64,000 bases of DNA from Bugula neritina (lineage: Eukaryota > Animalia > Bryozoa), in the NCBI GenBank assembly GCA_964035545.1, contig OZ037772.1:12832818-12896817 (forward strand), written 5' to 3'. The notes below the pieces were generated by a model that saw only the letters and a program-made list of their open reading frames with translations, did no database searches and had not been told where the DNA came from. Made by a program: the position numbers and the translations under genes. Below are positions 1-64,000 of the stretch, in pieces; within the stretch, counting starts at the first letter, position 1, and each line of letters begins with the position of its first letter.

Positions 1-3000
1 TGAGATAAGGCACAGTGTAGCAAAAGATGGCGGCCAACCACCATAGCTTTGAAATTAAGTCATACATAGGATTGAGTACTGGAGCTATTTATGGCTGCCT
101 GTAAGCTAAATGATACGACACATGAGCATTGCTTAGGTTGAACCAATTAAATAGCTCAAGATGTGAGAACTTTATGACGTAGGAATAATGTTTTTATTGT
201 AGACACAAGATGGAGATGGTCCCTATCTACTCAGGAGGTGAACTGGGATAATTAGTCTCATTACCAATTAGTTGGTATGATAAAGCTTATCACTCTTTTA
301 TGAGAAATTGATGTTAATTCATGAACAATAGGCCTTCAATTCTTTTCAAGTCCAAACCTTAGGGCCAAAATGTATTGTCTTGTTTTGAAGATCAAAGTCA
401 TGGCTATGAAGGTGTGAAACTTGATCAAATTTAACCTTTGGCCCAAGATGAAACTCTGCAGTAATGATTAAAGAGGAACCAAAACGTATGTCACTATTTT
501 ACAAATATATGTTACCATTTCAATTATGAATACAATTTAATTGCATCAATTCTAGTAGATAAAATTATGTTACTTATTGAAAACACAATCGAGTTACATG
601 CGCGATTAAAATTACTATTAGTATCTCACTAAACTCTACATTACTTGAAGTTGAACTAGTTAAACTTAATGATAATACTAGGAGTATGTGAAACAAAAAC
701 ATTTCACTGCGGCTACAAATGGGTTATCACTATAATTTAAACTTTAACTTGCTTGAGCATTGAATTACAAACTGCAAAATAAAGGTTTACTATTCACCAT
801 GAACTAAAATATAGTCATGAAACTACATTAAAATAACCGAATTGAAAATGAATTATAAATTAATTTTCTATTTTGATAATTTTCAAAGTCAAAGTGAATA
901 AATTTCCGAAACCTATAACTAACACTTTAGATTTAAAGCGGAAATAGAACTAATCCAATATTTGGATACCTCAACTAAAATTTAAATTGCTATTATATTT
1001 AATTTACTTCAAGTTCAAATGAAATTGAAGAGTTGAACTTTGAGTGGACTAGAAATAGATGAATTTGAAACTCAACCTTAACCCGAGTTAAAGAAAGCTC
1101 TACAGCACCTTTTATTTTAGGCTCAACACAAATCAAAATATTAATATTACCTTGCTGGTTTTCTTTCTCCCACTCTGTTTTTCTTATTTTGTTATTTGAG
1201 GTTTACACTGTTCCGTTCAGATCTTCCACTCCACTCAGTGTTGTTATCTTCACCACACTGTTCTTGTAAATAGAAACACTGAAAACTCAACAGGTGGTTT
1301 GTGAAGAGGCCAGAGATAACATTGGCTGTTTGTTTTACAAGTTCCGCCTCTTTCAACCGCAGGCCTCTACCGCAGCTCATTGTAACAATGATACTCAGTC
1401 AGTGACAATATTTCACTCAATGGGAGGAACTAAGTAAAAGAACCGCCTACATTCAAATATTGGACATCCTCCTGCTTCGGACCCTAGCTAAGACTGAGAC
1501 ACAGCTACTTCAAGTTGGCATCCAAATCATCAAGCTGCATGTACAGGTAATTTTCATTATTCTATTTTATACTTCGTTTTTAAACTATTTTTTTGCATTA
1601 TCTTATAACTCTCATTACAATTTTTCCCCCCAACAAGTTAAAACTTAAAAAGAGGATGAATTTGTAACTTTTGAAAAATCTTTATTGGTGATTTGAAGCA
1701 AAAATCTAATTTTATCAGGTTCTGTAAAAATAAGAGTTAAATTAATTATTAATTTATTATTAGTATATTATCGTTATCATAATTGTTATTTGAGCTCACT
1801 AAAAAAGTCAGGTTGAGGTTGTTTTTAAACTTGAATAATACACTAAGAATCGAATTAAGTTTAGTCAGACTAGAAGTAGAGGTCAACTAGAAATGCAATA
1901 AAATTAAACCGTACACTTTTTATTTTGATAATTATTATAAATCCACTTATAATTATAATATTACTATTAGATTTACTTTTCCTATAATAGTTACAGAATT
2001 ACTATTAGTATTGGTTTTGGAGTTGGTGAATATGAACATCTTTGCGTATCTAGTTCTTTTGTTTCATGACTATTCTATAATATTAATATTTTATTCTATT
2101 TATTAATGTTTTATTCTGTACGACTATATCAATATGCACTCATGGTTATCATTTTACAATTCAGTATAGACGTACAGTTACAGTCATAGTCATAGTCATA
2201 GTAATACAACACTCAACAGGCAACAAACATCAACATAATTATTTTCACGGTTGTTTTACTTTTAAACTTGGAAGTTCTATTTTTGATTATTGCTATGTTT
2301 TCATTTGTGCATTTAAATTAACAATGAAACATTTAAGCTAGTTTATTGTCATATCACTATCAGTTTTAATAAGTATAAGTGTGAGAATAAATCTGTAAAA
2401 ATGTAGATAGCCAATAAACCACCGAAATCAGTGTCACTGAACTGTATTGCACTTCTTTCCACAAATAAGTTATTCAATTCGAACATGTCAAATTTTAGTA
2501 TAATAGTTTTGAGTATGCGTATAGAATCGCTGTTATTTTTTTACTAAATATTTAGCTCAATGTTTTTAAAGTGACCAGTTGTATAGCTGTAGCCTGTAAC
2601 CATTTTTATCTTTTGTTGAATTGCATTTGTATTTTAGAAATTTTTTAGCCTTGAACCCATCGGTTGTTTTGGGTATTATTAATAGAGCTGCAATTTTTAT
2701 GTTTCTTCTTCCTGGGACTCCTGCTGTATCATAGTGATTGTATTAAGTGTTAAAACTTTTCCTGGCATCAAATGTAAAGTGTAGTAATCAATTTAATATA
2801 ATTGGCCAAATGCAAATACTTGTGAATATTCTCATCCCTTCTCTTTTTGTTCTTCTAGTATTTTTTTCTTGTCCATTTGCTTTGGTTAATATGTTTTTTT
2901 TTTCAAGTTAACATGTGGAAAACTTATTAGACGATATGTATAGTTTATAAAAGTAATGGTATACTAATATATTAATTTAAATCCATTTAGCACCTAGTCA

Positions 3001-3263
3001 GTATATGGTGGGGAATGAATTCTTATCTAATGCTTATCATCTTGCTGAACTAGTTAGTAATACAAGAGTTCAAACTCTGTTATTAACACACGTTATTATA
3101 TAACAAGTAGCTGAAAGTAATAGTACTTCTCTTTAGTTCTGTCCTTATGTTTAGGAAGTCTTTAATGTAAAGTTTCTCTGGTAGCTATTTGGGAAGAGGC
3201 TGGCATGGGCTTAGATTCTCTCCCATTAGAGGATGAATGCATAGCTGATGCTTGATTTGATTT

Positions 3264-3300
3264 GTTACCATGGCAACGCTGGCACCGTTGCCATGGTAAC
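3264..3300. promoter_or_regulatory. Inverted pair of consensus RFX X-boxes
   Basis: gttaccatggcaac (3264-3277) and its exact reverse complement gttgccatggtaac (3287-3300). Both match GTNRCC-N(0-3)-RGYAAC. Confidence 0.6.
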
Positions 3301-6300
3301 AATAGACTCAATTTTTAAAACTGCTTTAGAGAAAAAAGTTCAACAACCATTGCCATCTCTAGCACTGTGTAGTTATCTCATAGTTTTGTCTTGGCAAAAG
3401 TCAAATATTCTGTCCTTTTCTTTTTGTACCTTCCTCATATCTTCTTACTCATTTATCATGTTTCCATCTTTCCGGCAAAAAGCTGGTACTACTGAAACTG
3501 CCAGGGTTGGTAGATTGAGTGTCGTACTGCGTAAGTTGTATGTGAATATCACATTTCTACCAAATTAATGCATAGCAATACATCTAGTATTTTAAAATAG
3601 AAACCTAGTTGATCATGCTATATGCACATGTTATTTGTTTTGTACAAGCCTGATATTGGAAGTAGATTTGAAATTTAAAAGCTCTACTGTGGCCCAAGTT
3701 ATGTCACTCTAAAAAAAGAAAGGAGCAGAAGTTTTATGCTTTATATAAAAGCAGTTGAAGTTGACATTTAAAAACTATGTAAACCAAACGAAGGAAAATG
3801 TTTCATATAAACCATATAAAAGAAAAATCTCCATATAAACCATATAAAGGAAAAATCTCCATATAAACCATATAAAGGAAAAATGTATATGGTGGTTCCT
3901 ATTGAAATTAGCTGGGTTTCCAATGATGCACCTTGGTTAAACATAGCCTAATGTGGCTGTCATCATCTCTTATTTCTCTTCGCGGTGTACTAATACAAAT
4001 TTCACCTGTTGAATTATTTCACCGGCTGCTTACAGCCATTTTCATATCTTATTTTCCCAGTAACAGTTTCTCTCCAAAAATACATATCATATATCAGATG
4101 AAATACCGCCCAGATAATAATCGGTCTCAGGATATCCTGGGATGTTCACCTTGGCTACCTACCCTTTGCGTTATCAGATGCATCAAGATATATAACGCAT
4201 GTATTTTATCAACTTTTTTTCTAAAAATAACTAGGAAAGGTTGTTGAAGCAAAAATTGGTGTAGACGAAAAATATTGTAAAAAATTATAATTTACATTGG
4301 GTGTTTTTTGTGCAAACCAAAGCATGCATTTTCATCTAACTGCAGCCTCATATGTAGTGTTCATCTCAGAATCTCCTGATAGACCTACCAGCTTATCTAA
4401 AGACTCTCATCTACTCAGTATGTGCCCTGACATCTAAACCATGGGCTCTACATCTTCTCCATTGTTATCTACATTTTGATGTTTTACCCAGGGGCAGTCT
4501 GAGCTAGACCTAATATCTGCCCCCTCCCCCTTGTCAGCTCTTTTCATCTCCCTGGATTATAATCATTCCTCCTGCTAATATTCAGCCTGTCAGACTTTGG
4601 TCATGAGATATACATCTGTCAGTGATTATACCCCAGTAGCTGCTTATTGTCATTGTTCTGTGAAGTACTCATTTAATTACACTTGTAAGCTAGTACTAGT
4701 CTACAGTCCTACTCACTATTAGAAACGCTTGGATTCAAACAAACAAGCTTTATGCTGGTTCAATCACGCTTCATCTCCGTGGATTTTAAAGTTTAGTCAT
4801 TCTAATTGACCCTGCTGACAGAAAAACTCAAAAACACATTTTATTATTTCTAATTAAATTTTTTTGTGTTTGAATTTACATTTTTATCATCCTGAGGTAA
4901 AAAAATTACTGAAGTCACTCTAACTTTGTATAATTAGAAAGGCTTTTACTGTCTTGTTTTATGTTAACAGGCAATTTAATGATGTGGAAGCAATAAGTGA
5001 TGAGTGGTTTTATTTTATGACTTTAGAGAATATTGTTAGGTATTGTGGCCAGCAGCTGCGGTTTTTAAAACCTCACAAATAACCTAAAGTTGTCAAAATT
5101 AGATTGTGGTGTCAATTGTTATATTCTAGCTACTGTCAACCAGCCTAATTATCCTGAAACCTCACTCGGTGAGCTTCAAAATCACTACACCATCCTTTCT
5201 GAACTACTGAACCGTCTCCCAGCCACTTGCAGATGGTTTATATATTTTGGGGCAAATTATTTTACTGTTTATTAATTCTACTTGCTGCTTTGACCCTGCA
5301 AGCTTCCATTAAAATCCTTTTTGGTGAATTACTTGGCAAATTGTGGGTAATTTTCTGGCAGCTTTTTCCAATCCAGGCTGACTTGTACTTTTTGCTACCT
5401 CAATTATTGACACAGGCTATGCATTGTACGTCAAACTAGATGTGCTCTAACACCTGGTGGCAGCTCACCAACCTAAATATTTCATCAATGCTGCCACTTT
5501 AGCTGAAAAGACAAATAAATAGAAGCGTTGATTGCAGATTTCTCCTTTCCAGTTTGTTTTCTCAGCCTACATGTAGCATTCTTCATCAGGTCTTACAATA
5601 ATATTTAATCTATCTGGTTTATAAGGTCTCAAACATGTGTGTAAGGTCTGCTGCTGTTTACAAACAGCCCAGTGTCAATGTGCCTGCTGTTTACTTACAA
5701 TAGTCATTCTCAAACTGTACCCTTTGAGGACAAACGCAGCCATCTTGTTTATTCATGCCGAGATAAATTAGCTTCTGACCACAACTAGTTAGTTTTGAAT
5801 AGCCAGTAACCCTGGCTAAACCACAAGATCTACAAACCAAGTATCCTTTATCAAATATTTGTGCTGCTAGACAAAAGAAACTGCAGTCAGCCCTTTCAAA
5901 CTACTCCATCTTTAGTCAATCACACCCCAAGCTTAGCGGCCATCTTGGTTTTTTTATTCATTGAAAGAATTGCAATTATATTTTTTGTGGGTGTTTCAAT
6001 TTTGTTACAAAATATATTGTAAAGAGTTCACCTTTAAATATTGTACAAAATTTACATTTCAAACAGGCTGCTTGAACACGTGGCATTTTCCAAACCCAGT
6101 GAAATTGATACATGTAATAATAGGTTTTGAAAAAGTTCAATAGTTTGAGTTCTTTGTTCACCTCTCCAACTGCATGGTAATAAGCTAGACTACCTTGATT
6201 CTCTGGAATACATATTCTACATGAACTCAGCCCTCCATAGCACAGCTGTATGGAGATTAGCTCCCCACTTCCACTCAGATGATATATTGCTGTATAGCTG

Positions 6301-6929
6301 TCAGAGATGGCATGTCCACATGCCATAAAATGGATAAATTATTCACTTCTGTACTTTCTCATTACCATAACCAGAATATGGTGGTTGAGCAGATCTGGTT
6401 GGAATTCTAAATCACCTTCTGGAATATGTTTTAATCTCATTATCTTCTCTAACACCTCATCTTTATGTCTGGATATGCATGATTCATCTCTTAGCTAGAC
6501 TTCACCTCCTAGCTAGACTTTACCTTCTAGCTAGACGCCATGTTAGAATTAACGTGAAGAAATGGTAGAGTTGTGTAGACTGAGAACTCAGTGTGTAGCA
6601 GAGTATCTCTCCTGTAACCACTCAGTTGCCAAGTTCTCTAGATTGAGCAAATAGTTCACTGATAACCTTTCTGTTTGATGTTGTGAGTCACACAATTATC
6701 TAATGTGGGGGCGATGATAGCGGTATAAATTAATCCAAGTTCTTTGCTTAAATTTAATTTCTCATTTCAAGTAAATCCTTTTTTAATCTTAATTTTATGT
6801 TTTTTGGTAACTCTTAAAATGTATTTAAGTCGTAAGTCATGGTAGTAACTAGAAAGTTATCTAATAGACATGGTTTGGTTACAGTTGGCAGAGTGGAACA
6901 CCAACTGATACCAGACACTAGACGCCAAA

Positions 6930-9900
6930 ATGTCGACGTTTATTTCTGCATTGAGGAACGGAGCAAAGCTTCTTGAGAGACGTGATGACGATGGGTTTGA
7001 TAGACTGAGTAACAGGTACTCTGTGGGTGAGTTGTCTTCACTATTCCACCAGTTTCAACTTCACCTGCTGTTGATGCTGTCATTTCACTGTTATTTTTTA
7101 AATTACGGTGCAAAGTAGGTAATTGGCTTATTTCTCCCATTGAAATATTTCCTCAGCCAAAGATCTCCGAGACTCTGTGTTTGATGTGCATATTTTAGAT
7201 AAACTCACCTGCAGCTCAGTCTAATATCTCAGATTCACAATCTAATATCTCAGATTCACAGGCTGGTAGGAAAGTAGGGCGTAGTTAATCAGATTAGTGG
7301 AGGGAGATTAGAATACCAGTGTTGGGTAGTGTTGGGTGGGCAGTACTTACATGGAACATGACAGCTAGTCTGTAGAGCAGCAGAGAGCAGCAGCCATCTT
7401 GGGCAGCGCTGCTTCAACTCAATCTTTAGAAGTTATAAGTTACTCTGCAATAAGCCATGAGATTTGTGAATTACCAGCACAACTCAAAGCTCAGTCACTT
7501 CTGAAACAACCCATTTGATGAGCTGCTGGGTTCTGCTTAATGTTGGTCACCACCCAGACATCTGAAGAAGGCTGTACTGTCAGCTCTGGCTAAACTATTA
7601 CATCACCCTCTGACTAATCACTCTCTGAAGGTCAACCCTGGAGGTCGCTCTGTCTGGGTGGAAACCACAGAACTATCATTCTACCATCTTTCAACCAACT
7701 GACACATCCTCTACTTGAATTAGATTAGTTCATAGCCTCAGCTCTCATCACTCAGTCTACGGGCTGTCACTCTACCCTCCCTTCTATTTCAGCTCATAGC
7801 TCTTTCTCCATTTATCTAAATATTTATGTAAGTTAATATTTTTTACATTTTCTTTTGATGAAAGTTTTAAACATTGCCTTTTTATTGCTTCCATTTCCAG
7901 CTGTTGTTATGATGGAAATGTTACACCAGAACAATACCCTTCTACTCCCCTTCCCCCTCCCCCCTCCCCCTCCCTAATAAGTAGTTGTTGTGTTTCAGGT
8001 CTCCTCATCATGATGGCCGTATTCATCAGCACCAAGTCCTACGTGGGGGACCCCATTGACTGCTACCCTCCTAAGGAGTTCGTCTCTCAGTGGAACAAAT
8101 ATGTTGACAACTATTGTTGGGTATGTGTCCCCCTCTATGTGCCCTCCTCTCTCTTACCCTCCTCTATGTACCCTCCTCTCAGTACCCTCCTCTCTCTTAC
8201 CCCCCTCTATGTACCCTCCTCTCCCTTACCCTCCTCTATGTGCCCTCCTCTCTCCTACCCCCTCTATGTACCCTCCTCTATGTACCCTCCTCTCTCCTAC
8301 CCTCCTTCATCCTACCCTCTAGTCTGTTTGATATATAGTATACAATATAGAATACGATGTACAGTGTGTGATGATATACAATATGTGATGTGATATACAG
8401 TACATGATATGATATACTACATGTGATATGATACGGCAAGAGTCTAGACAGTGTATGGGATCCTCTCTGTTTGGGGAGGTAGGAATGCTAATAGATTTTG
8501 TATCCAATTAAAACTCAATTCTGATTCATCAAATTCCTAGGGTGGAGGTTGATATAACATCTCAGCCTCGCCATCTGCTTTTCATTAAATTTAATCTGGA
8601 GTTATGCAACAGAATGGAAACAGTTCTGCTGCCATAAATTAGATTAACATCTTCTCTCTCTCAGTTGGAGCTGAGATAAAAATGTTGTTTTGATTTTTAA
8701 ATTTCACACCCTGTAGAGTTCCAGTTATTTTTAAAGATAATGTTTGTGAATATTATAAGTTGATAGCTGTGAAGTAATGTACTCGTACATGTGTTTAGCT
8801 AAATCATGCTTACTCAGTGCAAACTTAATGGTTGGAAGAGTTTCGTGGTGTTACATGTACCCATTTCGTAACCTTACAGCTGCATCATCCATATTTCTGT
8901 GAAAGAGTGACGTAACTGGTGACCAGGGCATGTAAACTGTGACATTATTGGTCAACCAGGCCAACGTCATGCCCAGTTGACACGCGAATCCTTATTGCTT
9001 TAGCAGGTTCTCCACTGGTTGACTCCTTGTACAAAAACACCATACCAATAACATTGCATTGATCAGAAGTTAATTGCATCATAAATATAGTGATTGGCAG
9101 AGGGTTTTGTAAACAAGCGTGGTGTGTGCGTGCAAAGTGGCATGTCACAGATACCAGCAAGTACCTGCCATTGCTGTCACTCCATCTGTCAACAGCTACC
9201 AGTCCTTTCTCAATCCACTAAATTTAAATTAATTGCTTCACTTCTAAACTCATATTATTTGGTTTCAATTATTTGATTAGTCTTCTATCTAAACACACAC
9301 GAGAGTTTCTGATGAATAGTCTGTCTGTGTGTCCACAATATGCTACTTCCTGTGTCTCTGATTTCATCTGTAACAGTGAATCAGCTTCAAGCACTTATTT
9401 ACTAAGTCGTCTTCAAAACATGTATTTGGGAACATCAGTATACACAAGTATGTCACTAGCAGCTACACTGTGATATAAGTTAGGTACTTGGAGCGCTGCC
9501 AGCTCCAGGTAAGAGGCAGCAGCAGGTAAAAGGCAGCGGTCACAGCCCGCTGTCGAAGTTGATGAGAAGCAGGCTGACAGTAGCTAGTTGTACAATCTGC
9601 TATACTCCTCTCTATGCTAACTCTATTCTACCTGCTAACTCTATTCTACCTGCTAACCCTCTAATCTAGCATCTCAACTACTTGATTACATAACCCTCTT
9701 ACATAACTTACATGCACTGTCTGAGTGGTGTTATATAATAGCATAGCCTCTGTTCTATTGCAGATAGCGAACACGTACTACGTGCCCCTACACCAGGACC
9801 TCAGCCCCACCCTACCCCCAGGAGGATTGCCACCGGGTGGAAACGTAGACTATGCCCAGGAACTGAGCTACTACCAGTGGGTGCCCATCATCCTAGTCTT

Positions 9901-12900
9901 CTGTGCGGCCATGTTCGCTATTCCTGGTGAGTGAACAGCCCTATCTCTCTCTCACACAGAGCACACAGCCCTATCTCTCTCTCACAGACCACACAGCTCT
10001 ATCTCTTAGTATAGACTATAGACTGTTACATACCCTGCTGTGTCTTTGAATGTTCAACATGAATTATCCATTCAGTAGTGGAGAAATTGAAATAGCCTCA
10101 TTTCTTTAATTTTATTATTAAATTTTGGTTTGGTTTAAATTCTCTGAGAGCATACCTTCTACCTCTGAACTATTGGGTGAAATGTAGGGCTGGAGTGTGA
10201 TAAACTATACGTGAATACTTTTCAATCCTTTTGCTTGCAAGAAAAGAAATATCTCAAATTTGCTGCCATGGAGTGAGTCAGCACCCAGTTCTCTGGTTCT
10301 ATGACTTGTCTGTAGATTACAATCCACCAGTCAGACTGCCCTGACACTCCCTGACACTAGACAGTAGAGAGACTTGCTACTCAGCTGGAATAGTAGTTAG
10401 CTGGTGGTTGAGTAGTGGTTTAGTGTGATTAACTTCTAGACGTTAATTGTAGCTGTCAGCTGTATAGATATGTATAGAGATGTGTTGATATATGGCAATG
10501 TGTTAGTAGATGTTCTAACTAGCTAGCTAGTTCCTACAGGTGCTCTTTCTCAGGTTTCTTCCCAGATAGACCCTATTTATTTATTTTGGTACAATACAAT
10601 ATATATTTAATGTGCAATCTATTTGAATATTGTTTAAATGCATGAATATTTAAGCATGTGGGAAGGTCTATCTGGAATGACACCCTTTCTCATTGGTCAT
10701 ACAGCAAGTGCCCCTTAGACACTGCAGGACAGGTGCTCTGTCCAGTTTTGGTGTCAGTAAAATAATCGGCCAACTCTACTCCTACCAGTTAATCCACATC
10801 CTGTTTTGATGATCAATCTGGGTGTCAGTGTTGTGAAATCATAAGATAGAAGTATTAGCAAGATATTGCTATAAGTGCACTATTAGTTCACAGTATCAGT
10901 TTACAGTATTATTGTCCATCTCTGACGCAAATCCAGTAAAGAATAACCCAGTATTTGTTGTTAAACTTTATTTGTAGGAGTTGCCCGCTCTTAGACCCAA
11001 CTACTGGTTTAGTAGCACAACTCCTAATTTAGTTATTGTATTTTGAGTAAATTTCATAGTAAGTGTTGCCAAGGCATGCAAACTATAACTTTTATTCAAC
11101 TTCTCCATCCAACACACCATCTCATCACCTCAACTCTCTTCCTAGGAGTTGTGGTCAACTTGCTTGCCGTTGAAAAGTGATTTTTGATTTTTAAGAACAT
11201 CAAGAAGTTTGCAAAGTGCACTGCTATGAATGTGGTTACAGTTACCAGCTTGCTGGGCTGTAGGAAAGTAAACCCCAAATCCTCTCTCTCCTCTCTCCCT
11301 CTCAGTGTATGGGTTTCAGTGTGTGGGTATCAGTGTGGTGCTGTTTTCATCAAAGATGTATTCTTAGTTTGAAGTTGTGTTTTAGAAGTATCTGATGACT
11401 TCAAGTAGATCTTTGTTACAACTGTAAATGAGAACCTTCAAAGGATATATAATTTGATTAGAACTCAGAGTCGAGTGCATTGTGTGTGATGTTTCTACAA
11501 GCACTTGCTATCCATTGTCACTTCAGTTAGCTCAGGTGTCATAGTTGAGGCTAGAACATGTCATTTACTAGTGTCAGTTTTTGGAGCACCTGCTCTACCT
11601 GTCGGCCTGTTGGCTCCTCTCACTCGCTATGGTTACATCCTGGATGTCAGAGACTGCCAACATCAGCTAATATCTCAGTTCTTGGCAGTTCCTTGCATGA
11701 GTAGAGAGTTTATGTTGTAACACAACCCTCGTGTTTTCTAAGACAACGTTGGCTGCTGCTGTGTTGAAATAACACTGGCCAGGAAAGTGTGGCTCCAACC
11801 ACAAGGGTTGTCATGGCGGTAGCAGCATAGTCTGTGATTGGTGGAAAGTTGCTGACTCTCACTGTTGGCCTTAGATCCCCCCCCCCCCACCTGTGGGTGT
11901 CCCTGGTTGACCCTGAGGTAGTCACCTTCTAGTGAATCGCTCACAGATGTGTTGCAAGGCACTTCCTGTGAAGTAAGTCGTCTGCCATGACTCATCCTGC
12001 CTTCTGCATTCACGGAGACTGCCTTCTGCTTATAACAAAGCGCTCATTCATCATATCTCAGTAGAATGGAATTTCATCAACATTAAATCCTACTTTGTAA
12101 CCATAGCAACCGCTTTATCTCCTGTATTTAATTATTCTGTGAATAATTTGTTATGTATAATGGGCTGAAACTGAAATAACAGATTTAATGAGGCATTCAC
12201 GGTAGCTTTGTGCTCAGAGACTAGGGGCTGAGCTGCTTTAGTGTAGGGATTCTTAGCTCACCCCTCCAACCACAGTTCTAAAGACAATAAAAAACTTGGG
12301 CTTTAAAATTTCTCATTTATTAAATGTGAATGTTTTTAGTTTTTACATTACTGTGTTTGGCTGATGCTTCAACTGAGGAGTTTGACAGACTGGCTGAGTG
12401 AGTGAGTGAGTAGTGAGTGAGTGAGACTGCGCCACGATATTTAGAGTGGAGTCTAGAATCTAGATGAATGACCCTGAACCCATAGACCACCCATAGAAAT
12501 GCTGGTCCACAAGCTATCAGCTTATCTTCCCTACATACAGCTGTCGGACAGGCTGTGGTGGGCAGAGCAAATATTTGCTGATTGCCTTCACTTTCTCTGC
12601 TAATACTTGTTTGGGACGCTAAAAGGTTTTTCTGTTATCTCTGCCCTTCAAACAAACTCAACCCATTCTCTGTGCGTCTGTTTGTGTGTCTGTCTGTACC
12701 TACAGTCTGTCTGTCTGTCTGTTACCTACAGTGTGTCTGTCTGTCTGTCTGTTACCTACAGTGTGTCTGTCTGTCTGTTACCTACAGTCTGTCTGTATGT
12801 CTGTTACCTACAGTCTGTCTGTCTGTCTGTGTGTCTGTCTGTAGCTACAGTCTGTCTGTTTGTGTGTCTGTTACCTACAGTGTATGTGTCTGTACTTACT

Positions 12901-15900
12901 ACTCAGTCAGCTATCTGATCGCTGACCCTGTATCGCTGACCCTTCTATCAACCCAAGACATCTACAGCATTGTTTAGTGACAAGATCTTAGTTTGAAATA
13001 TGATCTGCTAGAGCTCATTGTCTGGGAAAGAGTAACATCTGATAATAGAGTTATTGTGATCTGATCACTCAGTATAAACATTGTAATGACAAGTGATACA
13101 ATCAGCTGAAAGAAATGAGGACATACAATATACACAATATACACAATATACACACAAGTGATGAATTCGCTAACCTTTGTTGTCCTCAGTTGTAATTTGA
13201 TATACTTTGTGGTTTGTGGTTTGACTTACTGCATTATTCAGCATCAGTGTGATTCATCTGTCATTGTGAACAAATATTTTGGCAAATAATAAAATATGTT
13301 TCTAAAATGAACCCCTTTTGGAATTTGTAACTCAAAATAAAATGTTTTGTTGTTGAAATCACCCGGATGCACACAACCAATACATACCACTCATAGTTAT
13401 TCAGACTGAGTCTTCCACAGTAGATACTTCTATATCTGCCCTATATTTCACCTGACCTAGTTCTCTCACAATATTTTAGTTATCTAACATTTTGGATGTT
13501 CATTTGGCTGTAAGCCAAAATTTTATCAAAAGTGGCTGCAAACTTAATTCGTTTTATTTTTATTACTGAAAATATGTGAAGTTGTGGTAAACTTAGCAGA
13601 GAGCGGCTGTATGTACTGGTAGAGACGTTACTAATAGCCTGCTTTCCTATTTCTCTGTGCAGCTCAGATCTGGGCGTGGGCCAGCAACACCGGAGGTTAC
13701 GATGTCGAGGCTATGGTGAGGGCAACGAAGGGAACTTCCAGTCTGAACCCTGAGACAAGAGACAAGACGGTGCAGTACCTGGTGAACCAAATGGACCGAG
13801 TGCTCGGCTACAGGAGACCCTCCCGTGCTCAGGTGAGCGGGGCTCTACCCCCCCCTTCCTGCTGTGTATATAGTGGGCTATGCTGTGTATATAATGTGCT
13901 ATGCTGTGTATATAATGTGCTATGCTGTGTATATAATGTGCTATGCTGTGTATATAGTGTGCTATGCTGTGTGTATAGTGTGCTATGCTGTGTATATAGT
14001 GTGCTATGCTGTGTATATAGCAGGGTTGGGGTAATTGTAATTTGTAATTGTAATTGGTTGTAATTAATTACATTTTTTCAAGTAATTGAATGTAATTTGT
14101 AATTGATGTATAAAAATGTAATTGTAATTGTAATTGTAATTAATTACATTGCTAATGTAATTGAATTTTACAATTACTTTATAATTACAGGTCAATTACC
14201 GTAAAATGGGGTAACATTGGCCGTTTTGAGACTTATTTTGGGTGTCATATGAAAGGATTACAATATTCTTTAAAATTTTTGGATGCTAAATGAAGCTTAT
14301 CAACATATGCACTAAATAAAAGAACCATTTGCAGTTTGGGACTGCTAGATCTCCTGTGGTATTAAAAAAAGTAGGTGGCCAAAGTTACCCTATTTTCGGG
14401 GTAACTTTGGCCGGTGTCGTTATTCTCCATGTAGCTAAAGTTAGCAGCACTTGGAGCTTTTTTAGCCAGTTAGAAATTAAAGAACAACATTATTCAACTT
14501 CATTGCTACAAAAAAAAATTATTTTAGACAAAATGCAAGCTATAATAGTGTAATTATTGCATTGAAACCACAGCTATTCGAGGTACATTGTTAATAAGTG
14601 TAAAAACTTTTGTATATGTATAAAAATCATGTATTTTGCTGGCAACATTGAATAAATCACTGTACAAGTTCAAATTCCATTGAATTTAATCTTAAATTCA
14701 AGTATGCCCTTTCAAACTATAGGCTGTGGCAGTTGTCTGTAGATTTTTTAAATAATGCGTAATGTCTTCAGAATTAACTGTTGCCCATTCCGGTGCTATG
14801 TTTTGGCACAACCTGTGAGACAAGCTATCTTTATGTCTTGACATAAAACTGAGACTCCAGTGATCTTGAGGGTAGTTGCTTTTGAAATGTTGCACTCTTC
14901 TCTCACATTTGTCAAAATAGGTCTTGACTATTATTCGAAAGTCTGTTTTATCTAATGGAAAGCCCCATTGAGCCAGCTTTGTAGTAGGTATGGTCAACAA
15001 TGGCTACCTCCTCTACTTGTGATAACACAGTTTGGTGTCCAGGCTTCAGCTTGTGTCTTCATGCGGCTCTGTTTTGTAGTGTTCCTTTGGTAATATCATA
15101 GTTCTAGCCACTTCTTGTCAAGACTTTCCAGCTGCCAATTCTTGAGAATAAAGCAAAACCAATGATCTCCTCAGATATACCATATCTTGGAGATGTTACT
15201 TTTCTTTAATATTTTCTGAGTATAATTGTCTTGAAAAATACATTTTACAATGCATGGTCAAATTCTTATATAAAAAAAAACATTAAACACAAAATTGCTG
15301 TCTGGGAACAAAAATGCATAATTCCCCATGTAATTATTTCATATTTCGGACTCTAAGTTGTTTCAAATATATAACTAAAGCATTGGGTATAGGTAAATCA
15401 AATGATTGTGCCTTTAGAGAGTAATGTACTATGTGTCTGAAGTAACAGAAAATTCGCAGCGCTGCCAGAAACCTACTTTGGAGTACCATTTAGTCATGGC
15501 CAAAGTTACCCCAAATTCGTCAAAAATTGTACACAGTGAATTCAAGACACATATTTTGATTTTGGATTTCAATTTATTTACCTAAATTACAAATATCCTG
15601 GTTAAAAACTTACCAAAGTTCTTTAATACAAAAAAGAAAATGAGTCCAGCTTTTCTAATGCCTTCAAATAGATTAAAGTTGGACAGCGCTGAAAATCTTG
15701 TTGTCAAACAGGAAATTGAAAATGGCTGACAGCAAGAAGCAGCAAATAAGTATATCAATTATTTTTCAGGAATAGGATGCACCAATCTACAGTCAGTGCA
15801 TATATACAATTAAAATATCTTTAGACTCCATAGATATAGCACCAGCTACATTTTAAACATTTTTTCCAAAGTGGCCAAAGTTACCCCAAGTGGCTAAAGT

Positions 15901-18900
15901 TACCCCATTTTACGGTACTTCAAACTTTTAAAGCTTGAAAAAATCATTCTTTTCCTACCATATTTACTGTCAAATAACAAGTTCAGATTAAGTCAATATA
16001 GTATAGGGTCATTCCATGCTAACTCACCACATGGCCGGTGCCTTTGTGTCTCAGAGTTTGTTCATATTTACACCAAATAGGCCTACATATGTCCTGAGTA
16101 CTCTTCTTAAATATTTTTGGCCTGACAGAAAAATTTTGAGAAATGACTAAACTTGTGGACAAAGGTTAGGGAAAACTTTAAGGAAAATTGGTGACTTTTA
16201 CTTTTAGAGCAACTTATAAAATGTCTATATCTCAACCATTTTTCTAGACTAAGTCTTAAAAATTGCTGTGCGATTTGATAATACCTATCAACTTGCACTA
16301 GTAGCAACACATACTACAGAACAATTTGTGTGCATATATGCTAAACCATCAAATATGGGCAGTTTTTTGTAAATTTTGAAAAAATTTTAAATATCCCCCA
16401 CATCAATTTTTAAGGCTCAGTCTAAAAAACCGGTTGAGATATAGACATTTATAAGTTGGTCTAAAAGTAGAAATCACAAACTTTCCTCAAAAGTTTTCCC
16501 AACCTTTGTCCACAAATGTAGTCATTAATTTTCTCAAAAAGTTTTTGTGTTATGTCAGAAATATTCACGAATAGTACACCGGACATGTGTAAATACAAGC
16601 AAAATCTGAGAAGCAAAGGCGTGGGACCCCTCAAAATTTAGTTGATTTGGCATGGACTGACCCTGTAGTGTCACTGTTGGGAACAAAGGAGGTTCACCAC
16701 TGTCAACATTGCCCCTGGTAGTTGGCCTTAGAAGTGACATTGTATAACTTGTAGTTATCCCTTGTGAGAACAAAAGTAATTGTAATTGTAATTAATTACA
16801 TTACCATGTAATTGTAATTGTAATTAATTACATCACCTTTCAACTGTAATTATAATTGTAATTGTAATTGACAAATCTTCATGTAATTGTAATTGTAATT
16901 AATTACATTTACATGTAATTGACCCCAACCCTGGTATATAGTATGCTATGCTGTGTGTATAGTGTGCTATGCTGTGTATATAGTGTGCTATGCTGTGTAT
17001 ATAATGTGCTATGCTGTGTATATAATGTGCTATGCTGTGTATATAGTGTGCTATGCTGTGTGTATAGTGTGCTATGCTGTGTATATAGTGTGCTATGCTG
17101 TGTATATAGTATGCTATGCTGTGTGTATAGTGTGCTATGCTGTGTATATAATGTGCTATGCTGTGTATATAGTGTGCTATGCTGTGTATATAGTGTGCTA
17201 TGCTGTGTATATAGTGTGCTATGCTGTGTATATAGTGTGCTATGCTGTGTATATAGTATGCTATGCTGTGTGTATAGTGTGCTATGCTGCTGTGTATAGT
17301 GTGCTATACTGTGTATATAGTGGGCTATACTGTACTAGTGAGGGATTAGGGGTATTTGCCAGGTTTTCTAAACTCTGCTCTCTTGTTTGTGGGATCAGAG
17401 GCTATCTCTTGTATTATTCATGAAGGCTACATCTGGCTGTAAAGTGAATAAATCACATGACACTGTAAGAGGCATATCCTGTAGGAGATATTTATAGCCC
17501 GGCTATATTCAGTTGGCCCTCTACCAGCATAAATTAAATTATTTTCATTTTTATCTGTAAACTTATGAGTATGATTTATTCCTGTAACAGAAGTGTTTTG
17601 TAAAACTGGAGTTTAGCTCAGAGCCATGTCCATGCCACCCTGGGATATCACGTGATGACACGAGGGCACCTGTAACACGTGTCTAGCTCAAGTGTATAGC
17701 TGTGTGGCACTTTGTACTTTGACCTGACCCTGCAGGTGCCTGCAGTAATGATAGCCAGTGATCCTTGGGTGGTCTAGCAGTGCGAGTGTGGCAGGGGAGG
17801 AGAGGGGGTGCCCGCAGTGTTTCACCAGTGAGAACTTGAACTATGCTTGACCTTTTATAGCTGTGCCTGTGTCAGCAACATGTTTAATGTTGCAAAAGTT
17901 TGCGTAAATATTATTTCTCTGGTGATATTTGGTGACAAGCAGTGACAGTGCTCTGTTTCTTGTCTACATTCTGATGGGAAATCAATTGTATACATTGGGC
18001 CACCACCAACAGCAGCAGTCTGTTACAGTATGTCTGTTACAGGGTAGTGTACAGAGTATGTCTGTATGTTACAGGGTAGTGTACAGAGTATGTATGTATG
18101 TTACAGGGTAGTGTACAGAGTATGTATGTTACAGGGTAGTGTACAGAGTATGTATGTTACAGGGTAGTGTACAGAGTATGTATGTTACAGTGTAGTGTAC
18201 AGAGTATGTATGTTACAGAGTAGTGTACAGAGTATGTATGTTACAGGGTAGTGTACAGAGTATGTATGTTACAGAGTAGTGTACAGAGTATGTATGTTAC
18301 AGGGTAGTGTACAGAGTATGTATGTTACAGGGTAGTGTACAGAGTATGTCTGTTACAGGGTAGTGTACAGAGTATGTCTGTTACAGGGTAGTGTACAGAG
18401 TATGTATGTTACAGGGTAGTGTACAGAGGATGAAGGCCGGATGTGGCAAGAAGTTTGGAATGTTCCTTTTCTTTGCCTACCTGTTCGTCAAGGTACTCTA
18501 TATCATCAACGCTATTGGACTCATCTTTGTCCTGGACACCATGTTAGGTAGGTCAAGGTTAATACCAGCTCGTTACTATCTGTACATTACAGCTCAGAGG
18601 TAGAAGTCTACGGAGAGAATGTATTCTACAGAAATTAGTACGTTTAATTGTACTTGGAGCTACGGGGAATTGTCTTCCCTCTGCAATGTGTGACCTTGTA
18701 GTGTGACCTTGTCAACGTGTAGCGTGGCGTCTGTTAGACTACTGTTAGCTGTTAGTTTGTGTATTTAGTGATAACAAGGTTTACTCTCACTGCTGATTGC
18801 AACCCTTAGAGCTCATAGCAACGCCAAGATATCATTGGCACTCTGTCATGTCAATAACGCCTTTCAATTTTCTCCTTTGGTACAAAAAAAGTGTTTCTCT

Positions 18901-20238
18901 ATCTGTTTTGATGTTTTCTAGCTTCACTCTGATATATTTGTTCCCATTACAGTAATATTGTTACTTTTACCTGCCTTATGCTGCACTAACTCTCTCGTAT
19001 TGTCGTACTGTGGTACTCTAACTCTCTCGTATTGTCGTACTGCGGCACACTAACTCTCTCGTATTGTCGTACTGTGGTACTCTAACTCTCTCGTATTGTC
19101 GTACTGTGGCACACTAACTCTCTCGTATTGTCGTACTGTGGTACTCTAACTCTCTCGTATTGTCGTGTTGCAGGCACAGGGTATCACTACTATGGCACCG
19201 AGATGCTAAAAGCTCTACAGGACCCTAACTTCTCCGGCTCCGTCAGGTTCCCTTACGTCACGATGTGTGACTTCTGGGTGAGACGCATGGGACACAATCA
19301 GCAGCGTTACACCGTCCAGTGCGTGCTGCCGGTCAATCTCTTCAATGAAGTCGTAAGTTGGCAGCTACATGCATTTCCTGTAGTAATGGCAAACTCAGTC
19401 TGTAGAATTTTGTAACAGTGTCGTGGTATTTGATAAGATAACTCCAAAGTGTGTGGGAATAACTTGCCTCTCATGGTTGCTGTGACAGAAAATATAAATG
19501 ACTATAATTCAATGATTGAAGCTGTCGGCTCTCTAAATGGCCGAGTCAGCAATTAGTCAGTGTGCCACCTTCTCTTCTGAAGGTCTTCGTCGTGCTCTGG
19601 TTCTGGCTGGTCTTCCTGTCCGCTGCCAGTATCCTCGGTCTCCTCCTCTGGCTCGTCACCGCTGCCAACCCCGTCAACAGGACCTTCATCAGGAAGTACC
19701 TGAGGATTATGGGAAGACTACAGAGTATGTACACTCCGTGTTTCTGTTAAGACTTGCTTACTGCATTCACCTGCTTTCCTTTTTCAAACCTTTTTTCTCT
19801 TTTAAAAGACATCTTTGTGTAAATATTTTTTATTTTCGGTGAATAAAACATGCTCTGACACGTGGAGTTGTTTTCTCCGTAGCATTATGTCATATCCTGT
19901 TTGATTGCAGCCACAGAGGATGCCGATGACGATATTAATGACTTTATGCACGGATACTTGCGATTGGACGGCGTGTTTTGTATGCGACTCATACTGAAGA
20001 ATACGAACGACGCCATTGGTTAGTAGAGTATACTTTTCTCTCATTGATCTCTCTGCTATATATAGTGTACTCTTCTCTCATTGATCTCTTCACTAGAAAG
20101 TCTCATCATTTGCTTGCTCTCTCAGGTGGAGAGATCATGGCTGCTCTGTGGGATCAATGGCAACAGAGACGCAAGCCTCGCTTTCAGCCAACCACCGACA
20201 ACCTGCTCCCCGGACGTCAAGCCGATGAGGCCGTCTGA
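6930..20238 (+). CDS. inx: Innexin (gap-junction/hemichannel protein), paralog 1; 9 coding exons, 408 aa
   Basis: Exons 6930-7026, 7999-8120, 9764-9926, 13663-13832, 18415-18547, 19174-19352, 19583-19724, 19911-20018, 20126-20238. All introns are GT-AG with compatible phases; total 1227 nt, open frame. Innexin motifs: DDDGFDRLSNRYS, YVGDPIDC, YVDNYCW, NTYYVP, YYQWVPIIL, FPYVTMCDF, RYTVQCVLPVNLFNE, YLRLDGVF. Four extracellular Cys. C-terminus ...QADEAV*. Confidence 0.96.
8125..8320 (+). repeat. CT-rich minisatellite immediately after innexin 1 exon 2 donor
   Basis: Imperfect repeats of ccctcctctatgtaccctcctctctcttac. Confidence 0.8.
12685..12890 (+). repeat. Compound (TCTG)n / gttacctacagt minisatellite
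   Basis: Visible tandem units in innexin 1 intron 3. Confidence 0.8.
13861..14020 (+). repeat. 21-bp minisatellite, left part (split by the hAT insertion)
   Basis: Unit gctgtgtatatagtgtgctat; continues at 16934. Confidence 0.9.
14199..15915 (-). mobile_element. Internally deleted pogo-like (Tc1/mariner superfamily) transposon
   Basis: TIRs ccgtaaaatggggtaac / gttaccccattttacgg. TA TSD (14197-14198, 15916-15917). Repeated internal ggccaaagttacc motifs. Transposase remnant on the minus strand. Confidence 0.85.
14698..15200 (-). pseudogene. pogo/CENP-B-type transposase N-terminal DNA-binding region (HTH_psq + HTH_Tnp_Tc5), DDE domain absent
   Basis: Frameshifted translation YDITKGTLQNR...KPGHQTVLSQVEEVAIV, then LAQWGFPLDKTDFRIIVKTYFDKCERRVQHFKSNYPQDHWSLSFMSRHKDSLSHRLCQNIAPEWATVNSEDITHYLKNL. 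Confidence 0.8.
16006..16663. mobile_element. Foldback MITE nested in the hAT element
   Basis: Terminal IR gggtcattccatgc / gcatggactgaccc (1 mismatch). Long internal inverted arms, about 16130-16265 vs about 16403-16545. Flanks tata/tgta are a possible imperfect 4-bp TSD. Superfamily unassigned. Confidence 0.7.
16934..17333 (+). repeat. 21-bp minisatellite, right part
   Basis: Same unit as 13861-14020; source of the VLCCVYS pseudo-ORFs. Confidence 0.9.
18029..18428 (+). repeat. 28-bp minisatellite x14 duplicating the acceptor and first 14 nt of innexin 1 exon 5
   Basis: Unit tatgtatgttacag|ggtagtgtacagag. Acceptor copies end at 18042, 18074, 18106, then every 28 nt to 18414. Confidence 0.95.
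18986..19166 (+). repeat. 32-bp minisatellite x about 6 containing CTAAC branch-point motif, upstream of innexin 1 exon 6
   Basis: Unit ctaactctctcgtattgtcgtactgtggtact. CTAAC at 18986, 19018, 19050, 19082, 19114, 19146. The unit contains no AG. Confidence 0.9.
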
Positions 20239-21682
20239 TTGGATGATCTTATTCAGCACTCGTAGACAAAAGCCTTCTCAATTTCTCGTCAATACTTAAT
20301 TGTTCCTCCCACACAAGAGACCCTTGACATAGTCCAAACTCATACTTAACCAGTTTTTACTCTCCAGTCCTTGAGACGCCGAGGCTTTAAACCGGGGCCT
20401 GAGACTAGTGTCGTCTGCATGCAGAGTCGGAGTTATCAGGCCCCGCCCACTGCTCACGTACTTATGTAATGATAGCATTTACCTGCAGTATAACTTGTAA
20501 CTTTTGTTGTTGAGGTCAGAGGTCAGGTTTAGTTTATACGCTGAAGCTTTGTGTATTTTAATTTTTATGATATTTTTGCTCCCACTATATATACCCGAAT
20601 ATTCTACTCTCCGTGACTGTCTTTACACCATTTTGTGTCTCCTACTGTACATACTAACGGCGGCAGAGTTGACTTTCTCACTCTCCGTCTATTGGCCCTT
20701 TTACACGCCGAGTGTTGCGTCATTCTGCCGTCTAATATTTTTTACCTCCGAGTCAAGAGAATTGCTACAACAAACTATGCAGCTTCTGGGAACAGGCGGC
20801 CATGTTCTCTGACGTCAACGTGTGCACTAGTTTCACTCAATCTCTTTCCTTCCATCGAAAACTGCAGTGCCGGTTGTCTGAAACCATTGTACACTGAGGC
20901 TATGAGAGCGTGACCTCCGAGTGACCTTTCTTGCCGTATTTACTACAGCTATCCTGATTGGCTAGCTGTAGTAGCCTCTTTTTGATTGGCCTGGGGTCAA
21001 GTATCTGTTACTTTATTGGTAGTGGTTGACATGTATTTTCATTATGTAATATATTCATTCTATCAATACACAATAAAACAATTCAATTGTTATAACTTTC
21101 TGGCTTCTTTCACAGCAAACTGAAGTTGTGTTCTCATCAGATGTTGGAATAAATTCGTTGTAGCATTTCAATAAGTGAATATTTCGGTATTGAAAGTACC
21201 AGAGATGGTTTAGTGTTTCAGGTCTAGCTATAGTGACAGATGTACAACTCATGTTTCTAACACCATTGCTATTGTTCTACAACAGGTAAATTATTGTATA
21301 GTAATATCCACATGTAGTAAAAAGATTAGCCTCATCAGTTCCAAGTTTACTTTCAAGCTAGCCTGGTGATTAAGCTGTATGGTGCAGTAGCTAAGAATAG
21401 CATTGCAATGAAAGTTAGCTATAATTAGTATAAGTTTTATAGTCAAGTCAAAGCTTACTGGAAACATCTGCAAGGGGTAAGAAATCATAAGTTTCAATTC
21501 AGCACTGTGGTAACGAATTTATATTACCTGAGCATGCAACCTTAAAACAGTATGTAGGCTGATCGAGGCCAATACATGGAATAATATTTTAATACTGTGT
21601 AAGTTAAGTGCGTCGGAAGTTCTTGTCTCTATTTTGTATGTTATATCCTCCCTATAGTGTGTATTATAAAAAACTCACCTAA

Positions 21683-21875
21683 GGTTATAGTCACCAGCCT
21701 GGTGAGAAAACCCTGATCGAAAGGTTTTTTGTTGAATCTGGCTAAGGACTTATTCAGATGTGGCACTGCAGCAAACGTGACTGGATGCTCTTCCTAGCAT
21801 CACCAGTTGCCTTTACTGAAGATTAAACCCATGAATTAGTGTTTACTAAGCCAGTCCTAGACCGCTTCTGCTCCC
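21683..21875 (-). mobile_element. tRNA-derived SINE-like element, copy 1
   Basis: Minus strand shows A/B-box-like agcggtctagg ... gggtttaatc. Shares blocks actggcttagtaaaca, gtgatgytaggaagagcatycagt and gggtt(tt)ctcac...actataa with the copy at 31755-31906. Confidence 0.55.
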
Positions 21876-23100
21876 TTTTCTATGGCGGATATTTTATTGC
21901 CTCTATATTATTGTACTCGTATATTACATTTTACAAACTACTATGCTAAGTTAGGGTATTTTTATTAAACAATTGTTTAATTTATCAATAGTACTTAAAT
22001 GCAACTATAAAATAATGTTTTTGTATAAGTATAATGTAATTTAAGGAAAGCTGGACAAGTTAATATAGAGAAATGTTTTTAAACATTAGAATGTTAGTTA
22101 GAGCTATCCTGTAATAATTACTATATGCAATAATATACTTTACTGTTATTAAAGGTAGATTTTTGAATATATTGTAAAGCAGCTTAAGACTTCATATAAG
22201 CTATGCTTAGGTCGGTTGCTAGATTTGTCCACCTATGCTTTACCTCCACCGTAAGACTTGCACCTGGTTGAGCAACGTGCACACTGCTATATATATGGAA
22301 ACGTTTGTCATTAATGCATATCTTAAATAGGTTTTTTTATACTAGAGTTAAACTATATAGAAGTCTGAATAATCAACATATTATGGATACATATTGAGTC
22401 AAATTATGTAATCAAAATCGTATAATTATGAAATCACTTTTTTAAAAAATATAATTGCGTCAAACCTGCATTAGAAGGTTCACTAGAATTTGTATTCAGC
22501 TTACATATAGCAAGTTGATGATTCTGTACTGTTTTTGGTGGTTTGAAATTATATTCTCACAAACTTCTAGATGCTCATTTTTGTAGCAACATCTAGAATT
22601 ATAGGACAGCTATAAACAGAATTCAAAATTTATTCAACTTACTTGTGTTCATTAAAGTAACTTTTTAACTAAAACTCATTATCTTATTGCTATAGTTTCA
22701 TGAATATAAATAAAAACAATTACCTGTTTACTAATATTAGCAGCTATAAGGAACAATATATCTTGAGTTTAATACTAACCAAGTAGTACAGCTGAACATG
22801 CTTTCCCTGCTAATTATAGTGTATAATATAATAACAGCTCATCCATGCAGTTATCAGTCATGAGTTGCCTTTCCCAGTATAAAACTTCTTTAAAAAACTA
22901 CTTTTATGTTTCTATTGGACTCACCAAATTAATAAAATTTCCATTGTGTTTAGCTCGAGTCATTTCCAGCACAAATTTATTTCTTCTATTACAGCAACTG
23001 ATTTCTTCACAGGCAGAAGTAAAGATAAGCCATTTTGTAGAGTTGTCCTGCACGAGGGCACAACTCTACAGCTTATTTTAGCAAATTTTGAGCTCCGAAA

Positions 23101-26100
23101 ATGAGCCTTTTGGATGGGGCCAGCAGCAGCCGTAAAAAAATTTCGAGAGCTGTGAAGCTAAGCAATTATTTTTTAAAAAAAATTGGTTAAATAACTTTTC
23201 ATCTTTAGATTATTATGCAGGTAATAATGCTGCTGGGGTTGGAAGGGCAGAAGGGAAATGGGCTATGGGTGAGTAGGCTGTGGGTTTGTTGTATTAAATG
23301 CTCTGTATATTTAGAATTTTATGATTATTTCAATGTCTTTCATGATATGCAACACTGCATAATTATAAAATGCTTTATTCTTAAAGTAACTGGTGTGATG
23401 GTCACATGGTCAGCTACTAGACAACTAACTCATTTGCCTGAGTATCAATTATTATTTTATTTGCTGACAGGTCAACCTGGTTTCCAGTCAGTTGTCTACA
23501 GCAGTGACTCTGAGGTTAGTAGAAGTTGTCATACCTGCAGGAATATCAAGTGTAGAAATATAGTTAAAATATTTGTGAAATTCAGCATTCAGCTAATAAA
23601 CTTGCAATAAAGTAAAGATTTTAAACATTTTGTAAAAGTTTTATATAACTGAAAAAATGTGTGAAAAATAATATTCATATATATTAAAATAATGAGGGGA
23701 CAAATCCTGAAACAGTTGCTTTACATATATTACAATATATAATATATGTACAGCATCTGTTTGAGGATTTGTCCCCTCTTCAGTATAAAACAGTAAGCAT
23801 CATTACAATAGAAGAAACCAATGTTTCTGATACCAAAGCATATCTAAAATAATGTTTCTACCAAAGTATATAATTAAAAAGGGTGTAACTTTAAGCTAAG
23901 AAGCTGAAGTAGCTTTAATAGTTAGCAGTCTTAATTGATAGCCATCGTGTGAAAGCTCAATTACAAAAGTGTCCATTTCTGAACATAGAGTAAGAGTATT
24001 GTATACAGTATTACCCTCCAGCTTGCCTGCTCTCAAAGGTAAAAGTAAATCTGCATCACCAATGTCATATCAGCTTCTTTTATTCTCAGGACAGCACCAT
24101 CTCACTGAGAGATGTGTTTATCAGACGAGATCCATCACCAGGCCCAGTTGATGCTGGTGCCTCTGCTACTTTTAGAGACCTAAACCAACCTAGCCTACAA
24201 CAAGCCAACGTAAAAGGTGAGAGGAAATGTTAGAATTTTTTAGTGTTTTAAAAAAGTTAGAGTGAATATTGTTAGAAGCAGCACCAAATTGTGGGTGGAC
24301 GACTACAGTTTTTGTATACACATAATTGTTTGAACTCCGAACCCCAACATCAAATTTGATATCGGTCTCAAACAAACACTTAGTGGCCACCAAATTAGCG
24401 CTGCTTCTAGCAATTCTCATGTGGCCTGGCTGCTTTTTGTTTTATGTTCATTCATCATTGTACTTTCAAGAAGAAAGCAACTCCTAATCCGCCATGTTGC
24501 TTTGTGGTGGTCTACCACCAAATCTCTCAAACATTACACAACTTTAACAAAGAACCTACTCAGAAAAATATTTTGTAGAAGAGGTTGTACCACTTGCCAA
24601 CCATTCAGATGTTCTAGCTGGTCCAGTGGAAGAGTTAGAGAAGAGTTTCACTCCTTCTAGTGATGAGCTTACTGTTGAAGTCGGTAATATTAAGTCAACT
24701 CCTGTTAGCTGCCAGGAGGTCTTTGAAAGCAATGTGACAGCTCACCTTGGATCTCAAGAGACTGCTGAAAATGGCACTGCAGCTCCTGTTGCCACGAATA
24801 AACAGTATTCCTGTGACCTTTGTGACACTACTTGTGACAAAAAGTCTCAGTTGTCTCGCCACAAAAGGTAAGTACAATGTTGGTAAATAATACGTTGGTA
24901 AATTATAGTTTTTGGGCAGTATGTTGTGTATGCTATGTGGATACAATGCTGTGGGTAACTAATCTGTGGGTATTAAGTTTGTGGGAAGTTTAAATATTCA
25001 AGATGGCCACCTGTCCTTTCTGCTTCCTGAGTTATACCCATGACATGAACCTTGGTAACTGTGCTTCATTTGGGTGAAACTATAAGCTGGTTTGATTGTA
25101 GAAAAATGCATGAAAAGGAAAAGAAGTATGAGTGTGTCTACTGTCCATATAAAGCCGTTTTAGCTTACCAAGTGAAACACCATGCGAGGTTAGTTGATGA
25201 GTTTTGTAACTTGTAAACCAGCCTAAAAATCTGATCTGATGAATCTGCTTAAAATTCACAATTTATATTCAATACTTGCAACAGCTAATTACCTTGAAAT
25301 ATAAAAAAAAATAATTTTTTTTTTGAAATTTTAATTTGAAGTGGCTGTTTCAGAGACCATCACACCGGTCTTCATCCATTTAAGTGCGAGTGCTGTGGTA
25401 AAGGCTTTAACAAGAATTCGATATTGAAAACGCACTTGGAAATGTACCCTAATGGTGGTTGTCCAGCTGACAGAGCTCCATGGAGAAAATGGCAGCTCAG
25501 ACAAAGTAAGTACCAGAATAATAGCTTGATAAACACTCAGTTTAGCTTAAGTGAATTAAATACGCTAGGTACTGAAGTTTTAAATCCATCTGGGGTAAAT
25601 GGTGACACAATTATTTAGTTTATTGTGTACAGAAAATTAAGCATAGTTTTTTAATTTACAAATATTTAATTTTAATGTATACAACTAAAGTTACCTTGAA
25701 ATATCTCGCAGTATTCAGAGAAGTGAAGTGAGACTAAAATATTCACTTGGCAGATCTAATTTGCCAATCATGCAAAGTAGTTAGCTAATTACTAACTTAC
25801 TTGTAACTTGTCTGAATGATTGTAGAACATAAGCTTCAAGATGGAGAAAGGCAGAAAGCCACGCCTCCATATCAGTTAGAAGTTGGGGAGCTGAGTGTAG
25901 TGCAAGACACGGTCAAAGAACAGTCTCCCGACTCACGGGCAACTATATCTCAAATAGTTTCACCAAAAGTTTCTTTAGTAGAGGAAAAGTCTTCTGCAAC
26001 AATTACTGTATCTAAATCAAATAGTAGTTACCCTGAGTTAGCTATTTATAGCTACTTCATTGAAATCAGTTCTGCTGTGAGCATCAATTCTGGACTGCAC

Positions 26101-29100
26101 GTTGAAAAGGTTAACCCTGAGACAGTGGTTGTGAAGAGTGAAAAAGCAATTTCTACGGCGGAAGAGCTATTTGAGATGAACGACCTGAATGAGCCAATTA
26201 GTCAAGTAAAGAAAAGTTCACAGTTTAATGGAATTCGATCACCAGATCAAGCTGACTCGCCAGCCAATGACTCAACGGCCACGACAGCAACAAGTTCAAG
26301 TCTAGAGCCCAGCCAAAGACAGGCTAGAAAAAGGAACAAAGACTCAACGGCATGCCAAGACTTGATGGCTTCTGAGTCTGGAACTGGTAGTTTGGCGACC
26401 TCTAAACTGAATATTGAAAGCAGTGACCATGAATCTAATGTTATATCGAGTCCAGTTGGCACCCATTCCACTAGTGAAGATGGTAAGTTGAAGCAAAGCA
26501 CGATTAATGTTAAAGTTTTTTATTCTGCCATTGATATTCATCCTGAGCCTTTTTTAAAGATTCAATGCAGTAAATGCTGAGTAACATCAAATTATTTTTT
26601 CATGATGTCATCATCCCATTGCACAGTGGGGAGTTTTTTCAAAGTCCTACCGTATTCTTAATACATAATAGAGCAATTATCTATTGGTAACTTGCAGCAG
26701 TGCAGTTAAAAGCTGACGTATGAGGCTTCATGCATTCTTGCGTCAATAACCAAAGTCTGTGTTTTTTCAGTCAGTGAAAAAGAAGAATCTAGAAAAGAAT
26801 CAACCGAGGATAAAAATTCAGGAGACGGGAGAAAAACCAAGAGGTAAATACAGCATTGAAATTTTTTTGTGAACATCAACATATCCCATCTGGCACTTTA
26901 ATGAGTCATGAAAACTCGAAGTGGAAATCATTAAAATGAGAAATGATCTCTAAGCAAAAGGTTACAGAAACAGCTTTTTGTACATATCTATTAGATGATA
27001 GCTCTGTTATAGTACTTTGATGTTTTCTACGTAATTTTTTCTATTTAGGTCAGGAAGCAAAACTTTATCAGAAAGCGAGATTTTAGCTTGGAGGAAGTCT
27101 TTCATCACAGTGACCTTCCCCGACAAATCGGCGGACGTAATAGAAAATGCACTACCAGGAGATCCTAGGAGAGGACTTAAGAGAAAATTGCTTCCCACCA
27201 ATGAAAACATTAAGATATTTAAAAAAACCGTGGTGATACCTTTACAAAGACAAAAAAGAGCATATGAAAAGTTGAATAGCATACTAAAGAAAAGCGACAA
27301 AAAGAGTGATTTAAACTGCGACAAAAGGGAATTACAAAACGTCGAGTCCAATAAGAAATGCAAGATAGAAAATAAAACCTCATATAACTCTGGATCAGCT
27401 AAATTTCAGACTACTATCAACAAAGATGTTCATAAGGGTGATTCTACTGCAAACATTAAATCAGTGAGGACTAAACCGAAAGCACTAAAAGTTGGTTTAG
27501 CACCAGAATCAAGTGTGGTAAAGGAAAAGGGTTCAGGAAAAGAAGAAAGCATTGCAAAAGTATCAAGCGTGGCAAAAGAATCAAGCATGGTAAGGGAAAA
27601 GGGTTCAGGAAAAGAAGAAAGCATTGCAAAAGATAAATATTCTGCAAAAGAGTCAAATCTGGCAAAAGAAAAGTGTTCTGAAGAAAAATCAAGCATGGCC
27701 AAAAAACAGTGTTTTGTGAAAACCTATACGGATACAAAAAGAAAAAAGTATTCATTATCAGAAACTCAGAAAGCAGTTAATTTATCAGGATCAGGCCAAG
27801 TATCCAAAACAGCAGCATTTAAAAAAAATGAACAGATACTTTCGTCAAAGGATCATCCAAAATCACAGATGCTTGAATCGGCGGACACTGTTAAGCGTGA
27901 AACAAGCAGAAGAGAGGTTATTCCCAGCACAATAAAAACACCAGAAATCGAGAAACTTTATTCTCAAAGTTTTGACGAAAAGATTAGACAATATTGCCGA
28001 GAGCGGTGTTTTAAGCACTATGGTATCACTGCAGAAAACATCAGCCATACGGATGTAAATTTTGAGACTTCTCGAAGAGGAAGACCAAAAGCATTGGGTG
28101 ATGACGACAAAGAAAATGGAGATGAAAGGGGTGGCACTAAAATGGACATTCCAGAAGTTGTCTATGGCTCCACACGCAGAGTAACTATTTTTTCGTAATA
28201 TAGAAAGTTTTCTTATATATAATAAGATGTTTATTGATCTCTTGAATAGTGCTGCTTATTTATAGCACCATTTATTCATGTGGAGTTGAGATTCTATATA
28301 ATTACCCACTACGTCTACTACATCCTTGTGAATTACCAATGTTGACCAGCAGATAATGTGTATGAGAATGAAACATGCTCTTGACTCTGAGGTAATGATT
28401 TTTTCATGGTGGCTTTATGTTTTCAGGATGGTAAGCAAGGGTTATTTTCCTCAGTCAGAAGTAGCAAATGGCAGGAAGCTGTTGATAAATGCACGACGTA
28501 TCCTGCAGAGTATGCGAGACAAAGCATGTATGGTCCAGCTTCACCGCCTGCAGCCACGAATGGTGGTCAGCGTAGTTCAAAATCTTTTAGTCAAAGCTCT
28601 CTTTTTATGGCTGGCTGTTTTATCGGCCCATGTTTTGTGACTATGTAATGATAGCCATTGTCATAATACTTGAGGACCTTTCTGGTGATAATATGTCCTT
28701 TTATATTTAGAATACCGTGAAGATGCTGTTAAGGATAGCAAAAGTTCTCCTACTAAGGAGAAAGTTAATTGTTTTACCTGTTTTGAAAGGTAAGATCTTT
28801 GCACTGATTTCTAGCCTCTGTTATTCACATGTTGGCATTGGGAAGTAATTACATTATATGCTGAACAGCTAGGCCACTATATGCTAAACAAACCGGTTGC
28901 TGAAGCTTTACCTTGTAGCGGGTCACCTTAAACATTGCAAATTATCTTGTAGCTTTGATACATATGCAGAACTCTGGACTCATAAAAAGCAATTTCTGCA
29001 TATGAAACCTCAAAGGTGAGATTTTTTGTTATTGTTGACATTTATTTCTGCGTGATCATGCTATACTGGCTTTTTGTTGATTCAATGGTTGACTAGTCAA

Positions 29101-29561
29101 TGAGACGATTTCTATATATACTTTTTAACTGTCAATCAAACTTAATAAATACTTTCCTGAACTTCTTACTTGCCAATCTCTTTAACCGCTGTCTTACTTG
29201 TATAGAGTGTTTGACGCCGCCTACTCACCGCCACCACCTCACAGGCCGCGGTATGGAGAAGCCGACTGGTGTCCCAGAGGAGCAAAAGCTCGGCTTTATA
29301 ATAGAGAAAGGCCAAGTTTCACAAGGTTTTCTAACGGGCAGTGTTCGCCAGATGATGAGCAGATGGTGAATCGTAGGTATGTATAAAGGGGATGAGTGTG
29401 TGGTGCAGGTACGTAGTGTGTAGTGTGTTAGGATGCAAGGGGGCGCATGTGACATGCCAGGGGATGTGATGTTCCAAGGAGTTTATCGTGTGACGCTCAT
29501 TACTAAGTGATTTCCTTGTAGAAACAAGTACAGAGGGCACTCCGATGAGCCTACCACCTAA
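23101..29561 (+). CDS. C2H2 zinc-finger protein with AT-hook and long low-complexity Lys/Ser/Glu region
   Basis: Phase-compatible exons: 23101-23131 (start tentative), 23221-23268, 23471-23514, 24090-24216, 24609-24867, 25102-25188, 25354-25505, 25826-26482, 26771-26843, 27049-28180, 28427-about 28565 (donor ambiguous), 28711-28789, 28953-29015, 29206-29376, 29522-29561. Fingers: CDLCDTTCDKKSQLSRHKRKMH, CVYCPYKAVLAYQVKHHARDHH, TGLHPF linker, CECCGKGFNKNSILKTHLEMYPNGGC (atypical end), and distal CFTCFESFDTYAELWTHKKQFLH. AT-hook RRGRPK at 28073-28090. Confidence 0.85.
23694..23778. repeat. 85-bp near-perfect hairpin (palindromic MITE or pre-miRNA-like) in zinc-finger gene intron
   Basis: 39-bp arms 23694-23732 and 23740-23778 with 3 mismatches; 7-nt loop. 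Confidence 0.8.
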
Positions 29562-30039
29562 GGGAGTTAGACTTTACGTGGACATAGTTACATCCTGTTT
29601 GGGTGACGATGTAATCAATTACTCTCTAATGACGTTGGCTCGCCGAGTCTCATTCGTCTGGTAACAAAATGTAGCGTCATTGGACCTTTTATCTTGGATG
29701 ACGATGTAAAGATAATTGTAAGATTATAAATAAGTTTAGAGCAATGCCAGTTGCTAATTGCACATGCAAGCAGCTCTAAAAGTTATCTGCAAAGTCTACC
29801 AGACTAACCAGACATTGCCAATTTGTCTTTACTATGCTATAAAGTGTCAAAGTGCTTAGCAGTAGGTAACTAGCTGTTGAAAACTAGTAGATCTAGTCAT
29901 TTGAGATTATTATAGTATTTAATCAAAACTTGTATACACATTTCTAGTCTAAACTTTAGGAATAAAAACTGTGCACTGTCACCTAGGCTGGCATTCTACC
30001 CTCCCCTACTTTTAGTATAAAATATGCAATGGTAAGAAT

Positions 30040-30179
30040 CACAGTCTATCATCTATGTTGAAATACACGCCCCTTTTAATTACCCTATAGTCAAATAGTG
30101 GTGATGGTATATCATCTACTGAGTTGAATTACACACCCCTTTTAATTAGCTCCTCCGTTAACATAGATGATAGACTGTG
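30040..30179. mobile_element. 140-bp MITE-like element with 20-bp perfect inverted ends
   Basis: cacagtctatcatctatgtt (30040-30059) / aacatagatgatagactgtg (30160-30179). Internal direct repeat. No clear TSD. Confidence 0.6.
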
Positions 30180-30489
30180 GTCCCCTTTCTATGCATAAAT
30201 GTCAGAACCTAGGGACAGATGCTACACCCAACAGTTAATCCCTACAAGCTTTCTTTTCAGTCTTTTTCTTTTATGTGTCTGGCCAGTTATTATATTATAT
30301 TATATTCTTTGCTAAATTTTGCATTTACTTATTCATATAATAGGATTTACTATAATTATATAGTATACACATGCTTATGGTGTAATAATTATGTATATTA
30401 TTTACATGTCTATGTGAATTCATATTTCTATATATTATGTGAATACTATGCATTATTAATTTTGGAAATATTATATGCAATTATATAAC

Positions 30490-31167
30490 AAAAAGCACTC
30501 ACGTGATTGGTCAAATGAATATTTTAACTTGCCAAGTTTTGCCATTTTCAAAGGGTAATTATATGTAATTATAATACAATATGTAGGGTGAGATAACAAC
30601 CCAGAATGTTATAAGCATTGTGATAGGCTAAACACAAATCAAAAAGCACGAATCTGATTGGTCAAGTGAATATTGTAACTTGCCAAGTTTTGCCATTTTC
30701 AAAGGGTAATTATATGTAATTATAATACAATATGTAGGGTGAGATAACAACTCAGAATGTTATAAGCATTGTGATAGGCTAAACACAAATCAAAAAGCAC
30801 GAATCTGATTGGTCAAGTGAATATTGTAACTTGCCAAGTTTTGCCATTTTCAAAGGGTAATTATATGTAATTATAATACAATATGTAGGGTGAGATAACA
30901 ACTCAGAATGTTATAAGCATTGTGATAGGCTAAACACAAATCAAAAAGCACGAATCTGATTGGTCAAGTGAATATTTTAACTTGCCAAGTTTTGCCATTT
31001 TCAAAGGGTAATTATATGTAATTATAATACAATATGTAAGGTGAAAAAACAAGTCAGAATGTTACAAGCATTGTGATAGGCTAAACACAAATCAAAAAGC
31101 ACGAACCTGATTGGTCAAGTGAATATTTTAACTTGCCAAGTTTTGCCAGTTTCAAAGAGTAATTATA
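30490..31167 (+). repeat. 151-bp tandem repeat, about 4.5 copies
   Basis: Unit starts (aaaaagcac) at 30490, 30641, 30792, 30943, 31094; copies are near-identical. Confidence 0.95.
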
Positions 31168-31571
31168 ATTCAAACTTTCAGTCAAAAGGCCTTCATCTTT
31201 AAATACTCACATGACTGCTCATTAAAGTAACCTTTTGGGGGTTTAAATATTGTTTGGGCTATATATAAACATGATTACACCTCATGCAAATTGTATTGAA
31301 ACATATTTACATACAAATGGAGTTTGAAAAACTGGTCAAATAAATAACTTTTATAACATTCTAGCCATCAAATAACCTAATTTACAGTTCAAATAATAAA
31401 AGTGCATGAAAGATTGTGTATTTGAACATGTATTGAACATTTTACAGACCTAAGAATCCTTCACACAAATTTCTAAATTCACACACTTCTTTGATGTATT
31501 TCCATACATATATTGATACACTACAGTCAACACCCAAACTGGGGGATAATGCTGGTGACATATCGTACAGT

Positions 31572-33773
31572 TTACTGCGAAACAAGAGTTGTCTTAAGCT
31601 GGTGGCTCCACAGTAGCCTGTCTGGCGTAAACCTGTCTGCTGCATTCTCTGTGCTCTGGAAGAACGTCTGGCCAAACTTCAACCTTTCTCCTGCAGAATG
31701 TAGAATAATACTAGAAGAAGATATGAATTATATAGTAATATATATCTACATTAGCAGCCGCAGTCTAGGGGGTACAGCACTGGCTTAGTAAACATGAGAT
31801 CACTGTTTTAACCTGAGTGAAGGCCAGCAGTGATGTTAGGAAGAGCATTCAGTTATAATTACTTCCTTTTTCATAAAGGGTTCTCACGGGGATAGCAACT
31901 ATAAACTTGCATGAGTTTATGTATCTACATTAGGCAGTAATATAGCAATAAATATTTTAATATACAATCAAATGAATTAACATTCTTACACTGATTATTA
32001 TATGGCATATTATAGCATAAAGTAATGCTCATCGCATGTGTAAAACATGACCTATTTCAGCTTGATATATATAAATATGATATATATAAATTATATAGAA
32101 CAAAAGCATATGATAGCAATTATATATATCTACATACATCAAGCAGTGGTATTGTAAGAGTTGGTGTAAAATAAGTGTAATTTCGTTAATACAATCGAGT
32201 ATAGTATAGTAAATAAATGTTATATAGCATAATTATATTGCAATACCATGCATTCAAATACTGTAGTGTAATAGCATATAGTATGGTAATCCATGCTTAT
32301 TATGTATACAATATATTTCAGCAAGCACATTTATTTAATAAAGAACACTATAGAAAAAATATTCTTGAAGTTGAAAAAGTATAAGTCCACATTTTCCAGA
32401 GCAAAAAGGCTATAATCTATGATATGTGGATATTGATCAGGATCTTAGTAATGTCATTAACAGTTAAATAGGGGGTTTAGACATTACATAGATCCCTTTA
32501 AAACTAAAGTATGACATTGTTGGCCTAAATTTCTAATAGAACATAACAATTGGATGCATGGGAAGGAAATCAATTTACACCTAAAATAAAAGAAATTAGA
32601 CATTAAGATAAAAAATAGACATAAGGAAGTACCTGGTACATGGCCGGTGTATTTAGGAACCAAACCACTTGTTTCTGGGTACAATTTGGTATCTGTGACA
32701 CACGAAACAGGTGCCCTATGTAACTCCACCTGCAACAGATGTCACTTTAAATCAACTGAACCAATGAGCAAGCTTAAGGTTATACAACGTTGCTGCTTAG
32801 ACTGAGCACTGAGTGTTAAAGTAGACTACTTACGGGTGTGGAGAGAACAACCTTCTGTTTTTTCAGGCTATCCGTGAATCTATTAAGGGCCGCATGAGTA
32901 GCCCCCGCATAGTCCATACCAAAAAACTCGTGAGACCTCGGTACAAATCCCATATACCCTGTAAATATGATATCAAAATATATGGCAAATGTGTGCAATG
33001 TGTTGAGCATTGGACTGTTTGTCAAGGTATTTGTATCTATTTGTCAAGGTATTACAAATAAATTTTATGAAAATGTAAGTTTTTCTTACTTACTTCATTA
33101 ATTGATATATTTTTACTCATTATTATCTGAAACTAAACGTCCAATGAAAGCTAACTCAAGTCTATACATTTATCATAGAAGTATTATTAAAAGTGAAGAC
33201 ATATAGATGTAATATATATTTATGTTCGCATGTGTGTAACTGCATGTCAGACTATGTACCACACTGATATATGAGTTTTAATTTAGTGATTTACCAGACA
33301 TAAATCTTTTCTCTGGGTCAGTATTCTGCATTTCAAATGGACTCTCGTTTATACAATATGGCTTCTTGGAAACATAAGGCATCATATCTGGCCGAATCCT
33401 TCGTAATGGCTGGTTGATTTTTAACTAAAGTATCAACAAAAAATTGTGTATAGTAACTATGATTGGTAGACTAGAAATTTAGTACTTTGAATGGTAACTT
33501 TGTGAATTTAGCTATATTATACAACACTGCTGGAGAACACATGAGCTACATAAGTTTGGATTCACTAGTTGTTTGAGTTGAGGTGCAAATGGCTAGGTTT
33601 TATGGTAAAATAAGAAAAACAGCTGCGCCCGATAGAAAACCTAAATTTACAGTGGCTGCATAGGGGCAGACTGACTGTTGCACTTGATAGCTGGAGTCAA
33701 GAATGTGTGATATTGGTGCTTCCTGTTGAGCTGGCACTGAGCAGCAGAAAAAGATGGATGCTGGGGAGAACTC
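31572..33773 (-). CDS. CIMIP2: CIMIP2/FAM166-like ciliary microtubule inner protein (5' coding end uncertain)
   Basis: Minus-strand exons 33773-33651 (tentative), 33424-33295, 32958-32834, 32729-32633, 31690-31572 splice in frame. Translation: ...SPFEMQNTDPEKRFMSGYMGFVPRSHEFFGMDYAGATHAALNRF...LYPETSGLVPKYTGHVPGERLKFGQTFFQSTENA...*. Contains two (P)GYxG(F/H)VP...FG.T(Y/F) repeats typical of FAM166/CIMIP2. Confidence 0.8.
31755..31906 (+). mobile_element. tRNA-derived SINE-like element, copy 2 (in CIMIP2 last intron)
   Basis: Colinear similarity to the reverse complement of 21683-21875. Confidence 0.55.
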
Positions 33774-35288
33774 CTACAAACAGAATTAATATATTATTTA
33801 TATATAACCTCATACAGAAAGTTATTTACAGAAAGTTATTAAATTAGAACAACAATTCAGTTAGCATAGTCATAGACATGGTCACATGTGTATAAATTGG
33901 CAATTATTTACAGTAGCTGCAACATAATGTTACCTTCTAGTATTTCCACCTCTGCCCTTTGATGCGAAAGAAATTGCTCTGTTTGGATATTCTCGGAGCT
34001 GGCAGACAAGCCTTTCCAGCGACTGTAGCGACCACTATGGTAGACTCTGGGTTATCTCCATCAGCTTGTTCACTATTTTATGTTTAAGACGTTGGTGATT
34101 GCCAAGTGTGCCTGCAACAGAAGTATATATGAAGTTTTCACTTCACCTTCTCAAGACATCTAACCAATTGTGGTGCATAAGTAGAGTCTGATGCTCATTT
34201 ACCACTAAATAAACTACAATGTTAACTATACAATGCATGACCAGCTGACAGTAACGCAAAAACATAAATACAAGAAATTTGATTATTCATTGAAGCTACA
34301 ACACTATAATATTATCAAAACAACAAAACTTGGTTATAGAGGGATATAATGTAATACAAAATAGCTACCTCGTGAGTCTATGCTTAGTTATAGAATACTG
34401 ATTATTAATTGTATTTGTCATTTGCTTGCTGTAAATAGCTTAAAATACAGGCTATTCTATTATAAGGTGGCAGCTATATAGCCACAGGTGGCCAGCTATA
34501 AAAAAGCCACAGGTAGCCAGCTGTTCTCATCAGTGATACAATACTACATTGACCTAACCAGAACTTGTAATTAACAGTAGGTGTGGTAGTAAAAGCATGA
34601 AGTTTTTAAGATTTCAAATTTTGAAGAAATTGACATGTAATTATAAAGTAATTGTAAAAATCAATTACATTAGATATGTAATTAATTACAATTACAACAG
34701 CATTTTCTTACAGATTATGCTATCAAAGTTTTTTGCAGATGCTAAAATATATTTGACTACTTTGAAATTGTATGAATATAATGTAAAAGCATAATCTAAA
34801 AAATTAGACTATATCAAACAAATTAGGCACGACTATAGTTTTGCTGAAACACCCAAGTGTGAAGCGCTTTGAGCTAAAATACCAGCAGTGACATGTGTAC
34901 TGTTAATGGATAGAGATTAAGTCAATGCTAAAGAGCATTAGTTAAAAAAGCAACTTCTATTAAATGTGGTGTCTGACATTTAATAGCTGCAGTTATTTAA
35001 AAGTTGAGGTCATAATTTGTTACCAAACTGACAGGAGGAGTAGAGAAATGTGCACACATAGTGTGATTCTGCCTACTTGGCTAAATGCAAGTTTTGTCTT
35101 TAGTTTGGCAAATATATTGATCTAAAATCTTTGAAGCTTTTAATTTTAAGTCTATTTCACCAAGAATGAAAAGTAAGAAGGAAGTAGGTGTCGCCCTTGG
35201 TCTTTTTTATTCATAACACTAGTCTATATACTACTATTGCATAGAGATCGTGATTGCTTACCTGTAAGAACAACCTAGTTGCGTGAAA

Positions 35289-35300
35289 ATTGCCGGCAAC
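35289..35300. promoter_or_regulatory. Candidate X-box near the putative non-coding first exon of the CIMIP2-like gene
   Basis: attgccggcaac (1 mismatch to consensus), about 30 nt from a minus-strand CAG|GTAAGC donor at 35262. RFX regulation is expected for axonemal genes. Confidence 0.4.
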
Positions 35301-36499
35301 TACATGCCACCATAACGATTACAAACTAACAGCACGACACTTTCGTAATTGCTATATAGCGCTTTTTAACTTTTTTTTGTATTATGACAGTACCAGCAGT
35401 GAGATACACTGTCTGGACCGTAGGCCAAGGGTGCGTCTTGCGACACTAAGTACGATTCTCCTAGATAACCTCAGCTGCATTAGTAAGTTGACTAAACAAC
35501 TTAGTCTGATATTTACCTTTTATGCAACTAAAAGTTCGCTAGATGAATCGTGTGAATATAATCGTGCGCTTTAAACACACTCTACCTGGCCTCCGGTGTT
35601 GCATCGCTACTAGTTAAATCGTGATTGATTAGTAAACGGTGTGCAAGACACGTTATATTTTTATAATGTAACATAATCAACAAATATAATGTGTTTAGTT
35701 ATTTTAAATAGTCTATTTATATAAAATACAAAATCTAAACATTTTTTTGTTTTTGTCTTTTATTATAATGTGATTTTCTACAAAATGTAAAAATGTACTC
35801 TCTATATACCAAGGGAGATAAACCCTAAATATAAATTTGTTGATGATTTTTATTATCAAATAATTGAATTAAAAACACTTGCGACTGTATGACAACTATT
35901 AAAATGTATTATTTATTGCTTTAGTGATCTTTAAAAAATAGACAGACTCTGTAATGCTGAGATAGCAATTATGTGTGCATATTTATACTGTGTAATAAGG
36001 TATAAAATAATAATATAATAATCATATAACTTGCTTTCTCCAGTCATTGTTTGGTGAGATAATATCATGAAACGAACAAATATCAGAGCTTGTCACTTTT
36101 AGCTAGTACTTATAAACAATTTTACTTAATACCATTGCTGCAGAAACATAAAGTAGCTTTAGTACCTGCCATAAAATGTCTTGCAGGTAGACGGGACAGT
36201 GAAGCTTTTAGTTTCGCTTCCTCATATAATATAATATGGTTATAAATCAGAACAATTTCGGGATATATTATGTAATGCTCCACATACTCAATTATATGTG
36301 TGTGTGCGTAGATGCCATGTCGGCATTCAACTGGACATTAGTCAGACAACTCCAAACTTCCATGGAATAGGACAGGAATACTATTATTGTGGTAGCATCT
36401 GGTCTATATATTCTGCTGCTATACAGAAGGTAGTTAGTTCACATATTATCCCCACTAATATCCCCTACTATGTATGGTCAGGATGTAACATTTAGTGGT

Positions 36500-39400
36500 C
36501 GGTTTTTGTAAACTGCGTAAACGTAAAGGCGGAAAAAAGTGGCGGAAACGTAAACAGGAGAAAACAACTCAAAAAAACTTCTAACGACTACTTTTAAACA
36601 TAAAATCTGGTTGCGTGAGCGTGGCCATAAAATCACGAAACATCCAAGCCGTCGGCGCACAAAGAGTTTAGTTACACAACTAGTTTTTATTATGATGTTG
36701 ACAATTACATTTTTACCTGCTAATAATTAACTTTTAAACTACAAAACCGAGCCCAATAATTGTGATTCTCGTAGTTGCATAGATACCAAAACCTTCGATG
36801 TTTTACTATTAACTAAATTTTAGTTGTTCAACTAACATTCGTACGACTTAAGTTATCTAGCCAGCATAATATTATTTTTTTTATCGAAATTCCCATTAAA
36901 ATATCTCATTAAAAACTACAGTGAAAATAAGTTAATATTTATCGTTGCATGTAATTGTTATAATAAAAAAATGCTTATTATTGTTATCATGCTCATGAGT
37001 ATTTTCAAACTTTAACTATAAAACGTAGAACTATCGTTAGTATTTATAGTACAATGCTATTTCAAATAGTGTGACTCAATTAGTATAATTTCATCAAATA
37101 AATAATTTGATAAATAAACCAAGTTAATACTTATGGGTTAAAATGCAGAACTTTTTAGCTTTGTGCTTAAAGTGTCTTACTTCCACTACCTCAAACTTGG
37201 GCCTTGTGCTCAAAACTTTGATCGATAACTCACTAGAAGTAAATGAATAGCCATGGCAGCAAAGTTGTTTTAAATTTTTGTTCTTTAAAATAATATTGTA
37301 AAGATGTGAGTGAAAATGTACATACTAGTAACTTGTATGTATTACTGTACAGCATGATGTAATCAAAGAACACAATAACTTGAAGAACTATTTGATATTT
37401 ATACAATAAAACATAAAATATGATGCAATAATATAAGTAAAAGTAAGAAGAAAAAAAAAAATCAATTTTTTAGTTTTGTATAAAGATGTGTTCAAGGCAC
37501 AGCAAATAAAAATTACAAAAACATATTTGCTGACGAAATGTCACCAAAATGCTGAACAACTGAAACTTCGTCATGGCTTATAACGCCTTGCATATAATTG
37601 CAAATATGCAACAGCTTATCAAAGCTTTAATGCCCTAAACACCTAATATGAATGTATACATTTTGCAAAGTCTTGCTAACAGTTAAAATACCGCTAAATA
37701 AATCAATATGTTCTCAGTAGGTCTTCTTTGATGCTACAATACGATCTAGAGGAAATATGTAAATAATAATGGAACAATCAGCTGTCATTCTTTACTTTGA
37801 AAGTGACAATCGCAATCACAGTGGTGTGACAACTACATTGAAACCAAACCAATTTGTAAAAAGCAACTTGATTACATTGGAGTCTTGTGACGGAGCTGGT
37901 GGTTTACTGTTCTGTCAACTCAGCAGTCAACTTCAAAGGACTTGCACATGCTAGCAAGCAAGTCCTATGAATTTGTAACAGTGAGTAGCGCAGGGAAATA
38001 TTCCAAGGATTCTCTTCTTGAACACAAACAAAGCTGCCAAAACAAACAATCAACAAATTACAATTTTCTTCACAAGTGCAAAGCTAATGACAAAACACAC
38101 AGCAAAAAATAAACAATATAGCTGATTATACAGCTGTACCTTTATCACAGTTATTAGAACCAGAATGTCCGTAATACCTATTGCATTTATTCTTGGAGCT
38201 AATTAAATCTTTGTTCCTGCAACAGCAATAAACTGCTCTTGTATTGTGCCTCTTTGTATACAAGTATTTGTTAAATACTTCTCACCCTACTCTTATCTGT
38301 TATATAAAGCAAATCCAGTACTTCCAAGTTTTTAGTTAACTTGACTCCTGGTTCATCAAATCTTTTCAAAGTGATAGCTAAGACTTTTGGAAGCTTTGTA
38401 AACTGAGACAGTTGTACAGTTATATCTAGACTACTAGAGTTGGAAAATAGTAACATGAGTATTTATTCAGTAGTCAAAAATTCTCAAGAATATGGTCCAA
38501 AATATTATGTAAACATAAAATGCACAAAGTACCCTTCGAAAACATATCCATCTAGTTTCTTGGAACTGAATTGATGCCCTGCAGTGTGACCTCACTCTGT
38601 AACAAATAAAATAGCCAATACAAAAACGTGATGCTATAGTGCCAATAAAATAAATGTTCTATTTGTTGCCAAATCACCTCTAATAGAGGAACTGGTAATA
38701 AATTCATTGACTGAGCAAATGCTGTTTCAGCATTGCAGAAATGACATTTAGTCAACTATTCAACTTCTGACCAGAACAATTTTGTCCCATTGAAGAAAAG
38801 AGCATAAGTGTTTAGTGTACCTACTAACTGTCACTTTAGGAATTATAAACTATACATAAGCAACAAATGTGTTCAAGCAATGTTAATGTTACCCAACCTA
38901 TTGCATCGCATGTTATAAACTTCCATTAATACCTCGGCAACATCATGCTGCTCATTATTCATGAAATCAGGTAAAACCTCTATAAACAAAATATGTATGT
39001 AAAAGAAGCCTTAATTGGTGGCTATTCTTGATTAAAATGTCAATTATACATTTGGTTTTTGATAAGGGATTTGAAATTTATCGTTAGCCATGAAATTCAG
39101 CCCTTGATCTGTGGAATTGCTACTGGCACAGTAACAAATGAAACATATATAACCAAAAAAAACACTAAAGTGAGACCAAAAGACCAAAACAGTGATCTAC
39201 TTCTCGATTACAGTATGAAAAAACATGACCATTTATTTCCTATATAAATAGAACAAGTTACTTTAAATCTAGGTTTAAAGTCATATTAATCCCCTAAGAA
39301 AAAGATAAATTAAAATTTATGTACTCAGAATTTACTTGTAGCGGTGGTGTGCGGCTTATAGTTTGAATACATGCATTTAAAAAGCATGTATTTCCAAAAT

Positions 39401-40983
39401 TAGTTATATCTCTATAATCTGTAAAAATTATCAAAACAACAGGACCATTACAATGAATGCTAAACAATGAATATTCTTGACTTCAAATTATATAATCAGA
39501 ACAACAATCTGGCTTAAAAAAAACCTAGACTTTTTGGCTTATTTAATATGAAAAAGACTGTTACTTTCACAAGACAAATGTCAAATACACTATATCTGCA
39601 CCACAAGACCAAAATGAGTCTTAACAGGGTATACAATGGGTTTTAAGATAACATGTGACTGAGTGTTATAGCCAATTCATTAAACACATATATGTTTAAG
39701 TTCAACTGCATCAATGTGAAAGTTTGATGCACTTTTTCTCAACGATTTGAATAAAACACTCAAGTAGTATAAGTATTACTATCCATCTTGTCTTAGACTT
39801 ACTAATTATTAATCAATATACCATAAGTATAATTATAAACTTATATTAATATCACAATACCATTTAACAATTACTGGTTAGTGAATTACATATATAATTA
39901 AATGAATTAAAATAAACATAAGATAAGCAGATGTGAATTACTACTACAGTATCAATACAATTATGAATTATTATTATTAATAATACAAAATTATATTAAA
40001 ATAATAGGCTAATAATAATACTACACTTTATATAATGACAATGATTATCATTATGATTATATTATTATTATTAATATTAATAATTAATGTAATACTAAAA
40101 TATTAATTAACATAATACTAATACTTATACTTATACTAAGTTTAATAGTAATAGTAATACTAATAGACAATAGACATAGTAATAGAACTAGTAGCACTAA
40201 GTTAAATAGCTATACTAATAGTATTACATTTACTATTACTATTAGTATTAATATTAGTATTAGTAATATAATTATAATTATAATAAATGTAATTCAATAC
40301 CTAAAGTTGAAATGATATCGTAATCTATAAGTTAATATATAATTATCACTATAACTATAAGTATAAGTATATTAATTATTATTTATATTATTAATTAAAC
40401 GCTATTAGTATTACTATTAGTATTAGTAAAAGTGATACTATTACTATTGAGTATTACTATTACTATTAGTATTAGTATTACTATTAGTATTAGTATTAGT
40501 ATTATTAATATTTCTATTAATATTAATATTATAATTATTATTTATTAAATTTAATCGTTAATATGATTTAGATTATTATTTTAATCGACAATTATTTAGT
40601 TTAAAAATGTTATTAATAATTTATAAGCAGATTGAGCTTACCCATCTCTAGCTTTATTTGTTATATTGGAAAGTCGAAGTGAGAATTTTAGGTTCAAGCA
40701 AAAAGATATAAGCTGTTCAGTTGAAGGGGTGTACTTGTAGAGTTGAAGATATCACGTTGGTTGTGAGGGATGAAATAGACTAAGTACTTAACACGTTGCC
40801 GAGGTTTTCTTAATGCAAGATTATTTTAATTTTAGAGTTGTGTCATTTTTCAACTAAAACCTATGCTTCGTGCATACACAAAAGTATTACGCAGCGATTA
40901 CTAAAAAAATTGCTCGGTTAAGTACTTTTCCGCCGTTTTTGCAGAAATTTCCGCTTTTCCGTTTACGCAGTTTACAAAAACCG
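36500..40983. mobile_element. Non-autonomous TIR DNA transposon, Mutator-like (9-bp TSD), carrying a USP gene
   Basis: Perfect 24-bp TIRs cggtttttgtaaactgcgtaaacg (36500-36523 / 40960-40983), extended by imperfect ggcggaaa subterminal motifs. Flanking 9-bp direct repeat tttagtggt (36491-36499) / tttagcggt (40984-40992), one mismatch. No transposase ORF seen. Confidence 0.85.
37714..39411 (-). pseudogene. Degenerate, intron-containing ubiquitin-specific protease (peptidase C19/USP) catalytic domain inside the transposon
   Basis: Minus-strand exons in canonical USP order. 39411-39336 Cys box DITNFGNTCFLNACIQTISRTPPLQ. 38979-38898 VLPDFMNNEQHDVAEVL. 38789-38678 LFWSEVE*LTKCHFC...NLLPVPL, with in-frame TAG at 38758-38756 and an acceptor reading CAA. 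About 38598-38533 KLDGYVF (frameshifted). About 38439-38286 FTKLPKVLAITLKRFD. About 38216-38140 GHSGSNNCDKG. About 37855-37714 WFGFN...CSIIIY. Catalytic His not recoverable. Confidence 0.85.
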
Positions 40984-41238
40984 TTTAGCGGTACACATGC
41001 TGATTATGTTTGTGTTATCTATTACATAGTGCAGCCATCTAGCAAGGCTGCTAACCTATATAAGTTATGTTTTCCTGACGTTCTCCAATTTCTATAATGC
41101 CACGCCTAAATATAATAAGGACATGGGAGACAACTGCTAAAAGTTGTTGCAATGCGGAGGCATAACATGGAAGCTTACTTGTGATGATAATATGTAATAA
41201 ATTATTAATATTAATACTATATACAAGATACTATATAA

Positions 41239-41590
41239 GGGGTGGAGATATTATACAGGGGGTGGAGATACTATACAGGGGGGTGGAGATATTATACAGG
41301 GGGTGGAGATACTATACAGGGGGGTGGAGATATTATACAGGGGGTGGAGATATTATACAGGGGGTGGAGATATCATACAGGGGGTGGAGATACTATACAG
41401 GGGGGTGGAGATACTATACAGGGGGGTGGAGATACTATACAGGGGGTGGAGATATTATACAGGGGGTGGAGATATCATACAGGGGGGGGTGGATATATTA
41501 TACAGGGGGTGGAGATACTATACAGGGGGGGTGGATATATTATACAGGGGGTGGAGATATTATACAGGGGTGGAGGTACTATACAGGGGG
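41239..41590 (+). repeat. G-rich 21-23-bp minisatellite (G-quadruplex-prone)
   Basis: Unit ggggg(g)tggagatattataca, about 16 copies with variable G-run length. Confidence 0.9.
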
Positions 41591-42779
41591 AGAAGAAAAT
41601 ACCTTCATTGTTATTATATCTGTATGTGAAAGAAACGACATTTTAGAGTTGTCTGTTCATTCTATTCTGTCATTTGATTCAATGAATGCATCAATTTTAC
41701 TTATAGTCTGAGTATACAGATAAAGATAGTCTGAGTATAAATACAGAGATAGTCTGAGTATGCATGTATTACAAGTTAATTAGAATTAGAAGGTAATTAA
41801 TAACATATAATGAGATTTTAAACACTGGGTTTAACTGTTGAATGTATAAGAGTTAGTTTAATTTGTAAGTAACCAAAATATGCATTATTCTAACAGCCCA
41901 AATGACGCAAATGAATGAAGTAATAGTGATCATATAGTATTTTAAAGTTGTGCACAAGCAGGGGTGCAGACACAGGGGTGAGAGGCAGCAGCTTGGGGTT
42001 TGGAAACTGGAATTGTGCATATCAAAATATGATATTCTAAACCTTACACCCCCTTTACACCCCCTTACACTCCCTGGCACTCTCTTACACCCCCTCTTAC
42101 ACTCCTTTAAACTTTGTTCGTTTACACTTCAGTACCACTACACCCCTGATTTTACACAGATGACTAATTCATATAATTAACTTAGCAGCTCATGCGCTGA
42201 GAGATTTTTGTTACTAAACCAAATGAAGATCGTTTTTGTATCACATAAACAGAATGGCGCGTATTTTAGTATTGTTTGTTGTTTGTTATTTATGGCCCGG
42301 TGGCCACAAACAACGTCACTCTATCGTCACGCGGCCTGCACATCGTTTTACGAGTTATTTACTGATATTTATAGCAATTACGACATCGACCAATCACAGA
42401 GCGGATGGGCGCACAATAGTGGAGGTTAAATGGGAACACAAGTTGACAGTATGAAATGATATCACTCTGTAGGGAGAGCTTATGCTAAGAGAAGATTACC
42501 AGCTGCAGTCAGGTAAATAATACATTCTATTGCCTCTCTATCAAGACTCTTTGTCATGAATCAAGAACTTTTGGGCAGTTCTGAAGTAGTATTTAAGTTA
42601 TATTGAAGTAAGGGAAGGGAAGGTTTTGTGGTTTGAAGGGTAGAGTTTAGTATAGACATGCAGCGCCACCCTTTCCTCTCGAAAAACAAGACATGAGAAT
42701 GAATTTAAACTAAAGAAATAGCTAAATATTATTGCTTTTGATAGTTGATACACACACTGAAGTACTCTCAGTGTTAGTA

Positions 42780-43050
42780 TAACTATTACCATTATATTTA
42801 CTATCAGTATTACTATTAGTATTAGTATTACTATTACTATTAGTATAAGTGTTGCTATTAGTATTAGTATCCCTATTACTAATACTATTACTATTAGTAT
42901 TAGTATTACATAATTACTATTAGTATTACTATTACTATTAGGTAATTAGTATTACTATTAGTATTAGGTAATTGGTATTAGTATTAGTATTAGGTAATTG
43001 GTATTAGTATTAGTATTAGGTAATTGGTATTACTATTAGTATTAGGTAAC
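42780..43050 (+). repeat. AT-rich (TATTAG/TATTAC)n low-complexity array
   Basis: Hexamer periodicity; a similar tract lies at about 40200-40520. Confidence 0.8.
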
Positions 43051-46000
43051 TGTACCCATGTACTTGTAGTTTAAGCTTAATATTTCATACCCAGCCTTAT
43101 GGACTGATTGCTGTGGCCTGCTGTATTCATCTTTAGAAACATTTTTAACTTTCTCCTGGCCATATACTTATAATAGTATATAGTATAATAGTATATAGTA
43201 TTAATATATCATATAACCTTGGATTATTTATAGGCATAAACTAAGGAAGACAGTCTTATTTTAGTTTGAGTCAGTGACCAGCATAGACGAAGTGTTTAAC
43301 CAATGTATGCACGACTTAAAACACTTAGAGTTGCTCTTAAGATACTCAAGACTTAATCCCATTTCAAGTAACTATAACTCTAAGCATTTACTGACTACTC
43401 AACCCACCACTTTACTAGACTGACAGGGACTACACTATAGGCATAGCATGCTACTAATACTATATACTATATATACTATACCACTTTATTACTAATACTA
43501 TATAGTATATACTAATAGCCTACTATATACCACAATATTATTACTAATACTAAAATATTATATACTAACTACTAAGTTTATACCACTATATTACTAATAC
43601 TATATACTATTATTATATATAGTATACTAGTAATAATATACACTAAGTTTATACCACTATATTACTAAGGAGGAAATATCTAATAACTACTTTGTACATT
43701 GTCACTAGTAATTAAAGTCACTCTACTCCTATCACAGCTGCACCTTCCCCAAGGTTAGTTGAGGTGTTTGTCTAACAGAGCACACAGGGAGTATTGGAAG
43801 GGGGATAACTACCAATATTCTAATAAAGATATTGCTACACTAACACTGTGATATCATTATTATTATTATTATATATATATTACTATAGTAAACTACAAGT
43901 ATATTATATTAGTACAGACATGCTATAGTTATAAACCACAGTATATTGTAGTTGAGAGAAGATTAGGTAGAAATCTAATCAGCTTATAAACTTTCAATAA
44001 GATACAAGTTCTATAATGTTACAATGAACAACTTCTACTATACTAACACATGTTATGTGAATAACTAGCAATAGCTAACCTTTGGCTATCAAATATCAGT
44101 CACTATATTCAAATTCACACCAGCCCAATATGGACACACTGGGTCACACTTGTACAGTGAATATGTACAGATAGTTGTGGGGCTAATACAGCTAGGGCGG
44201 GTTACTGTAGCCTGTAGCATGTAAATCCAAACTTTCTCAAAGGCTGCAGCCAAGTTGTAAAATACTCAGCTATATTCAAAATATAGTAATATTTTTAAAT
44301 CATGGCTTCACTATTCATTAGACCTGAGAGTTTAGAGAGGAATGGGGAACATGTGATGTGAACTTAACGTCTGCTTTTTGTGTATCTCCCTAGAATATGT
44401 ATAGACTGGGTGATAGAGCCTTAGCTTATGGTCCTGGTTATTCAGTCAGGTGTTTAGGGTGATTGGTAAACCTCCCATTATACAAAGTTGAGAGCTAGAG
44501 GAAAATGCTACTGGTATTCAATCTATTTTAGTAGCTGCTTCCCTTGCTTGGGCTACTTTGAACTTAACATTTATACAGGAAATTGCACTCAAGTTAAAAC
44601 TCAAGTCTTTACTCAAGTCATTGCTCAAGTCAGCAAGTTAAAACTTCCCCAAGTTATCAACCCCAGGTCATCGGTGAGTGTTGATCAGATAAAAGAGTCC
44701 AAGTTATCTCCACTCACCAGCATCTGTCACCCACTAATCATCTCATCTCTTCTATCTGCTTTCATCTGCTTCTATCTGCTTTTATCTGCCCAGGAAAAAC
44801 CTCAAACTGAAGTGCAGATATTGTATCTTCTTTCCTGGAAATTTCAGCCGAGCCAGTTTCCCTTTAAGTTCCACTCTTTGTCCTGAAAAACAGCTTAAAA
44901 GTCTGAAGCAAACAGCTTCAAAAACATTACCTATGCAGTATGCAGTTAACTATTACATAATACCCCAAACCCCACACTATATGCTGGGGCAGGTGGAAGT
45001 CTTATGTTATATAGTTTGGTAGGTGTTCTATTTTTTTCAGGGAGTTACTTCCCTTGTCTAAAGTATCTCCGCCCCAGCTGAGGTCACCAGAGGTCAACTG
45101 TGTTATCATAGAAATGCTGTATAATGCAACCTTTTGACATAAAATTAAGATTAAGTGAAAAGTTGTCAGTTTAATTGTAGCCCGAGGTCTGAAACTCAAA
45201 CTACACTAAGCAGTCTTTCAGAACAGGGCAAGCTAAACTTTAGGGCCCAAGGCTAGCTGTCAGCTGACAATGAAATTTAAATGATGACTTTCAGCTCTCC
45301 TGCACAACTGTGAGCTGCCTAACTATGCTGCTGCCTAACACTATGTCAGTGTGGCAGCAATTAAACTACTCAATTAAAGGATAGAGATCCTGGTTACCAT
45401 GCCTCAACTCACTTTATCTTATCTACTAAGCTGTAAAACCTATCAAACTGCTAGAACATTCTGCATTGTCTTGACTCCATCAGTTTATCACAATTCAGTG
45501 CTTTGTGGTTCGTATGAAGAGACTGGGTCTCAGTCACTCCCTGGATCTGGTAAATCAAACGCTTTTCAAAGTAGTTTTATATCATTTTCTTCAAAGCAGT
45601 TTATTAAATGGTTTCTTGTCTGCAGAGCTGTTCATAGCCTCAGGAACTGCTATTCTCTGACAAATAGTCGGGAGCTTCTTTTACAGCTCCCCATTTCAAT
45701 AAGAGATGATTTCTAGATAGTATTAGCCATTGCCACTCCTACAACCAAAGGGATGCCCCAGTTTAACGTCTACAAACACTTGAGAGGGGATTAAGTGGCG
45801 GTGTTAGCATAGCTTTGCTCTTTATCACCTGTCTCTGTAATATTGTGATAAGTAGAGAGTATACAGCAAATACTACTACATGTTAGATAACTTCAGAGTG
45901 TAGAGTAAGACAATAATTCTAGAGTCTAGACTGTGGCCCTGTGACTCTGTGACTTGAGAATGTCTGGTAGGTGGTTGGTACCACCCTACCTAATAGTACA

Positions 46001-47076
46001 GATGGGAGCTGGTCTAATTGAATTTGTTAAAACTAATAAGTTTCTATTAGTACTTTGAATAATTTCCACTAGTAACTAAGTTACATGGCCACTGAGTATC
46101 TAGTATAACATGTTACACATTATACTGGTATTACTACATATTGAATACTATACTACTACATATTGAATACTATACTACTAATATTATTGTACTGATAACA
46201 ATAACAATGCGAGTTAACATGGTAGTATTAATATTATATCTCTCAGCACTCATCTATACATAGCAGTGTGATATGGTGTTGCCTGTTGTAAGAAGTTGTC
46301 TTTTCCTGAACTGACAGTACGAAGTTTCTATCTAAGCTCTGTAATAAGTAAAGCTAGCACATAAGCTACTCTGTGGAGGGTATGCCCCCCTCCCCTCCTC
46401 CAAATACTCTGTGGAGGGTGTGCCTCCCTCCCCTCCCCCAAATACTCTGTGGAGAGTAAAGCTAGGATTGCCTACTAAACCCATCCTCCCTCTCTACTAG
46501 CTCCATTTACTGCTAGCTCATCCCATATCATAAAGTTATTTTGTATCCATAGTAACCAGTAAATATGAGCATTAGCCATATTTCCACAATAATATGTATA
46601 ATATATAACAGCCTGTAGACCTATTTGCTCCCTTCCAGCTCTTAATCTGAAATGTAATGAGCAGTAATTAAAGTTATAATTTATGTATTGGAGAAGCTTC
46701 TGGCTGACGAAGGTTTTGTGGAGAATAAATGTCTCCACCAGGGAGGTTTAATTTTCTCTCAGATGAATTCAGAGACTTGGAAACAGTTGATTAGTTTACG
46801 GAGATTACTTATTGCTTTATATTTCCTTTAAAGTTCAGATATTTTAAGTTTAGTATATTATATAGGAAGTAACATAACTATTACATCATATTTGTACAGG
46901 TATTCAAGAGATGGAGTAGAGCAACAGAATATAATACTTGTAATATTATATAATACATATAATATTATATAATATAATATGATTCTACAGGTAGCTAGAG
47001 CTGTGAAAGAGGAAATAGTAGCTCAGAATATAAGTTAGTGACATCACAGAGGCAATAGTGACATCACAGAGGCAAG

Positions 47077-50000
47077 ATGGTCCTCAGCGACCTGATTGGA
47101 GCGTTGAGAGAAGGGAGTCAGCTGATCTCTAACCGAGATGATGACATGTACGATAGACTTAGCAACAGGTGGTCTATAGGTGAGTGTGACACTTAGTAGC
47201 AGGTGGTCTATAGGTGAGTGTGACACTTAGTAGCAGGTGGTCTATAGGTGAGTGTGACACTTAGTAGCAGGTGGTCTATAGGTGAGTGTGACACTTAGTA
47301 GCAGGTGGTCTATAGGTGAGTGTAACACTTAGTAACAGGTGCTCTATAGGTGAGTGTGACACTTAGTAGCAGGTGGTCTATAGGTGAGTGTGACACTTAG
47401 CAACAGGTGGTCTATAGGTGAGTGTGACACTTAGTAGCAGGTGGTCTATAGGTGAGTGTGACACTTAGTAGCAGGTGGTCTATAGGTGAGTGTGACACTT
47501 AGTAGCAGGTGGTCTATAGGTGAGTGTGACACTTAGTAACAGGTGGTCTATAGGTGAGTGTGACACTTAGCAACAGGTGGTCTATAGGTGAGTGTGACAC
47601 TTAGTAACAGGTGGTCCATAGGTGAGTGTGACACTTAGTAACAGGTGGTCTATAGGTGAGTGTGACACTTAGTAACAGGTGGTCCATAGGTGAGTGTGAC
47701 ACTTAGTAACAGGTGGTCTATAGGTGAGTGTGACACTTAGCAACAGGTGGTCTATAGGTGAGTGTGACACTTGGTAGCAGGTGGTCTATAGGTGTGTGTG
47801 ACACTTAGTAACAGGTGATCTATAGGTGAGTGTGACACTTGGTAGCAGGTGGTCTATAGGTGAGTGTGACACTTAGTAACAGGTGATCTATAGGTGAGTG
47901 TGACACTTAGCAACAGGTGGTCTATAGGTGTGTGTGACACCTAGTAACAGGTGGTCTATAGGTGAGCGTGACACTTAGTAGCAGGTGGTCTATAGGTGAG
48001 TGTGACACTTAGCAACAGGTGGTCTATAGGTGAGTGTGACACTTAGTAGCAGGTGGTCTATAGGTGAGTGTGACACTTAGTAGCAGGTGGTCTATAGGTG
48101 AGTGTGACACTTGGTAGCAGGTGGTCTATAGGTGTGTGTGACACTTAGTAACAGGTGATCTATAGGTGAGTGTGACACTTGGTAGCAGGTGGTCTATAGG
48201 TGAGTGTGACACTTAGTAACAGGTGATCTATAGGTGAGTGTGACACTTAGCAACAGGTGGTCTATAAGTGTGTGTGACACCTAGTAACAGGTGGTCTATA
48301 GGTGAGCGTGACACTTAGTAGCAGGTGGTCTATAGGTGTGTGTGACTCAATAAGCAGATAGCAAAGCAAGGTCAACTGTTCTCATCTGTAAATCAGGTAT
48401 ACAGTGTGAGATCAGTGAATTGTGGTTTAAAACTTTTTTAAAAGCATAGCTTCTTTTGTGACATATCTCGAACACAGGCTTTTCTCAAGTTTCTCTTTTA
48501 TTGAACATACTTTTTCATTTAGCTGTGAGTTGATGTCAGCGATGTAAAGATTGAGAATTTAACATGAAAGCAAAGCATCAAAAACTGATGTTATCTTTAA
48601 GCAAAAAGTTGTTTATGTAAACTTGACGAAGAGCAGAAGCAAAAGACTGATAGAAACTGCTCACGTACATGACAATCTAATAGATAAGTTACTTTGTAGG
48701 TCAGCTAATGTTAAGCTTACACTATATACAATATAATACTCCCAGGGTCAAGGTGAACATGTAAACCAATCACGCAGCTTGTAGCATACTTTCTCCTCTG
48801 CCAGCATTTTTTGGCCAACTTTTAGGCACGCATCCTTAATTTTCACTCATGAGGCGTTTTTCCCACCGAAAGTGTAGATAGTAATCTAATAGTGTGTCTG
48901 AATAATACTGAATACTCCCCCACTATTACCTGTTCCTATCTAGATACACTCAGTCTAGTGTTACAGGTAATTAGCCTGCTATTAGAGTCATTTACATAAG
49001 CAAATCTGGAGAAAAAGAGATGTACAGCCAGCATAATAGAAGGTTCTGGGATCTTGCCAGATTACATAACAATCTTTCTCTGTTTAAAAGTGGTTTGCCA
49101 GCTGATTGACTCTGCATTTTTTGCTTTTACCTGTTCTTAAGTGTCACATATTGAGAGCTATGACATGTGTTGTAAAATACCTGCGTTAAAGTGCCATCCG
49201 CAAATAACAGAAAAGTTTAACACAACTGAAGTGTCACTCAATTGCCCATTTCATGACTTTTGACTAATAGTGACACTAGCAATGGCACTAGCAGTGATAC
49301 TGGTTACTATTAGTGGCATTGAGTACTATTAGTGACATCAGTTACTAGTAGTGACACTAGTTACTTACAGTGACACTAGTTAACTAGTTACTAGCAGTGA
49401 CACTAGTTACTAGCAGTGACACTAGCTACCAACAGTGACACTAGTCACAGGTGGTTCTACCCGCCTCTCACTATGAAACATTTTTTCAATTCACATTCCT
49501 AGCATTGATTCATGTTGAATGTTTTCTACACTTTTCATCAGATTTGATTCTTGCAAAATCTGTGAGTCAACAATTAATGCCTGAGGTCACAGTGATTCAC
49601 ACCCGGCTAATCTAAATAGAGCATTTTATTGGATGTCATCACTCAAACTTTGAACCAGAAAACCCACATTTCCTTGTAAACTTATTATTTGGGTTTCAAG
49701 AGCTAGAGCTGACTGTTTTTCAGTTTCACATCTCTTGCACAACTGAACTACTTATTGTGTGCAACACGGCACTCTCATCTGCTGTTGTACTAATCACACA
49801 TGATAATAAGTAGCCAGTGATCTTAGTTTCTACTTCTGTGGGGAGGGCAGCTGGTAACACAATCTTTCAGAGGTGTCAATTTGTGAAAACATGCTTCTCA
49901 AACAGGACACCTCAACAATAGACAGAACACCATTCCGGCAAACATAAAGTTGCCATTTCAAAAATGAGACATCTAAAATCTGATTGGGTCAAAATAGCTG

Positions 50001-53000
50001 ATGGTAAGCCTCAAGCCTGAACCTATTGAAGGTGGGCTGTTTGAAAGAAAGGGGCATATTCTCATGGTTGCTGTAGATACTGGGACTCATAAAGCTTGCT
50101 TGTCTTCTGAGTGACTTCTACCTGTTAGAACTGGTGTTACAATCATCTACCTCCATCTTGTTTAATGAGTGTAGAGTAGAGTATAGTTCACTGAGTGGGC
50201 CATAGATTAAACTCTATGCTGATAACATGGCATGTCAAATTTCTTTATCTATGTATGATTCATGAAATCTTTTAAAAAGTCCATTTTGTCAGAAGTTTAT
50301 TGCACCCTCCCCTCTTTAACACCATAAGAGATTTTTAGGTTGCAGGTTTCTTTCTGTTTCATCTCAGCATAAGTTGGAAAGTTTGAGAACCAACACAGCT
50401 GAGTGGGGAGTTTCAATGCTCTCACTCTGACAACCAGTAAGCCTCTTGTGTTATAGCATCTGTGAGGGTATAAGAGGGTATTGAATGAATACCCAACCCT
50501 CTTTTGTTACTAGAAATCTGATTACATAATCACAGCATTGAATAATGCTCTGTATGCAGCTGTGAGGAATGTTTAAGTTGTTTAAATGTTTTGAATTTAC
50601 TATTTGATTGCTGGTCTCTGCCATGTTATGTTGAGATGTTATGTTGAGATGTAGTTAACCCTAGCAAGTGTTGAAGTGAGGTAAAGGACAATGTCCTAGC
50701 ATAGCTATGCCCTCATCAGCTCTAACTACTAGAACCTAAGTATTCTCTCAGATGAAATGGAGTGCATCTTAGCATGACATCTGTGTTGGTTTCTAGGAAT
50801 CGCTGCTGGGGCGTAACCATGGTAACCCTCTTTAATCTGTTATAATTGGATTTCACACTTGATTGGGTAAAAAGTTGTTTGTAGAAGGAGTTGAAGCTTG
50901 CTGACATCATTGTAGACTGTGAATCAGGAAACTTAGCTCAGGTTTCTGACATATTGAGGATCTAAACTGTGAAATAATTTAGTCCTCAGAGTGTACTTGG
51001 ACCATAGGCTATAGAGAAGTTGATGTTGTAACATGTTGCATTATTCTATGTATATAAATCAACTTACTAGACTGAGTTCCAACTTCTTACTGGACAGTAC
51101 TGGTAGGGGGGCTGCTTATGCTCCTCGCAACACATGAACACTAGCCAGGTCCTCAGGTTGAGGAAGGAAATATGAATATGCTGTAATATCAAGATTTGGC
51201 TGGTTGAGAAAAATTAATTAGTTACAAAACATAAATTAGCATAATGTTGGTTTGAGCAATTCACACAGCTACTTGGCATAATGAGATAGACATATTGGTA
51301 TTATTATGAGATAGAAATGAAATGTTGTTACGTAATACAGCACATAATATAGACATAATCCTATAACCAATAATATAACTTATATTACAACATGGTTCAG
51401 CTATAACAGCTTGTCTATATTTACACAAAGGGGGAGGCCAGATGGGAGAATAGAGGGGGGCAGATGGGGGGGCAAGATGGGAGAAGAGCGGGTGATTCAC
51501 AGAACATTCTAGAAGGTCAATGTCAGCATGCACTGGCTGAGAGTGACATCGGGGTGACACGTAAACATCGCCTCAACTGTGTTTATAAATTCTTGAAATA
51601 TTTATGATTGAAGTTCAAAGTCAACTCTATGTACGAAAGGCTTCGAATACTGAGACAGGTTAAGGGTGACATATTTGTGTATCTGTTAGACAGACAACTC
51701 CCAAGTATTCAGTGTTGTAAAGATGATATCAACAGAATATAGTAGTTAGAACCCAGCACTGTAACCTTCTCAGTGTTAGGAGACTGGCCACAATGTAACC
51801 CCTACATTACTAGTTACTAGAAGGAATTCTTATGATCAAAGAGAAATATAGAGGGTGCTGGTACAGCTATTTGAGAATTCTAGCCTGTCTGTCTGTGTGT
51901 CTGATATAGATGTCTGTATCTACACTGCCATTCCACAATAACAGTACACTGTTTAAAGTTTGCATCTTCTGTATAAATATCAAAAGCTAACAGTTTTAAT
52001 CCACAATCCTGATATATTACAGTTGTTTAGGCTGTGTGTCTGTCTGTCTGTGCCTAAGCTGGTGGGCGGAGCCAATATTCAAATTATTAGCTGTATTTCA
52101 CTGATGAATTTTTATTTAAAAAATCAAATCGTTTATAATCCAACCAATTAGATGTCTTGAATCCACCATCTTGTTTGCTATACAGGTAGCCTTAGAACCA
52201 TGTGAGCAAACACAGTTTACGGGTGAACTGTAGAATGTGAAGCTAAGCAGCATTCCTCTAATTAGAGTGCATTCTGAGTCATAAAGCTGCCAGCATATTG
52301 GCATCACTTGTCGTCACTAACTGAAACATTAGTTCAGGATATTTATTGGAGTTTTCCTCCCACTAGTCAACTTAGAGAGAGAACAGACAACTCTCAAGTG
52401 TCGTGTATTTTTACTTTACAGGAGTTATCCTATCAATTGCCCTTCTGCTCACTTCACACTCCTATATTGGAGATCCCATAGACTGTTTTGAGCCTGCAGA
52501 ATTTGAAGATCAGTGGGTTGAGTATATGGACAATATCTGTTGGGTAAGTGGCGTTTGTACCAGACTATTTGCATATTAACATCAGTTCTTAGTATTAGTA
52601 TCAGTTATTAGTATTAGTATTAACATTAGTTATTAGTATTAGCATTAGTCTTACTCTTAAATAATCATGTCAAATTTTAGTAGTGACTAATTTGTTTACT
52701 CATATTTGAGGGAATTATTTACCAAAGAATTTACAGATCTGCTTTAATAAATTGAAAATGTGATGCAATACAAATAAAACTGGAATTGTCTTACCACTAA
52801 AAGAATTTGTCACCTATATAATTGACCTATTTTAGAGATACAACTCCACGATATATATCTGTCTATGTTCCACGATATTTCTCTCTGTGTTGCAGGTTTC
52901 CAACACGTATTATGTGCCCCTCAACCAGTCTATCCCCGACCCCGCCCTTGATTTGCCCCACAAACAGGAGTTGCAGTACTACCAGTGGGTGCCCATCATC

Positions 53001-55130
53001 CTCACTATACAGGCTTTCTTCTTCATGATTCCAGGTAAGGGTTTAGAATTCTATTCATTGCTTATGAGTTCCAATGGCTGAATTCTTTTTATGACTTTGA
53101 TTTTCAAACCAAACACATTTATAGCCAGAGTTTTTCTAATTCAGGCCCTAACTTTCCATTTTTTTCATAGAAATGTAACTTTGTGAAAAAGTTCATAGAC
53201 GAACAGAACAGCAGTTTGAGAAAACAAAACCCGTAGCTAGAAGCTTTTGTATCTGTCTGTGTGTCCAACATGTTTGTGATGTCTGTCTTTGTGTCTAACA
53301 TGTTTGTGATGTCTGTCTGTGTGTCTAACATGTTGGTGATGTCCGTCTGCGTGTCTAACATGTTTGTGATGTTTTTTAGGACTGTTCTGGAATGCGGTGG
53401 CGGAAGGTTCTGGATACAACATCAAGGAGATCGTGCAGACGTGCAAAGGGGCGGAGTCTCTGAACCCTGAGACTCGAGACGAGACGATAACCTACCTGGT
53501 CAACAACATGGTGCGCTTCATCAAATACAGGAAACCGTATAAAAAGGTGAGGCTGTCAACTATAGAGTTGGTTTATTCATTTCTTCCGAATCGAATGATA
53601 TTCGCCGTGTATCATATGTTGAACCATGACTTCCTGTTTGTAGCGGAGAATGCCGATTGGGAAGAGATACGGCAAGTTCGTCTTCCTGATGTATATGGTT
53701 ACTAAACTACTCTACATAGGAAATGCTGTAGGACAGATCTATCTACTGGACGTATTCCTTGGTAAGGGTCAAGGTCATAGTTAGATCTCACGCTCTTTCT
53801 ACTATACAATACTAATCTTCTACTACGCAATACTTGACTAGAAACTAAATTGAAATTAATGTAATGCTCTTAAGCGCGTGGGAGTGCAATAAATATTATT
53901 TCAAAACTACATTACCGAAAGCAGAAAAGACGAAATATTAAAGAAAATCTCATCATAGGTTTTTTAGACTTGGTTAATTTTTTTAAACCTGTGTGTATGT
54001 TTATCTAGGTAACCTGTCTGTTTGTCTGTGCAGGTAACGGTTACACACTCTACGGCTGGCAAGCTCTAAAGGACCTGACGAAGGCGTGGGATTGGCAGAC
54101 GTCTCCCATGTTTCCCAGAATCACTTTGTGTTCCTTTGAGATCCGCAAACTTGGTCAGAATATTCACCGCTACACCGTACAGTGTCTGCTCTCTGTCAAT
54201 CTCTTCAATGAGAAGGTAACTCTATATACTATGCTAGCTCTTCAGTGAGAAGGTAATTCTATATAATATGCTAGCCCTTCAATGAGAAGGTAACTCTATA
54301 TAATATGCTAGCTCTTCAGTGAGAAGATAACTCCCTTCACATGGCTGTTTCTCTTTGCAGGCGTTCATCATCCTCTGGTGGTGGCTGGTCTACGTAGCTG
54401 CTATGTCTATCTTTGGGCTGATAGTTTGGGTGGCTACTGCCTCCTCCCCGTACTCTCAGAAAGCGTATGTCAAGAAGTATCTCAAGATTATGGGGCGCCG
54501 CAATAATGATGAGGTCAGATAATATGCTCTCTTACGCAGTATTTAGTTGCTTCTACTGGCTCTTGTATAACTTTAAGAAATTAACTTTTCATGTTTGAGA
54601 AGGAGACAACTTCAAATTTCTACAATTGCCTAATAATGGTACTAAAACTTTATATAATTATAATATATAAGTGTATAATATAATATACTATATTATAATA
54701 TATAAGTGTATAATATAATATAATATATAAAAGTATGATATAATCTGCTATATTGTAATATAGAAATACGTCTGTAAAGTTGAGTTTCCTTTCATACAGG
54801 ATGTTAGCGAGTTTGTGAACGACTTCCTGAGAACAGACGGCGTGTTCACGCTGAGACAGATAGCCAAGAACACAAATGATGCCATCGTAGGAGAGGTATG
54901 AGAATATATCCTATACTAAAGTATGTTACGTAGTAGTAGGAGTCTTTTGACCTTGAACCAGTGACCCTGAACTCGCACATGAAACTTGAAGCTGCATAAA
55001 TCAATCTAATCGGTAGGCATAAGCTTCTGACTTTTAGCCTGAGATTCTGTTGCAGGTGACAGCAGCGTTGTGGGACAAGTATGTGGACAGCCTGAAAGCC
55101 AGGCCAATTGAAGAGGAGAGTTCACCATGA
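47077..55130 (+). CDS. inx: Innexin, paralog 2; 9 coding exons, 384 aa
   Basis: Exons 47077-47179 (MVLSDLIGALREGSQLISNRDDDMYDRLSNRWSIG, not in the ORF track), 52422-52543, 52896-53034, 53380-53546, 53644-53761, 54034-54215, 54361-54513, 54800-54895, 55056-55130. All introns GT-AG; total 1155 nt, open frame. Motifs: YIGDPIDC, MDNICW, NTYYVP, YYQWVPIIL, FPRITLC, RYTVQCLLSVNLFNEK, FLRTDGVF. Confidence 0.96.
47158..48346 (+). repeat. 34-bp minisatellite x35 duplicating the last 22 nt of innexin 2 coding exon 1 and its GTGAGT donor
   Basis: Unit cttagcaacaggtggtctataggtgagtgtgaca. First donor at 47180, last at 48336, exactly 34 x 34 nt apart. Confidence 0.95.
53249..53372 (+). repeat. 30-bp minisatellite x4 containing CTAAC, upstream of innexin 2 exon 4
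   Basis: Unit gtctgtctgtgtgtctaacatgtttgtgat, AG-free. Acceptor AG at 53378-53379. Confidence 0.9.
54201..54333 (+). repeat. 37-bp repeat x3.6 duplicating the end of innexin 2 exon 6 and its donor
   Basis: Unit ctcttcaatgagaag|gtaactctatatactatgctag at 54201, 54238, 54275, 54312. The last copy has GT changed to AT. Confidence 0.9.
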
Positions 55131-56588
55131 GACTGTCTTCTGGTTAACTTGAGTTCATAGTGAATAGATTTTCTACAGATTTCACCTGCTCTGATAGTCA
55201 CTTAGTTCATATGCACATAAATATCACCTCTACAGTGACCTTCAAGGTCACTACGACTTTGTCCCAAGACTCACCTTGACCTGTATAGTAGCTGACTGCA
55301 GTATAACTCTATAGTATGAATATTAGTCCATTGTCTTCACATTATTCTGTTTTTAAAATCTTATTTTATTGGGAAAGCTTATTTTTCTACTAGGAAAGAA
55401 AAGCTTTGTAAGCTTTCAGTATATTATATTTGGAGACAGCTTTGGAATACCCACGACATGTAATCATTATGCAATATTATATACCATTGTTATAGGCTTT
55501 GCTAAACTAATATCTGTTGTCTTATTCCATGACTTGTATTGAATCTACCGATAATTTGGAAACTACTAAGTCTTCTGTCACTTGTATTTCCTAGCACTAC
55601 TCTTACTTCATTTATTGCTATATTTTCATACTCAATGTAAAGTATTACACTTTGCAAAATAAATGACTAAATGTGTCATGAAATAATTGCCGATTATTGT
55701 ATTTTAATAAAATATAAGTACAGTTCCTTTAAAATATTTATTTATTGTATTATAATAAAATAGAACATAAGCACAATGTCTTTACGATCTGATAGTTTAC
55801 AACTTCTAAAGAAAACTTCTGTACAAGGATTGGCAACTGAGATTCAATGCTCCAACGAGAGACGTTAAAAATATAATAAAGTAATTATATAATAATATAA
55901 TAAAAATAAAATAAGATTTTAATAAATATTCTGTCCTACTAAAAGCTTCTTCAATCAACTAATAGAAATGAAAATCAAACGGTTGAGTAGTTGAAACTGG
56001 TTGGCTTTGGCAAATTGTGAACTGAAAACTATCACATCACGAAAGATTCTAGGTGAAAGCATCACATATGAGATATAAAATTATTAGCACAAAATATATC
56101 AGGTATTTCTTAGCTCAATTATGATTGGATAAGGTAAACTTAGCTTGAAGCTGATTGGCTAAAATATTATATATAGATGCGGAGATTCTCAAAAATAAAA
56201 GATAAAACAATCTTATATAAGAAAATAGATTACTTGGTATCGAAAACACCTTCGTCAGAAAATAAAACGGAATTAAAATGTTAGTTTGATGAAATCTAAT
56301 TTAGCAGAGAAAAAAGAAACACAAATAATTCTGACTTATGAAAAACATTTACTAAGTTTTGCTTTGGGAGAATTAAAGTAAAACATAACATGTGTGACTT
56401 AGCTACAGCAAGTAATGTGTCACCTATTCACAGGTTGCTGAGTTGTCCCTTCTTGAGTTGGAATCCATCTACACCCAAGGTAAGCATGCAGCAGCTTGTT
56501 TTGACATCATCAAACTCTCAATGACCTCTTGCAAGGTTAAATAGTAGATAGAGGTCACATAGAGGTGAGGGATGAAGAAAGGTGAATG

Positions 56589-56783
56589 TCATACAGTTTC
56601 ACAGTCATCCTCCACCGGGATCTTCTCTTTAGTCAACTCTGTGGACTCGCTTTGTTTACCGAGGGGGTCGCCATGGAGATATTCACTGCAGAATTTGCAC
56701 AGCACGTATAAACAGGAAACTGCAAAAGTTCCTCCGAGAATGATTCCCAGTCCGATGAATATGAAGAGGTTGATGTCGGCCAT
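56589..56783 (-). CDS. 64-aa single-pass transmembrane microprotein with C-terminal class I PDZ-binding motif (ETV)
   Basis: ORF MADINLFIFIGLGIILGGTFAVSCLYVLCKFCSEYLHGDPLGKQSESTELTKEKIPVEDDCETV*. Strong start context CAAC-ATG-G. Upstream acceptor (ctaat...ttttctcctc...ccag, AG at 56810-56809). About 23-aa hydrophobic segment, juxtamembrane Cys, acidic tail. Minus-strand AATAAA near 55741-55746. Confidence 0.7.
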   Translation of the reverse strand: MADINLFIFIGLGIILGGTFAVSCLYVLCKFCSEYLHGDPLGKQSESTELTKEKIPVEDDCETV

Positions 56784-56896
56784 GTTGAACAGGTGGTGCT
56801 GCCGTCGACTGGAATGTTTTCATTGAGGAGAAAATTAGATGCAGAAGCCTTCCTGTGCAGAATCAACTCTGCTGAAACTGGGTGTGTGAGACGGAG

Positions 56897-57004
56897 ATCT
56901 GGTAGCTGAGGAGAGAATCTGGTAGCTGAGGAGAGAATCTGGTAGCTGGAGAGAGAATCTGGTAGCTGAGGAGAGAATCTGGTAACTGAGGAGAGAATCT
57001 GGTA
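56897..57004 (+). repeat. 20-bp minisatellite x5
   Basis: Unit atctggtagctgaggagaga, just upstream of the microprotein exon acceptor. Confidence 0.85.
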
Positions 57005-58448
57005 CAGAGTCTGTAGCACAGCTCAATTACTGTCTGCCTTCATAACATCTAATTTCTTTTTTAGTCTGAAATACAAAAAGTATCCTCATAGTGACTGTAA
57101 GTTTGAACTAAGGTTAGAGAACAATCTGGAAAGAACAAAATTAATACTAAAATACTGAAATTAAAGAATAGAAACATCTTCAAAACTAAAATAGAAAGCA
57201 AACGACACACAGACAAGACCCTTGCAGGCTGGCAGCACGCACATGCTAGTTGTTGACCTTTAAGGCAGCATTACTTGTAAGAGTCAGCATATATAGCCAG
57301 TCACCTTAGCAGGCTAAACTGCTGCTGCGTAATGACTCAACTGAGTGTTTATTTTACTACATAATGCCATTGACAGCACAGTCTGATGCCGACAGCACTT
57401 TCTACCCTTCATAATGACATGTTTTTCTTATTGAATGGTCTAACAATTGGCACAAAACATGATAAGATCGAAATTTGACTATTGCCATGCTGATGCAGCA
57501 TTGTGAATAGCAAGGCTTGTTATATCATAACGCTATACACATGAGTGTTTAGTGTGTGCTTATTGAATTTAGTTGTTTAGCAGTTCCTTTGAGTATTTCA
57601 TAATCAGTTTACTCTAGCGTGAGTATTCCGCTATTCATAAAAAGATTATGAATAGCGGCAGTGGAAAAAAGTTTATTCAATGTAATGAAATGCAAATATA
57701 GTTACGTATGCGATGAATAGAGGTTACAGGGAGCTGGATATTAGTTCATTGTTTATATGAGCTTGTAATTTACTAGCTCTGATGGTATTCACCTATACAG
57801 TTACCCTGATCAATCATTCACCTTCAATTCAAGTTACGTCTTACAGCACATCTACTAGCAAACTCCATGCTATTAAATAAATTAGCAGAGTTTTCATTAT
57901 TATACCTGAAATTTTTCTAGAGTTAGAGCACTTTTTAAAATAACAGTTAGTGCAAAATAAAAAATAAAAAATATATAGCAGTTTTCGAACCAGATTATCA
58001 TTTGTGGTGCTTTACTAGTGAAAACTTTGTCTGGGTGTTTATTTATGACAAGAGAAGACAATAACTCTCAGTAGTTTGCAACACCTGGTGAAGCTAAGCT
58101 GCCAGTTTTTTATTACATAATCACAACGTTTACTTTGGGAGCATTACTATATGCTGACATTGCAGAGGTCATTAGTTGTTATGATGCTGTCACCATAGCA
58201 ACTGGTAAATACTACCACTCTTACATAATGGTTAATGTGATGGTACAATATTGATTCTGTGAGACACGAGAGCTCATGTAAACATTACAGCTCAGAGCAC
58301 TTGTTGCCTGGTGTCTAATAATTATATGATATACATCTATCTGCGTGTGATTAGAGCATGTTATGCAAAGTAGAAGGCTTTTCATGTTTCCTCACTTCAG
58401 TACTATATTGATTATCTTCTCCATCACCAGTTACCTATAGACAGCATT

Positions 58449-58470
58449 AGCAGCAGCAGCAACAACAACC

Positions 58471-58528
<58 letters not shown>
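58449..58528 (+). repeat. (CAG)n trinucleotide microsatellite
   Basis: Interrupted CAG/CAA run; no convincing flanking exon. Confidence 0.9.
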
Positions 58529-58531
<3 letters not shown>

Positions 58532-60107
58532 AGGTGTCACCATGTACTTCAACATGGCAATTGTAACTGAGAGCTGCTAACAGCCATCTAGGTAGTGTGA
58601 CCATTACAGTCTATGGCAGGTGTAAGCAGGTGTCACCACTGAGTAGTATCATGTGTCATACTAATTGTTGCTACTTAGATGGCTGTTTATGTGTCATTCC
58701 ACATGTGAATACTGTAGGCAAGCGCTACACTATGACACTTTTGAGAGTTGTTATGACTGGCACCTCTAGATGTCATCACACCTTTGAAAGCTACACCCAT
58801 GACTTGTGACACTTCTAAGCAGTGCTTGCACTTGTTACTGGCCACTTAACACTAACATATACGGATATTAAGCGGATTACCTTTATCTGTGCTACAAGTC
58901 TAACCAGAGCTTTTAGTTGTAGTCATAACTCTATCATGTTCCATTTTAAAGTGCACAAGCCATGATCAAGTAATTTCAGTTACTTTCTAGTGTCAGTAAT
59001 AAAATAATGTATAATTGTTTACTGTTGTCAGCTAGTAATAAAAATAATAATAATGCTCATATTTTGTGAAAAGTTGAAATTAATTTAAATTTTTTGAATA
59101 TAAGAAGTTGTAATGCTTCCAGTATAGGACTGAGGAGCTTTATGAAATCATATACATTAGCAAAATTTTAGCAAAAGTATAGCGAGTGGATTACATCCTT
59201 TTAGAGAAAAGCAAGTCATTCCTCCTAACTTTATCAGTGTTTTTACTAAACTGGAAAGTTAGACGCGCAGGCTATACACTTCTCTAGGAGGCAGAAAGCT
59301 AGTAGAATTAACATAGTACTCTGAGAGTTAATTAGAGGTGCCAATTCTATACAAGAAATACTCTGTTAAGGTAAAGGCTAGAAAAACATCAAAAGAAAAC
59401 ATTTATCATTTCTTTAAAATGAAAAATAAACTGATAACTTTGTAATAAAATAAAATTCTTAAAGTAACTCAAAAGCCCAGTATATTGCACTTAGGTGTGC
59501 TAGTGGAAAACTATATTTGTATTAACTCTTATAGACAATAATATTTTACCTCATTTTACCTCAGGTTTTAATCACAAAATTTCCTTTTTTAAAATTAAAA
59601 GATTTTTCCATATTTCATTCTAAAGCTAACACATTAATATTCCAGTGAGTAAACGTATTATGTAATAATAGATATAATATAATAAAATACATAATATGTA
59701 ATATACACATCAGCTACTACAACATATAAAGTTATATACTATTATACAGAGTCTAGTGACTAATATAACTCTAAGTTAGAATAGAAGATATTCTGCTGCA
59801 CTCTCTTACCATCTCAGGCAGCACACAACCACTGAAGTGAGAGCCTCCTTGTGGCAGCATCTACTCGCTGCCTCTCAACTGATTACGGCAGCAAATTAAA
59901 CATTACACATAAAAACCCAATAGACTAATGACCTCGCAAACTAATTAGTACGTCAGCACGGGTGCCCAATAGCCCTCCCTTACAAAGCATGTCATTGTTA
60001 CTCAGTCTAAGATTAATATTCAGTTCTTCAATGCATGTATTGATTTTAATAAACAATATTCAATATAAGCTGGCAGTGTTATACAGTGCAGCAGCCATTA
60101 CATGTAA

Positions 60108-60402
60108 ACTACAGTATATATACCATACAGTATACTACATACTACAGTATTATATACCATACAGTATATTACATACTACAGTATATATACTATACAGTAT
60201 ACTACATACTACAGTATTATATACCATACAGTATATTACATACTACAGTATATATACTATACAGTATATTACATACTACAGTGTATATACCATACAGTAT
60301 ATTACATACTACAGTATATATGCCATACAGTATATTACATACTACAGTATATTACATACTATACAGTATATATACTATACAGCATACAGCATTACATACT
60401 AT
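60108..60402 (+). repeat. tacagtat-based compound minisatellite
   Basis: Alternating tacagtatattacatac / tacagtatatatac units. Confidence 0.85.
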
Positions 60403-61353
60403 GGTGTTGTATACTACAATAAAATGATAAATACCATCAAGGTACACATCTGTGATCACTGTTTAAATAATTTAAAACTTAGCGTAGTTCTCAAAGCATA
60501 TGCTAGTGCGTGGGAAAAACTGAGTTTCTGCCTCCACTGCTTAAATTCCCTCTAGACTCAGGTTTTTGCTTTAGTGGGAGATTATCTCCCTTGGCATATG
60601 ATATTGAACTGTTGGCTAAAACATGCACTATTCTGAAACTCATCACATTTAATGGTGTGAATACAAAAATACTTTGGATTGGTTCAAAGCTAAGAGGAGC
60701 TGTTTGAAATAGCAGTGCTTGTTTTAATTGTTAGAACTTGATATATAACTATTCATAACTATTCATAATATAACATATACTATATATCAGATTATATATT
60801 TTATTTATAAAATATATTATAATGTATTATATGATATATTGTGAGCGTATAGTATTATAGATAACAATGAATTACGTTGACATATTGAACTCAAATAATC
60901 AGAAATATAAGCAAGACTATAACTAATAAAATGTAGCTAAATAGACATGGAACACATAACTTGGCACTAATCCAATTCCTAGTGTAACTCTCACCTATAG
61001 TTTGGGTCAACAGCCTCACCACCCCTACTAAGTGCAACACTAGTTCATTGTTTAGCCTAATTAACTTGGGAGGTGAACGGCTGACCCTGATGCCGTTAAA
61101 CTGGCAGCAGCTGCAATTGTTTATTAATATTTAGAATTAATATAACTTAGCTAGAGCTTGCCCTCTCTCCTCACCCTCCTTCCCCTCTCCCCTTCTCTTG
61201 TACACAACACAGTTCTAATGGCTCATTCCTCCAATACTTTATACCCAAAACAAACTTCCTTTACTCTACTCATTACAGGTTAGCCAATTCCTTTAGTCAA
61301 ATAGAGATCATGCTTTCAAGACTTGCCAAGAACCGTGGCTATAGAAAGGATAA

Positions 61354-61508
61354 GAGAGATGCTAGAGAGATGCTAGAGAGATGCTAGAGAGATGCTAAAG
61401 AGATGCTAGAGAGATGCTAGAGAGATGCTAAAGAGATGCTAGAGAGATGCTAGAGAGATGCTAAAGAGATGCTAGAGAAATGCTAGAGAAATGCTAGAGA
61501 AATGCTAT
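61354..61508 (+). repeat. 11-bp tandem repeat (gagagatgcta)n, about 14 copies
   Basis: Direct reading of the sequence. Confidence 0.9.
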
Positions 61509-63087
61509 AGCTAAGCTAGCTGCTAGAGATAGCTGTATGAAAGGGTAGATCAGAGGGTAGAGAGAGAAGCTAATTATTGGGCTCCTAATTAGTAGAGAGT
61601 AAAGAACTTGTAAACAGTATACTGATCCATCAGGTTACATAATAACTATTATACTGTGTAATGAGAACCATGATTAAGGTGCTAAGGGTGCTGACCTCAG
61701 TGGCAGCAGCAAATAAAGCAGCAGGCAGCAGCAGCAATATTGTAATAATAAAAACTCGGTTCACTGCTTATCAAGGGCAGAAAACTTACCTAAACCAGTA
61801 GTATATATTAGACAGTAGGTAAAGGAAACAGTAATATATTAGACAGTAGGTAAAGGAAACAGCAGTATATATTAGACAGTAGGTAAAGGTTTTCCTATAT
61901 GTTAAAGGGCATTATGAGCAGTCTATAACTCTGCCACTATATATTGCCCAATACATCACACACTATAATTACTTCTCTATATTTCTAATTATAGTAACAC
62001 ATTATTAATACTTATATATTTTAATAACTCTACAACTCATCAACAGCTGTTTGTTTGTGATGTCATAGACTTTGTTTGTGATGTCATAGAGCTGCCAGCA
62101 TCACCCTGCTGCCTCTGATGACGTCATGACACTTAAGACTGTTCCCTTGTGCACATATTGCAGGGTAAAGCATTCAACTTAGTCACCCCAGCCGTGTATT
62201 CAAGTCACATAAACTACGGGAGCTTAAACCCTCACCCCACCCCAACTGCTAAATAGACTGAGGCTAGAGCTAAGGAATCCTGCATACATTACATAATCTT
62301 GTTAATTACTAGCGGGTTACGTGCAAACACACCTAGTGCAGGGAGCAGATAACTTCTATACACATATATACTGTATAATCCACATAATAATCTGAAACTT
62401 TATGGCGCTTTAGAAGCTCTACAAAAAGCCGCTCAGTGTTTACATCATAGGATGGAAATAGTTGTAGATCTGGTAGTTGTCTACCCAGCTGGAATACCTA
62501 TGAAGCTCATTGCCTTTTATTATATTAGCTATATTATAAATGAACATGTGCTTCGTGCTTGTTTATTCTCTTATAACAAAAATTATTGACTACCTAAGGC
62601 TGCCACTACCAGCGGACAGCGTGGCATCAACTGCTATTATTAGCTGACAGCATAAGATTTGCAGTGTATACTCACAGCTGACTACAACATTGTGATATCC
62701 AGGATCTCTCTTACGTAATTACTAACCCAATTAGTATCAGGTAATTAGAATCTCCCAATATAAACATATCAAAGCTGCTGTTATTAGACTACTCAGTACT
62801 AAAATACTTCCCTTTCTACCAGCTGAATGCAGCTGAGAAGGTATTTTAGACACAGGAATCTTGTGAGAGCCTCCAGTGGTAGGGCACGCTGTTGACCGTG
62901 TCTCAAACCAATCTGGAAAAATTTACTGAGTAACTATAAATGGATGTTACATGCAACTAACATAGTGGGCTTTAAACAGTTTCTTAAAATATCCAAAAGT
63001 GATCTGCTAAAACCTAATTTAGTTATAAATATTCTAATTCAACTGCTGCACCACGCCTATACACAAGAATCACAAATAGAATGTATC

Positions 63088-63789
63088 ACTCTATACTCTA
63101 TACTCTATACTCTATACTCTATACTCTATACTCTATACTCTATACTCTATACTCTATACTCTATACTCTATACTCTATACTCTATACTCTATACTCTATA
63201 CTCTATACTCTATACTCTATACTCTATACTCTATACTCTATACTCTATACTCTATACTCTATACTCTATACTCTATACTCTATACTCTATACTCTATACT
63301 CTATACTCTATACTCTATACTCTATACTCTATACTCTATACTCTATACTCTATACTCTATACTCTATACTCTATACTCTATACTCTATACTCTATACTCT
63401 ATACTCTATACTCTATACTCTATACTCTATACTCTATACTCTATACTCTATACTCTATACTCTATACTCTATACTCTATACTCTATACTCTATACTCTAT
63501 ACTCTATACTCTATACTCTATACTCTATACTCTATACTCTATACTCTATACTCTATACTCTATACTCTATACTCTATACTCTATACTCTATACTCTATAC
63601 TCTATACTCTATACTCTATACTCTATACTCTATACTCTATACTCTATACTCTATACTCTATACTCTATACTCTATACTCTATACTCTATACTCTATACTC
63701 TATACTCTATACTCTATACTCTATACTCTATACTCTATAGTCTATACTCTATACTCTATACTCTATACTCTATACTCTATAGTCTATAG
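63088..63789 (+). repeat. (ACTCTAT)n heptanucleotide array, about 100 copies
   Basis: Nearly perfect 7-bp period; source of the YSILYTL pseudo-ORFs. Confidence 0.97.
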
Positions 63790-64000
63790 TATGTAAAATT
63801 CATATGGAAATGTCCACTAATGCTAATAGCCAACGTTTATCAGATAATGCAACAAATTATGATAATTTTTAAAACATATTTTGATCTTAGACACTGCAAT
63901 GTTGATAATTGTAGTCTCTAAGGGCTGGTATCAGCTGAGGAAGTGGGACGCAGTGATGGTGAGGTGTCAACATGTCACACAAGTTTTGACTCTTTTACGT

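Follow-up and report, generated by a model that had tools for sequence, protein, structure and literature searches.

The innexin gene described here raises the question of how a first exon is spliced when its end, together with its donor (5′ splice site), stands in 35 tandem copies, and whether such an array regulates the gene or is carried by it at little cost. The gene lies in a stretch of 64,000 nucleotides from the bryozoan Bugula neritina (contig OZ037772.1, positions 12,832,818 to 12,896,817), which is referred to as the window and in which coordinates are given below unless another locus or contig is named. The gene model comprises nine exons and encodes 384 aa (^ marks a splice boundary):

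47077 to 47179, plus strand: innexin exon 1, from the ATG to ...TCT ATA G, 34 codons and 1 nt with a phase-1 boundary (gene model, paralogue)
47180 to 52421, plus strand: intron 1, 5,242 nt, with its donor GT at 47180 (gene model)
52422 to 52543, plus strand: exon 2, with the acceptor ttacag^GA (gene model; Pfam Innexin E=4e-10)
52896-53034, 53380-53546, 53644-53761, 54034-54215, 54361-54513, 54800-54895 and 55056-55130, plus strand: exons 3-9 (gene model)

Exons 2-7 match the Pfam Innexin family (PF00876) colinearly over profile positions 16-293. Since a contig of run X7 (2016, labelled metagenomic RNA-Seq) has exon 2 spliced to exon 3, with a loose end at 52545, the gene is expressed.

The array occupies the initial 1,167 nt of intron 1, and the final 22 nt of exon 1 (47158-47179) double as its first unit. 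It was detected by TRF as a single tandem array (47157/8-48346; period 34, 35.0 copies, 93% matches, 0% indels, score 2065), and the following features are distinguished in it:

47158 to 48346, plus strand: minisatellite of 35 x 34 nt, gap-free (TRF, in-register reading, unitig depth)
47180 to 47185, plus strand: first GTGAGT donor, the sole donor that preserves the innexin reading frame (gene model, translation)
47770 to 48007, plus strand: units 19-25, the older copy of a 7-unit block (in-register unit comparison)
48110 to 48347, plus strand: units 29-35, the second copy of this block, 10 units (340 bp) downstream of the first (in-register unit comparison)

Unit 1 is composed of the final 22 nt of exon 1 (coding for L-S-N-R-W-S-I-G) and 12 intron nt, GTGAGT followed by GTGACA. 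TRF and the in-register reading both bear out a preliminary description of this DNA, made from the letters alone, in which 35 such units of 22 coding and 12 intron nt with a 34-nt period had been recognized. That most copies keep TAG^GTGAGT is also correct: read in register from 47158, the motif is retained in 28/35 units, including all of units 1-18, and is replaced by GTGAGC at units 24 and 34 and by GTGTGT at units 19, 23, 29, 33 and 35. Translation across the first donor yields ...SNRWSIGECDT and then two successive stop codons, so that the reading frame ends five codons on, and each additional unit shifts the frame, since 34 cannot be divided by 3. The premature stop that had been predicted for extension of the exon to a downstream donor is thus confirmed.

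The assembled array also agrees with the reads. In the source DNA run (X1), where single-copy unitigs have a depth of 118.4, array unitigs were found at depths of 246, 370, 500, 761 and 1340, equivalent to about 2.1, 3.1, 4.2, 6.4 and 11.3 copies, and the assembly holds 2, 3, 4, 7 and 12 units of the corresponding variants. Array unitigs are also present in X7 and X9, runs from two other studies, and variant units occur in runs other than the source run. An assembly artefact, one of the reservations of the preliminary description, finds no match in these depths, and the array holds.

With regard to turnover, the array contains thirteen unit variants, and the exonic variant reappears unaltered at units 8, 13, 18 and 26. 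When the two copies of the 7-unit block are compared, units 19-22 and 24 match units 29-32 and 34 exactly and the pairs 23/33 and 25/35 differ by 1-2 nt, which indicates recent duplication and turnover within the array.

The origin of the unit can be read from a paralogue and from related species. A tandem paralogue in the same window (6930-20181) has a first exon that ends DRLSNRYSVG^GTGAGT (GATAGACTGAGTAACAGGTACTCTGTGG^GTGAGT) at 7027/7028, in the same position and phase as in the array gene, and its exon-end DNA is recognisably homologous. Three metagenome contigs of related bryozoans (L034, L035 and L036) contain an exon 1 that is 85% identical and finds its best match in the B. neritina genome in the array exon 1; here the exon ends ...SNRWSIG^GTGAGTTT, has only one donor, and is not followed by an array. 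These contigs appear orthologue-like, orthology being judged from the best hit only. In another relative contig (L067, 14.7 kb), exon 1 was not found. Because the paralogue and the ortholog-like contigs have the same array-free boundary, ...DRLSNR(W/Y)S(I/V)G^GTGAGT, the exon end and its donor are ancestral; because the latter contigs have a single donor, the array is a lineage-specific amplification of that ancestral boundary, as far as these homologues can tell. A dispersed repeat that had invaded the exon was considered as a source and rejected, as the exon part is common to the paralogue and the relatives and the 34-mer is unique to the locus: in the whole genome (216,009,554 bp in 321 records, nine of them large contigs), all 35 occurrences with <=3 mismatches fall inside the innexin array. 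BLAST of the array gave matches of 66-72% at other loci, to arrays that share ...TAGTAGCAGGTGAGTGTGACA, a likeness that extends beyond the donor consensus.

Several smaller repeats lie close to the exons of the two innexin genes. The array gene has a second small donor array, whose last copy is degenerate (AAGATAAC):

54201 to 54333, plus strand: 37 nt x 3.6, joining the final 15 nt of exon 6 (..NLFNEK) to a GTAAC/TT donor (TRF, gene model)

An array of 30 nt x 4 (53252-53372) stops 8 nt short of the exon 4 acceptor, the AG itself lying outside it. Directly adjoining the start codon is a perfect 20 nt x 2 repeat (TAGTGACATCACAGAGGCAA, 47036-47075), in which TGACATCA resembles a CRE/ATF-like site. 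Further into intron 1 (49293-49445) lies a related ACTAGCAGTGACAC motif, which has only two array loci and about 17 dispersed single copies and looks like part of an interspersed element. In the paralogue, an array of 28 nt x 14 (18027-18432) ends at the exon 5 acceptor; each of its units carries TTACAG and GTACAG, which makes it a 3′-end counterpart of the donor arrays. Altogether, 64 tandem arrays cover 13% of the 64-kb window, and tandem repeats make up 13-17% of the sampled sequence (the window and loci L023-L033), about one array per kb. This density far exceeds the impression left by the published genome notes, which are silent on such repeats.

Whether the innexin array is an isolated case was addressed by a genome-wide pattern count, in which three perfect octamers had to follow one another at spacings of 10-40 nt:

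AGGTGAGT triple: 1629 matches (donor motif)
AGGTAAGT triple: 1695 matches (donor motif)
reversed AGGTGAGT triple: 87 matches (control)
reversed AGGTAAGT triple: 9 matches (control)
AGCTAAGT triple, a GT-destroying single mutant: 263 matches (control)
reversed AGCTAAGT triple: 0 matches (control)

Arrays of the donor consensus (AGGTRAGT) are 6- to about 190-fold commoner than arrays of control octamers, and outside arrays the donor octamers are about as frequent as the controls (4 v 5 and 16 v 8 in 141 kb). Mutational bias or selection, beyond random duplication, therefore acts on donors. Counted as distinct loci on contig C1, the two donor motifs form about 18 and 21 arrays vs 4 for the mutant control, and extrapolation from C1 gives roughly 200 or more donor arrays in the genome. 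On C1 they are concentrated at 0-2.7 Mb and 21-35.5 Mb and sparse between, a clustering that may reflect gene density or recombination rate.

The sampled donor arrays start at real exon ends of unrelated genes. Among the first seven AGGTAAGT arrays on C1, taken unselected, ORFs of 57-500 codons run into the first donor in five, and the remaining two have 20-codon ORFs. Pfam matches of the ORFs at these arrays comprise ankyrin repeats, a caspase domain and, weakly, an immunoglobulin domain, and a P450 exon adjoins a donor array found by a separate GTGAGTGTGACA search. The innexin array is thus one member of a genome-wide class, not a peculiarity of innexins; donor arrays are not mentioned in the published B. 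neritina genome papers. Three further intronic arrays contain the reverse complement of the donor consensus (ACTCACCTG; L027 4019-4537, L031 4141-4381, identical to L009, and L032 4054-4363, identical to L008). They begin 0-30 nt downstream of the real donor of their host gene, which in one case is CoA-transferase-like, and transcripts of them would be complementary to 5′ splice sites.

Comparable arrays have been reported in other animals. In the human F7 gene, the intron 7 VNTR consists of 5-9 copies of 37 bp, and in F7, LMNB2 and PDGF the authentic first donor alone is used (Borensztajn et al. 2006, PMC1557585). In IFI6 (6-16), with 25 pseudo-sites, and in CBS, whose intron 13 has 15-20 monomers, the first donor and the next two pseudo-sites are constitutively used (PMC1557585). 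Arrays termed 'mirages' occur in amphioxus (Adh3, globins, TnC and PGBD5) and leave splicing undisturbed (PMC3087553, PMC3902484). Across these precedents, the first donor dominates, exclusively or nearly so (PMC1557585, PMC3087553, PMC3902484).

The F7 array is similar to the innexin array in that the first monomer spans the exon-intron boundary and identical pseudo-donors follow, with units of 37 vs 34 nt. However, it has far fewer copies, follows an internal rather than a first exon, and reiterates a weak donor (UGG^gugggu) instead of the near-consensus TAG^GTGAGT; its first-donor-only splicing is established, whereas the innexin array is known from sequence. IFI6 and CBS share with the innexin gene many reiterated donors directly behind the authentic one, but their first two pseudo-sites are used, whereas use of any downstream donor in the innexin gene leads to a stop. 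The IFI6 (6-16) unit has 12 nt, so that pseudo-site use stays in frame. Like the B. neritina arrays, amphioxus mirages are minisatellite-like tandem duplications of exon-intron boundaries, at the 5′ as well as the 3′ end, and occur in several genes within a single invertebrate genome; a 3′-type array is present in the window as well, in the paralogue. Those of amphioxus show length instability, with apparently normal mRNA splicing. They differ in belonging to another phylum and in having units of up to about 160 nt, where those of B. neritina are mostly 14-55 nt; the B. neritina class has moreover been quantified genome-wide, with hundreds of matches, roughly 200 loci and an excess over control motifs. 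With head-to-tail monomers, a first monomer across the authentic boundary and an ancestral exon part, the innexin array is a large new example of the known exon-boundary minisatellites of the 'mirage' or F7 type.

By analogy with these precedents, the array is probably near-neutral, mRNA being made from the first donor and the rest of the array removed as intron. A 34-bp segment across the boundary of exon 1 and intron 1 would have been amplified in tandem by slippage or unequal exchange, in a genome presumably unusually prone to such amplification, and the array may still be turning over. We infer that in functional mRNA the donor at 47180, the first, is spliced to the acceptor of exon 2 at 52422, because unit 1 has the authentic exon context and lies nearest the cap and because the precedents behave in this way; the cap-binding complex favours U1 recruitment to a cap-proximal donor. 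The other 34 units would be spliced out as ordinary intron sequence, and the next donors would serve no more than a minority of transcripts, which NMD would destroy. Against the use of the first donor it can be said that the argument is one of analogy, that donor arrays exceed their controls, and that array units are abundant in X7. In addition, where strong donors were duplicated in vitro, splicing often preferred the one closest to the acceptor.

The available RNA data bear on this point as follows. Neither an exon 1-2 joint nor a joint from any array donor is present among the assembled contigs of four runs, a search of contigs only that is not evidence of absence. A 75-aa N-terminal query for transcript-derived protein fragments across the exon 1-2 junction, which covered proteins shorter than full length, matched only genomic read-through ORFs from relatives. 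In X7, unitigs identical to array units (47621-47684) have depths of 1585-2502, and unique intron just downstream of the array has a depth of about 0.9. Such depths could mean that array RNA accumulates, that the animal had a much larger array, or that DNA was carried over.

A broader alternative, which we regard as unlikely, would have B. neritina amplify donors at some 200 or more genes, either through mutation coupled to transcription or splicing or because the arrays are retained for a benefit to expression from stacked U1 sites or zero-length recursive splicing, with copy number modulating output. If this were true, the 35 units at the innexin gene, together with the abundant RNA derived from them, would illustrate such a genome-wide donor-amplification system strongly.

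Quite unlikely is a role of the array as a set of decoys, in which 34 extra donors would compete for U1 and the spliceosome, a fraction of transcripts that depends on copy number would gain the stop and be degraded, and array length would set innexin output. In its favour, 28 donors share a 9-nt core with the authentic one, and use of those downstream leads to a stop within 5 codons with eight introns after it, the premature stop expected of an AS-NMD poison element; the two pseudo-sites used in IFI6 and CBS (PMC1557585) and the abundance of array units in RNA-labelled runs point the same way. On the other hand, the conservation expected of a poison element is missing, as the ortholog-like contigs of related bryozoans have no array; in the F7 experiments the first site met no competition from identical ones downstream; and no alternative junction appears among the assembled contigs. 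The presence of the same architecture at about 200 unrelated genes argues against gene-specific tuning. The balance therefore leans against a dedicated regulator, and a gene-specific one is on balance unlikely, since relatives have no array, similar arrays stand at about 200 or more genes, and the precedents use the first donor.

A recursive mode of splicing is improbable to the same degree. In such a chain, a donor would pair with the AG of a later unit, so that whole units would be removed and a normal mRNA would result at any copy number. The sequence allows it: AG^GT junctions are present in every unit, as the preliminary description had pointed out in likening them to recursive sites, each unit ends TATAG^GTGAGT, and however many whole units are excised, the exon 1 end and its donor junction are restored. 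Dual-specific sites of this kind are described in tandem repeats of human UBC and VCX3A and are used in UBC, and there is an 8.4-fold enrichment of introns that span a whole number of the repeat units around them (Duan et al. 2024, PMC10809524). These sites and 'ratchet' sites resemble the innexin array in having an AG^GT at each unit boundary and in regenerating a donor when a unit is removed. The UBC repeats, however, are coding and their isoforms have been observed, whereas the innexin units are non-coding after unit 1. The likeness to recursive sites stands only for the AG^GTGAGT itself: the 12 nt before each AG (GGTGGTCTATAG) are a poor pyrimidine tract, the site is not conserved in relatives, the intron has 5.2 kb, and neither intermediate joints nor joints between units were seen in the assembled contigs. 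Also against the chain, a metazoan intron of 34 nt would be very short, and the RNA fold of the exon end with four units is no better than that of shuffled sequences (z = -0.73), a result that led us to reject RNA structure as a mask over the downstream donors, too.

Decidedly improbable is a selected platform for U1 recruitment, on which bound U1 would block premature cleavage and polyadenylation in AT-rich introns or boost transcription near the promoter. The genome-wide enrichment of donor arrays over control octamers suits such a role, as does the position of the innexin array, which sits in an AT-rich first intron of 5.2 kb at a distance of about 100 nt from the start codon; the relatives show no conservation, however, and the sampled arrays are anchored at an exon end and not scattered through introns, the pattern that simple duplication predicts. 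Finally, assemblies are error-prone at tandem repeats, but an artefact or a collapsed or expanded repeat is very unlikely, with next to no chance of being correct, given source-read depths that reproduce the assembled count of each variant, array units in the runs of other studies, and a length of only 1.2 kb vs HiFi reads at about 132x (PMC11480708).

Taken alone, the innexin locus is a curiosity of a known kind, large but otherwise ordinary, and the genome-wide abundance of its class is the more interesting lead. For annotation, mis-called exon ends are to be expected at donor arrays. Their excess over control motifs bears on the origin of minisatellites and on intron gain and sliding by AG^GT duplication. 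The choice among identical 5′ splice sites has been argued over for decades from a few human minigenes, with first-come 'scanning', acceptor proximity, and cap or exon definition as candidate rules. In the B. neritina genome, hundreds of natural experiments set identical strong donors against each other for a single acceptor, and junction counts over its donor arrays could test these rules in vivo.
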